Of a stretch of DNA of 64,000 nucleotides, positions 1-64,000 are shown piece by piece. Position numbers and translations under genes: made by a program. The first letter of the stretch is position 1. The number at the start of each line of letters is the position of its first letter. The stretch is from Emiliania huxleyi CCMP1516 (taxonomy: Eukaryota). The DNA lies in the NCBI RefSeq assembly GCF_000372725.1, contig NW_005201318.1:102342-166341 (forward strand). Direction: 5' to 3'. The notes beneath the pieces are model-generated. The model ran no database searches, was not told the origin of the DNA, and saw only the letters and a program-made list of their open reading frames with translations.

Positions 1-1246
1 ATCTATCGCATTTCGGAACGGGTTCGAAGGGGGCAAGGGGGGTCAGCTGGTTCCAGTCAGTGGTCAGAAAGTTGCCGCTCGGGTGACACCCGAGGCACGC
101 TATAGGACCAGCCACGAACCCCCGCGTCATGTCGGCAAAACAGCCGGACGGTGCGACTCATCGCAGTGGAGAGGGAGAGCAGCAGATCGCGGCACTCAGC
201 AGCCCGGCACATCCATCACCTCTCCAAGCACTCGCCCCATTTGCGCTCTGGCCCCGCTTTGCCTGGCAGGGCAGGGATGCCAGTCCCCAAGCCTACCGAT
301 CTGGCCCGCCGAAGGAGGAGCCGCATCGTCAGCCTATCGTAAAGCGGCGGCGCCAGGCCGGGGAGTCCCGGGAGGAGGATGTGGCTCGCGACGAGTCCGC
401 CGAGCTCAGTCTGGCCCTGGAGGCGGTGCCAGAGGCGGACGACCCGTCGCCCCTCATGATCTACCCCGCCTTCGGAGTGCTACCGCGCACCTTTGAAGAG
501 GCCGAGACGCGCGCCATGCCCCGCTCCGGGGCATTCTGACTCGCGTATGGAGAGGTGGCGGACAGCGAGCTCGTACTGTCCAAGCCTAAAGTCTGTGCAG
601 GTTGTGAGGGACACGATCCCGGAGTGAACACGCCGATCTGACAAAATCCCGAGTGCCTACCGCACGCGCCGCGTCGCGGCGCGTGCGGTTGGCTTTGTTT
701 GAAGTGAAAAGTCGAATCAGAGCGCCGTCGGCGCTGTCCCTCGTTTTCCTCCACGGACCGCCCGTCCGGCACCGCTCCGGGACGCACGCCGGCGAAACAT
801 CATCAAGCTGCTGTACGGCCCCGGCATCGCCTCCCCTGGCTTAGCTAGACTGAGAGATATTGTGCACATGGGTAGTCTCTACAATATATACACTGACACT
901 GAACCTCCCAGAGCTCGTCCCGGTCCGTAACGGCCATCCTCGGCCTCCGGAGGGCCCCCGGCCGCGGCGCGGTGCAGATCGGTGCGGCGGCGTCACAAAT
1001 CCGACCACAGAGCACCGGGACGCGGTCGGGCGATCTGAGGCCCAACTAGGCGTATGCATTGCCTATTCAGGGCTATCACCTGGAACTATCAACAGGCGCC
1101 TGCGGCGCCGTGGTCAGGAGCTGCTGTTCACGCGGGTCCACACTTTCATAGTGTCTTTTGTACAAATTGTTTATTTTCATTCTTCCTTGTGAATGGGCCG
1201 CCTCAGCGCTCAGACAGAGAGACAAACTAGAGTTGTTTGGTATTGC

Positions 1247-1250
<4 letters not shown>

Positions 1251-1322
<72 letters not shown>
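1251..1322. repeat. (TC)n microsatellite
   Basis: Pure dinucleotide run. Confidence 0.97.
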
Positions 1323-1325
<3 letters not shown>

Positions 1326-1533
1326 CAGGAGTGGCTGCGCGGTGGCAGGGAGAGTGTTCGCGATGGGGATGGTGGCCTCTCGCTCGACGGACGACGCGCT
1401 GACCACTCCACGTCGGTCGCCTGCTTGCCCCCCCGAGGCAGACGGCAGGCCTTTGGCAGGGGCGTCGAAGCGCGAGAATGTATCAAACTGGGTCGAGAGT
1501 GAGGGCTCGCCAACTAGAGAGCCGCAGCCCTCT

Positions 1534-4067
1534 CTATTCTGAAACGACGGCCTCGCGCTCGGTGGACGACGCATCAAGCACATCCACCTTCTCGCCCACT
1601 GCGGGGGGCGTCGCAACGCCGTTGAAACGTGAGAAGGCGAATCCGGTCGCGTGAGGGCTCACCATCTCGTAGTCGGACGCCGTACCAGAGATGGCCCCCT
1701 CTGCCTGGGCGCTAGTGGTGAAGGAGCCCTCCCGAGGGTACCTGTCGACCTACGGGTGGACTTTCTATTTTATCACGCTGCGTCGCTGTCAGCAGGCAAG
1801 GCGTGGGCTATCTAGGGTCACCTGGCCGTAGCGCACGAGCCCTGGCGTGGCAAACGACTGGCCTACTCGCAACACATGCTTCGTGTTGCGAGGGTTACCT
1901 GGGGCCGGCGGTGGACGGCGCAGAGCCGGCTGCCGATGATGCCATGCGGCTTGTCCCGAGACGGAGCGTTGCCGCGAGCAGCGAAGCCAATGTCGAGCCG
2001 GTGCGCGGGGCCGGCGAGCAGGCAGCCCTTGCACGAGAGCGTGCCCCGGACCGACACGGTCCAGTTGCGGAATGCGAAGGTGGCGCTCGAGTGGTCCATC
2101 GCCATCTTGAGGTCGAAGCACTCCTTCTTGCCTCGGAACCCGAACTTGAATGGGCGGCCGACGCAGGTCCCGTTGATCACCCTCCATCCAAAGTTGTTTG
2201 GGTCGAGCTCGGACGCCCAGAATGACGCGGTGGCGAGCTTCCGCGAGGAGAGCTGCGCGGTGACGTGGGCCTCGGTGAGGAAGGAGCCGTTGACCTTGAG
2301 AGCGCCGCCGTGTAGCGTGAAAATCGCCTCCTCCGTCTTGACGTTGACTGATAGGTCTGGCACGGACAGAAAGTTGTACAGCGCGTTGTGGCGGCCGCGG
2401 AGGTCAGCAGAGCCTCCATACGCAAAGTTTATGTGCGGATCTTTAACGGCCCGGCCCGTCGGAACTGATACCGCGCCGGGGGGCGGCAAGGGGGCAGGGG
2501 GTGCCGAGGGAAAGGGCGGCATGGGTGCGTACATGAGCGGGTTTGGATCGGAAGCGCCGACGTACTCAATCTGGGGGCAAGGCGCCACACCCCAGCACCA
2601 GCCTACCCCCCCAGTCTCAGACTCGCCCCCCGCACACCCGATGGTTGGGGTTGTCTTTGTCGGCCTCTTTAGGGGACTGAAGTAGCCCATCATGCCAGTG
2701 TTGAAACCTTGGTCGTTGACTGTCCATACGAGCCCAAACTGTGGGTCTGCTGGATCGATCTCCTGGCAGTCGGGGTACTTGGTGCACCAAAGGTGGCCCT
2801 TGTCGTCGCCCAGAGCGCAGCCAGGCGTCGGCTTGGCGCTAGAAGCCAGATTGCAGTTTTGTAGCGGTTGCTGCTCGTCGGTTAGGGTGTCCAGCAAGCG
2901 GGCAAAAGGCCCCTCTGGGTCGTGGTCAAAGACAACGCAGTCTGACTGCCCGCCAGAAATAGGGCACGTCGCAAAGTAGATGGTGTTCGCATACATCTTT
3001 CCTGGTGCGCGTGGGGTATATGGAGCCATGGATCCACTTTTCAGGTACTGCGCGTCGTTCTTGATGGGCGGGTTGCGCTGGTTCCAAATAAAGTACTCCT
3101 GTTTGCGCGAAGATTGATACGCATGCCGCACGGCACCGCAATGCGCGCGATAGTTGTCCCACCACGGGTAGAAGAGCACGCACATATGAATCATGCGGCC
3201 AGTATTGACGGCGTAGCGCCCGCAAATTTCTTGCTGCTCCTCTTCGGACTGATCGGAATCGGGGCCGAGCCGCAGTTCTGGAATCAGCGGCGCACAATAG
3301 CCGCGGTGCTCGTTGGGGCACATATTCATGTCCAGGACGTAGGAATTCTTGCCGATTCCGCCGGCCTCCTCGGAACATATGCCAGGGCACGTCGTACTCC
3401 TAGGGTCGGTCCCGCCGCATGCGTCCTGTGTCGAGAGGAGGGTGCGCCCTGCCAGTACATGGCAGAGCCCACGAGGATTCCACCCGTGCATCCGATTCTC
3501 ACGACGCGTATCGCCCGATGATCCGCGGCAATCCTGCCCACACTCGTAGGAGAAGTCCGCGTTTGGTCCGTCTTGGTAGGTCGTATCAACGGTCGTTGGA
3601 CAGGTCCAGGTATTCCTCCAGTCTGCCAATGTCCGAGTGTTGGCATCGCAGCTGAGCACATAGTCATACTCCTGGACAACGGAGGGTTCGCAACGGCCAT
3701 AGTTCACGGCGCTGTATGTATCCCATACAACATTGGTTGGTCTCGCAGCGCGAGGGTCGTTGATCCAGCCAACGCTAGCGAGCGATGGGTCGAGTGAGTT
3801 TATGCAGTCGCGACAAGCGTGGCAAGCGTACCCATCATCAGTCCATTCGGAACCAGGACCAGCCCAGGACGCTCTCTTGACAGACGTCTTTCCGTTGCAG
3901 CCCGGCTGAGCGCTGCTCCAAAAGCAGAGTTCGGTGCAGTTGACGCAGTCAAGCTCGTACCGGGGAGATGTTTCGGACAGTTGCAGATTTGAATCAACCC
4001 AGTAGCTGCCGGCTGCATAAGGCACGACGAGCAGGACTGCGACGGAAAGGGCCGGAGGCACGCGCAT
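1534..4067 (-). CDS. Secreted Cys-rich protein with Pro linker and C-terminal KDPH (VWD-like) module; 3 exons
   Basis: ATG 4067 gives signal peptide MRVPPALSVAVLLVVPYAAG. Cys-rich N-terminus, Pro linker, then KDPHINFAYGGSADLRGRHNALYNFLS. Removing introns 1863-1933 (GC-AG) and 1750-1821 (GT-AG) gives PHGIIGQSF...VDRYPREGSFTTSAQAEGAISG...FSRF, colinear with the paralog at 12442-13901. Stop TAG at 1534. Confidence 0.85.
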
Positions 4068-4474
4068 ATTGTGTTCTACTGAGAATGCGCACGATAAGCC
4101 AAATTGGGGTGAATTGGAAATGGCAAATAGCGCAAAGCGCCCGCCGTCCGAATTCGCCAAATACAAATCGGAGAATCGCTACACAGCGCATATACACACC
4201 GTAAACACATCTCACATGAGTCATGACCGAAATGCGAAATCCGAAAATGTGTTTCGTTTGGATGAAAAGTTACAAAGTTTCTCCCTGTGAGGTATGAGCT
4301 GTGTGCACAGCGCCGGGATACGCACACCCTGGACGCTGGAGCCACAGACACACTGCTCGAGCCTCGACGTGGCCCCAGCAGCTCGCGCGCCGCGGTCGGT
4401 CTCCCCGGCAAGCAAAAGGTTCAATGGCTCGGCTCCAGTCCCCCCCCTCCACCCCCCGTCGACGCGCGTCCCCG

Positions 4475-5975
4475 CTAGACAATGTTGAGCGAGTCGATGA
4501 GCCAGCGCCCATTGTGCCTGGAGAGCATGAACTCGATCAGCGTCCAGCTCTCCTCGCCCGAGCGTCGCACGAGCACTGTCTGCTCCGCCGTCGAGCCAAC
4601 CTGCTCGCGGGAGCGGCGGCTGAGGGCGTCGCGAGGCGACGGTGGTCGCCTCGGGCGACACAGGGCGAACGCACCCAGTCGCCGCCTCCGCCCTCCTCCT
4701 CCTCCTCCCACCTCCTCCACCTCGTCCCACTGCGTCAGGATCGCATAGTGCGGCTCGTCGAGGTACGTCGCAAACGTGGCGGGCGTGAGCTGCGCCGCCG
4801 GGTTGGTCGGCGAGCAATAGCGGATGGCAACCTCTGCGCCGTACAGTGGGTACGGCGGCTCGTCCCTCAGCGCGCGCAGCACCTGCAGCAATATTCGCGT
4901 GCCGCCGCTCGTGACACTCACAGCACGCGCGAGGCTCGAGGCTCCTGTGGCAGCGCGTGCGCACCTTTGTGACGACGTCGTGCGGCGACTGCGCTGCGTC
5001 GGCGGTCGCGCGGACGCCGTCCGTGACAAGGCGCGCAAAGGACCCCGCCGCACTGGCCTACGAAGCCGGTTCGGGGAGAGAGCCGCGGTCGAGGTGGGGC
5101 CTGGGGTAGGGCGTGTGCGTCCAATCTGCTCTGGGGAGAGGCGTGATGCGACGCGCCTGCTGGTTGACCTTGGAGAGCAGGGCGGAGAACTCGCCGAAGG
5201 TGATCGCGCCGTCGCCGTCCGTGTCGGTCGCCGCGGCGAGCGCCTCGGCCTGCTCGCGGGGGAAGCCGAGCGAAGCGACGACACCGACGAACGACTCTGG
5301 CGAGATGGCGCCGCTCTCGTCCGTGTCGAGCTGTGCGAAGATCTGTCGCCGCTCGGGCTCCTCGAGGGGCGCGAGCGGCTCGACGGCGGCCAGCTCGGCG
5401 TCGTCGGGCTCGTCCACGAAGACCGCCTCCACCATCCACTGCGAGGCGCCGCTGCCCTCCACCTCCTTGGAGGTCAGCAGCCAACGCACGGAAGTCCACG
5501 TGGCGTCGGCCGACGCGCGGACGGACGTCTGCTGGTAGGCTTCGCCCTGGATGAGCGTTGTGTCGCCATCCCAGCGGTACTCGTCCCACCCGAGCAGACT
5601 CGCCTTGTGAGGCTGCCGAAGATACCGAGCAAAAGACGCCGCTGAGTACTTTCCGGACCGCTCAAAGTCAGCGCGGTACTGGTGCGTCGGCGAGATGAAG
5701 CGGAGGGCCGCCTCGTAGCCACCGGTGCCCCGGTTGGAGCGGTGTAGCGCGTGGAGCATCGTCGCGACCACCTCACGGGGCTGCAGCGCAGGCGCAGGAG
5801 ACGCGGTGGCGAGCGCAGCGCTGTCCGTCTCGGACGGCGGGCCGTGCGGCTGCGAGGTCTTCGCGATCGCCTCAAAGCAGGCGGGCGGGCGGGCGACACG
5901 CGGACGCGAGCATCTGGGGGCAGACGCGCGGAACGCGACGGAGCTGGTGATCAGGTAGGAATAGAGCAACATCAT
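4475..5975 (-). CDS. Probable plastid-targeted protein: two copies of an uncharacterised algal/plant domain flanking an EF-hand pair; spliced
   Basis: Leader MMLLYSYLITSSVAFRAS resembles a bipartite signal with an AF-like motif. EF loops DTDESGAISPESF and DTDGDGAITFGEF. Repeated motifs YEAALRFISP...FARYL and GAEVAIRYCSP...FATYL lie in different frames, so there are intron(s) at about 4900-5160. Confidence 0.7.
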
Positions 5976-6131
5976 TTTGCAGGAGGCGGCGAGAAGAATT
6001 GCGGCAGCCCAGCCGCCAAAGGCTCCAGGTTCGAGGATCGCTTTGCTTTGCGGCTCCCTGCCCATCTCCCTGGAGATGACTGCTCTATTTATTTATTTAT
6101 CCCTGCCCATCAACACTAACGTATTCGTAAC

Positions 6132-7625
6132 TCACTTCTCTCCTGCCGGTGTGTCTGGTGCTCGCGCGACGTGGCACTCCGAGGTCGACGATACCGTTCC
6201 CGGCTCGCCGACGCCCACGCTGCTGCTCGGCGTCGGCTCGGGGCCACTCGGCTCGGGCTGCTGCTCCTCGGTGCGGGCGCCGCTGTCACCGGCACCGGCA
6301 CCGGCAGCAGCGGCGGAGAGCAGCCTCCGCTCGAGCTCGTTTGCTGCCTGTGGGGGCGCCTGCGGGTCGAGCGGGGCGCGGCGGCGCGGCGGCGACTTGG
6401 CCCCCTGCTGCGCGCGCTGTAGGAGGCCGTCCACCTGCACCAGACGCGGCGGCGGGGGGAGGGGTGGGGCCCCCGTGGTGCGGCGTGGGCACGGGATGTC
6501 AGGTCTGGGCCGTCCTGCTTGAGCCGGAGAAGCAGCCCGCAGCCCAGGAAGATGCAGAGCCAGTTGATGACCACCATGGCGACGCCTGTAGGGCGCGGGG
6601 CCGTCCGATATCGAGGGGTGGGTGGGGGTGGGCGCGCCGGTGCCGGCGTGGTGCGGTGCCAAGCATCGCCGCCCGCAGCTTGGAGGCGGCCATCTCTTGG
6701 TCCTGCGAGAGAGCGGCGCGTGCCGAGAGGACGAGGTTGATGCCAGAGCCGACCACGGGTGGAAGGATGGAGGTTGCAATGGCGACTCCAACCACGGTGT
6801 CGGAGAGCGCGCTCGTGACCTATTACACACCAACGTGAACTGCTGGCGGGATGAAGGGGACCACGCACGGAGCTATCTGACGGACAGGTAGACCGCGAGG
6901 GCGAGGGCGGCGCCGGAAGGCAGCGCGATGAGCGCGCCGACGAGCAGGTCGGCCTGTTTGTAGTGGAGCACCTCCAGCGTCGGGTCCTCCTCGTGCGGAT
7001 CTGCCAACGAGCCGCTGGCGATGCAGACTCCGCCGACAAGGCTGCCCACGAGCAGGCAGAGCAGCAGTCCGGCGCACTCGTTGCGACACCCCTTGTACAC
7101 CATCCGCTTGTCACCGACGCAGGTGCCGAGTGTCTGCGCCATGATTGGAGCCATCAGAGGGCTGAGCAACATGGACGCCGTCACGAAGATTGGTTGGTCG
7201 GTGGCAAGACCGACGGCGCAAACGGTCGAGGCGATCGCCGTCGTGAGGACAAAGTCGAAGGTGAAGTGGAACGTCTCGTCGATTCGCTGGTAAATCTCGT
7301 CGAGTGACGTGCGGTCGCTCACGCGGACGCGGCGTCGCCGAGGGCCGCTCCCGCCGCGTCGGGCATATGGGGTGGAGGAGAGCACCTCCAGCACCTCCAG
7401 CCGCCCGTGCGCTGGCGTGGTGCAGCCGAGACCGTGGTTGGCGAGCGTCTCTAGCACGCGTGCCTTGGCGAGGGAGGTCAGCGTGAAGAGCAGCAGCACT
7501 ACCTCGTCGCCAGCGCGGACACCGCGCAGCTCCGTGTGCGGAACGCCGGCCTCGGTGAGCACGCGCCGCGCCGACTCGAGCGGCGCCATCGAGGCGGCCG
7601 GGAGTGTGAGTTGGCCTTGACGCAT
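6132..7625 (-). CDS. DUF389 family multi-pass membrane protein; spliced
   Basis: Motifs IASTVCAVGLATDQPIFVTASMLLSPLMAPI, LIALPSGAALALA and VGVAIATSILPP are typical of DUF389. Exons lie in several frames. Start codon uncertain. Confidence 0.8.
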
Positions 7626-7807
7626 CGTGCTCAAACTGCTCGCGCGCTAGGCAGGCGGTCGAAGGCGGCCGATATGCGATGGCGGTCAATGGCGGCGCGA
7701 GGGTAGACGAAAAGGCGGCTCGATGGCGGCGCTAGGGATCCGTCGAAGGCCGGGGGGGGATATCGTTTTCTTTTTGGGCGACAGTCTCCCTACAAATCGA
7801 GGGAGAG

Positions 7808-7942
7808 CGCCTCTACATCGCTCTACATCTGCATCGCTCTGTCCCGCGCCGGATGTAGAGCTCTACAGCTCGACAGCGCTCTACATCTCTACAGCTCTAC
7901 AGCGCTCTATACACTCTACATCCTCTACACCCTCCCTCACAG
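7808..7942. repeat. Degenerate CTCTACA tandem repeat
   Basis: Many ctctaca(t/g/c) units in about 130 bp, including one inverted copy (tgtagag). Confidence 0.7.
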
Positions 7943-8865
7943 AAGAAATTTCGCCACCCCGCACCCGGGTAGGAACCTGGAAACGACAGTTCGCTTGGGT
8001 AATCTGGAAACGACATATCATTTCGCCGTGATCGGGGCCGTGTTGGGTGAAAAGCGCCGAAATATTTATCCATCGGATTATTACATGTGAAAAGGCTTCC
8101 TGTCAGCATGTATTCTTTTTTGGCTTCTGATTCCGGGGTAGCAAGGGTAGGTCTGGGCCCTCCTGGTCGGGTGTTTCCCTCTCTCCAATTTTCACAGCAG
8201 AAAAAGAATTTAGCAGGCGGCCGTGACCCACAGGTGGTTGCTTCCCCCAGGATTAGTCTTCTCTGCCTGCGGGCTCGTATGTCCTTCTCGGCAGCTCGCC
8301 TCGCCGACCTACCTCGTCTGGTGCCCTTACCCGCGCCCGGCGTGTGCCTCGCCAGCTCGAGCAGGACCGTGAAGAGGACGGAGTGGAACGCCGCCGATGC
8401 GGCGTACGCCCCTTCCCCCTCGCTCTTCTCCCTCCCGAGGTCTTGCAGCTGCCCCTGTATGTGCGACACGATCCTCGCGTGCGAGGTGGTGGGGAGTTGC
8501 TCCCCCGTCGCCTCGAGTCGTCTACGTCAAGTAGGAGGCCATCCACCTTCCCGCCCCCCCCCCTCCCACCCAGGGCTCGTACCTGCGCGAGGTCGTCTAG
8601 GCGGCCGCCGGCCGCCTCCTTCCCTCTGCGCGCCGGCGCCAGCACGTCTGCCCCTACCACCGACGTCGAGCCCATTGCGCACACGCGTCGTAGCGGAAAG
8701 GAATGTTCCGCAAATCACGCAACCCTGCCCAAATGGGTGATCTGATGCTTGTAGGGTTTGAGAGTGACCTGCCATGTACCGGAGTGATTTTTAGTTTCCT
8801 GATTGGATATCTCCTCTCTGGCCAAGCAAAAAAAGAACACACTGCGTTCTGCGCGGAGAAGACCT

Positions 8866-8993
8866 CGCGATGTAACCCGATTGTGAGCGTGAAACTGCCG
8901 ATGCGATTGCTAGCGTAAGGCAGAGGCGAGGGCTGCAGAGTTTTCAGCATCAGGTCTGGCCAAGCAAAAAAGCTCCAATCGGGTTACATCGCG
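8866..8993. mobile_element. Small MITE-like element with 18-bp terminal inverted repeat
   Basis: cgcgatgtaacccgattg (8866-8883) and caatcgggttacatcgcg (8976-8993) are a perfect inverted pair. Confidence 0.5.
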
Positions 8994-9099
8994 GTTAGTG
9001 GTGCACTAACCTCCGAGAAACCCTTCGGGTCGCTCCTCATCCATCGCAAACCCTGTCAGCAGAGTCCTCCGGCGGGAATGAATGTACGTAAGAGCCACA

Positions 9100-9370
9100 T
9101 ACACTGAGAGAGAGAGAGCCGCGCGTAGGGCCCTTAGGGGCCTAGAGAACACAACCCCCTCTCCCTTTTCTCCTCGCCGTGCAAAGCTCGCTTCCGAGCT
9201 CTCACGCCGCGCGTAGGGCCCTTAGGGCTTAGTTAGGGGCCTAGAGAACACAACCCCCTCTCCCTTTTCTCCCAGTAAGCTAAAAGTACGTACACTGAGA
9301 GAGAGGGCCCTTAGGGGCCTAGAGAACACAACCCCCTCTCCCTTTTCTCCCAGTAAGCTAAAAGTATCCC
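9100..9370. repeat. Three-copy tandem repeat (about 45-bp core)
   Basis: ttaggggcctagagaacacaaccccctctcc(c)ttttctcc occurs near 9133, 9232 and 9311. Confidence 0.85.
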
Positions 9371-9423
9371 CTGTACTCGTATCCCTCTCTTCCCGCCCTG
9401 ATGTTGGTGCATTCATCACTCAG

Positions 9424-9940
9424 GTGTGGTGGTCCGAAAGCACCGGCAACTTCGGCTCGCCGACGGCGCTCCAGCTTCTGCTCCGCACGCTCCTCGCTGC
9501 TTGGCGCGTGTGGCGCCTTCTGCAGGCCTCCCCCCTCCTCCGCGCCTCGTGGCATCGGCAGGCGCGCTCGCCAAACACGCTCGGCGCGGAGCAGTACAAG
9601 ATGATTTGGGTCTGCCGAGATGCTGAGCTAGCGGCCGGCTACATCCCGCGGGTCAACCTGCTGGTGGACGAGCTGCACCGTAGCCTGTACGGCAAGCCGG
9701 CTACCGCCTCCGAGTGGAAAGACCGGCTTGGCCACTTCATCGACTTCACAATCTACGTCACTGACACCGACGACGACAGCGTGGCACGCCTCAAACGCAC
9801 CGCGTCGGCAACGAACCCGCACCTGTTTGGAGCTCGGTTCGGACCGTGGTACCTGCGGAAGGCAGCATCGTCTACGAGCGGCCGGACCTCCTCGATGTGA
9901 TCCTCACGGAGAAGCAGCGGCAGATCGTCAACTCCACGGT
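9424..9940 (+). pseudogene. Coding fragment, possibly the NAD-binding tail of a ferric reductase/NOX-like protein
   Basis: KMIWVCRD, FTIYVT and (next frame) IVYERPDL resemble FIWVxR, IYVT and GRPD motifs. Begins at an acceptor AG with no upstream exons found. Confidence 0.3.
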
Positions 9941-10363
9941 CTCGGGGCGAAGGGGTCGCCCGCCTTCACAGTCCCCTGCCCCCCGCCCGCACCTCGGAGA
10001 ACGAGTGTGTTGCGCCCTTCGGCGTGGCACTCCTGGACACCACTTTTCTGGCCCTCTGTGCTCTGATACGTGCCAGCTCTGTTTTTGTGTTGCTCCCGGA
10101 CTGAGTCCCCTCTTGCGTACGTACACTGCTCCCGCCGTGGAATGCTGAGCAGTTACTATTGGGGTCCCGTACCATGCGGAATCGACCCTATCCAGTGCTC
10201 AAGTGCTCAAGTTACTATTGAACCGAAAACCCTTGGCCAATCATCGCTCCCGACCGGCGACGTGGCCAAGGTGGAAAGGAGCACACGGACGGAAACTCGG
10301 GACGCGTCCGTCCCGCTACGCCGTACGCGCTAGACTCTACTAGCCGCTCCGCTTAGGCGCGCA

Positions 10364-11656
10364 ATGACTTTCACTACCCAGCTGTCTCACTACGAGCCAG
10401 ACACGCGGCGCCGCGTCACCTACCTGCGCGCGCGAGCCGACGACGACCCGCCAGCCTACGCCGGGTCGACGCAGACGCTCGAGACGGTCATCCACGACGC
10501 GCGGGCCAGCTCTCAGTCTCACACGCTTGACGAGTCAGCGTTTGCGCTCGTCCAGCATCCGACGGCGCTGAAAAATGAGGACTTCTACTCGGAGCGCGTG
10601 GTGAGCGACTACTACGCCGAGATGCAGGATCTGCTGAAGAAGCACACCGGAGCCACGCACGCCAAAATTTTTCACCACCAAGTACGCTGCGCGGAGAAGA
10701 GCAACGCGTCCGTTGCAAAGGACGGTTCGTTCGACACGTCGACCTCGGTGCAAGGATACGCGCACGGGATCCATACCGACTCGAGCGGCCCACACGCCGA
10801 GACGCTGTGGCGGCACTTTGTGCAGGGCGAGCCTGCCGCGTGCAGAACCGGACGCTTCGTGTACATCAACGCCTGGCGCAACATCTCGTCTTCGCCCATC
10901 GAGCAGGACCACTTGGCAGTCCTCGACGAGCGCTCGCTGGTGAAGCCAGACGACTATGTCCACGTCGATCTGAAGGGCGTGGGCTACGACGTGCTGCAAT
11001 ACGGCCTCTCCTCGCGGAACGCGGGCCGCCATCGCTGGTTCTACTTTCCCAAGATGGTTCGGGACGAAGTGCTCCTCTTTAAGCAGTACGACAGCGACTG
11101 CAGCAAGAGCGGGAGGTGTTGCTTCCACACGGCCGTGCGCGACCCGACTGCTCGCGCCGACGCCCCGCCGCGCGAGTCCATCGAGGTGCGTGCGATTCTC
11201 TTTTTTGCGAATCACGAAGGCCCAAACACCTGCCCGGTGCTACCCGCCGAGGAGGGCGCGACGGACGACGGCTGCGACGAGGCTCGCGCCCGCGAGGGCG
11301 CTACCAAGCTTGCCGGCGCGTGCACGTTTGTCAAGAGCAATGCCATGTACCGCGCAATGGTTCAGAAGCACATGAAGGCCGACTATGAGACTGGCGGCGC
11401 GCTGGCGGTGATTCGCAAGTTTGCGGACGACGAGCAAGGCACCCTTGGCCTCAAGAGTGCGAGCGCGGAGACGAAGGAGCGCGCGGCGCAGCTGGCGTTC
11501 GGCGCGGGGCTGGCGAAGCGGGACGTCGATGAGCTCTTCTGCGGCCCCTCGGCGGCGGTGCTCTTTCTGCAGTCGCTCCAGCAGTCGCGACTCGCCGCGG
11601 CAATGGCAGGGTGCGCCATCGGAGCGCTAGTGGCTGGCCGCCTCGCCGCTCGATAA
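10364..11656 (+). CDS. CmcJ/NvfI/AsaB (GA4-desaturase-like) oxidoreductase; single exon
   Basis: HTD motif, YINAWRNI, LAVLDERSL, HRWFYFPKMVRDEVLLFKQYDS, FHTAVRDP and PPRESIEVR are hallmark motifs of the family. Confidence 0.88.
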   Translation: MTFTTQLSHYEPDTRRRVTYLRARADDDPPAYAGSTQTLETVIHDARASSQSHTLDESAFALVQHPTALKNEDFYSERVVSDYYAEMQDLLKKHTGATHAKIFHHQVRCAEKSNASVAKDGSFDTSTSVQGYAHGIHTDSSGPHAETLWRHFVQGEPAACRTGRFVYINAWRNISSSPIEQDHLAVLDERSLVKPDDYVHVDLKGVGYDVLQYGLSSRNAGRHRWFYFPKMVRDEVLLFKQYDSDCSKSGRCCFHTAVRDPTARADAPPRESIEVRAILFFANHEGPNTCPVLPAEEGATDDGCDEARAREGATKLAGACTFVKSNAMYRAMVQKHMKADYETGGALAVIRKFADDEQGTLGLKSASAETKERAAQLAFGAGLAKRDVDELFCGPSAAVLFLQSLQQSRLAAAMAGCAIGALVAGRLAAR

Positions 11657-12441
11657 TGTGCGGCTCAGGGTCGTCCGTGTGTACGCGTCTCGTGTGAATT
11701 CAGTTTGCGACATCGATGGGCAATTTAAATGTAAAATAAAATAAAAAGTCACTCGATCTAAGATTAAGGGCGGCTCCTTTTTGTGCCTACCGCGAAAAAC
11801 TCGACGGTTTTGGGCGCGGCAGACGCAGACGGAGCGCGCGCGCGTGACAGGAAGCTCTCGGCAGGTTGGGAAGCAAGCACGTTAACGGGGTGGATCCTAC
11901 TAGCGCGAGATATTTTCTTTTTTGCACCGGGAACGCGGGAAGCCAATCAATCGCTGTCCGGTTTCTCTCCCTCCGCAGCGGGTGGCCTACTGGCCTGCTT
12001 GGCCTCCCACCCACTCGATGCGGGCTAGGAGTTGAGTTGAGTAGTGCATCAGTCATCGCATCTTGAGGAAACCCCGAACGATGCGCGTCTTTTCATGCAA
12101 TTGCCCGCCGATATAAATACACCGATATAGCGCATATGATCGAAGCCGCCTCTTTTGGACCAGGGAAGGGCCCACGAGGCGAGGCACCGCGGTGCGCAAC
12201 CCTCCCCTGCCACGCGCAGCACCGCTTCTGCGCGCGTCTGGGCCTCACACCCTCACCACACGGTGCCATAACGCACTCCTGCTGGATGTGCTTCTCTCCA
12301 CTCCACGCAGGAGCCAACCCCGCCCTCTCTCGAGCGCCCCCTGGGGCCCGCGCGCCTGCCAACTCCTGCCCCCCCTGGTCCGCGCGCCTGGCTGAGGCGG
12401 CATGTCTGCGCACCGCAGGGCGACTGCGCGCAGGAGAGCCC

Positions 12442-13901
12442 ATGCCGCCCTCGCTCTTCCTCTTCCTCTCAGCACTGCTCGTGTCCACCAGCGCGGCGGA
12501 CATTGAAGAATTTGTAGTGGTGGAATGGACAGACCATACAACCTGTGCTGGAGCCGGTTTACTTGCTCTCGATCCAAACACCAACGACTGCAATAACGTT
12601 CCTCTGATTTGGCAAATTGTCCATCAAATATGCAGTACGATGGATTTGGCGGATGCGTCTCGTGTGGATCACATGGCTTTGTGTGCAAGCAGGTTATTGT
12701 GTCCTCCTCCTCCTCCTCCTCCTCCTCCTCCTCCTCCATCTCGCCGTCACCACCGCCGCCCTCGCCCCCGCCCCCTGCCCCGCCGCCACCGTCGCCGCCT
12801 GGCTGCGACGGTCGCACGTGGACCCATACGGTGAGCCAGCACGTATACGACCATAATACTGAGCGGCTTACGGGCGTCACAATCGAGGAATGCAAGATTG
12901 CATGCTGCAACGCTCAGGCGCGGTACGGCTTCGTCTGCCTCTCGTTTGACTGGTTTGTAAACGAGGGGAGCAGGTGCGATCTGAGCGACGAGGGGCCCTC
13001 TACTGTCGCCCTGACGGCCAACAGTGGAGCATATGACAACTACGCGCTAGTGCCCTTGCCGCCGCCCGAGGCAGGACAGGCGAACGGCGATCCCCACCTG
13101 ATGCTGGCTCACGGAGGCAAGGCGGACTTCCGCGGCACCGACAAGGGCATCTACAACTTCCTCTCGGCCAAGAACCTCTCGCTCAACGTGATGACAGAGT
13201 TTGCCGACTTTTACCTGCACGACACGGACCACCCCCGACACAAGCTAGTGCACGGCTCCTTCCTCACGCAGGCGCACGTCGTTGCGAAGACCGGCGGCGG
13301 GCGCACTGTGCGCGCTTCGTACTGGGCGAGCAAGATCGGTCCGCTCAACATCGGGTGGATGAACGCGACCATCGACCGCCAGCAGGCCTTCGCGCTCGGG
13401 CCGCACACGACCAAGGTGGTCGACGATGTCTCGCTGCACATGGACTACTCCTCGCTGCATGTCACCACTGGCGAGTGGGAGCTTGCGATCACACCGCAGG
13501 CTGTCGAACGCTCGGTGGCGGGGCCCGTGCGGCGCATCGATGTGCAGATGACGCCACGCGTCGCCGAATCCCAGTTATCCGTGCCGCCCCACGGGATGAT
13601 TGGCCAGTCGTGGGACGGCGACAACAAGGCAGTCTTCGGTGAGGAGGACGAGTTCCCTGTGCGCGGCGAGTACACCACGAGCGCGATGGCCGAGGGGGCT
13701 ATCGAAGGCGTGCCGACCGACTACCTGATGTCCTCACCCTACGCCACAGACTTCAAGTACTCGCGCTTTGGCCTCAACCATGCCTCCCCGCGCGACGTGT
13801 CCAAGCTGACCGGCCGCGTCAAGGCAGCTAGCCCTCAGGCTGCTAACGGTGCCGGCGTCGTGGAGAAGGAGATGGAGTTGTCGGCAGGGCAGGCTTCCTG
13901 A
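12442..13901 (+). CDS. Secreted protein: Cys-rich N-terminus, Ser/Pro linker, PAN/Apple domain, GDPH VWD-like module; apparent frameshift near 12600
   Basis: Signal peptide MPPSLFLFLSALLVSTSAA at ATG 12442. PAN-like TIEECKIACC...CLSFDW...CDLS. NGDPHLMLAHGGKADFRG...YNFLS. The reading frame changes near 12600. Confidence 0.8.
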
Positions 13902-14258
13902 GCGCGGTGACGTCCGCCGGCTGGGCCTCCCGCTCCATCCGGGGCGCGCTTTCTTTCGTTTGTTTGGCAGCGAGGCGTGCTGGCGCTACTCGTATTCTCT
14001 CTCTCGCATGGTGGGAGGAAGCGGCGCGGGCGGCGAGCGCACGAGGGTGAGGATCGGGAGGAGGGCGGAGCCGAGTGCGGCTTTGGGGAGGGTCAGGGGG
14101 AGAGGGCGGGGTGGGTTGGGGTGAGGCGGGTGCCGGAGGAGGCCCCGGCCTCTTCGGCGGCCCAAAAGGGTCGTCGCCGGCTGTGACTTTCTTGGTGCCA
14201 GTCCGAACCGTTCGCGGGGTTCGCGGGGCAGCCTCGCCCGAAAACCGGAGACACACAC

Positions 14259-15063
14259 ATGCTCCCCCCGCTATTCACCTCGACCGCCCCTCCGCCCGCG
14301 ATCAGCGATTACTCCGTAGCCGGCGCTGGCTTCTTCACTTCCATCCGCATTCCTGCAGCACTGCTGGCTGCCAGCTCCCTCAGTGATGCCTTTCGCCTCG
14401 CGTCAGCGGCAAAGGATCCCAGATTCGCGACGCCGGCTTGGAAGAGGCTGACAACCACTTACACGCTCGTGATGCTGTTTGCCTTTGGGTGCCCTAACTA
14501 CGACCGCGACGGGCGCTCTCACGAGCATTTTCGCACCGAATTACCCCTACCATAGGTGCGAGCTCATGACCATCTTCATGTCGACTGCCTCGTCGAATCG
14601 GCTTTTGTCGGGCCAGTTCGACCCAATGGCTACCAGTGCGATCGCCCTTCTGGTTCGCGAGTTTGAGTGGGAGTATGTGACGGTCCGTTGCCAGTTCATG
14701 ACTGGCATGCTGGCGTATTCGGCGGGCCAAATAATCCGCATTGCATACGAGCTGCACGAAACGGTTCTTTTGGCACGCTCGGCAATGTGCTTTCTTGCCT
14801 TTGCAACTCTCAACATGCTCGCCTTCTTCAACTCTCACCTCGTCTACTATGGGTCGTACACACAGCTGTGTCGTCGCTTCGCTGTGTTGACTTCGGCACA
14901 AATGTTCTCGGGACGCGCACTACCGCTGCTCGCGATGCTTTGCCTCGCCGGCGCTTCGGTGTTTTTTGTAGCGTCCTTGGCGGACTCCGACAAGGATGGG
15001 AACGTGACGTACGACGAGTTGGTGAGGTTTCTCAAGCGAGGCATCGGGCATCGGGCAACTTGA
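14259..15063 (+). CDS. Uncharacterised multi-pass membrane protein with C-terminal EF-hand; intron 14489-14555
   Basis: A GT-AG intron joins ...LFAFG to CELMTIF.... Several hydrophobic segments. EF loop DSDKDGNVTYDEL. The true start may be further upstream. Confidence 0.72.
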
Positions 15064-15405
15064 TGCCGGTGGGTGCAATGGCCAACGGTGCCGTCGTGCG
15101 ACCCTATTGGGCTCAAGTAGTCCTCAGGTCGACTCAGGGGAGATTGAGCAGTCGAGCCGGCCCGCTGCGTGATCTATCATCCCCCCTTTCCCCGTCCGTT
15201 CTGTGTCCTCTTTTCCCGTGCTCTGAAATCATATGAACCGAAGCGGGGGTGCGAAACTCATATTCCAGAGCAGCTACCCCTCGCCCAACATGAATGATGG
15301 GGGGCGGTCTTCGGGAGGACTAGACGTCGGCGAGGCTGTCGCGACAACATCCTCGCCCATTGATGAGACTTCATTGAAGGGGGTTCGAGGGGCTCGCTCA
15401 GCTTG

Positions 15406-17650
15406 TCACATGGTCGGCTCGACTGTCCAGCACTTGTTGAACAAGACTGGGTGCTCGGATCGGTCCTCAAGAACGGTGGTGATGGCATCCCACGCGCCGA
15501 AGATCAAGAAGGAGGGCAGCAGCACGCAGAGGTAGAGAAAGCACATCACCTTCGGGGCGGGCGGGCGGGGGGGGTGGGGGGGGTGGGAAGGGGGGGTGCT
15601 ACGGCTTACATCGCATCCCAACAAGGTAAGGCCGTTTTCATCGCGTCACGTCTGATACACCCCATCCCCCGTCCTTCCCGCTCCCACCAGACACCTTGTC
15701 GAAGCCGGCGACATCGATGTTTTTCTGGTGGCACGCGAGCAGGTAGAAGAGTGGCGGCCAACCGAACACAATCGGCGCGCCGGCGAATGCACCAAGGAGC
15801 GACTGGATTGCCCCAAAGCTGGGAACTGCGGTAGCAACAAGGAAGGAGGCGCCGATGACTACGATCGACAACACGAACCAGCGGGCGCGCGCCCCTGTGC
15901 CGCCCATGATGATGGGCGTCTTAGGGAAGAGCAGTCTGTAGATAACGTTCATGAAGGGAATGCCAAGGCACAGGTACGCCACGAGGATATGGAAGGCAAC
16001 GAGCCCGCCCACGAGGGACGTTCGCCAACCCTGCGCAGCGACGGGCGGCGTCAGGTCGGCAGACGCGGATAAGAGTGCGACCGCGGCGGTCGGCGGCACG
16101 GGGCGTAGAGTGTGCAGCAACGCTTGAGGGCCGGTCTAGAGCTCGTGTAGCAGATGTCTCGGAAGAAAAGGCGGGTCTTGAAACGTGGAAGAGTCACCTC
16201 CTCGAGCGAGTTTGGAAGAAAATCTTCGACCCCGACGCCTTGCAGGCCATACGCTGTCACGACGGTGAACATGTAGGTGAGCGTCATGAGGGCGTACGAG
16301 GTAGATATCGCCTTCGGCGCGTCGCGCTCGTCTTGCATTTCAGCAATCACCTCGCAAAAGATGTCCTGTCCCTGGTACGCAAAGACGATCGCCGTGAGCG
16401 CACCTGACCAACGGGCCGGACTTGCAATGAGCGTGGAGGTGGACTTTGAGGTGAGGGCATCTAGTGGGCGCGGCGGTAGCAGCCTCGAGTTTCTGAACCT
16501 TCATCTTTATCTCGACTAAATCTTAGTCGTGCTCACCGAAGAAGTCGATGAAGCCGGTTTCCTTCGGCGGCCACAGGGTAGTCTGCGTCGTTGCATCGCC
16601 GCTCCCGCCCTCGTTGTTGGCGGCGTCCACAAAGAGCTTTGCGATGATGATGCAGATGGCGGTGATGATGGCGATGGTCGACGCGCCGCACAGGCTCGAG
16701 ATTTCGACAAGCGTCGTAAACTGCGAGGCGGAGAGGCGTCAGAGGTACAGTCGCGGGGAAGAGCTGAGGCTGCGATGGCAGCAGAGTGTATCACAGCGTC
16801 TGGCGACGGCCTTGAAACGGTAATGACGCGCGCAAGGGAATGCATCTTTAGAAGTGCTCGGGATACCTGCATTGGCAGCACGACCGCCAGCGCCATGATT
16901 GCCGTCCATTCCCAATCACATATTTGCGCATTGGGCGCGATGAAGATGAGCGACTTGCCTGCGGTGAGCAAGTAGTAGGGCAGGAGCAGGCCCCAATTGG
17001 CCACAATGATGGTACGAGAGATGGCACCAAAGCAAGGCCCGACGGTGCGCACGGCCAGGTCACCATAGCCGCCAGCGCCCTCCCCTCTATACAGCTCTAC
17101 TCTGCAGCGCGCAAGCAGGACCCCGGAGTAGGTGCTGCAAAAGGCGAACACCATCAGCGTTGTTACACTTGCAATCCACCCCAGGCGCGCTGCTGCCCAC
17201 GGTAAGCCGAGGGCACCGACCCCCATCACCTATGGATCACACGCCGGGGTGCGGTCGCCGCGCTGCAGCGCCCCGCCGGCCAGAGTAGAAGACTGCAAGT
17301 GGGTCCAATCCCCACCAGCGCGAGTGCTCACAGCCCGCCACCCTTGCACTGCCGAGCGTCAGCTGGTCCTCGCAGCGATGCGAGGCCGTCGCCGCGATCG
17401 CATGCGAAACTCGCCGGGAGACACACACGCCAGCGAACCCGCCCGTGTAAAGGGTGGTGGCAGGTGAGCATGGCGCCCCCCACTGCGCACTAGCTGTCTG
17501 TGCCCCGCTCACCTCTCCGAGGATGACCAGCCCTGCGTTGAACCACGTCGCTTCAAAGCTGGGCTTATCGCGCGAGAGGCGGGAATCGGCGGTCTTACGG
17601 CTGGACGACCCAGGCGTCGTCGCGCGCGAGCTCTGCTGTCCCGTCTGCAT
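15406..17650 (-). CDS. Amino acid/auxin permease (Aa_trans) family transporter, proline/GABA-transporter-like; multi-exon
   Basis: TWFNAGLVILGE|VMGVGALGLPWAAARLGWI, FAYQGQDIFCEVIAEM, VATAVPSFGAIQSLLGAF; many TM segments. Confidence 0.88.
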
Positions 17651-18088
17651 GGTTGGAGCGCGCAATGCCGTCGGGGGACGGACGACGTCACGATTGACAA
17701 CGGGTTTGAACGAAAATCGCCCGGGGTGGGTGTCGCCAGTGGCGCCGGCGACCGCCCAGCACGGCGCGGCGGGTCCACAACCGAGGCGCTCGGCACAAAA
17801 TGCGCCTACCTAGGCGGGCGTTCACCCGCCCTGAATCGCGACTCGCCGCTTTCCTCCCTGGCGAGTACAGACCACGCCTGCTATTCACAGCACAAGCTTT
17901 GCCTGGCTCCCCCCCCTGTGAGAAAGTGAGGCGTGGTCTGTCCTCCCCGTGCTTTCTCCCTTGTCGGTAGGTAGGTAGGTAGAAAGGTGAAGAACAGCCA
18001 GGCTCGGACTGGACACCAACGCGGTATCGGTGGACGCGTCGGTAACCAGAGAAAGAAAAATACTCGCTGCCCCCGAAACGGTGGCGAG

Positions 18089-18192
18089 ATGCTGCTCGGG
18101 CGACTTCGATCGACGAGTGCGATCAGCCGCCGATCGTTTGCCCGCATCGCCCGTCGCGCGTTCCATCGGCCGGTTGCTTGCACGAGTGCTTC

Positions 18193-18265
<73 letters not shown>

Positions 18266-21200
18266 GCGGTGCAGCACGGCGCTCCAGCATCTGCGGAGAC
18301 CGGGCGCCGACGGGTCACCGATGACTACTCCCTTGGCGCGGAGCTTGGATCGGGACACTTTGCGACCGTCCGACGCGGGGTCTGTCTGCGCACTGGCAAG
18401 GAGGTCGCCGTCAAGATAGTGCCCAAGACGATGCAGACGGCAGAAAGCATCCGCCACGAGTGCACCGTGCTGCAGCGCGTGAGCATCCACAAGCGCGTGG
18501 CCTCGCTCGAGGCTCTCTATGAAACGGACGAGCACTTTTACATCGTGATGGAGTACGTGTCGGGCGGGGAGCTTTTCGATCACCTCTGCGAGCATGGCGC
18601 GTACTCGGAGCGGGAGGCGGCGACTCTCATCTCCGAGCTGGCGGGGGCGATTGCGATCTGCCACGCGCAAGGCGTGGCGCACGCCGATATCAAGCCCGAG
18701 AACCTCTTGCTGACCCACGACGGCCACGTCAAGCTGGTCGACTTCGGGCTCTCCTGCCAGTACGTCAACAACGAGCGCGTCGACCCGAACGTTGGCGCTC
18801 GGCTCTAGATGCGGAACACCCCTGCTCCAACACGCCCTCGAGAGGACCGCATTCGGCTGCGCTCTAGGCGCGTCGGGCACGGCAGCGTACTGGGCGCCGG
18901 AGGTCTGGGGCTCTGGGTCGCCGGGGCTCACAAACGACATGTGGGCGCTGGGTGTGCTCACGTACATGCTGCTCACCGCGAGTCACCCCTTCGACGACGA
19001 GGGCCAGGCGAGCGACGACCAGATCCGCCACAACATCCTCCACCGGCAGGCATCCTTTGCAGACTGGACCGCTTCCGCGTCGGCGCGGCAGTTCGTCGAG
19101 ATGCTGCTGCGCAAGGACCCGACGACGCGGCTCTCAATCGAGCAGCTGCTGCAGGACGCCTCTCCCGCCGCCCCTTCACCCTCCCCCACGCTGCCACGAC
19201 CTCCTATTCCGCTCCTCTGCCTCTCTTGCACACGCCTCCACCCTGAGAATCCATCCTCGCTCTCTGCAGCACCCGTGGATCGTTGGAATGGACGACGACG
19301 CTCGGAGCCAGAGCACCACCGCCGCTGCCACGTCGGGCGCGCGCACGATGTGGGACCGGGTGCGTCAGCTGCAGCGGGCCGACCGTGCGGATGTCCGCAC
19401 GACCCTGACTGCTGTCCGCGTTGGTGGGACGCCTGCAGGTGCACCAACTGCAACGCGACCAAAAGATGCGCGCTTTCCGAGCGCACACCTCGCGGCTACG
19501 CGCCGCATGCTTCTCAGTGCTGCTGCAGCAGCAAGCGGCCGAGCGGGCCGAGCGGGCAGACGATGCGAGCGAGGGGCCCCATGTGCGCCGCTGGCTGTCG
19601 GCTCAGGCGGGCGCGCGGGCGCTGCGGAGGCACGAATCGCTGCGCGGGCCGATGCTCGAGGGGGAGCTACTCACGAAGACGTTCCGCGTCTTTGACGCCG
19701 ACGGTGAGGGGACCACCCCTGGCCACGGCTACGCGACTGGCTGCGCGCGCTGACGCCTCGTGTCCTGCAGGCAAGGGGTACATCTCTACCGCCGATCTCG
19801 ACCGGGTGCTCCGGCGCTTCGGGCAGAGCAGCGGCAGCGAGCAGCTCCTGCAGGGTGTGACTGAGGGCGACCGCGAGGGGCAGCGCATCACGTACGGCTC
19901 GTTTGTGCGGATGATGACGCACACCGTCAAGCAGGCGGGGCGTCCCAACACACTTCCACCTTCCAGAAGACACTCCCCGACCTCCGCCAAACCACCACCA
20001 CCACCACCACCCTGCTGCGCCGTCTCCACCCGAAGGCGCTTGACAGTGGCGACTACATCTACAAGCCCGGCGACCCCGTGCGCTACTTCTACGCGCTGCT
20101 TGCTGGCGAGGTGGAGGTGGTGCAGCCACGGGAGGACGGCGGCGAGGACGTTCTCACGAGGCTGGGCGCAGGCGATCTCCCCATATCTCCCCCCATCTCC
20201 CCATATCTCCCCCCATCTCCCCACGTTCTCACGAGGTTGGGCGCAGGTGGGCGCTCTTGCCCCCCCTCACCCCTCCCCCTGTCGTGCTCACTCTCACGAG
20301 CGCCAACAGGCGAGTATTTCGGCGAGAACAGCTTGCTCGAGGGGCGGCCCACCCGCTCGGCGGCCATCCGCTGCAGGACGCCGGTGGAGGTGCTCGAGGC
20401 TGCGCACGCACAGCCGGAGCGGGTGGCACATGTTGCTGACGTTGCACGTGATTGCCGCAGGTGCTCAAGCTCTCCAAGGAGGACTTCGAGGCCGGCTTTG
20501 GCGGGCACCGTGCCGCGGGCGGGCCCGATCAGAAGCGCCAGAAGTTGATCGCTTTCATCCAGATGGTGAGCAGGCACGAGAGGGGTCCCCACCGCTGCCC
20601 CCCCTCTGACTATTGCACTGATGTCTGTGGGGATGCCTCATCAGTGCAATAGTCACTCCCTGAGAAGGCACACACCGCCTCGTGTGCAATGCCCCCGTCT
20701 CTTTCGCGAGAGCGTGTGCCCATGGTGCTAGGACGTGTGTCACACTGACTGACTGACTGACTGACTGACTGACTGACTGACTGACTGACTGACTGACTGA
20801 CTGACTGACTGACTGACTGACTGACTGACTGACTGACTGAGCAGGCAGCAGCACCGCGCGCTCGAGGAGGGGGAGCCCGTGTTCTGCGCGGGCGACAAGG
20901 CGGACAAGTTTTACATCCTCGCGTCGGGCAGTCTTGTGGTCGTCGAGCCGCCGGCCGAGGGGGCGGCGGGATTAGAGGCGCACGGGGGGGACACGGCAGA
21001 CGCCTCGCCGTCGCTGGCATCCCGCCGTTCGTCGGGCAATTTGCCGCTCGGGCGCATCCGTGCGCGCGAAGGGTTTGGCGAGATGGCGCTGTTGAGCAAG
21101 CGCGAGGCGCGCCGCACTGCAGTCGCTGCCATGAGCGTGGCGCGCTGGTTGCCACATTGTGCGAGCCGTGAGTGCTTGTAGGTGCGCAGCAAGACGGTGC
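18089..21200 (+). CDS. CAMK/CDPK-like Ser/Thr kinase with EF-hands and two cyclic-nucleotide-binding domains; multi-exon, 3' end lost near the gap
   Basis: GSGHFATV, VAVK, HADIKPEN, DFG, YWAPE, DMWALG. EF-hand FDADGKGYISTADL. cNMP motifs GDPVRYFYALLAGEV...YFGENSLL..RSAAI and GDKADKFYILASGSL...GFGEMALL...RTAV. Confidence 0.85.
20745..20840. repeat. (GACT)n microsatellite inside a kinase intron
   Basis: Pure tetranucleotide run just before an acceptor CAG. Confidence 0.95.
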
Positions 21201-21525
21201 GTTGCGCGTCGCCACGGTGCGCGCATCACTCGGGGGGGGGGGGGGGGGGGGGTCGCCCTCTTCCCTTTTTACCCCCGGGAGCCCTGGGGCTTGGTGCCAA
21301 AACCTCCAAATTTCGGGGGAAGACTTTTTCCCCCTGATTGCGAAATCCAACGGGGGGGGCTCCGGAGCCCCCGGGGGGGGGGGGGGCCCCGGCGTCCCCT
21401 TTACAAGGGCCAAGGGGAACAAGGGCCCCAAAACTTCCAATGGCTTAATTAACCGCGGAAACGGGCCAAAAAATCCTCGGGCCAAACACCTTTTGTGCGC
21501 GGGGAAACTGTGGGGGGGGGGAATA

Positions 21526-21996
21526 NNNNNNNNNNNNNNNNNNNNNNNNNNNNNNNNNNNNNNNNNNNNNNNNNNNNNNNNNNNNNNNNNNNNNNNNNNN
21601 NNNNNNNNNNNNNNNNNNNNNNNNNNNNNNNNNNNNNNNNNNNNNNNNNNNNNNNNNNNNNNNNNNNNNNNNNNNNNNNNNNNNNNNNNNNNNNNNNNNN
21701 NNNNNNNNNNNNNNNNNNNNNNNNNNNNNNNNNNNNNNNNNNNNNNNNNNNNNNNNNNNNNNNNNNNNNNNNNNNNNNNNNNNNNNNNNNNNNNNNNNNN
21801 NNNNNNNNNNNNNNNNNNNNNNNNNNNNNNNNNNNNNNNNNNNNNNNNNNNNNNNNNNNNNNNNNNNNNNNNNNNNNNNNNNNNNNNNNNNNNNNNNNNN
21901 NNNNNNNNNNNNNNNNNNNNNNNNNNNNNNNNNNNNNNNNNNNNNNNNNNNNNNNNNNNNNNNNNNNNNNNNNNNNNNNNNNNNNNNNNNNNNNNN
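21526..21996. other. Assembly gap
   Basis: Run of N. The flanking 21230-21525 looks like low-quality read-end sequence. Confidence 0.99.
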
Positions 21997-22316
21997 GGGG
22001 CGAGGAGTGAGGGAAGTGAAAGGAGGCGGCGCAGCAGGCGGCGCGCTCGCATGCGCAGCCCGCGGCTCCATGCCTCCCATCGCCTGTCCTCCACGGTCCC
22101 CCGTCCCCCACCCCACCCACCACCACCACCACAAGCCCCGGGTGTGCCGCCCTCTGCCAGAGCGCTGCCAGAGAGGCCGCAAGCCAACTCTGAAAGCGCA
22201 CCAAGCAAGCGGGACCGCGTGACCGAGGCCCCCCGGTGCCGCGCGACCTCGGTCACGCGGCCTCAGGACACCTCCCTGCACGCTCCCACTGCCCCCCCTC
22301 CCCCCCGCCGCGACGC

Positions 22317-24395
22317 TCAGTCGCGGCTGCGCGAGCGGCGGCGACGGTCGCGCGAGCGCGAACGGCGGCGATAGTCGTCGTAGTCGGGCGAACGCCTGCG
22401 TCCGCGGTCGTCGTCACGGTCGCGGCCGCGGTCGCCGCGGTCCGAGCCAAAGCGGGCGCTGATGGCGGCGGCGGCGTTCTGCGCCGCGCCATATGCAGCG
22501 CCGCCGCCGCCGCCGTAGCCGCCGCCGCCGCCGTAGCCGCCGCCGCCGTAGCCGCCGCCACCGCCGCCGTAGCCGCCGCCGCCGTAGCCGCCGCCGCCCC
22601 CAAAGCCGCCCCCAAAGCCGCCGCCGCCGCCGCCCTGCCCGCCGTGCGAGTACTTGCAGCGCGCGCCGCGCTGGCAGTTGCCGCGCTTGAAGTCGCCGCA
22701 CTCGTCGGGCTTGTTGACAGCTTGCGGGATCGTCGCCGCCATCTGCGCCGCCTGGGCGGTCATCATGCCGCCGCTCGGGTGCGGCTGCAGCGCGGAGCGG
22801 TCGTCATACGGGCGGTACGTCCCGCTGCGCAGGCCTGCCATCTGCGCGATTGGCCCCGGGATCGCCTGGTCCGCCTTGACCATGATCTCGCACAGCGCGC
22901 GCGCGTACTTGCCGTCCTTTTGCCCGTCCATGAAGGTGTGCGCCTCCCCCTTGGCGCCGGCGCGGCCGGTGCGGCCGATGCGGTGGACATAGTCCTCAAT
23001 ATTGCCCGGGAAGTCGTAGTTGATGACGGCCTTGCACTCCTTGACGTCGATGCCGCGCGCGGCCACGTCGGTCGCGATCATCACTGGCCGGCGGCCGCTC
23101 TTGAAGTCGGCGAGGACAGCCTCGCGCTCGCGCTGGTCCTTGTCGCCGTGGATGACGCCGCTGCCGATCTGGCGGCCGAGCTGCATGCCCAGCTGGTCCG
23201 CCATCCGCTTGGTCGACGTGAAGACCAGCGTGCGCGTGCCCGCCTCGAGCGACTGGAAGATGCGCATGAGCATCTGCTGCTTCTCGCCCGGCCCGCGCGT
23301 CACGTGCACGTACTGCGTGATGTCCTTGTTTGCGTTGAGCGAGTTGATGTCGCCCACCTCGACCTGCACAGGCGACCGCATGAACTCGTAGGCCAGCGCG
23401 CGCACCTGCTTTGGCCACGTGGCCGTGTAGAAGAGCGTCTGCCGCTGCGGCGGCACTTGGCGCACAATCTTGCGGATCTGCGGCTCAAAGCCCATGTCGA
23501 GCATCCGGTCCGCCTCGTCAAACACAAGGTAGGCGACCTGGTGCAGCTGGATCTGGCCCGACTCGAGGAAGTCGTTGATCCGCCCCGGCGTGCCGATTAC
23601 CACGTGGCACCCCTGCCGCATCGCCATCAGCTGCTGCCCCTTGGGCGCGCCGCCGTAGCAGCAGACGGACCGGATCCCGAGCGGCAGCCCAAACTTTTGG
23701 CACTCGACCTCGATCTGCATGGCGAGCTCGCGCGTCGGCGCCAGCGTGAGCAGGGACGGTCCCTGCATCGGGTTGACGCGCTGCTGCTGGATGTACATGA
23801 AACCCGGCACGAGGAAGCCGAGCGTCTTGCCCGAGCCGGTCTTGGCGACGCCAATCAAGTCGCGCTTGGCCATCGCCGCGGGCCACGACTGGGACTGGAT
23901 GACGGAGGGCTTGGTGAAGCCGGCCTTGGCGATGGCGTCCATGATCGGCCGCGGCAGCTGCGCCTCCTCGAAGGAGAGGAACGGCGGCGGCGAGCCGCCG
24001 TACACCTTGAGGTCGTTCTCCTTCCAGAACTGCGCCACCTCGGTCGACGCCGGCTGGTCGACGCCTTGGTCCTGCACGTCCTTGTAGTTTGTGTTGGCGG
24101 GGCGCGAGAACTGGAGCCCGATGGCGTCGCGGTCGTAGCCGCCGCCGCCGCCGCCGTACCCGCCGCCGCCGTACCCGCCGCCGCCGCCGCCGTACCCGCC
24201 GCCGCCGCCACCGCCGCCATACCCTCCTCCGCCACCTCCTCCTCCGCCGCCGCTGCCGTTTTGGTATTGGGTGTACGAGCCCGAGTTCTGCGCCTTGGCG
24301 GGGTCAAAGTCGGCGGGCTTCTCGTACTGCGACGCGCCCGTCTCAGAGTGCCAATAGTAGGTGTGCCCTGCGCCGTCGAGCGCGGTGTTCCACAT
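22317..24395 (-). CDS. DEAD-box RNA helicase, DDX5/Dbp2 (plant RH14/40/46-like), with N-terminal WW domain, CCCH zinc finger and RS tail; uninterrupted ORF
   Basis: AKTGSGKT, PTRELA, TPGR, DEADRMLDMGFEPQI, YTATWP, ARGID, HRIGRTGR. WW: WNTALDGAGHTYYWHSETGASQYEKP. CCCH: CGDFKRGNCQRGARCKYSH. Confidence 0.95.
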   Translation of the reverse strand: MWNTALDGAGHTYYWHSETGASQYEKPADFDPAKAQNSGSYTQYQNGSGGGGGGGGGGYGGGGGGGGYGGGGGGYGGGGYGGGGGGYDRDAIGLQFSRPANTNYKDVQDQGVDQPASTEVAQFWKENDLKVYGGSPPPFLSFEEAQLPRPIMDAIAKAGFTKPSVIQSQSWPAAMAKRDLIGVAKTGSGKTLGFLVPGFMYIQQQRVNPMQGPSLLTLAPTRELAMQIEVECQKFGLPLGIRSVCCYGGAPKGQQLMAMRQGCHVVIGTPGRINDFLESGQIQLHQVAYLVFDEADRMLDMGFEPQIRKIVRQVPPQRQTLFYTATWPKQVRALAYEFMRSPVQVEVGDINSLNANKDITQYVHVTRGPGEKQQMLMRIFQSLEAGTRTLVFTSTKRMADQLGMQLGRQIGSGVIHGDKDQREREAVLADFKSGRRPVMIATDVAARGIDVKECKAVINYDFPGNIEDYVHRIGRTGRAGAKGEAHTFMDGQKDGKYARALCEIMVKADQAIPGPIAQMAGLRSGTYRPYDDRSALQPHPSGGMMTAQAAQMAATIPQAVNKPDECGDFKRGNCQRGARCKYSHGGQGGGGGGFGGGFGGGGGYGGGGYGGGGGGYGGGGYGGGGGYGGGGGAAYGAAQNAAAAISARFGSDRGDRGRDRDDDRGRRRSPDYDDYRRRSRSRDRRRRSRSRD

Positions 24396-25198
24396 GTTCA
24401 GTGGCGTCTGCGCGCGCCGGGGAGGAAAGCTTGAGTGGCGCGGCGGGGGCGCGCGCGCGGGGGGCGGCTGCGGGGGTGGGGGTGGGGTGGGGGGCGGAGC
24501 GCCGTTCGACCCACGGAGAGAGCACAGGCGGGGGGGTGCTGGCAGAGCGCGTGCCTGGCTCTGGATTCTGCGCGGCGAAAGAAACACGACCTCGCGCGAT
24601 CAAGCACGCGCAACCTCCCTGCTTGTGTCTGTGTGTCGCTCGTGCGTGTCGTCATCATCTGTCCAGCGTCCACCCATACCGCGTTGGTGTCCAGTCCGAG
24701 CCTGACTGTTCTTCGCCTTCCTACATACATACATCCCTGCTGGCGTTATCTGCCGTTCCTCCACCCCTCCTTATCCGTTTTCTTTTCCTGTAAAATTCTT
24801 TGCTAACGCGTCCCCAGGGATATTAGCCGCGGAGATCGATAGACTGGATGTAGAGATCGATGCATGCCAAGCTGGCTGCCAAGCATGCATGCCAGCTGGC
24901 TGCCCCCATCGCCATCCATGAGCGACTCCTTCTTTCTGCGCGTCCTAGAAAGAGAACGTGATTTCTTGTTGGTTAATAAATCTCTCTCTCTCTCTCGCGT
25001 CCTTTGGTCTGCAACTAAAAGAAGAAAGAGTATGGGATCGCGTGCAATTTGACTGCATTCAATCCATGCTCCCGAGCAGCGAGCTGAGGTCAATCACATG
25101 CAATCACATGCAATCAACGCAATCCAGTGGGATTGCGCTCGCGCCCACTCTCAATTGCGTCTCTCCCCCTTTTTCTTTCCACCCCACGCGAAGAAGAA

Positions 25199-25233
<35 letters not shown>

Positions 25234-25702
25234 ACGTCTTCGGTCCCCGCGGGAAGCCCCGCGCATAGGACAACAACGTCTGTCCCACACACACACACAG
25301 ACGCGCACATACATCATGCTCGGGCACACCCCACAGTGTAGTGGTGTGAGTACACAAGTACTAGCAGAGTGCACACCCCTGCCTTGGCGGGTGAGGGTCG
25401 TAAGAATCAAAGCCTCTTGGTGCCAAACGTGCTCGAGCGCGCCGAAGAGAGACGATCTACGCTCGAGGGAGTTAGCCAAGCCTGGATTTCTTCTCCTCGG
25501 CGGGCGAAAAGAGAAATCCATACTGATAAGGTTTCTTTTTTTCATCCCCTACCTTCACACTGCTGTGAACAGGTGCCGAACCCATACTGTGACCTCAGAA
25601 CATATGCATATGCGGGGTGTGTTCTCTCCAACTCAGCGCCAGCTTCCAGCGCCGCCGGCCCGCCTTCTCGCTTCTGTCACCGCCGGGGCGATTGTCTGAG
25701 AG

Positions 25703-27117
25703 TCAAGAGGATGCGGGCCACGCCTCAACCTTCTTGGGCAGCAGCTGGCTCATCAGGTCCTCTCCGTGGCCTAGGCAGCCGGTCTCACCCTTGCCCCAGG
25801 CAAAGATAGCCCCATCGGCGGTGAGGGCGAGGCTGTGGATGCCTCCAGCCGACACAGCGATGACGCGCTGCCCCGCAAAGGCCTCGACCTTCTTCGGCAG
25901 CGGCTGGTGCTGCTGGTCGCCGTGGCCCAGCTTGCCTGAGCCTCCAAAGCCCCCGTCCAGACCGCGCCGTCGGAGGTGAGGGCGAGGGTGTGGTTGGCGG
26001 CAGAGACAGCGACGACGCGCCGCCCAGCAAAGGCCTCGATCTTCTTGGGCAGCAGCTGGTGCTGCTCGTCGCCGTGGCCCAGCCGGCCTTGGCCTCCATA
26101 GCCCCAGCTCCAGACAGCGCCGTCGGCGGTGATGGCGAGGCTGTGGTTGCCTCCAGCCGATACGACGACGACGCGCCGCCCAGCAAAGGCCTCGTTCTTC
26201 TTGGGCAGCAGCTGGTTCTGCCTGTCGCCGTGGCCCAGCTTGCCGTAGTCTCCATCGCCCCAGCTCCAAACCGAGCCATCGGCGGTAAGGGCGAGGCTGT
26301 GGAACCTTCCAGCCGACACAGCGACGACGCGCTGGCCAGCAAAGGCCTCGATCTTCTTTGGCTGCAGCTGGGTCTGCTGGTCGCCGTGGCCCAGCCGGCC
26401 AAAGGTTCCATAGCCCCAGCTCCAGACGGCGCCGCCGGCGGTGAGGGCCAGACTGTGTGCAAATCCAGCCGACACGGCGACGACGCGCCGCCCTGCGAAG
26501 GTCTCGACCTTCTTAGGCAGCAGCTGGTTCTGAGTGTCCCCGTGGCCCAGCTTGCCAGCATGTCCTTCGCCCCAGCTCCAGACACAGCCGTCAGCGGCGA
26601 GGGCGAGGCTATGCTGCGTTGCAGCCGACACGCTCACGCCCCGCTCGCCCAACGGAAGGCGGGTCGGCGTGATGAGCCGCATCACGCCCTCACCGTTCCC
26701 GAGCAGTCCCGGCGTCCAGCTCTCAGCCTTTCCGCACGACAAGAGCCGCCCCTCGCCGTCGATGAAGAGGCTGTGCCGAGCGCCTGCCGCTGCCCTCGCC
26801 GGCGGGTTGGCCTCGCACAGCAGCGCAGAATAGCACAGCCATCGTACGGCACAGCCCTCGCCATCTGGCAGCGCCGGCAGCTCGAAGCCGCGCTCTTGCG
26901 CCCACAAGCGGATGCCCTCCACCGCTAGTGAGGCGTGGAAGAGCAGCGAGACGGCCGCGACGCGAGCGATGTCGAGGGGGCTGTGGCAGTGTGAGAGAGT
27001 GCGCGCGAGGAGCTCCGTGGGGAGGTCGAGGAGGCGGGTGGGCGGCGGCGTGTTCGGCGAGGGGGCGGCGGTGGAGGAGGCGAGGCGACGCGAGCGGCGG
27101 CGCGGCGGGGTGGACAT
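25703..27117 (-). CDS. F-box-like + RCC1-repeat protein; apparent frameshift near 25955
   Basis: LLDLPTELLARTL N-terminus. Repeated VSAG..HSLALTADG.VWSWG.G..G.LGHGD units. The last repeats continue in another frame to the stop at 25703. Confidence 0.88.
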
Positions 27118-27542
27118 CGCGAGAAAAAGAATTTTATTACGCGAGCCCCTCTCACAGCAGACTGGCTCGGACTGGCGAGAAAAAGAATTTTACGCCAATT
27201 CCTCGCACGACACAGGCCTGCGAGCGGGGCGGGGTGCGCACTGTCCCTCTGTGTTCGTGCGTCGCCCATCTCTCCTGGAGATGTCTGCTCTATTTATTTA
27301 TTAGGGCACGGGACTGGCGCGCACTGGCACTAACACAGAGCGCGCACTGGCACGAACACAGGTACACCACGATGTTAGTGCCAGAGCGCGCCAGCCGCGC
27401 GAGAGAAAGAATTGAAGGGTACACAACCAACCCCCCGGACGCAAGACGCACAAGCACAGACAGTCCACGAGAAGGGAGAGCAGCAACGACAGTCAGAAGT
27501 CAGCGCTGGGTACCAGGAAGGCTTCACACGACTGGATGTGCG

Positions 27543-27545
<3 letters not shown>

Positions 27546-27614
<69 letters not shown>
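27546..27614. repeat. (GA)n microsatellite
   Basis: Pure dinucleotide run. Confidence 0.97.
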
Positions 27615-27620
<6 letters not shown>

Positions 27621-27860
27621 TTTGCGGTTGATGACTGCACGCTGAGTGCTCCAAGCAGGGCTCTAGGCAAGTCACCGCGAGTTCTGTTTTCTTTTTTGCA
27701 CGACACTTGCCTTGTGAGCTTGTGTGTGTCGGTGTGTCGCTCGAGCGTGTCGTCGTCATCTGCCTCAAGCGGCGTGCCGGTGGAGGCACGTCCAGGTTTT
27801 GGAAGTAAACATCTATTACTTTTGTACAGGCCGCTTCACACTCGAAACAATAGTTGCAAA

Positions 27861-29700
27861 TCACGTGCCCGGACCCTCACAGTATATTACTCGGGTGCCG
27901 CCGCACACCTGCTCCTCGAACCGCCCCAGCAGCGGCGCCTCGACCTCCGGACTCAGCCGGCCTTGCACCTTCGGATCGAGCCGCGTGGCGAGGGCGAGGG
28001 CGGCGAGCGAGCGGCGGGCGGGGTCGGAGAGGCTGCTTGCCCCACCTGCTCTCTCGCCCAGAGGGTCGACGGCGACGCGGAGGCTGCGCCACGACGCCGC
28101 CGCCCACTCTAGCAACCGCTGCAACTCGCCACCGCCGCCATCACCGCCACCTCCATCACCGCCACCTCCATCACCGCCACCTCCATCACCGCCGCCGCCA
28201 TCACCGCCGCCGCCATCACCGCCGCCGCCGCCGCCGCTTTCGCGGCCAGATCCGCGCGCCGAACCGCCGCGCGCCTCCGACGCGGCGGCGACGCGGTGCA
28301 CGTAGCCGACGACGGCGCCGGCGATGTCGTCCAGAGCCAGGGACATCCCCGCCTAACCCGGACGTGTCCTGGACGTGTCGCGGACGGGTGGCTGCGCCTC
28401 GGCGTCAGCGGGCGGCATCCCCCGCCTCGCGCTGAGCGGGGGGGAGCGAGCGGCTACGCACGAAACGGAGGAGCGACTCGGTGGCCGGCAGTGTGTGCGA
28501 CACTTGCTTTCGCACTGAGACCTGTCCACACTCGGTGGCGGGCGGCGGCGCGTGCGGCACCAGCCGCGGCACGTCGCCCGAGAGGCCGAGGCGCAGCAGC
28601 GGCACCGCGCAGAGCGGCAGCAGCGAGGAGAGTGCCGCCTAGGGACGGCGGCTGTGCGCGATCAAGAGCAGAGGAGTGGAGGACGGCGGCGCAGCAGGAA
28701 GGGCGCCTCGAAAGAGTCGTCGCCGAGCAGGGCCACAAATGAGCGACCCGCCTGACGGGGACGTGTCCCGGACGTGTCCTGGACGTGTCCTGGACGTGTC
28801 TTGGGCGTGTCCTGGACGTGTCTTGGGCGTGTCCTGGACTGGCGGCGTCTCTTCTCGCCACAACGCGCCGACGCCTCGACCAGCTCCGGTTGCTCTTGCG
28901 GCGCAACCTCGGCTACAGCTCACGCTACAGCCCCTGCCCCCACGTCCCCACTACACCCTCCGCTCTCCCGTGCGGTGCCTCGAGCTCGTGCGACGCCGCG
29001 AGCGCCGCGCGAGCAGCCGCCAGGCAGCCTCCGCCTCCTCGCCGCCGAGGGCTTCCGAAGCCGCCGCCTCCTCCCCCGCTGCGCGGGCGTGCAGCAGCAG
29101 CAGCTCCGCCGCGGCTTCGGCCGAGGCGAAGGGCGCGCGGCCGTCTTCCCAGCGGGCGGCGGCCTGGCTGGCGATGGCGGCGGCGAGGGCGCGGCGGAAG
29201 GGCGGCGGCAGCCGCTTGGCGCACGCCTCCACGTAGCGCCGCTTGGCCTAGGAGGAAAAGGAATGTGTGGCCGTCGCAGCGCACTTGTGACGAAGGCGCC
29301 TCCGCGTGCCGCCTCTCGGCCTTGGGGGCGAGCGAGGTGGGCTGGCAATCTCGTGTGATCTCGTGTAATCTCGTGTGATCTCGTGTGATCTCGCCTTGGG
29401 CGCGAGCGATGTGGCGGCGATGCGCTGTAGCACAGAGCGCCCGCCAAGAGGGCGGGCGAGGACGAGGCGGAGGCCTACGCTCGAGTACTCTCGGGTACCC
29501 TCGGATGATCTCGGGTAATCTCGCGTGATCTCGAGGATGACGAGGCGGAGGCCTAGGATGCGGAATACACCTCGGTCGGGAACACGGCGTCCGTGTGTCC
29601 AAAGCATGTGGCGAATACAGCGAAGCGTGGCATGATTCGAAGGGTGGCAACATCGGAACATGTCGCAGTACAAGGTACGCAACTTCTCGCGCATCTAGGG
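27861..29700 (-). CDS. Possible multi-exon gene of unknown function (helical, Ala/Leu-rich exons), partly re-duplicated at 30240-30390
   Basis: Protein-like segments (ELQRLLEWAAASWRSLRVAVDPLGE, EACAKRLPPPFRRALAAAIASQ) separated by minisatellite-containing intron-like stretches. No recognisable domain. Confidence 0.35.
28759..28840. repeat. 11-bp GGACGTGTCCT minisatellite
   Basis: Tandem copies, with a shorter array near 28360-28385. Confidence 0.9.
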
Positions 29701-30446
29701 GGGGAGGCAGGCGGAGGCGGTCGGCGCCGGGTCGCTGCTCCTCGAGGCGAGCAGGCTGACCAGAGACTCGACCTAGTGCATAGACAGCCCGTCCGTCTTA
29801 GACACGTCCTAGCACGGACGACGGGGGCGCACGCACACTCGCGGAGCACACACGGGGCCGCAATCTCATGTGATCTCGTGTGATCTCGTGTGATCTCGCC
29901 TTGCAGATCACACACGGGGCATGGCACACGATCTCAGGAGAGGGGTGGTAAGCCACATACGCGCCTGGTGCATTGAACAGCCCACTACTTCTCTTCCACC
30001 GGTGGTGCGATGGGCTCTCCCCGTGTCAGCGCGCTGCCAGCCCACTATAGCACCAGGTGCAAAGGAAAGAGTGGGCTGGTGGCAAGCCACATACGCACCT
30101 GGTGCATTGAACAGTCCGCGAGTCAGTAGGAGGAGGGAACCGCGGGGCGAGCAGCGCGACCAGAGTGCTCGACCGGCAGAATGCGAAGCGAGCTCAGCAG
30201 CCGCCTGCTCCGGTGCGCGTCCAGCTTGCGCCGCGCCTGCAGCAACAGCGCGCGGGGTCGGAGAGGGTGCTTGCCCCACCTGCTCTCTCGCCCAGAGGGT
30301 CGACGGCAACGCACGGGCGGCATCCCGCGCCTCGCGCTGAGCGGGGGGGAGCGAGCGGCTGCGCACGCAGCGGAGGAGCGACTGTGGCATGCTCAAAGGG
30401 GTGGCAACATGATGCAATGCGCAACATCGCGACGCGCCTGCAGCAG

Positions 30447-30660
30447 GCCCCCTGCCGAGGCGCAAGCGATCCTTGAGGCTGGGCGCACCACTCTGTCTAG
30501 ACCACTGTTCGGGTCAGGATCCTGAGCGCCCCTCTTAGGATCCTCACAGCCCCGATGCGTTTCTGAGCGCCCGCGCGCCACAAGGGCCGCGGCGGCGCGC
30601 TGGGGCTGGGGCACAAAGAGGAAAATGAGGCGGGGGGAGGGGGAGGGGGCGGGGAGGGGA
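30447..30660. repeat. Dispersed repeat, second copy at about 32530-32745
   Basis: gccccctgccgaggcgcaagcgatcc...ggggcacaaagag is near-identical at both loci. Confidence 0.9.
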
Positions 30661-31025
30661 ACCGAACTTTCCGGTATGCGCCGCGAAAGAATTTTACAAC
30701 CCACTCCCCGCCTGGCTCTCTCTGCTGGTGAGAAGCCGGAGGAAGGTCGCTAGACTGAGATGAGACCGCCAGTGGAGTTGGGATTCCACCGTGCACCGCG
30801 CTGCGAGCCTTGTCGTGTCCCTTGTCAGGAGCAGGAGAGCCCACCTGTGCCCCTGATCGTCCTTCCAAAATCCTGCTCATGCAGGTGTGGACCCTGTCCT
30901 CCTCCCCTATCCCTCGTTTGGGTTGTCTGTTTTCTTTCTTTCTTTCTTTTTCTCTCCGTGGGTAAACAGAGATCGCTTGAATGCCGGCATTCAAGCGCGA
31001 CAGTGCTAGCCGCTTGGCCTGACGC

Positions 31026-31430
31026 CTGTACCCATGTTTCCGGAAACCAAAAAGGAAACGACAGGGTCCCCAGCACTTTTCGTTTCCGGAAATTTCCAGG
31101 GAAACCAGAGGGTGTTTGGTGCTCCATTCTGGCAACTCTCGAGTTTCCCTGAGTCCGAGAGCTGGTCTGCGGCAAAATCTGAGGCGAAACCGAGGAAACC
31201 GGCAAAATACCGGGTATTTTCCAGGTATACCTGGGGTTTTCCAGGTATACCCGCAAAATACCCGGTATTTTGCCGAGAGTTGGCTGATTTTGGGCCCAAA
31301 CCAGCCTCAGAGCCCGTGAATTGATGATTTCCGCGGAGTTTCCTCGGGAAACTAGAGAGGAAACGAGAGGGTGCTGTAGAGAAACACGGAAAGGAAACGA
31401 GACGGGGTGAGCGAGGAAACATGGGTACAG
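31026..31430. mobile_element. MITE with 16-bp terminal inverted repeat; related partial copies at about 32860-33140, 33450-33610 and 34530-34770
   Basis: ctgtacccatgtttcc (31026-31041) and ggaaacatgggtacag (31415-31430). The right end continues CC-TAA, as does the copy ending near 33608 (PIF/Harbinger-like, inference). Confidence 0.7.
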
Positions 31431-31559
31431 CCTAACGTAGCCGCCTCCGCGATGCTGAGCGGTGCATGAAGGGCGGCGAGCCGCTGACGCTGCGCGAGGC
31501 GTCCTTCATCAGCTCGCTGATGGGACACGCCGTCCGGTTCACCATGCACATCGACGGCA

Positions 31560-32126
31560 GCCGTCGAGCGCGGTGTTCCACATGTTCAGTGGTGTCTGCG
31601 CGCGCCGGGGGTGAAAGCTTGAGTGGCGCGGCGGGGGCGCGCGCGCGGGGGGCGGCTGCGGGGGTGGGGGTGGGGTGGGGGGCGGAGCGCCGTTCGACCC
31701 ACGGAGAGAGCACAGGCGGGGGGGGTGCTGGCAGAGCGCGTGCCTGGCTCTGGATTCTGCGCGGCGAAAGAAACACGACCTCGCGCGATCAAGCACGCGC
31801 AACCTCCCTGCTTCGACTCCCTGCTTGTGTCTGTGTGTCGCTCGTGCGTGTCGTCATCATCTGTCCAGCGTCCACCCATACCGCGTTGGTGTCCAGTCCG
31901 AGCCTGACTGTTCTTCGCCTTCCTACATACATACGTCCCTGCTGGCGTTATCTGCCGTTCCTCCACCCCTCCTTATCCGTTTTCTTTTCCTGTAAAATTC
32001 TTTGCTAACCCCAGGGATATTAGCCGCGGAGATCGATAGACTGGATGTAGAGATCGATGCATGCCAAGCTGGCTGCCAAGCATGCATGCCAGCTGGCTGC
32101 CCCCATGAGCGACTCCTTCTTTCTGC
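31560..32126 (-). pseudogene. Duplicated promoter and first codons of the DEAD-box helicase gene (source 24372-24939)
   Basis: Near-identical sequence with small indels. The reading frame breaks after MWNTALDG. Confidence 0.92.
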
Positions 32127-32209
32127 ATATGGATATGCGCATCAAAGTTAGGCTTCCTACAATCAAACATAATAAACAAGGCAATGCGTTTTCCGCCTCC
32201 AGAACGCTC

Positions 32210-32750
32210 CGCCCCCCGGGCAATTGCCCCGCCTCACCGTCCTCTCTGTGCCCCCTCCCCAGCCTGCGGGCGCTCAGAAAAGCATCGGGGCTGTGCGAGA
32301 AATTAGGCCACGCGAAGCGCAGCTAGCCAAACCCAGCCGGCCCGGTGCTGGGCGGTCCAGTTGGTCCAGCTGGTTGGGCCGGCGAAGCGGGCGGTCCCGG
32401 GAAATTCGAATCTGGCCCCGATTTGGGAGTCAGATCTTGCGCGCGACTGAAGTTTAGTGCATCGGATCTGCCAACCCCCTAGTTTGCGCACAGAATCTCT
32501 TGGGCGCCCCATCTGACTGCGATCTTGGGCGCCCCCTGCCGAGGCGCAAGCGATCCTTGAGGCTGGGCGCACCACTCTGTCTAGACCACTGTTCGGGTCA
32601 GGATCCTGAGCGCCCCTCTTAGGATCCTCACAGCCCCGATGCGTTTCTGAGCGCCCGCGCGCCACAAGGGCCGCGGCGGCGCGCTGGGGCTGGGGCACAA
32701 AGAGGGAAATGAGGCGGGGGGAGGGGGAGGGGGCGGGGAGGGGGGGCGGG
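32210..32750. mobile_element. Foldback/long-TIR element
   Basis: About 32225-32300 (ccccgcctca...gcgggcgctcagaaaagcatcggggctgtg) is the imperfect reverse complement of about 32625-32720. Confidence 0.55.
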
Positions 32751-33269
32751 GGCTCCCAACTCCGGCCCGCCGGGCTCCGACTCTCGGCACATCGCGGATC
32801 TTCACACCGGCATACGATCGATTCATAAGGTTTCCGGTTCGGCGGTAGTAATTATTCCGGCCTGAACACAAAGTTTCCGGCAACCCAGAGGGAAACCAGA
32901 GGGTTCCAGCGCTTTGCGTTTCCGGAATTCGAGGGAAACCAGAGTGTGTTTGGTGCTCCATTCTGGCAACTCTCGAGTTTCCCTGAGTCTGGTGAGAGCT
33001 GGTCTGGGGCAAAATCAGAGGCAAAATTGATGAAACCGGCAACATACCCGGAAGGAGTTTGCGGGTATATCCGGGGGTTTTCGCAGGTACGATACCCGCA
33101 AAATGCCCGGGCATGTTGCCAATTTTGCTGATTTTATTTTGCCCCAAACAGTGCCTGTGTTGTGTGTATGTGCGTGATGTACAGTGTCGTATCCACTAGC
33201 TCCGAGTAGAGGGAGCATCCTGCAGTTAAGGGGAAACCCGGTACGCGGGTCCAACAACGTCCCTCGGAG

Positions 33270-33445
33270 ACGTGTTTACTTTATGGCCCCTTCCCTGCGA
33301 ACGCGCACCCCCCCAGGGCTAGGGCTCTCTAGCCCGCAACCCGATCCCGATCATCCGGCCCGCTGGGACCTGGGTGCGCTTCTTAGCTCCCCGGCCCTGG
33401 GTGTGAGGCCACCGATTGCACTCCCAAGTGCTCCGAGTGCCTCGC
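33270..33445. repeat. Dispersed repeat family; direct copy about 33870-34020, inverted copies about 55015-55200 and (partial) 58340-58400
   Basis: Shared ttatggccc...gcgcacccccc.agggctagggct...ctgggtgcgcttcttagctccccgg core. Confidence 0.8.
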
Positions 33446-34874
33446 TCCACAAACCAGCCTCAGACTCGGCTCAGAGCCCGGAAAATTGATGAGTTGCAGG
33501 GGAGTTCCCCGGGAAACTAGAGAGGAAACGAGAGGGTGGTGTGTAGCGTGTAGGGAAACAAGGAAAAGAAACGACAGAGGTGCGCGAGGAAACATGTGTT
33601 CAGCCTAACCGTGGCGGGCGGCCCGGACCAGTGGAACCGAACTTTACCGGTATGAGACCGGTATTTGTTTGGTGAAATTTGGAGTGGTATGGTATAGTGG
33701 TATGCGAAAGTGGTATGCGGGTTTTTTGATTAGTGTAGCGGCTGTGCGTGTGGTCCCGGGGGCGAAACCATGCAAAAGTGCGGGTATTACCGGGTATACC
33801 CGGGCTTTTCCAGGTAATGCCCGCTAACTAAATACCCGGTATTTTGCAGGTTTTGTTTGCCGATTTTTCCACGTGTTTACTTTATGGCCCCTTCCCTGCG
33901 AACGCGCACCCCCCAGGGCTAGGGCTTACCCGCAACCCGATGCCGATCATCTGGCCCGCTGGGTGCGCTTCTTAGCTCCCCGGCCCTGGATGTGAGGCTA
34001 CCGATTGCACTCCAAGTCATGGCGCGCAGCTTGTCCAATCGCGAGCTTGACCAGTTGCACTCTTGAGGGCTTGGTGCAAACTCGAGGCCACGCGCGGTGG
34101 CCTACGCGGCCGGCAGGAAGGAGCCGGCCGAGACGAGACGGACAGAAAGAAGGCAACGACGGGCGGGAGGCTCCGCATGACCGTCGAGCTGCTACTGATC
34201 TGATCGGATCTGCTGCCCTGAGATCGACCCCCCCCCCCCCCCGAAACGGTCCTCACCTGAAGGAGCTGAGCCTCGCAGATGATATAAGAAGCCTATGGCA
34301 CCGCGGTTTCTTTTTCGTAATACTGCTGCTCCCCCTCGAGAAAGAAACCCCACACACTGGCTCGACTGTTGGATCGCGCTTTTTAGTTAGCGCGGCCCGG
34401 GATACCGAACAGCGAACTGCGAACTTTGCGTCGCGCTACAAATTTGTGACTTTATTGGACTTTCAGCCTCCTCGATTTCACAACTTCGTGTCATCACGTG
34501 ACACGTCGCTTTTCGACCGGTCGGTACGCGGTACCCGGTATTTTGCCGATTTTGCTGATCTTGCACTTGGACCACACACTGCTCCTTGGCCCCAAACCAG
34601 CCTCAGAGCTCAGACTCGACAACACAAGACTCACTCGGCTCAGAGCCCGATCCGAACGAACGAAAAATCGATCGATGATTTCCACGCACCACCCCACGGA
34701 GTTTTCTTGAAACTAGCAGAGAGATTTTTTTCCCAACAAGAAATCACATTGGATACAGCCCAAGCAAGCTGTAACACAAGTCAGATCTCTCTCTCCAGGT
34801 AGAAGTTTTTTGTCTAAAATCTAGAGCAGGAAAAGAAGTTTACAACAAGGCCGCACCAACCTAACACAGGCGCA

Positions 34875-35170
34875 GGAAAAGAAAACCGATGCTTCGTCGT
34901 CCTGCAGTCGACCCGTGCTCCACGCACACATGGGCAAAAAGCCCAAAGACAGACACCGGCGCGAGACCCAGAGGGAGGCGGAGCTGGCGCTCGAGCGGGA
35001 GCGCGATTTGAAGCGCGCGGCGAGGCGCCAAAAAGCCGAGGCCAAGCTCGCGGCGGCGGGGCTGGCAGTGGGCGGGCCTTCGGCGTCGACGGCCAGCCCG
35101 TCAATGGAGGTGGAGGGGCCGGCAAACCCATCGCTCGAGCCCACTCTGAGGAAGAAGGGCACTTCGAAGC
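34875..35170 (+). pseudogene. Duplicated 5' part of the small basic-protein gene at 49270, fused in frame to unrelated sequence
   Basis: MGKKPKD...RKKGTSK is identical at protein level to 49270-49510 and diverges after ggcacttcgaagc. Confidence 0.85.
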
Positions 35171-36822
35171 TGGAGGGCGGATCGCCGCCAAAAAAGGGCG
35201 CCAACGAGCTGGAGGCGTTTGATTTTTCTCTTTGCGACATCTCGCGTTCACTCTCGGCACGATCGTTCCCGTTTGCGACTCGACCTCCTCGTCGCCTTCA
35301 CCACAAGCCAGGTTGTCCTCCAGCTTGTGCCCGCCCGCGGCGCGGCGAGCCTCTCTGCTCCAGACACGGACTCTCGCCCTGGCCGCGCGCCGCCCTTTCG
35401 CCTCGCGAGACAGCGCATGTCAGCCGGAGCTCTCCGCCCGACTCTGCGCGCCACCGCCTCCTCCCCTCCACCCACACTGCGCCGCCTGCGGCTTGGGCGC
35501 GTCGCTCGAGTGCCCTCACTGCCTGTCCCTCTCCGCTCGCAGGTGCGGCCACCGCCGGTCGAGCACGTGGCCAGCATCTCTGCGCGCCACCGCGCCCGCG
35601 CCGCGCCCTGCCGCGCCACGCCTGTGCCAGGGCTCCGGGCCTGCGCCGCCCGCTCCGCGCTGGATTTGCCCATGCGCGCTGAGCGCCGTCCGCCGGCCGC
35701 CGCCGCATCCTCGATTTCTCCCCCCGCTCACCGGGCTGCCTCCGTCCGATCAGGTGCCGAGTCTGAGGTGCGCCTCGCTGCCGTCACGTTGCTTCACCTC
35801 CATCTAGGCGACCCTCTGGCCCTCGTCCGAGCCCACCCCTTCCCGCTGGCCAGCGAAAAGCGACTCCCGAACGCATGCCACCCACAGGTGCGTTCTGGCT
35901 GCTCGTGAGCGGCCGCGCCCCCTAGTCCATACGCATCTCCCCGACGCACAAACGCCACACAGCATACGCCCCGCCACAAAAACACACATCCCCGGCGCAA
36001 AGTGCGGGCGGCGTCATCGGCGGCGCGCGCAGTACTTCGGTCTTCCTGGCTGCGCTCGTCTTCCCACTACGTAACGTCGACGACTCTGTGCGCGGCACCA
36101 GCACTTTGGTCTCGGCTGCACGGTGCGCGGCTCGATCCTGGCCTTCAACCACCCCGCCAAGGTCCCCCCCCCCCCCCCTTCCCGCCTGCCTCGAGCCTCC
36201 TCCTCACGCTCGCCGTGTCGCCATCTCCGGCATGCCAGCAGCCCACTTACCCTCGCCTCCTCGTCGCTGCCGCTTCTCAGTCCGGGGAGGTGGTGGCCTG
36301 GCGACCCGACGACGACCTGTAAGGGCAACCACTCCGACGGCTCGTTGCAGGCGACCACCGAGTGCTACACAGACACCGCGGACGAGAGCTCGGTGCGCCG
36401 CTGCCTTGCCGCCCCGCGTGGGTGCATCTCACCCCAAGCACCAGATGACGCACTTGACCCCGGACGGCAGGGCGTTCGCGCTGTCACTGTCACGCCTCGG
36501 CCCGTCCTCGACATCGACGACGTGGAAGCATCGACCCGACCGCCGTCATCGCCGCTCCCGTCGACCCGACGTTCGGCCCGGCCATCTTTGCGCGAGTACG
36601 CCTACGCGGCGCTCCTCGGGCTCGTCCGCATCGAGGGAACTCTCATGAAGGGCGGCGGGCCGTGTGCAGGTGCCCGGCCCTCCTCCCCACCCCCTTCCTC
36701 TCCCCTGAGGTCGTCTCCAACCCCCCACCCCCCACCACCACCGCCCCACCCCCCCCTTCCCGCCTGCCTCGACCCCCCTCCTCGACCCCCCTCCTCGCGC
36801 TCGCGCAGGCCCGCGTCGCCAT

Positions 36823-37340
36823 NNNNNNNNNNNNNNNNNNNNNNNNNNNNNNNNNNNNNNNNNNNNNNNNNNNNNNNNNNNNNNNNNNNNNNNNNNNNNN
36901 NNNNNNNNNNNNNNNNNNNNNNNNNNNNNNNNNNNNNNNNNNNNNNNNNNNNNNNNNNNNNNNNNNNNNNNNNNNNNNNNNNNNNNNNNNNNNNNNNNNN
37001 NNNNNNNNNNNNNNNNNNNNNNNNNNNNNNNNNNNNNNNNNNNNNNNNNNNNNNNNNNNNNNNNNNNNNNNNNNNNNNNNNNNNNNNNNNNNNNNNNNNN
37101 NNNNNNNNNNNNNNNNNNNNNNNNNNNNNNNNNNNNNNNNNNNNNNNNNNNNNNNNNNNNNNNNNNNNNNNNNNNNNNNNNNNNNNNNNNNNNNNNNNNN
37201 NNNNNNNNNNNNNNNNNNNNNNNNNNNNNNNNNNNNNNNNNNNNNNNNNNNNNNNNNNNNNNNNNNNNNNNNNNNNNNNNNNNNNNNNNNNNNNNNNNNN
37301 NNNNNNNNNNNNNNNNNNNNNNNNNNNNNNNNNNNNNNNN
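36823..37340. other. Assembly gap
   Basis: Run of N. Confidence 0.99.
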
Positions 37341-37671
37341 GGGGGTTACCAGGGGGGATTAGTATCCAAAACTCTCCGGCCCCCCCCTCTTTGAATACCC
37401 ACAGAAATAACCGGCGCGGCCTCCCTCGGCCTGGCCGGAAGGGGCTCTCTTTTTGTTTGGCCCTGGTCGCCTGCAACACTCGCCCGACATGAACTTTAGC
37501 CCGCTCCCTCGTGACGCCGCCCTCCGCAGGCTCAACGTCCGAGCTTTGTCCCCCGTCACTCTCCTCTCATTTCAGACCCCACACATGCGCATAGCTGTTC
37601 GCGCTTCCGACCAATGCAGGCGCCTTGCCTCACCCCTCTCACGGGCGGCCCCCATTCTCTCTGCTCTGCAG

Positions 37672-40600
37672 GACGCGCGCCGAGAGGCGCTACATGGTCG
37701 ACTTCAATGAGAGCGAGGGCGAGTCGGCTTTCTTGGTTGTGAGATCAACAAAGGGCGTCTGGTTCGACAACCCCCACGTGTTCCATCGGAGCCTCGCAAA
37801 GGTGCCAATCAGCTTTTGTTTCGCGGAGGGGGCCCAGGTTCAGACCGAGCTCGGGCCAACGGCTTCCGTCAAGGTCGGTGGCTACTTCGCTTCCAGTGCG
37901 GAGTATGAGGAGTGGTATCAGCGCCGCCGCGCGAGCCTGACGCTGCCGCCTTCGCTCGGAGCTGAGGCGCGCACTTTTACGCCAGGATCGGCATTGTCCC
38001 TGCGGTGTCCCCGTCTCCAAACATTTACGTTTCTCCCTCGCGCAGGCGTGCGGCGTCAACAACGACGTCGTCGTGAAGGAGGAGGCCGCCGCCGAGGAGG
38101 CCGCCTCCGAGGAGGCCGTCGTCGCCGAGGAGTCCGCCACCGAGGAGGCGACCATCAAGTCCGCCGCCGGCGAGGTGTCCGCCGCCGCGGAGGAGTCCGC
38201 CGCCACCAAGTCCGCCGCCGCCGAGTCTGCCACCGAGGAGGCGACCACCGAGGAGGCGACCACCGAGGAGGCGACCACCAAGTCCGCCGCCGCCGAGGTG
38301 TCCGTCGTCGTAGAGGCAGTCGCCGAGGAGGCGCCCGTCACCGAGGAGGCCGTCGCCGAGGAGGCTGCCAAGGAGGTCGAGAAGCCGGCCAAGACCGTTT
38401 CCAACACGCCCGACCCAGCGGTGAGCGCGCCGCAGCATTCTCTCCTGGCACTCCTCGCTCTCCCACCGGTAACAATCTCCCTCCGGTGTGCCCCTATCGC
38501 GCTTGCAGGACACCACCTGCTACCCGGGCCTGCCCACGCCGAAGGCGGCGGAGAAGAGCGGGCCCGCGTCGGCCCGCAGCGGCTCCGGACCGGGCTACGT
38601 GGACGGCGTCGAAGCCGAAGTCCGCCGGCTGGGCGAGAGCGTCGTCTACCAGGCTACGCCCGCCGACGGCAAGAAGTCGCCGTCGCCGGGAGTCCCCACC
38701 TCCGGCGGCATTGCGCCCGTGGCGCCCAAGCCCCTTGGCGCGGTCGCGGGCGCGGGGCAGGCTGAGGCCGAGGCCGCCAAGGAGCGCGAGCACTGGGAGG
38801 GGCGGCTCAAGAAGGCGAAGGCCGCGCTCGATCTCATTGCCGAGCAACGGGAGAAGTGGGCGGACTTGCAGTCGCGGCGCTCGGGGAAGTGCCGGCGCAA
38901 GGCCATGCGCTGCCGCAACAACCCCAAGTTTGGCAAGGCAAAGGGCAGGCGCAAGTCTGGCAAGGCAAAGGGCAGGCGCAAGTCTGGCAAGGCAAAGGGC
39001 CGCGGCCGCGGCTCGCACCGGCGACCGAAGCCGCGCGGCGGGCCGCAGACGCCGCCTTGCAAGTCGCCGGACCGGCGCCGCGAGCCGCAGACCACGTCCG
39101 GCAAGGGGCCATTCGCCTCTGGCACGTGCGGCGCCGGCGCTGGCACATGCGGCGCCGGCGGTCGCGCCGGACTCAAGGCGGCGGCCGACTGCGTACGGGG
39201 CGGCTACACGAAGGCCGCGGGCGCCTTCCGGTGGCTGCTCCTCGTCTGCATCCCCGCCTTGGGCCACTGCGCGCCCGCCGTGCCTAGCCCGACGGCGGTG
39301 GCCTCGGCCTTCTCGTCTGCCGTCGCCTCGGCAGCCTCCGTCGCTTCGGAGGCGTCCTCTACCTTCTCATCCGGCGTCGCCTCGGCGGCGTCCTCGGCCT
39401 TCTCGCCCGCCGTCGCCTCGAAGGCGTCCTGCTCGCCGTTTCTCATGCCCGCCCTCGTGCTCATCCTACTCGCCATCGCCTGCGGCGCCTCCTGCCCGAC
39501 CGCGGCGAGCGGAAAGGGGGCTCGGCGCGGCGTGGGCCACCTGCCTCGCCGCCGCCACGGCGTGCCTCCCCAGCGCGGCGGCGTGCCTCCCCAGCGCGGC
39601 GGCGGCGCCTGCCGGCTGAGCAAGAGTGGCGGCTTGGTGGCCTTCCTGCTGCTGCTCTCCGCCCTCCCCGTGGCTCGGGCTGGGTCGGGCGAGGCTGGGT
39701 CTAGCGAGCTCTCGCCTCCTCCGCCGTTGCCGCCGCCCTCTCCGCCGCCCTCGCCGCCGCCGCCGCCGTCGCCTCTATCTCCGCCTCCGCCGCCTTCCTT
39801 GCCGCCACCGCTGTCGTGTACATTTGTCCTCACCGCGACGCTGACGGCTAGTAGCATCCTGCAGCTCTCCGAGCTACGGTTCTTCGAGGGGCCCACGCAG
39901 CTCGTCGTCGCGACGATCAGTGTCCCCGGTGGCAGCAGCCCTGCCAATGAGGAGATCTCCAACCTCGTCGACGGCCTCTTAAGTACAAAGTGGCTCGACT
40001 TCCGGACCTCGGGCAGCCGTACGATCATCTTCACCATCGCCGGCGCACCCTTCATCACCGGCTACCAGCTGTACACCGCCAACGACGCCAACGGACGAGA
40101 TCCGACGTCGTGGGCGCTCACCTGTGATGATGGGACGGCGGACAGTGTCTCCTCCTACTCGCCGCCGACCGCCAGGTTCACCTCATACGGGCTTGCGGCT
40201 TTCCGCAGCTTGCCACCGCCCCCGTTCCCGCCACCGCCTCCGCCATCTTCTTGCGCCATGGCGCTGGACCTCTCCACTCAAACCTCTCCGCTGTCATCGA
40301 GCACCGTCGGCGCTCCCAACACGCATGCCGCATCCTGCGGCGGCTCCGGCAATGAGAAGATCTTCTACGTCGAGGTGCCGGCAGGAGGCGAGCTCACGAT
40401 CAGAATGACGAACAACTCGTACGACTCGAGACACGAGACGCGTTGGGGCGGGAGCTGCCCAGGCGACAATTCCGTCGCATGTACCGACGACCCAGACACC
40501 TTGCAGCACTCGTGGATCAACACTCAGGATTCGACTCAGAGGGCGTACTTCATCGTGGACGCGTACTCGTCCGGCAGCGGCGACTTTGTACTCGCGTGGA

Positions 40601-40686
40601 ATGTCACGCCTTTGCCGCTTCCGCCGCCTCTGTCCCCGCCCCTGCCCCCGCCGCCTCTGTCCCCGCCTTTGTCCCCGCCTTTGTCT

Positions 40687-40717
<31 letters not shown>

Positions 40718-43700
40718 TGTTGCCACCCTTCCTTTCGCCGCCACCCTCTCCGCCGCCGCCCTCTCCGCCGTCGCCGTCACCACCGCCGCCACCGTCACCA
40801 CCGCCGCCGCCGTTCCCGCCTCCGTCCCCGCCTCTGTCACCGCCCTTGTCCCCGCCGCCGCCGCCGTCGCCGCCGCCGCCGTCATCGCCGCCGTTTCTGC
40901 CGCCGCCGCCCTCTCCGCCGCCGCCCTCTCCGTCTCCGCCGCTTTCGTCGCCTCCGCCCTCACCGGCGCACCCGCCCAAACCTCCGCCGCCGCCACCGTC
41001 ATCGCCGCCTCCGCCCTCTACGCCGCCGTCCTTGCCGCCTCCGCCCTACGCGCCCCCGCCGTCCCCGCCGCCACCGCCGCTGCCGCCTCTGTCGCCGCCC
41101 CCGCCTCTGCCACCGTCATCGCCGCCTCCGCCCTCTACGCCGCCGTCCGTCCCGCCTCCGCCCACCGCGCCGCCGCCGACCCCGCCGCCTCCGCCGCTGC
41201 CGCCTCTGTCACCGACCCCGCCTCTGCCGCCGCTCTTCCCCGGCTTTGTCGCCGCGGAGAGCGAGGCTAAGCTCGGCTCCCTGATCACGGAGGCTGCTAT
41301 TTTGCAAGCCGACGTCTCAATCTACCTGCCTCCCAGTGCGGACTTCAAGCTGGGTAACTATATCTACTGCAGTTCCAACATCAAGGTGACCGTCGCGAGC
41401 AGCGGCGAGGGCGCGACGCTCGACGGCCAGGAACAGACCGGGCTCTTCTACCTCCAGGGCGGCTGCAGCCTCACGCTGCGGGGGCTGACCCTCGTCAACG
41501 GGAGGGCGGAGTACGGCGGCGTTGTGGACGCGAACGGCGCAGGCGACGTCGAGATCATCGATTCGACAATTAGGGACTGCAGGGCTGACAATGTGCGCCG
41601 CTTAGAGCTACCACCGCCCTGCAGCGCCACACGGCAGCGAGGCGAGAGATGGAAAGGGACACGGCTGGCCTCACCCCGCTCTCTCCTCGCAACTGCAGTT
41701 CGGCGGCGTTGTCTACGTGTACAACAGCGGTGCGGTCTCGATAAGCGGCTCGGCCGTGACCGGCTGCTCTGCTGAGCGGGTGCGCCGCGTAGAGCTAGTC
41801 GCCTCCAGCAGCGCCACACGGCAGCGGGGCGAGAGAGAGGGACACGGCTGCCCCACCCCGCTCTCTCCTCGCAACTGCAGGATGGCGGCGTCGTCTGCAC
41901 GCAGAACAGCGGTGCGGTCTCGATAATCGGCTCGAACCTGACTGACTGCTCCGCTGGCAATGTGCGCCGCGTAGAGCTAGCCGCCTCCAGCAGCGACGCA
42001 CGGCAGCGGGGCGAGAGATGGAGAGGGTCGCAGCTGCCTCACCCCGCTCTCTCCTCGCAACCGCAGAACGGCGGCGTCGTCTATGCGAGAGATAACAGCG
42101 ATTCCCCAGTCATCACGGGTGTCGACTTCATCAACAACAGAGCGGACGGGTCAGGCTCGGTGCTGTACCTGCAAAACCAACCCTCCGAACAAAGAACCTC
42201 GATCAGCGACGCCTCCTTCACCGGCAACGACGGTGTCACGATACAGACCATCAACTCGCCGATAGATTGGGACTGCCGCTTGGGCAGCTGGATGCCACGC
42301 CAGGGCGCTTTCGAGGGCGATTTCAGCGCCCCCGAGTGCAACCTTTGCTCCGCTGGCTACTACGGGAACACGATCGGCCTCACCGACAGCTCCTGCGAAG
42401 GTGCGTGTCACAAAGGCTACTTTTGTCCCGCGGGCACAGCGGAACCGCTCCCGTGTGCACCGGGCTTCTACATGCCCGTGACGGGCGCAGCCAGTGCCGA
42501 GTCGTGCCTCCCTTGCTCTCCGGGGACGAGCCAGTCCACAGCCGGCGCGGTACAATCCTGCGACCCGTGTCCTCCCGGCACGTTTGCCGATCAGCTCAAC
42601 GCCACCGGCTGCACCGACTGCCCCGCGGGAAGCTTCTGCCCCAGTGCAGGCACCGTGCAGCCCCTCGACTGTGCCGCAGGGGAGTACCAGAACCTCACCG
42701 GCCAGGCTGCGTGCGTGCAGTGCCCTGCTGGCGAGTTCCAGCCGGAGCGCGGGCAGACGTCGTGCGATTTGTGTGCCGCGGGTGGGTACTGCGAAGTCAC
42801 TGACGACTGTGGCGGCGGCTTCACGCCCTGCCCTGCGGGGAGCTACAACGATAAGACGGGCAGCAGCTCACCCGACGCCTGTCAGCAGTGCCCCCCTGGT
42901 ACCTTTAGCCCGACCTCAGGAGCTAACAGCAGCGACACGTGCAAAAGCTGCCGCTCCGGCACCTTTGCTGCCGGCTCGCGCAACGCCGAGTGCGAGCCGT
43001 GTAAGGCGGGATCCTACCAGAATGCCACCGGCGCTGCCGGCTGCGTCCGGTGCGGGCTTGGCAGCTTCTGCCCGGTCGGCGCGTCGCTCGAGCTGCCCGC
43101 GGCGTGCGAGCCGGGTACATACGCCGACGTCACGGACAGCGACGGCTTGCCCGACTGCTTCGACTGCCCGGCGGGCTCGTCGTGCGGCGGCGGGGCTGCG
43201 CCGCCGGCGGAGTGCTCGCCGGGCTCCGTTGCCGCCACGCCTGGCCTCGCCAAGTGCGAGCGGTGTGAGCCTGGCACATCTTCCGGCGCCGGCAGCGAGT
43301 CGTGCAGCGAGTGCGCTGCAGGCACTTACGCCGCCAACCCCGGCCAGGGCCAGTGCGTCCCTTGCCCCCACCCCCTCAGTAGTGAGCGCGGCGCCGTCAT
43401 CTGCTCCGTCTGCCAGAAGGACTTCTACCTGCTCCAGAGCGCCGACCCGTCCGACATCTTTTCCTCCCCGACCGACTACTGCAAGCCATGCCCGCCAAAC
43501 GCCGAGTGCTCGGACGACACCACTCTCGCGACCATCGGCGTCCGAACCGGCTACTGGCGCGCCAGCCCCTCCTCCGCCGTGCTGACGGAGTGCCGCGACT
43601 TCGGGGGCGACAGGGCCGGCGAGGCGCGGTGCTCCGGCAGCGAGCGCGGAGCAAAACCGGCTTCTCGCCTTTTGGGGGAGGCGGGCTCGGACGAGTACTG

Positions 43701-46700
43701 CGCGCCTGGCTTCAAAGGCCCCGAGTGCCAGCTCTGCGCCGCGGAGAATCACTACCTCGCCGACGGCGACGAGTGCAAAGAGTGCGCAGCGCGCGGCGCC
43801 GCTGCGGGTCGCATCGCCGGCCTCGTCCTCGGCCTCTGCGTCGCGTGCGGCCTGGCGGCGTGGGCCTTCAGCATGACGGACTGGCGGGAGAAGCGATACA
43901 TCGGCCCAATCCTTCGCTTTGCAGACCGCTCCGTCAAGTACTACGTCGGGGGCGGAATGACGGCCAAGGTCAAGATCCTGTTTGGCTTCTACCAGATCAG
44001 CACCGTGTTGTCCTCCACCTACTCGGCGCGGCTGCCGGACAAGTACACGGGCTGGACCGACAAGCTGGCCAGCGCGATCTCCATCGACTGGTCGGGCTTC
44101 TTCTTGCCGGAGCAGTGCCTCGGCTATGGTATGCGACTCCTCGTCAGCGCTCTCTCCCCCGTCGCCCTCATCGCACTGCTCATGGGAACGGGAATCGCGC
44201 TGCGGCTCCGCCGCTGGCGTGCCGCGCCGCCACCGCGCCCAACGGAAGCATCGGGATCGGGACCGGGAGCCGACACCGGACTCGTGGAGGCATCGATGTC
44301 GATGTTTGAGGAATCGACGACGTCGGTGATGTCGGCGGTGTCGGCGATCGCTGAAGCGATAAACACAGACGAGTCAACGGTATCTGCATCGCATGCGAGG
44401 CCGTGGTACGCAGAGGCGGCCCTCGGCCTCCTCGACCTCATGCCCGCCGGCTTGGTGCTCATCTTCTGCTTCGTGCCCTCCATCAGCGCCTCCATCTTCC
44501 GCGCGTGGTCGTGTCAGGCGCCTCCAGCCGATGACTGCCGTTGCTCACGCCACCCCTCAGACCCCACCCTCAGGCAACGTGCTGCTGCTAGGCCTACACC
44601 ATCTCTCCGCCGAACGAGCCCCTGGAGCAGGTCTCCTACATGCGGCAGGACGCGAGCGTCGAGTGCGGCACCGAGGATCACGAGTCCATCACCGACCTCG
44701 CCATCGGCTTCATCGTCGTCTGGCCGGTCGGCTCGATGGTCCTCTTCACGTCGCTCCTCGCCGCCTGCTACAAGCCGCTGCAGGCCAAGTCGCCGAATGC
44801 TCTGACGCGGGCCACCGCCTTCCTCCACCGGGAGTACGAGAAGACCTGGTACTGGTGGGAGGCGGTCGAGCTGGCGCGCAAGCTCGTGCTCACGGGTTTC
44901 GTGCTGCTGATCCCGGAGAAGAACGCATTCCTTCGCCTCGTGGTGGCGACCCTGATCTGCTCGTGCTACGCCGTCGTGCTTGCCGTCGTGCGGCCGTACA
45001 AGCGGGTCGAGGACGACGTGCTAGCCGTCGCCACGAGCCTCGTGCTCCTCCTCCTCTTCCTCGGCACCAACTGGACCACCATCTTCCTCGGCATCGAGGA
45101 GCGGTACCAGGGAGCCGACCCCGCCGATGTCCTCGGCTTCGGAAAGCTCAATGTGATCGTGGACACGATGATCGTGCTCGTTGCTGTTGCGCTCGTCTTC
45201 TTCTTAATCGGCGCCGTCGTCGCCGCCCGCCGCGTCGCCGAGGTCCCCACGATCCGTCTCGTCTCGACCAAGCAGCCCCCCGAGCTGAGCATCGGGACCG
45301 GCATCACGTGGCACCTGTTCCTCTCGCACATCTGGTGCGTCACGCAGCTAGGGAGGATGATCAAGCCAGGCCGCATCCAACTCCACCCCCCTAATCATGC
45401 AGGTCGACCGGTCAAGACGCCGTCGGAAACATCAAGAGCGAGCTCCAGCTGCTGGTGCCGGGCCTCAAGATCTTTCTCGACGCGCGCACAGGCTCAGCCG
45501 CGCTGCTTTAGCTACACACAGCCCTTCTGACGCACCGCGGAGTGCGCACAGGTGGATGATCTAAAGGATATTGGGTCGCTGGAGGAGTACATCCAGCGCA
45601 CGCAAATGATCCTCTTCTTCCTCTCGTGTGGCTACTTCCGCTCCAAGGCGCGCTCTCGCCGCCCTGTCCCGCGCTCGGGATCCTCTGGCTCTCATCGCAC
45701 CCGAGTCTGCTGCGCCCCTCGACACTCCCCACGGCTCACCGCCCGCCTGCTTGCGTGCCACCAGAACTGCCTCCGCGAGATCCGCTCATCGCTCGAGATG
45801 GACAAGCCGATCGTCCTCGTCCAAGAGGCGGACCCTGCAAAGGGCGGCGCGACGTTGCAGGCGCTGCGCGGCGAATGCCCCGAGGACCTGCAGCCGGACA
45901 TCTTTGAAAAGGGCTGGACGCACACCATCTACATGCGAATTGAGGAGTTTCAGCGCGTCTCTCTCAAGACCATCGTCGAGGCGCAGCGGGGCACAGAGCC
46001 AGCCGCAGTCCTCTCTCCCCTCCCAAGACCTCAGCCCCGGCACTCTTGAACCGCAGGCGGTGCTCCTCTGCTCGCCCGCCTATCTGAACCAGACCTCCCT
46101 CCCGCTCTGCGTGCCGGGCGAGCCCGAGAGCCAGTCGCTCGCCTTTGCCAAGGAGACCATGCTCTGGGCCTCACCGGCCAACGCGGGCGCACAGGTCTTG
46201 GCTGAAGAGATTGCCGGCGCCGTTGCCGGTCTCACCGTCTCCACCGCCGAGGCGCCCGAGCCAGCGGCCCACATGCTGCTCTACCTCAACGAGGACAGCT
46301 TCAGCGACGAGCGGCTGGCCGAGCAGGTCAAGCAGGCGCGCAAAGACAAGCGCAAGATCGTCATGGCGCACGAGAACGACCCGGACCGCGGTGGCTGCCT
46401 CTTCTCGAAGTTTTTCGAAGTCACGCCGCAGGAGCGGGCCGAGGGGTTGGTCATGATGCTCTCAATCTCAGGCGCTTAATCTCCCCTCACCCGCATACCC
46501 TCCCTTGCAGGAGCTCATCGCCGACGGACTCTACAAGACCCTGGCACGCTCGTGCTTCCCGGGGCGCCACCACCCGGCGCGCGCTTTGTCTCTCCCACAT
46601 CTCGCTTCGCGCACCGGCGGGACTCACCAGCCAGGGCGTTTCGTTCCGCAGGTGTCGCTCGCGCTTCTGGCAAAGGACCTCGGCGCGACTCCCGCTCGGT

Positions 46701-46894
46701 CGGGCAGCGTCGCCAGCATGAGCCGCCTCTCGGCCAGCATCGCCAAGCGTGGCAGCCGGCGCGTTCCCACGATCAGCCGCCGCAGCTCTGCGACGACAAC
46801 CACCGCGGGCGACGGCTCTGGAGGCGAGGCGACGGTCTCGGTGGACTCGGAGGAGTCCGCGGTCTCGGCGGAGGCGGCGCAGGAGCATGTCTAA
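37672..46894 (+). CDS. Giant modular membrane receptor: discoidin-like domain, Pro-rich stalks, beta-helix repeats, Cys-rich GCC2/ephrin-receptor-like repeats, about 9 TM helices, TIR domain plus second TIR-like unit; 5' end unresolved
   Basis: LQLSELRFF...NLVDGLLSTKWLDF...YTANDANGRDPTSW; GGVV repeats; many C.PC.PG.(Y/F) repeats; TM block with FLHREY...WYWWEAVELARK and RPYK. Spliced TIR: HLFLSHIWSTGQD...IFLDVDDL...LFFLSCGYFRSKNCLREI...KPIVLV. Stop TAA at 46892-46894. Confidence 0.85.
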
Positions 46895-47681
46895 CGTTGG
46901 CGGCAGTCGCCACAGCACACAGGCGTCATCTTGAGCAATTCACATAAGCAGGGGCGCCAGCGACCCGCCGGGGAGGAGGGGTGGGAGGCGCTTGCCGCGT
47001 CGGCGATCTCCGCGGGTCTGGGTCCATATCCGCCGCGCGCTCGCAGTGATGGGGACTTTCGCGCAGCGGTGTGCTGCGCGGCGCGCCTTCTCTGGAGCGG
47101 AGAGAGGCGTGGTTGGGGGGAAGGAGCTGGGGCGGAGGGAGAAGATGCACAGCTAGGCGCCCACTGGCCGTAGTTGCCCACTGGCCGTAGAGGCGTCTCT
47201 CGCGCGCGCGCCGGCCAGCTGGCGGGCGCCCAGCGCTGGGGTCCTAGATTGGGTTTTGGGTAGGGCGGGAGGCAGGAGGGGAGACGACGAAGAGGGTCTC
47301 GCGTGCGCACACCGCGCGTCGTTGCATGTACTTGAGCGTAAATAAATAAAAACGGAGACGTCTCTAAACTGCGAGATGGGAAAAAGCTAAAAGGAACAGG
47401 TCCCCGCCCTTGCGATCTTTGGAGGGTTCTGTACTTGAGCGTGCCCCGCGGGAGGTCCCACATTTTTCTTCACCTCAGATACATTAGGAACATTACATAC
47501 TGAACACTCAAAAAATAATGAACTACAAGACCCGCAGAACTTCCCGCAGAGCAGACCGTACAACACTCACACACAAGCAGCCTAGAGTACACGCAACGAT
47601 TCCAAAGAACAGTCGGTAGCGGCGTCGCGTGAGGGCGCTACCCACAGAGGGCAAGTGCCACGCGACTGCCGATCAGCCTAC

Positions 47682-48548
47682 TCACGCGACCGGCCCGTAG
47701 GCACGGTCGAGCAGCGTTTGCGGGCAGTCGACCGGCTTGGACGTTGCGACATGGAGGTTGTGCGGGAAGGCGCCTTGGTTGCATCCAAGCTGTCCGAACA
47801 CACCGAACAGCACTTTGTGGCAGGCCTGGAGTGCCTTGTGATCGCCGTCGGCGCCGCCCCAGATCGTGTCGCAAAGCGACTCGTCCTCGAGGCCACCGGA
47901 CACCGCGCACTGCGATGGGGAGCCGTCCTTGGGGCAGATGTCGTAGAACTCACCCCAGCCAGAGTACTCCGTCAACCCGTTGGTGTTCGCGCCAAGCCCA
48001 CCGCCGGGCACCATCAGGTCCATGTTGTTCTTGCTGCTGTCTCCGCCGTTGGTGTTCATCACGATGGCGGAGTCGATGTTGCGTGCGTCGGTGAACGTGA
48101 GCTCGTAGCACTGTCCGCACGGCGGCCACGAAGCCGTAGAGCACTCGGTCCTCAATCCATGGGTACTGGTCGCCGTGCCGCCTTGGCACACGTTGTCGTC
48201 GTCATCCTTGGGGGTGTATGGGGTCACACCGTCGGCCTCGCAGGTTCTGACGAGCCTCGTGGCATGTGCCGAGAACGCGCAGCTTGGGCGGCAGCCATCG
48301 TAGTAGTGCGTCATGCTAAAGATGGGCTTGCCGAAGGGATCTTGCTTGGGTTCGCATGTGTAAGTGGGGTTGCTCGGGTCGTAGTCGTGCTTCACACGCG
48401 CATCGGTCACGCAGCAACACGGCTCGTCCGGATCGTGAGATTGACCGTAGCTTGAGTTGCTCAGGTTCGGAGCGCACGTGTTGGGTGGCGCCGAGGCGAT
48501 CTTCAAGACGGGAGCAGCGTGGATGGAGGCGAAGGCGAGGGCAAGCAT
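47682..48548 (-). CDS. Secreted glycoside hydrolase family 45 endoglucanase-like protein; single exon
   Basis: Signal peptide. MTHYYDGCRPSCAF (cf. TRYWDCCKPSC), CGQCYELTF and TNGGDSSKNNMDLMVPGGGLG, with both catalytic-position Asp residues. Confidence 0.85.
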   Translation of the reverse strand: MLALAFASIHAAPVLKIASAPPNTCAPNLSNSSYGQSHDPDEPCCCVTDARVKHDYDPSNPTYTCEPKQDPFGKPIFSMTHYYDGCRPSCAFSAHATRLVRTCEADGVTPYTPKDDDDNVCQGGTATSTHGLRTECSTASWPPCGQCYELTFTDARNIDSAIVMNTNGGDSSKNNMDLMVPGGGLGANTNGLTEYSGWGEFYDICPKDGSPSQCAVSGGLEDESLCDTIWGGADGDHKALQACHKVLFGVFGQLGCNQGAFPHNLHVATSKPVDCPQTLLDRAYGPVA

Positions 48549-49269
48549 GATTTTGTGTCGCGAGCAGCAGTCGAAAGTCTAGCCGAAAGCAGTGACCAGT
48601 TTCATCCTTTCTCGCTTCCTTCACCTCCTTCACTCGTCATTTATTCAATGTCGGCAGCCGATGAAGGACGACAGTCGACATTTTTTTGGCAACTCGCTTC
48701 CTCGGACCCGCGGTTGCGTCGGACGCATTGCATTGCCCTTTGGCGCTCTGAAAAAAGAACCCAAATTGAGCTTACGGCAAAATCGGAAAGGCCGGCGTCA
48801 GGACTGAGATAAGGACGCGACGGCGGATTCGCCGACGCTCTGCTCGGACATGAGCAAGCGGACGGTCGCGTACACTTCAGCTGCACAAACGTGCTCGCGC
48901 GCGCCCGACCATTCGGCTTCCAACTTTCGTCGATTCTGCAGCCGCTTGCACTGTGGCTGTTGCGGATTACATCCAGGCCACCACGCAGCTGTCGTGGCCC
49001 CCGCGGCAGCCGGTCCCATCCTGTTCCCCAATGACCCCCTACCCCTGCGGCGGCAGAGCCGCCGGCCTCCCACGCCCTACCCCCCTACCCCACCCAAATG
49101 CTATCGTACCCTACCGCCACAGCCCCCTCCAAGCCGAACCCTGCGTGTAGCGTCCATCACGCCCCTGCGATCCAACCGCGCCCAGCCACGGAAGACATCG
49201 CGGGCCTCTCCTTTGGCCGACGCCAGGAAAAGAAACCGGCATGTTTGCAGTCGACCCGTGCACGCGCAC

Positions 49270-49668
49270 ATGGGCAAAAAGCCCAAAGACCGGCACCGGC
49301 GCGAGACCCAGAGGGAGGCGGAGCTGGCGCTCGAGCGGGAGCGCGATTTGAAGCGCGCGGCGAGGCGCCAAAAAGCCGAGGCCAAGCTCGCGGCGGCGGG
49401 GCTGGCAGTGGGCGGGCCTTCGGCGTCGACGGCCAGCCCGTCAATGGAGGTGGAGGGGCCGGCAAACCCATCGCTCGAGCCCACTCTGAGGAAGAAGGGC
49501 ACTTCGAAGCGCAAGGTGGGCAAGAGCGATATCGACCTGGCCGTGCGTAAGGCGCTGCCGCGGCTGAAGGGCAGCGGGATGATAGCCAAGCGGCGGCCTC
49601 GCACACCATCCAAGCTCATGAAAAAGCAGATGAAGCGCGTTGCGCAGAGTTCAGGGATGGACATATAG
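49270..49668 (+). CDS. Small Lys/Arg-rich protein (132 aa), unknown function, possibly nucleolar
   Basis: ATG-initiated ORF MGKKPKD...SSGMDI with GC-rich third positions and NLS-like basic clusters. Confidence 0.65.
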   Translation: MGKKPKDRHRRETQREAELALERERDLKRAARRQKAEAKLAAAGLAVGGPSASTASPSMEVEGPANPSLEPTLRKKGTSKRKVGKSDIDLAVRKALPRLKGSGMIAKRRPRTPSKLMKKQMKRVAQSSGMDI

Positions 49669-49965
49669 CTGTCGCAGAGACGAGGTATGCAGGAGAGGTT
49701 TGAAATGGCGGGCGCGTAACGTCTAACGACAATCTAACGTCTAACGAGATCGAAAACAGCCTGCGCCCGCGCAGGGCGGTGCAGCGGCGCGCGCGAATCG
49801 CAAAATCTCAGGCACTCTCGCGAAAAATCGGGGCAGTTTCCGCCCCGCGGCGCGAAAAGAAGGAAGATGCGCCCCACCGCTCACCGACTGGGAGGCAGGG
49901 GCACCGCGCCGCGCCGCGCAGGCGCCGCCTCCGAAAAGGGAACATCTCGACGCGCAGTCGCGCTC

Positions 49966-51095
49966 TCACTCTCTCTCAGACTCAGTCGCCGCCCCCGAGG
50001 CCGGCCACGCTGGGTGGAGCCGGTATCTGCGAAGCCCCCGCGCCCACCAGTCCTCCTCGGCGTCGGACTCCGCGAGCCGCTCCGCGCGCGCCACGAGCGC
50101 CGCCTCGTTGGCCGCGTCGGCAGACACGTCGACAGGGATGGCGCGGACGGGCAACGGGAGATCTCTCCCACCGCGACCCTGGAGCGGGCGAGGGCGGCCG
50201 GCTCAGAGGGCGCCCCGCGCTCCCCCGGGCCTCCCGGGCCGGCAAACCTGGCCGCCGGAAACGAGGACGCGCCAGTCGGTGAAGACGTGCCTACCGAGGG
50301 ACCAGTCTGGAGCGGTCAACCCCCCCTGTGGAGCGCGCCCCGCTGGTCAATCAAAGGGCGCACTCGAACACGCGGACCGTGTGAGGCGCGAGCTGCGGCG
50401 AGGTGATGACGGCCACTTCGCCGAAGCGGATGAGAGCGCGTTGCCGCTTCGCGAGCGCCTTCGAGTAGAGCGCCGCCTCCTGCGAGAAGGAGGTCGTCGG
50501 AGGGCGGGAGGGCAGAACCTGCGGCCCGGGAGGGGGCACCCACCCACAAGTTGCCAAACTCAGCACTGGTCTCCTTGAGCAGCGCCTCGATCCTCCTCCC
50601 CGGGCCAAAGGCGTCTATCCCGCCTGGAGTGACCCTCGCCACCTCGCTCATCATCGCGGCGGCGATCAGGCCGCCGCTGGCGCCGCCGCCTCCGCCGCAG
50701 ACGACGAGCGAGCGCGCCACCGCGCCGGAGAGCTCGACCGCGGATGCGATCCCGGCGGCGACGGGCGGGGGGAGCCGTCCTCGGCCCGCGGGTATGGAGG
50801 GTTGGCTCGATGCTGCGCGCGGCGGCGGCCTCTCCCCCATGAGCCCGTCCGCGAGCACAACGACCAGCGTGGCCCACGGGTCGCCCGGCTGGTCGCCGGT
50901 CGGCAGGTGCGTGCCCCCTCCCGGAACGCCGCCTCCCGGAACGCCTGGCACGAGCCGCGACCTCCCACCCGAGGGCGGCCGGATGGCCTCCATATGCTCG
51001 CCTCGGCCGTGCTTCGGGGGCTCCGGCGACTGCTGACGGACGATCGGCAGCGGCGAGGCGTGCAGCTGCATCGCGGCCTGCAGCTCTTCCGACAT
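49966..51095 (-). CDS. Possible spliced gene of unknown function
   Basis: Protein-like segments (MSEELQAAMQLH..., LIAAAMMSEVARVTPGG, EAALYSKALAKRQRALIRFGEV, AANEAALVARAERLAESDAEEDWW) downstream of an AT-richer promoter-like stretch. Confidence 0.3.
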
Positions 51096-51344
51096 TCGTT
51101 CGGCAGTCCACGCCGTTGGCGCGGAGTCTTTTTTCTTAGTGCCGGTGATAGTACTAGCACGCGCCAGTTCGCACCTGTGTCGAGCCTGTGTGCTGTGAGA
51201 GAGAGTTGTCTTGTTTAAAGTCTTTTTTCTTGCTGGCACCTTTCGTCTTTAATCTTCTTTCCGGTTCACTTGCGATGCCCCGCCACGATAGCGATGCCGC
51301 TCGGTGCTTCTCTCATTTCCCCCGCCCTACTGCCGCCCTAGGCT

Positions 51345-51473
51345 GGGCCTAGGGCGGCTGGCGGCTGGCAGGCAGCGCGGCACTCCCTGGCGCCTGGGTG
51401 TGGCCCTTGCGGCTCGCCCCCACGTGCTTCCCCCGTGAGCCGTATCTTGGCCCTAACCCCCGCCTGGGACCCG
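51345..51473. repeat. Dispersed repeat of about 130 bp, second copy about 54694-54826
   Basis: gggcctagggcggctggcggctggcagg...ccctaacccccgcctgggacccga at both loci. Confidence 0.9.
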
Positions 51474-52567
51474 ATAGGGTGCCCACAGGGCCCAAAAAAA
51501 GAAAGGAAAAAAGAAATGGGCCACCCCCGATCGCAGCACTTCGTGTTGGCCAGTCGAGAAATTGAGAGTGTGACTAGGAGGGTGGGACGCTGGGGATTCT
51601 CAAAGGTATACCCTTGGAATGGCCGGATCCAGCCTTAAAAGTACGAGATCGCGCGCGCTTCGCGCGCTGCACCGCCTATTCTCCGCGGCTGAGTGACGAC
51701 GCGTGCCGTGTGCCAGCAAAGTTGGGCGCGCGCGGCGCGACGGCGCCCGCGAGGGAAGGCGCGGGTGCAGCGGCCGCCGGCGGCCGTACCGCCCGCCAGC
51801 CGGCGCAGCAGCGGCCAGCGCAGCGGCCGCCGGCGCAGCAGCCAGATCAGCCGGTGCGCGCCTTGCGAGGCGAGTACTGCCGCCCGGCAGCCTTGAGGCG
51901 GCCGGGCGGCAGTACTCGTTCGAACTTTGCGAGCCGTGCGCGCGCCGAGGCGCCCGCGGCGCGCGCCCGCCCGGCTGCCAGTAGGAGGCGGCGCAATATG
52001 GCCTATAGTACAGCCCTTGAGGAGGAGGAAGAGGCTTGCTGGCAGTGCTGTATGCCGCCGGGGGGCAGTTTTGGGGTGCTGTCCCCATCCCAGGGGGCTG
52101 CAGAAGGCGTCCGCAACCGGGACAACCCGCCCCCCCAGCCGAGGCCGGTCGAAGCCCACTTGGAGGCAGCCATGAGGAGTCCTCTTGGTGCTCCTGGCGC
52201 CCGTTGGAATGGCGAGCGCGCGCCGAGGGGGGGGGGGGGGGGGTCTTGCTTGCTCCACACCGAGCGCCATCGGTCCGGACCGGTGCCTCCACCGAGGGGT
52301 GGCCTGCACAAGGTCTGAGCCGCGGGCGCTCGGCGCCAAGTGCAGTGTCACGCTCGCACGCGAAGGGGACACAATGGGAAACCCTCGTTTCCTATGTACT
52401 CGGTCCCCCAACGGAAGAGGCCTCGCTCCTATTGGAACTGGCCAACATCAGATTTGCCTCGTGCGTCCCTTTTTGAGTCGGCAAGCTATTTTCTTTTGGG
52501 TCCTGTGGGCACCCTAGACCCGAGCTAAAACTTGATTTTTTATAGTTTTGAGTTTTCCTAGCATTTA

Positions 52568-53041
52568 CAGTGGGTTGCGGGCATTAAGAAAACGTTCCAT
52601 CCACCAAGAAACCCTACCAAGCGATATCCGCAAAAACCTAAGAAACCACGGCGCGCCGCAGGCGCGGCCCCGAGAAAAGGCCAGACACGAGTGTGAACGG
52701 CTGGTGAACGGGAGGCCCAGCTCAAAATTTCTCTTCGCCTGCGGCGCGCGCACTTGTCACTTTCCAAGTCTGCGGTGTTCTGAGTGGATGGAGTGAATGG
52801 AGGCGTGTGTGCGTCTTCCCGTCATCCAGACAGAGAGCCGACTCGGCGGCAGACTCTGGCGCATCGCCCTCGCGGACCGCAGCTTACCTCTTACCTAAAA
52901 ATCCTTCGGGCCGGCGCTCTCTGGCTTGAGTGCCCCGGCCGGAGCTAAGAAACCACGGCGTGGGGTGGATGAGGGCTGTGGAAAGGCTAGAAACGGCGGC
53001 GTGCCGCGCAATCCTGTTTTCTTAATGCCCGCAACCCACTG
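52568..53041. mobile_element. Tc1/mariner-type MITE, copy 1
   Basis: 26-bp TIR cagtgggttgcgggcattaagaaaac / gttttcttaatgcccgcaacccactg, flanked by TA on both sides; no transposase ORF. Confidence 0.92.
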
Positions 53042-53416
53042 TACATGCATGTACCAAAAACAAGTCGCTAACAGTTTTGTCCGTTATGTGAAAATCGAAT
53101 TCGCTGGAGATCACAAACCTCAAAAGCACAATCTCAACCCTCCAGGCACAGACAACCAATTTTCTAAAATCTCTCTCTCTCACATTTATAGACCACTCGC
53201 AGAAAGGAAGAGAAAAAACCCACGAGAGATCTGCTGTGACGACCCCCGCGCCGGCGCGGGAGAGAGAGATTGTGGAGGGAAGAGAGAAGAAGGGAGTGGT
53301 CTAGAGAACAATCTGCTCTCACAAATGAGAGACACGTAGCAGCCACTGTACGACTCGGCCTCGCCGGCATAGCCAACCCTCCGGCACCGCGGTTCGCGCG
53401 AGAGGCCAAAGGTTTC

Positions 53417-54598
53417 TTATGCGCCGTTCCATCCGGCGACGTCCAGCAGCTCCGCCTGCCACGAGCCTACATCCTCGACGGTGGTGGAAGCGCTCGTCAC
53501 CGTCACCTCGGACACCTCGCCACTGTCGCGGAATATCTTCATCTTGCGGAGGCGCGGCGCGTACACGTGCATCGTGACGGCCGGCTCCAGCGAGCGGTTC
53601 TCGATGCGGTGGATCCCAATCTCATTGTTGGCGTAGGTCTGCTTGCAGCCGAGCTCCGGCCCATCGCCCGGGCCGCCCAGCGGAGACACTCGGATCCGCC
53701 GCAGCGGGCCGCACCTGCCGCGAATGTGGCCCGCCGGGTCGGCCGGGGCCCCCTCCAGCCGGGCCCGGGCTCGCTCAAACTTTCGGTCGAGCAGCGGCAG
53801 GTCGAACTGCACTTCGTGCACCTCGCCCTCCACGGCGGTGACCCAGCAGGACGACTCGTCGTGGCAGTGGATGGTGCTCTGCGACCCGGGCGGCCAGCAC
53901 ATCATCAGCACCTCCATCGCTGGCGTCGAGTGCACCACATTCCTTGTGTAGCGGCCAGGGTCGTCCTCGTCCACCGAGAGGAAGCCGCCGTACTCTTCCT
54001 TCCGCGGGTACCAGCGCCGAAGCTCCGCGGCCACGGCGCGCACGTCGTGCTCGGCGGTCCGGCTCGTGCCCGAGAGGTGCCGCGTCAGCGACTGGAGCAG
54101 CGAGCCGAGCGTGTGGGCGTGCGGCACCAGCATACCGCCGCTGCTGAAGCAGGGCTCCCCGCCCTCCGACACTTCAGCGAGCGCCGTCTGGATGGAGGGA
54201 CGGATCGTGCGCTCGAAGCGCTGCGCCTCGGCGCGCGACAGCAGGGTCACCACAAAGGTGGCCTCGCCGCCCGCCCCAGCCATCACCCGCACATCAGAGA
54301 CGCCTGCCTCGACGCTGTCAAGCTCGAGCGACAGCTGCTGCACAACCCGCTCAAACGCCGCGCCCATCCCGGCCGCCGCGCGGAAGGAGAGGACGACCAT
54401 GGTCTCGCCGGTGCCGATAGGAGTCATATCTTGCCACGAGCTCGAGCAATCGCTGTCGAGCACCGGCACCGGCGGTGCCTGTTTCTGGCGGCAGGCAGCT
54501 CGTGCGAGCGCCGAGAGGCCGGTCATGTACCGCGGCTGCGAGACAGCCAGCCGCAGCGCCGGCGGCCGCAGCGCCGAGGCAATGCGATGGTAGGACAT
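53417..54598 (-). CDS. CDO1: Cysteine dioxygenase type I with N-terminal extension; single exon
   Basis: RYTRNVV, CWPPGSQSTIHCHDESSCW, GIHRIEN, TMHVYAP: 3-His site plus the Cys and Tyr of the crosslink. Arg-rich leader from ATG 54598. Confidence 0.9.
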   Translation of the reverse strand: MSYHRIASALRPPALRLAVSQPRYMTGLSALARAACRQKQAPPVPVLDSDCSSSWQDMTPIGTGETMVVLSFRAAAGMGAAFERVVQQLSLELDSVEAGVSDVRVMAGAGGEATFVVTLLSRAEAQRFERTIRPSIQTALAEVSEGGEPCFSSGGMLVPHAHTLGSLLQSLTRHLSGTSRTAEHDVRAVAAELRRWYPRKEEYGGFLSVDEDDPGRYTRNVVHSTPAMEVLMMCWPPGSQSTIHCHDESSCWVTAVEGEVHEVQFDLPLLDRKFERARARLEGAPADPAGHIRGRCGPLRRIRVSPLGGPGDGPELGCKQTYANNEIGIHRIENRSLEPAVTMHVYAPRLRKMKIFRDSGEVSEVTVTSASTTVEDVGSWQAELLDVAGWNGA

Positions 54599-55285
54599 GG
54601 CTCTGGACTGCACACACAAAGCAAGACAAGGAAACAGCCATCGATTTTTGACACGCGCCTCGAGACCTCGAGAGCTCCTTGGCGAGAGCTCCTTGGGCCT
54701 AGGGCGGCTGGCGGCTGGCAGGCTGCGCGGCACTCCCTGGCGCCTGCCTGGGTGGCCCTTGCGGCTCGCCCCCACGTGCTTCCCCCGTGAGCCGTATCTT
54801 GGCCCTAACCCCCGCCTGGGACCCGAGCTGAGGACCGCACTCCTCCGAGCTCCGTATAGCCGCACACAAAAACAAACTAGATCCAGCCGCATAATACTCA
54901 TCACTCTCCAAAAGTGAAAAGTGCTCCGCCAATCCAATTAGAACTGAGCTGGGCTGGGCCTGGGGGGGCGAACGGGCGATGCCGGACGTGGGACGGAGCG
55001 AGTTGTGGCGCCAGCACTTTGGAGCACTCTTGGAGTGCTCAGTGCAGAGTCGCGAGTCGGCAGCCGCACGCGCCGCACGCCCAGGACCGGGGAGCTAAGA
55101 AGCGCACCCAGTTAGCCAGACGATTGGGATCGGGTTACGGGCTACAGAGAGCCCTAGCCCTGCGAGCCCTAGGGGGTGCGCGGTCGCAGGGCCATAACAC
55201 GCGCGGGTGGGGTCCAGCCCCTGATTTTTCCCCCGGATTGCGGATAGCGGATTTGACACTTTTTGGTTTTGTCCAGTATGTGCAT

Positions 55286-56617
55286 TTAATGTGAAGCACT
55301 GCTATCCGTGGCCCCCCGCCCCTCGCTCACCGCCCGACGTCCAGCCGAGGGCCGCCGCGCGCAAGCGGTCGAGCAGCCCCGCCCCCCTCATCGCGAAGAG
55401 CGCCGCCTTGTTTTTCAGCGTCGGCTTGGCAAGGCGCAGCACGCCCTGCTGGGCGCACGAGGCGACGAGCTGTCCTGTTGCACGCCGATGCGGTGACGAG
55501 ACGGCGAGAGGGGCGGTGGAGCGCGGGCGATGCGGGGAGGTCTCGCCTGTGTCTGGGCGGTAGAGGTGGCCAAAGCAGAGGGCCCTGCCGGACCCTATTC
55601 AAAAAGCAGCGCCCTGAAGAGGCCCCCTGTTCACGCCCTCCGGCAGAGGGGCCAGCCTGGCCGCCTGCAAAGGGCGCGTGCATGTCGTAGAGGAGCCAGT
55701 CATCGGCGTCGAAAGGGCCGTGGAACCACATCGAGTGGTCCAGCGTCGCGAGCGCGCCCAGCTTGGGCGATGGGAAGGAGATCCGATGGGGCCGCAACGC
55801 CGTGAGCAGGAGAGGCTGGTCCGAGATGTACGCGGCGCAGGCCGCGTCCAAGCCGGGAGCCTTCGTGATTGGCTCGCGGATTCGAACCCACAGTAGCTGG
55901 CGGCTGGGCATGCTCGGCGGGTCCGGGTCGAGCGGGTCGTGAGGAGCGCCCACCGCATACCGCACCTCGATCGGCGATGCGCGGAGCTCCTCAATCAGCG
56001 GCAGCAGCGCCGCAGGGGCGCGTGCCATCAGGTCGCCGAGGAGATCGTCCATCCCCAGGCACTCGTCGGGGGCAACCACACCTCGAGGCATGCCGGTGAC
56101 TCCGTCCGCTCGCTCCACGTGCCTCAGCTGCGACTCCTCGGGCCGCGCGAACTGCGCCTGCATCTTGAAGATGATTTGGCCGTTCTGGATGGCGTCCACG
56201 GAGCGCGAGTCGAAGGAGCGCAGATTGGAGGTCTCGCGGCACTGGTAGATTATATCGCTAGTTGGACTGCCGCGCTTCAGAAAGTACGAGTGCAGCGAGA
56301 TGGGCAGCCAGGAGTCGCGGTGGACGGTCAGCTGGGCGGCGTGCAGAGCCTGACCCATCACCTGCCCGCCGAAAACTGACTTGCCGCCCGGTGGCACCCA
56401 CAGGAGCTTGCTCGACGCACGGTAGAGCCCGCTGTCCACCTGCGTTCGTCAGGTCGTGCTGGAGGCCGAGTGTACTGCGGTACGTGTGACGAGCGCACAC
56501 CTCGTCGAGGTCGAGGTGCGAGCGCCTCGTCGGACGCAGCTGGTGCCGGGTGAACCGGGTCCGGACGGCGAGCCACACGACACGGCGGTGGGGACGAAGG
56601 CAGGCCTTGCCTCTCAT
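55286..56617 (-). CDS. Acyl-CoA thioesterase II (TesB/ACOT8 family); spliced
   Basis: VFGGQVMGQAL, SLHSYFLKRG, AYISD, ATLDHSMWFH, DWLLYDM, last exon LVASCAQQGVLR. Start uncertain. Confidence 0.9.
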
Positions 56618-56942
56618 GTACGTACGTCTCTCTCTCTCTTGTTTCGCAGCCACTTCGGCGCCCGCGCCAAATTCAGTTTTCTTTTTAGTAATTTTTTTAG
56701 CTCCACTGTATTCCATGACGCCCCGGCTCGGGATGTGCTCGCCTGTCGCGACGGCTGCCCCTCCCTCGCCGCCAACCCGTCTCCTTGCCTCCTCTTCTCA
56801 CGGACCACAGGGGCTGCACAACAAAAGCACACAAACACCCCAAGTGTTAGATTTGGGAAAAATAAAAAACCTTCTCTCTCCAAAACCGGTGGTGCCAGTC
56901 CGCGCCAGTCCGCGCCCTTGTCGTGCCAGCCTGCGCAGTGCC

Positions 56943-58193
56943 ATGGCCGCCCACCGCATCGGCGCACGTCTCGCGGGCCTCTCGCCGGAGCAGCTGTGCG
57001 CCTTCATCGACGAACAGGCGCCTCTCTGGAGCGCCGCCGCCTTGCGCGTGGCGGAGGAGCACGCCGCACTCGTGGAGCAGCCCGAGTGGGTGCTCTCCGA
57101 GGTCCTCCTCTCGCCGGACCTCGCCCCGCACATCCTCGCCCAGCTGCCGACCAAGGCGCACGCCGTCAAGGGGACGTGCCGCGCGTGGCGCCGCGGCTGG
57201 AAGGAGACGCTGAAGAAGCGCGACAGGCCGCGCCTGGTCGTGTTCGGCGGCCACGGCAGCAACGACGAGCCTGTATCCTTCATCAGCTCGCTGGAGCGGT
57301 ACGACCCCTCTACGAATGAGTGGGAGGGGGAGACTGTGGCGCCGATGCTGACGGCACGCGACTGTTGCGGCATGGCGGTGCTCGATGGCAAGCTCTACGC
57401 GGCGGGCGGCAGGGACGAGGGAGACGAATCTTGCAACCTGGTGGAGCGGTACGACTTGGCTACGAAAGGGTGGGAGGTTGTGGCGCCGATGGCGGTGGCT
57501 CGGAATCAGCCTGGTGTGGCGGTGCTCGACGGCAAGCTATATGCTGTGGGCGGCATGGAGACTGGCGACGGCGGCGTCCCCAACCGCCTCAGCTCGGTGG
57601 AGCGGTACTGTCCCGCGACAAACGCGTGGGAAATGGTGGCGCCGATGGGTTCGGTGCGGCAGAGTCCCGCAATGGCGGTGCTCGACGGCAAGCTGTATGC
57701 TGTGGGTGGATACGGCATCGAGGAGGAGGAGGAGGAGGAGGAATGGGGAAACGACGGCCGCCCCCTCAACTCTGTGGAGCGATACGATCCCGAGATGAAT
57801 GCGTGGGAAGCGGTCGCGCCGATGGGGTCGAGCCGAGACGAATGCGGCGTGGCGGTGCTCGAAGACCAGCTGTATGCTGTGGGCGGGGAAGGTTCGGAGC
57901 CCGACTCCGACGACGGCGACGGTGCCCTCAGGTCGGTGATTCGGTATGATCTCGCGACGAACACGTGGGAGACGGTGGCGCCGATGTCGACAGAGAGGAA
58001 AGCGCTCGGCGTGACGGTGCTTGACGGCATGCTCTACGCTGTGGGCGGCGAAAACTACGAGGGAGTGGCGGACGACGACTACGAGGGTCCATTCATGAAG
58101 AGTGCAGAGCGTTTCAACCCGGCGACGAGCGCTTGGGAGGAGGTGGCGCCGATGGCGGCAGCGCGGGCCTTTGCTAGCGCGCTCTCGATGTAG
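56943..58193 (+). CDS. Kelch-repeat protein with F-box-like N-terminus; single exon
   Basis: Repeated AVLDGKLYAVGG...SVERYDP..N.WE.VAPM. VLLSPDLAPHILAQL...TCRAWR is F-box-like. Confidence 0.92.
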   Translation: MAAHRIGARLAGLSPEQLCAFIDEQAPLWSAAALRVAEEHAALVEQPEWVLSEVLLSPDLAPHILAQLPTKAHAVKGTCRAWRRGWKETLKKRDRPRLVVFGGHGSNDEPVSFISSLERYDPSTNEWEGETVAPMLTARDCCGMAVLDGKLYAAGGRDEGDESCNLVERYDLATKGWEVVAPMAVARNQPGVAVLDGKLYAVGGMETGDGGVPNRLSSVERYCPATNAWEMVAPMGSVRQSPAMAVLDGKLYAVGGYGIEEEEEEEEWGNDGRPLNSVERYDPEMNAWEAVAPMGSSRDECGVAVLEDQLYAVGGEGSEPDSDDGDGALRSVIRYDLATNTWETVAPMSTERKALGVTVLDGMLYAVGGENYEGVADDDYEGPFMKSAERFNPATSAWEEVAPMAAARAFASALSM

Positions 58194-58675
58194 AGGGTGA
58201 ATCAGGGCAGCTCTCCGATGAGGAGCTGCTGTGCGCAAGGCGCCCCAGCTACCGCCCGTGCCCATGTTCTTCAATGCACGTCAATTCTTTGCCCTGCTGT
58301 GTGAGTGTGAGCAAGAGTTTGACTTGCACTTGTAAAGCCGCGTGCTCCGGAGCACTTGGAGTGCAGTCATTACGGCTCTAACCTCACATCCGGCCGGGGA
58401 TAAATAAATAAATAAAACCGTCAAACTCTGAGACGAGATGGGATTTAGGGACGTGTGTCCCCGCCACCTGCACGATCTTGGTGTGAGGGATCTTCAATCC
58501 GTGTCCCCTCACCCCTCGTCACAACCCGACACGGAAGAGCGGCAAGAGTTGGGGCGCTGCGGCTACGGCTGCGGCTACGAGAGGGGCCGGGGTCGCGGGA
58601 GAGCCGCTGCGCCGCGTGGACGCGCCTACACCGCTCTTGCTCCGCTCGCCACCTCTCGCAAAGTCCAAAGTCATA

Positions 58676-59140
58676 CAGTGGGTTGCGGGCATTAAGAAAG
58701 CGTCGCATTAAGAAACCACGCCGAGCGATTTCAAGATTTCTGCAAAAATCTAAGAAACCACGGCGCGCCGCAGGTGCGGCTCCGAGAAAAGGCCAGACAC
58801 GAGTGTGAACGGGAGCTCCCAGCTCGTCAAATGAAAATTTCTCTTCGCCTGCGCGGCGCGCGCACTTGGCATTTTGCAAGTCTGCGGTGTTCTGAGTGAG
58901 CGGTGTGGATGGAGGCGTGTGCGTCTTGAGTCGGTGGCAGACTGGCTGGCGGCATCGGATCCGGGACCGCAGCTCACCTCTTCCGACTATCCGGGGCCGG
59001 CTCTGACCTTTGACCTACCTTGATTGAGTGCCCCGGCCGAAGTTAAGAAACCACGGCGTGGGGTGGGTGAGGGGTGTGGAAAGGCTTAGAAACGGCGGCG
59101 TGCCGCGCAATCCTGTTTTCTTAATGCCCGCAACCCACTG
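58676..59140. mobile_element. Tc1/mariner-type MITE, copy 2
   Basis: Same TIRs and TA flanks; internal sequence homologous to 52568-53041. Confidence 0.92.
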
Positions 59141-59499
59141 TAGCCATCACCTCCTCCGGCAAGTCCTTTTCGCCTATCTTGCCGTCCCTCGGCCCCCTCC
59201 AAGGGGGGGAGGGAATTGCGGGGTCCCCACGGGCGCCTCAGTTCGGCCCTCCCGAGCGAGGGGGGGAGGGGAGCAAGGGGGAGAGATATCTCTCTCTCCA
59301 AGGGGGTGGGGGGATTGGGGTGGTGGGGAGGGGTCTCGGTTTCGTGAGGCTAATACTTGCCTTTCGGGGAGGGGCCTCCGTTGGAAGGCGCGCATGCAGC
59401 CCTACGTCTTGCACACCTGTCGTTGGTGGTCAGTGAAGATGCTCTCTTTGCGGCCAAAGCATTCCAACTCGACAGGTCTATTTTTTGGGACTGTGTCGT

Positions 59500-62400
59500 A
59501 TGTCGGTCGCCAAGGCAGTGATCGGCGGCGGCCTGGCGGCGGCCGTCTACTTTTACGCGCCCTCGGAGCTTGACGCCGACGCGGTGGCCGCTCCCGCCAC
59601 CAGTCGCGCCGCGCCGCCATCGCTCACAACCCCTTGCCGCCGCGCACGCAGGTGGTCCGTACCGTCAAGCCATTTTGCTACGGCATGGCGCTCTTCTGCG
59701 GCGGCATCGCGGCGATCGCCGCGGTGGGCACGCTCGTACTCGGCTCAATGTACGGCTCTCTCATCGAGGGCAACACCTTCAAGATTGACGAGTACGTCCA
59801 CCAGCAGCCGTCCATGGCGCAGCGCGCGCAGGTTGTGCTGCTGAACCGGCTCAACGTGGGGAGCCACGTGGCCAACAAATCGGCGTCGATCGCGCTCGAG
59901 GACGCCGAGTCGCCCTTCGTGCCCTCGCTCCGCGTCACCTCAAAGGCGGGATCGCGCGCCGGCGCGACCGGCTTCAAGGCGCCGGCCGAGGCGATCGTCG
60001 TCGGCACAATCCGGATGGGATTCGGCCACCACCGCATCGCGTACGCGGCGACGTCGTGGGCGCTCGGCGCGGGGCGGCCGACGTACTTCCACGACCTGCT
60101 CAACGTCGACTCGCCCGAAGCCCAGCTGATCATCGACATGGACAAGCTTTACTCCAAAGGCGCAGCCGGGACGCCGCTTCCCACGCACGCACGCACGCAC
60201 GCACGCGCACACGCGCACACGCACACGCACGAGCAAGCAAGCAAGCAAGCGACGCCGTAGCGGCGGCCCCTCGGGCGTCACCCACACTCCCAGACATCGG
60301 CAGCTCTGCTCGACGTGCGAAACCTCCAGCCGACAATACCGTCCCCTCTCCCCTCTCCCTCGCCCACCGGCGCCGCCGCCGGCCGCGCCACTGCTAGGCT
60401 ATTACGGCTCGTAGCACGTCGGAGACAGCAGCAGACACACGCACAGCAGCGACGCGCTGGTGTGCGAGGCGTGTCCTCGCTGCCCCTAGAGGACCCTCCC
60501 CCGTGCCCTCGGACCTCTCCCTCTCCCTCTCCCTCTCCTCTCTCCCTCTTACTCTACCTCTTACCCTCCCTCCTCTCACTCTCCCTCTCACTCTCCCTCC
60601 GCAGGCTCGCGTATGGCGACAGAGCTCGGCGGCCCGGTCGAGAAGCTGTGGGGCATGATCACCAAGAACGGCGACGAGAACTCGCTGCGCGTGTTTTACC
60701 AGATGGCGGAGCACCTGCGGCCGCTCATGCAGGATCTCCGCTGTAGTCCCCTCCCCGAGGCTCACAGGGCGACTCGGGAGCACTCACGGCGCCTCTGTTC
60801 GCCTGCAAAGAACATCATGCGCAGTCATTATCACATTCAAGCTCACCCCATGGCCGCCGGTCCCCTCGTTCTCCATCTTTTCCCTCCCCCCTCCCCCCCC
60901 CCCCCCCCTCGCCTCTCTCCCACCCCGCCTCCCCTCTCCCCTCCTGCGCCCCGCCTCGCAGGCGATCCCCCGCTCCACGCCCATCATCGCGACGCACTGC
61001 TTTGTGGGGATGCTCGCCGTCTCCCTCGGCTTCAAGCATGTCATCAACCTCGTGATCGACAACTATGCGCAGTGGTTCATCGTCGTGCCCGGCGCGTACA
61101 ACCTCGTCCAGGGCCCGTCCAACTACCACAACCTCCTCCGGATGGGAGTCCCGGCCGACCGGTGAGCATGCAATCTCGGGCCATCTCGGCCGATCTCGGC
61201 TGATCTCATGGGAGTCCCGGCCGACCGGTGAGAGAGAAAGAGAGAGAGAGAGAGAGAGGTAGGATGAGAGGGAGAGAGAGAGGGAGAAAGAGAGGGTTTG
61301 GAATCTCCGACGCCCGGTGGAGACACAGCCCTTTCCAGGAGTCACGTGTCTCCAACGACCGGCGGCCGGTAATGAGGGGAGCATGCACCGGCGCGAGATG
61401 CAATCTCGGGCCATCTCGGCCGATCTCGGCTGATCTCGGGGCATCTCGGGGCGTCAGGCTCGTCCTCGCCGGCCACTGGATCCCGAAGGACCTCGTCGAC
61501 AACATCGAGTTCGACTGCGAGCTCCGTCGCCTAGAAGCGGAATCCGTGTTTGTGTATTCCGGCCAGGACTCGGCACGTATTCCGCCGTATTCGACCGTAT
61601 TCCGCGGTCTTCACTGTGTTCGCACCCCTCGCATTCACGCGGTGCTCTGAATACTCTGCACAACACCGCATTCCCGCCCCGATGTTGGCATATTCTCCCC
61701 GTAGGCTTCGGAAGCAGCGCGCGCGCGCGCGCCAGCCGCGCCGCATCCTCATCCCCGTCGGCGGCGCGGGCGCGCAAAAGACTTTCGTGAGCCAGTTCAT
61801 CCAGGCGCTCGGCTCGCACGTGGCCGAGGGCAAGGTGCAGCTCATGCTGAACGCGGGCGACCACGAGCACATGCGCGTCGCCTTCGCCGAGGCGCTCGCG
61901 GCCATCGGCGTCTCGGACTACGCCGTCGTCGACAGCATGGAGGGCGTGCACGAGTACGCGGAGCGCTTGCGGTCGGGAGTCGAGCCGACGCACGCGGTGA
62001 CCCTCTTCGCCTTCAAGCAGTACTTCCCCGCCGTGGCGACGGCCGGCTGGCTGGCCCGCAGTCGGCCCGACGGGAGTGGCGCGAGCGTGGCCGTTGCGTG
62101 TGCGTCTAGGCGACAACCGACGTCCTCTCCCGCGTCGCCGACGTGCTCGCGTGCAAGCCGTCCGAGCTTGCTTTCTACCCGGTGCCCAAGCTGATGATCC
62201 GGCGCGTCGGGGACCATGAGGCGTACTCGGCGCTGCGCGCGTCGGAGCTCGGCGAGCGCCCACTCGAGGTGGGGCGCGCGGGGAAGAGAGCAGCGCCTCT
62301 GTTCATCGCTCTCGAAATGAGCAGGCGATGGAACGCTCGAGCTGCGCGAGGTGGAGGACGCGATGGCGTACATCGCACAGATGGACGCCGGCCCAGACTT

Positions 62401-62654
62401 GCTCCTCACCATGAACAAGTGCAGCCCCCCTCCCTGCCCCTCGCCTCCCGCGTCCCCTCCTGCCCCCATCTCCGGTCTCGGCGGCGCGCACAACGTTCGC
62501 CACCCTGTCCCCGACGCGCCCCCGCGCCCCTGCGACAAGGTGCATCGTCTCCAACAAGAAGTCCGGCTTCTATGACGGCTGCAAGAACGCCGTCGCACTC
62601 GCGACCGAGCTCGCCGCCAGCTCGGAGAAGAGCCTGCCCTTCCTCGCCAACTGA
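59500..62654 (+). CDS. GT-B fold glycosyltransferase-like protein (MGDG-synthase/MurG-like motifs) with N-terminal TM segments; multi-exon
   Basis: RMGFGHHRIAYA, IIATH, NLVIDN, ILIPVGGAGAQ, ADVLACKPSELAFYPVP, VGDHE. Stop TGA at 62652-62654. Confidence 0.7.
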
Positions 62655-63066
62655 GGTGCACTCGACGCGTCACGCGTGCGGAGGGGGGCGCGGGGGCGCG
62701 GAGAGCAGAGGGCCCTCTGGGCGCCACGGCCAGCCGCGGGCAGCGGAGGGCCGTGGCGAGCTCGGGGGGTCTCGCGGGCGCTCTTCATGTCTCCACACAT
62801 GCACATGGCCCACATGCACATGCAGTCGCAGCAACGCGCCGTTGAGCGGTTGTCAAGACAAGCGAAAAATAGCCATATACAAGGAGTCTGAAAGCGCAAA
62901 GCGGGGGGGGGGGGGGGGAGGAGGTAAGGTAAGGTAAGGTAAACTTCTCCACACACACGAGGTGGTGGGGCAAGGGGGGGCAACCCTCGCGTCTCCACGT
63001 CTAACGACAGAGGAGCCCCACGCGCCACGGCATTTAAAGTGCAAGGCCCGGTGCGCGTGGGTGAGC

Positions 63067-64000
<934 letters not shown>

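What the first reader, a model, noticed from the sequence alone, without database searches (positions are those of the whole stretch)
39600..46894. Giant multi-pass receptor ending in a catalytic-type TIR domain: candidate algal innate-immune or sensing receptor
Seen: signal-like segment, discoidin/F5-8C-like domain, a second beta-rich domain, Pro-rich stalks, beta-helix repeats, a long Cys-rich repeat array and about 9 hydrophobic helices. After removing introns 45335-45402, 45482-45551 and 45648-45764 the tail reads WHLFLSHIWSTGQDAVGNIKSELQLLVPGLKIFLDVDDLKDIGSLEEYIQRTQMILFFLSCGYFRSKNCLREIRSSLEMDKPIVLVQE. Known: FLSH, (I/V)FLD, LS..Y..S..C..E and terminal P(I/V) motifs define TIR domains, and that Glu is the catalytic residue of NAD+-cleaving TIRs (SARM1, plant TNL, Thoeris ThsB). 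Toll-like receptors are single-pass LRR proteins with non-enzymatic TIRs. Inference: an independently assembled receptor coupling glycan/ligand binding to NADase signalling. An odd TM count would place the TIR in the cytosol. The TM block (FL..EY...YWWE..EL.RK, RPY) resembles fungal Flc/Pkd2 TRP-like modules, so channel activity is possible.
Basis: partly seen in the sequence, partly recalled or inferred. Interest (0 to 1): 0.88.

Follow-up and report, generated by a model that had tools for sequence, protein, structure and literature searches.

The report
Nine-helix algal receptor with twin TIRs
This spliced gene of a bloom-forming alga encodes a giant membrane protein with swappable outer modules, nine predicted membrane helices and an inner TIR domain that likely cuts NAD+ when a ligand clusters it; it is one of many copies of a receptor type already noted in this alga but never tested.

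Summary
The three introns named are spliced in RNA reads from alleles or close paralogs. A model of a 63% identical paralog gives nine membrane helices, a cytosolic TIR closest to SARM1 (Z 16.4) and the Glu in the catalytic register; it is kept in 184 of 185 homologs. Corrections: the open frame starts about 1.9 kb further upstream (2720 aa, 12 introns), so the 39600 'signal' is internal or the start is unresolved; the TIR is not the end, a degenerate second TIR follows. It is one of a large haptophyte family (709 clusters at E<=1e-30). Multi-pass TIR receptors of the same clade are already reported as virus-induced in Gephyrocapsa huxleyi (PMC12489294), though none of this gene's 13 closest named paralogs is listed there. 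Not found in print: the constant 9-helix + TIR + pseudo-TIR core, ectodomain modules shared at 80-88% with unrelated proteins, and beta-helix rungs each on an 81-nt phase-0 exon, 1-8 units per locus. NADase activity, ligand and channel activity are untested; the outermost domain had no RNA reads.

The parts
37694..39520 (+). In-frame upstream leader: exons 37694-37966, 38046-38420, 38509 onward; Glu/Ala-rich repeat, basic stretch, two hydrophobic segments (39226, 39439). Multicopy; may be a separate gene family fused in frame here
   Evidence: Joints skipping 79 and 88 nt in 531 and 470 reads; DNA contig depth about 1100 vs 60 (X15) and 76 vs 10 (X13); +CG after 39522 in 83 of 118 reads; open frame; similar leader in P0049
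39616..39684 (+). Signal-like hydrophobic segment, internal in the open frame, no ATG of its own
   Evidence: Hydropathy; same motif at residue 761 of P0049
39814..40209 (+). Discoidin / F5-8C (CBM32-like) domain, candidate glycan binder
   Evidence: 7NSN E 2.1e-9; 37-38% to F5_F8_type_C repeats of P0256; 83% identical to a module of unrelated P0250; zero RNA depth at 39932-40142 in X19
40249..40611 (+). Second beta-rich module (weak PPC hit)
   Evidence: PPC E 0.021, below cut-off; 82-88% identical to modules in a class-3 lipase, EMIHUDRAFT_195332 and P0248
40612..41244 (+). Pro/Ser-rich stalk
   Evidence: Translation; tandem repeats
41245..42267 (+). Beta-helix-type region; rungs on 81-nt phase-0 exons (41699-41779, 41881-41961) between near-identical introns 41593-41698, 41780-41880, 41962-42066
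   Evidence: 182-nt tandem unit, 83% matches; same three introns in allele L001; 1-8 intron copies in 13 loci; Beta_helix hits in paralogs such as P0001, P0049
42268..43809 (+). Cys-rich repeat array (54 Cys)
   Evidence: Ephrin_rec_like E 2.1e-26; count
43813..45209 (+). Nine predicted transmembrane helices, Flc/Pkd2-like; intron 44518-44591
   Evidence: AF2 models of paralog P0015; family hydropathy and alternating Lys/Arg-rich loops; joint in reads
45309..45980 (+). TIR1 over four exons; catalytic-position Glu codon 45777-45779
   Evidence: SARM1 TIR Z 16.4, rmsd 2.0, 128 aligned; Glu in 184 of 185 homologs; joints
46156..46684 (+). TIR2, degenerate TIR repeat; Gln (46324-46326) at the Glu position; introns 46432-46510 (GA donor) and 46577-46651
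   Evidence: hhalign TIR1 vs TIR2 97.8%, E 6.9e-13, 87 columns; alternating strand/helix order; joints in 10 and 41 reads
46685..46894 (+). Ser/Arg-rich then acidic tail and stop codon
   Evidence: Translation; RNA depth falls after 46912

Best explanation
The gene encodes one copy of a large haptophyte family of multi-pass TIR proteins; it is likely a surface receptor in which ligand binding to the swappable outer modules would cluster the nine predicted membrane helices and bring the predicted cytosolic TIR1 domains together to cut NAD+ into a signal. Shown: spliced open frame, domain order, Glu conservation, family size, module sharing. Predicted from a paralog model: TIR fold, nine helices, cytosolic side. 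Inferred from SARM1, plant TNL and Thoeris biochemistry (own knowledge): activation by TIR assembly and NAD+ cleavage. Inferred: TIR2, which lacks the FxSH and FLD motifs and here the Glu, acts as a built-in assembly partner or brake. Inferred: the ligands are microbial or viral surface glycans or proteins, and the family works as a diversified recognition repertoire.
For: Joints for all seven introns from 44518 to 46651. TM and TIR in one uninterrupted genomic frame in paralog loci L008 and L011; L002 keeps only the first TIR intron. Wild allele L001 98.8% identical over 41021-44114 with frame kept. TIR1 fold nearest SARM1; Glu in register with plant TIR 'CLDE' and kept in 184 of 185, with S6, H7, W9, D35, Y63 at 94-99%. 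Lys/Arg 18-21.5% in loops 1, 3, 5, 7 against 6.6-9.3% in loops 0, 2, 4, 6, 8, placing the TIR inside. Same core carries Venus-flytrap, GPS, FG-GAP, MAM, laminin-G, GH19 and kelch ectodomains. Same-clade TIR genes with 5 and 8 predicted helices change expression in EhV infection, and one is a core resistance gene (PMC12489294 section 20, Table S9).
Against: No activity data for any member. Only 4 of 29 Glu-bearing TIRs of unicellular eukaryotes gave a cyclic ADPR in E. coli (preprint passages; linear ADPR was not what the assay targeted). None of the 13 closest named CCMP1516 paralogs occurs in the virus paper's spreadsheet (long cells are cut). RNA reads are mostly not from this exact copy, depth is zero over domain A and 42185-42578 at 95%, so no full-length transcript is shown. 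The start is unresolved. TIR_2 score of the 81% identical P0012 is below Pfam's cut-off (25.4 vs 28). The structure is of a paralog, not of this protein.
Confidence: 0.55

Rival explanations
1. The nine-helix block is the working part: a Pkd2/Flc-like Ca2+ channel or mechanosensor gated by the long stalk, with the TIRs as regulatory or feedback modules; the role is general sensing rather than immunity.
For: PF06011 hits in 5 of 73 homologs and 12% of an Atlas cluster; Pkd2 is also predicted at nine helices (10.1101/2022.08.11.503631, passages) and is reported Ca2+-permeable on stretch (PMC9727806, title and abstract start only); conserved polar residues K92, K94, Q101, W310, E311, R336 in the helices; EF-hand and PDZ tails in relatives.
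Against: The window's own TM exons give no PF06011 hit. TIR1 is more conserved than the TM block across the family (about 45-56% vs 23-37% in distant homologs).
Confidence: 0.15
2. TIR1 and TIR2 are non-enzymatic scaffolds that recruit soluble TIR adaptors, as in classical TLR signalling; the Glu is kept for structure.
For: Low hit rate of Glu-bearing protist TIRs in the published screen; TLR, IL-1R and MyD88 TIRs score only about 2 Z units below SARM1 (14.0-14.4 vs 16.4); TIR2 is conserved without a fixed Glu (E 85, Q 34, D 11 of 151).
Against: Glu 184 of 185 in TIR1 against 56% in TIR2 within the same proteins argues for catalytic constraint.
Confidence: 0.15
3. The family is functional, but this copy is a recent chimera of a multicopy leader, mobile modules and a receptor core, and is weakly expressed or dispensable.
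For: Leader is multicopy and most reads carry +CG at 39522, a frame that stops at 39619; domains A and B occur in none of 202 TM/TIR homologs but at 82-88% in unrelated proteins; no RNA over domain A; allele L001 differs by 17 non-synonymous and 13 synonymous codons.
Against: 2720 codons without a stop and all 12 splice sites usable; the allele keeps the frame through compensated indels; P0049 and P0248 show similar leader, signal-like segment and module order.
Confidence: 0.15

Closest known systems
Multi-pass and single-pass TIR proteins of Gephyrocapsa (Emiliania) huxleyi, Shaler et al. 2025 (PMC12489294): cogent2584_i1, cogent9830_i1, 373cFLNC_128518286, cogent2074_i1
   Same: Same TIR clade by eye (FxSHxWxTGQDQ...FLDVD.L...SxGYFxSxNCxRE); N-terminal TM helices (5 and 8 predicted); TRP+TIR Pfam call for cogent2584; receptor-like signalling role proposed there.
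   Different: That paper does not describe the nine-helix core, the second TIR, the modular ectodomains or the rung exons in the parts I read; this subfamily's named members are not in its spreadsheet.
SARM1 / C. elegans TIR-1 (enzymatic animal TIR)
   Same: Nearest solved fold for TIR1 (Z 16.4, rmsd 2.0, 28% identity); Glu at the catalytic position.
   Different: No ARM or SAM domains; integral membrane receptor; second degenerate TIR.
Toll-like and IL-1 receptors
   Same: Ectodomain - membrane - cytosolic TIR logic.
   Different: No LRR or Ig ectodomain found; nine helices, not one; no sign of common origin beyond the TIR fold.
Fungal Flc / fission-yeast Pkd2 (Pfam PF06011)
   Same: Nine predicted helices with N-out, C-in topology; weak profile hits in homologs.
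   Different: Cys-rich array instead of the Ig-like lipid-binding domain; TIR pair instead of a disordered tail; channel activity unknown.
Exon-shuffled LRR-ROCO and NB-ARC-TPR candidate receptors of Ectocarpus (PMC3341825)
   Same: One repeat per exon, consecutive phase-0 exons of equal length, variable copy number, variable surface positions.
   Different: Repeat is a beta-helix rung, not LRR/TPR; extracellular; signalling unit is 9TM-TIR, not ROC-COR or NB-ARC.

Membership tests
Enzymatic TIR domains (SARM1, TNL, ThsB type) | TIR fold | tested here: met
   AF2 model of 63% identical paralog, pLDDT 91.7; SARM1 TIR Z 16.4, rmsd 2.0, 128 aligned
Enzymatic TIR domains (SARM1, TNL, ThsB type) | Glu in the catalytic register of helix C | tested here: met
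   Aligned with plant TIR 7XOZ CLDE; 184 of 185 homologs; residue-level superposition on SARM1 E642 not obtained
Enzymatic TIR domains (SARM1, TNL, ThsB type) | NAD+ cleavage on self-assembly | not testable with these tools
G. huxleyi multi-pass TIR receptors (PMC12489294) | TIR of the TGQDQ clade after several N-terminal TM helices | tested here: met
   Motif comparison by eye with Table S9; topology
G. huxleyi multi-pass TIR receptors (PMC12489294) | Differential expression in EhV infection or recovery | tested here: inconclusive
   13 closest named paralogs absent from the spreadsheet, positive control found; this gene's own id is unknown and long cells are cut
Toll-like receptors | LRR ectodomain and a single TM helix | tested here: not met
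   No LRR in Pfam scans of the exons; nine helices
Plant TNL / SARM1 | NB-ARC-LRR, or ARM-SAM, beside the TIR | tested here: not met
   No such Pfam hit in the window exons scanned or in 73 homologs
Flc/Pkd2 (PF06011) | Nine-helix membrane domain, N out and C in | tested here: met
   Pkd2 count from preprint passages
Flc/Pkd2 (PF06011) | PF06011 score above the curated cut-off | tested here: inconclusive
   Own exons: no hit (the block is split by an intron); homologs 5 of 73 hit, 1 above cut-off
Flc/Pkd2 (PF06011) | Ig-like lipid-binding domain directly before the helices | tested here: not met
   That place holds Cys-rich Ephrin_rec_like repeats
Flc/Pkd2 (PF06011) | Ca2+ permeability | not testable with these tools
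   Needs reconstitution
Canonical TRP channels or GPCRs | Fold of the membrane domain | tested here: inconclusive
   No Foldseek match at E<=0.001; best VIA Z 8.0 over 84 residues; absence from the list does not exclude a family
CBM32 / F5-8C discoidin | Sequence kinship | tested here: met
   7NSN E 2.1e-9, weak 4A3Z hit; P0256 repeats; no direct Pfam hit
CBM32 / F5-8C discoidin | Glycan binding | not testable with these tools
   Needs glycan array
Exon-shuffled algal candidate receptors (PMC3341825) | Consecutive equal-length phase-0 exons, one repeat each, variable in number | tested here: met
   16 of 18 rungs are 78 or 81 nt, all in phase 0 by construction of the pattern; 1-8 intron copies per locus, several loci truncated
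Exon-shuffled algal candidate receptors (PMC3341825) | Diversifying selection on the repeats | tested here: inconclusive
   15 unique rungs: pN 0.21, pS 0.20 overall; 0.52 vs 0.28 at five positions chosen after the fact
Exon-shuffled algal candidate receptors (PMC3341825) | ROC-COR or NB-ARC signalling domain | tested here: not met
   works like, is not a member

The most novel reading that the evidence does not exclude
Haptophytes have a combinatorial immune-receptor repertoire: a fixed nine-helix + active TIR + pseudo-TIR signalling core of unsolved fold, onto which ligand-binding modules are swapped and whose beta-helix is lengthened and varied by tandem exon-intron rung units, so that virus or microbe binding triggers an ADPR-type messenger, possibly coupled to Ca2+ entry through the same protein.
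Probability: 0.25. Interest if true: 0.85.

Novelty: new member of a known kind. Interest (0 to 1): 0.55.

Why it matters
How bloom-forming algae sense giant viruses is open, and the 2025 transcriptome study left the TIR genes untested. This locus gives a clean, splice-supported model of the commonest-looking receptor core, a natural Glu/Gln TIR pair and a variable ectodomain, so the idea of TIR-based surface immunity in a protist becomes directly testable. The nine-helix domain has no clear solved relative, and the rung exons offer a second possible case of exon-shuffled algal receptors beside the brown algae.

Tried and rejected
No whole genome is held, so paralogs could not be counted in the source assembly. 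Fold searches of the TM-only model: no Foldseek match at E<=0.001 and best VIA Z 8.0, no named channel or GPCR standing out; this shows neither a new fold nor a difference. Narrow-pattern scans for close TIR relatives found none in prokaryote genomes (25 pattern matches, 0 confirmed) or viral contigs (45, 0 confirmed): weak evidence. Single-sequence PDB search with a paralog TIR gave only unrelated hits; profile searches gave TIR structures at E 0.011-1. Complex prediction of the TIR pair was not available. The wide fold search of the two-TIR model was never run, so TIR2 has no structural match of its own. No Rfam match at 36000-48000. Earlier scan findings: none. Whole-word searches of the supplement were judged unreliable and redone with a control. 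Rejected: TIR exons as a separate gene; TIR outside the cell; assembly artefact for 41021-44114 (allele L001). In one search one rung was out of register and inflated exon distance (0.32); one search replaces it (0.21). Runs X1 and X4 could not be read.
Full report
Gene model. The window is about 64% GC and the closest named relatives are Emiliania huxleyi CCMP1516 proteins, 76-87% identical over the main TM exon, so the source is that species or a close relative (inference). Splicing by coordinates gives an open frame across ten introns from 41593 to the stop at 46894. PolyA reads of X19 show joints matching all seven introns from 44518 onward: skips of 74, 68, 70, 117, 76, 79 and 75 nt in 15-18, 58, 31, 14, 12, 10 and 41 reads. 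Several joints can slide by a few bases. One intron needs a GA donor; GC and GA donors are documented in this species (PMC4028052, passages). Only 90 of 1318 laid reads are 99% alike or better, so this is evidence for alleles and close paralogs more than for this exact copy. First mates lie on +, which is the less common library sense; the splice ends read GT/GC..AG on +, so I take + as the coding strand. The three beta-helix introns have almost no direct read support (one 2-read entry); they rest on frame, splice ends and the allele L001.

There is no ATG at 39600. Reads show two more introns upstream (37967-38045, 531 reads; 38421-38508, 470 reads), and with them the frame is open from ATG 37694 to 46894, 2720 residues; loose read ends before 37670 suggest a further exon toward the assembly gap. 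This leader looks multicopy (contig depth about 1100 vs 60 in X15, 76 vs 10 in X13; RNA depth 190-1560 vs 0-78 downstream; depth is only a rough guide). 83 of 118 reads have two extra bases after 39522, which would shift into the frame that stops at 39619. So either the leader with its hydrophobic segments is the true N terminus, as in the gene model P0049, or the receptor starts at Met 39445 or an unseen exon. No read or contig listed bridges leader and domain A, and domain A has zero RNA depth. A full-length transcript is not shown.

Outer part. Domain A is discoidin/CBM32-like (7NSN E 2.1e-9; 37-38% to F5/8C repeats of P0256). Domain B has only a weak PPC hit. Neither occurs in any of the 202 TM/TIR homologs collected, yet they are 82-88% identical to modules in unrelated proteins: a class-3 lipase, EMIHUDRAFT_195332 and P0250. 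A Pro-rich stalk, a beta-helix-type region and 54-Cys repeat array follow. A metagenome contig, L001, is 98.8% identical over 41021-44114 with 17 non-synonymous and 13 synonymous codon changes and frame-neutral indels.

Rung exons. The beta-helix rungs sit on 81-nt phase-0 exons between near-identical introns (182-nt unit). A scan for a 30-nt intron motif gave 13 loci with 1-8 intron copies each, several cut by contig ends. Leaving out L001 as the same gene, 18 rungs were recovered by a strict pattern, 16 of 78 or 81 nt, 15 unique. Positions 1, 6, 8 and 9 hold 7-9 residues each, six positions are invariant; pN and pS are 0.21 and 0.20 overall, 0.52 and 0.28 at five positions chosen after the fact; intron cores differ by 0.17. 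This meets the structural criterion used for exon shuffling in Ectocarpus (PMC3341825, abstract and section 17) but is not a test of selection, and the loci were picked by the intron itself.

Membrane block. I folded residues 571-1344 of paralog P0015 (470 of 741 aligned positions identical to the window model) with 93 sequences: pLDDT 91.7, pTM 0.83. Nine helices have family mean hydropathy above 1.0 (two barely, 1.02 and 1.03). Loops 1, 3, 5, 7 have 18-21.5% Lys/Arg and loops 0, 2, 4, 6, 8 have 6.6-9.3%; the linker to the TIR has 11%. The TIR is therefore predicted cytosolic. PF06011 hits 5 of 73 homologs scanned (73 of 202 held), one above cut-off, and 12% of one Atlas cluster at score 0.85, a lead only. 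Fission-yeast Pkd2 is also predicted at nine helices (preprint passages). The fold comparison with solved structures was inconclusive.

TIRs. TIR1 matches SARM1 TIR best (Z 16.4, rmsd 2.0, 128 aligned, 28%), with IL-1RAcP, TIR-STING, SPARTA and plant TIRs at 12.7-14.4. The Glu (45777-45779) aligns with the plant CLDE motif and is kept in 184 of 185 homologs with a TIR1 stretch, out of 202. A second unit follows: profile comparison with TIR1 gives 97.8%, E 6.9e-13 over the C-terminal 87 columns, and the model shows alternating strands and helices. It lacks the FxSH and FLD motifs; its Glu position is E 85, Q 34, D 11 of 151, and Q or H in all 19 close homologs. Of 159 homologs with 200 or more residues after TIR1, 149 have TIR2; of 130 with 250 or more before it, 125 have the TM block (the set was gathered largely with TM-containing queries). 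L008 has Cys array, helices and TIR1 in one 966-codon genomic frame, and L011 has the last helices and both TIRs in one 531-codon frame, so the fusion does not depend on my splice calls.

Family. phmmer with P0016 finds 709 clusters (50% identity) at E<=1e-30 and 2810 at 1e-10, partial matches included. Named members are E. huxleyi and Prymnesium parvum; Atlas clusters are eukaryotic, commonest Haptophyta, on few labelled members. Most homologs carry no name, so the range is not settled. Ectodomains vary widely: Venus flytrap, GPS, FG-GAP, MAM, laminin G, GH19, kelch; some have PDZ or EF-hand tails.

Literature. Shaler et al. 2025 (PMC12489294; abstract, passages, section 20, spreadsheet tables S2 and S9 in part; the PDF and a large text supplement not read) report 15 differentially expressed TIR genes with the Glu conserved, and propose a receptor-like role for those with an extracellular region or several N-terminal helices. 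By eye four share this TIR clade, including cogent2584 (TRP + TIR, 5 helices), cogent9830 (8 helices) and the core resistance gene cogent2074. The 13 closest named paralogs of this gene are not in the spreadsheet. A 2026 preprint (10.64898/2026.04.20.719644, passages; supplements closed, so a tested haptophyte member could be listed there) finds cADPR from TLR4 and from 4 of 29 unicellular-eukaryote TIRs. PMC4236053 (passages) mentions TIR proteins in E. huxleyi lipid rafts. Searches for the specific architecture returned nothing relevant; the library lacks most subscription papers.

Verdict. A real, intact-looking member of a known but untested class. Most likely a ligand-clustered TIR NADase receptor (0.55); channel-centred, scaffold and dispensable-chimera readings share the rest. 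That active TIRs need self-assembly is my own knowledge, not a result here.

Noticed in passing
window 37400-39520: Highly transcribed, spliced, multicopy Glu/Ala-rich leader; reads leaving it at 37581 and 39326-39526 continue into other sequences, and similar leaders precede unrelated modular proteins (P0049, P0033, P0249). Could be a gene family or a mobile unit that captures modules.
   Followed up: partly
window 41593-42066: The ~105-nt rung intron is very high in DNA contig depth (X13 about 1800, X15 about 9400), so the exon-intron unit is probably present in very many copies; L008 and L011 carry it on a distant TIR subclade.
   Followed up: partly
window 46432-46510: GA-AG intron needed to keep the conserved TPQEL motif; a 79-nt skip is seen in 10 reads and one contig.
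   Followed up: yes
window 47682-48578 (-): GH45 endoglucanase-like gene converging on the receptor (E 5.9e-11).
   Followed up: no
P0062: Homolog with two TM-TIR units in tandem in one 2498-residue protein.
   Followed up: no
P0052 (Prymnesium parvum): Same TIR pair on a cytochrome b561 / peroxidase / DOMON protein without the nine-helix block.
   Followed up: no
P0051, P0055, P0087, P0098, P0115, P0137: GPS (adhesion-receptor proteolysis) motif far upstream of the helices in six homologs.
   Followed up: no
window 18714-20606 (+), 55330-56448 (-), 56490-58190 (+): Protein kinase, acyl-CoA thioesterase and kelch-repeat frames; assembly gaps at 21526-21996 and 36823-37340.
   Followed up: no
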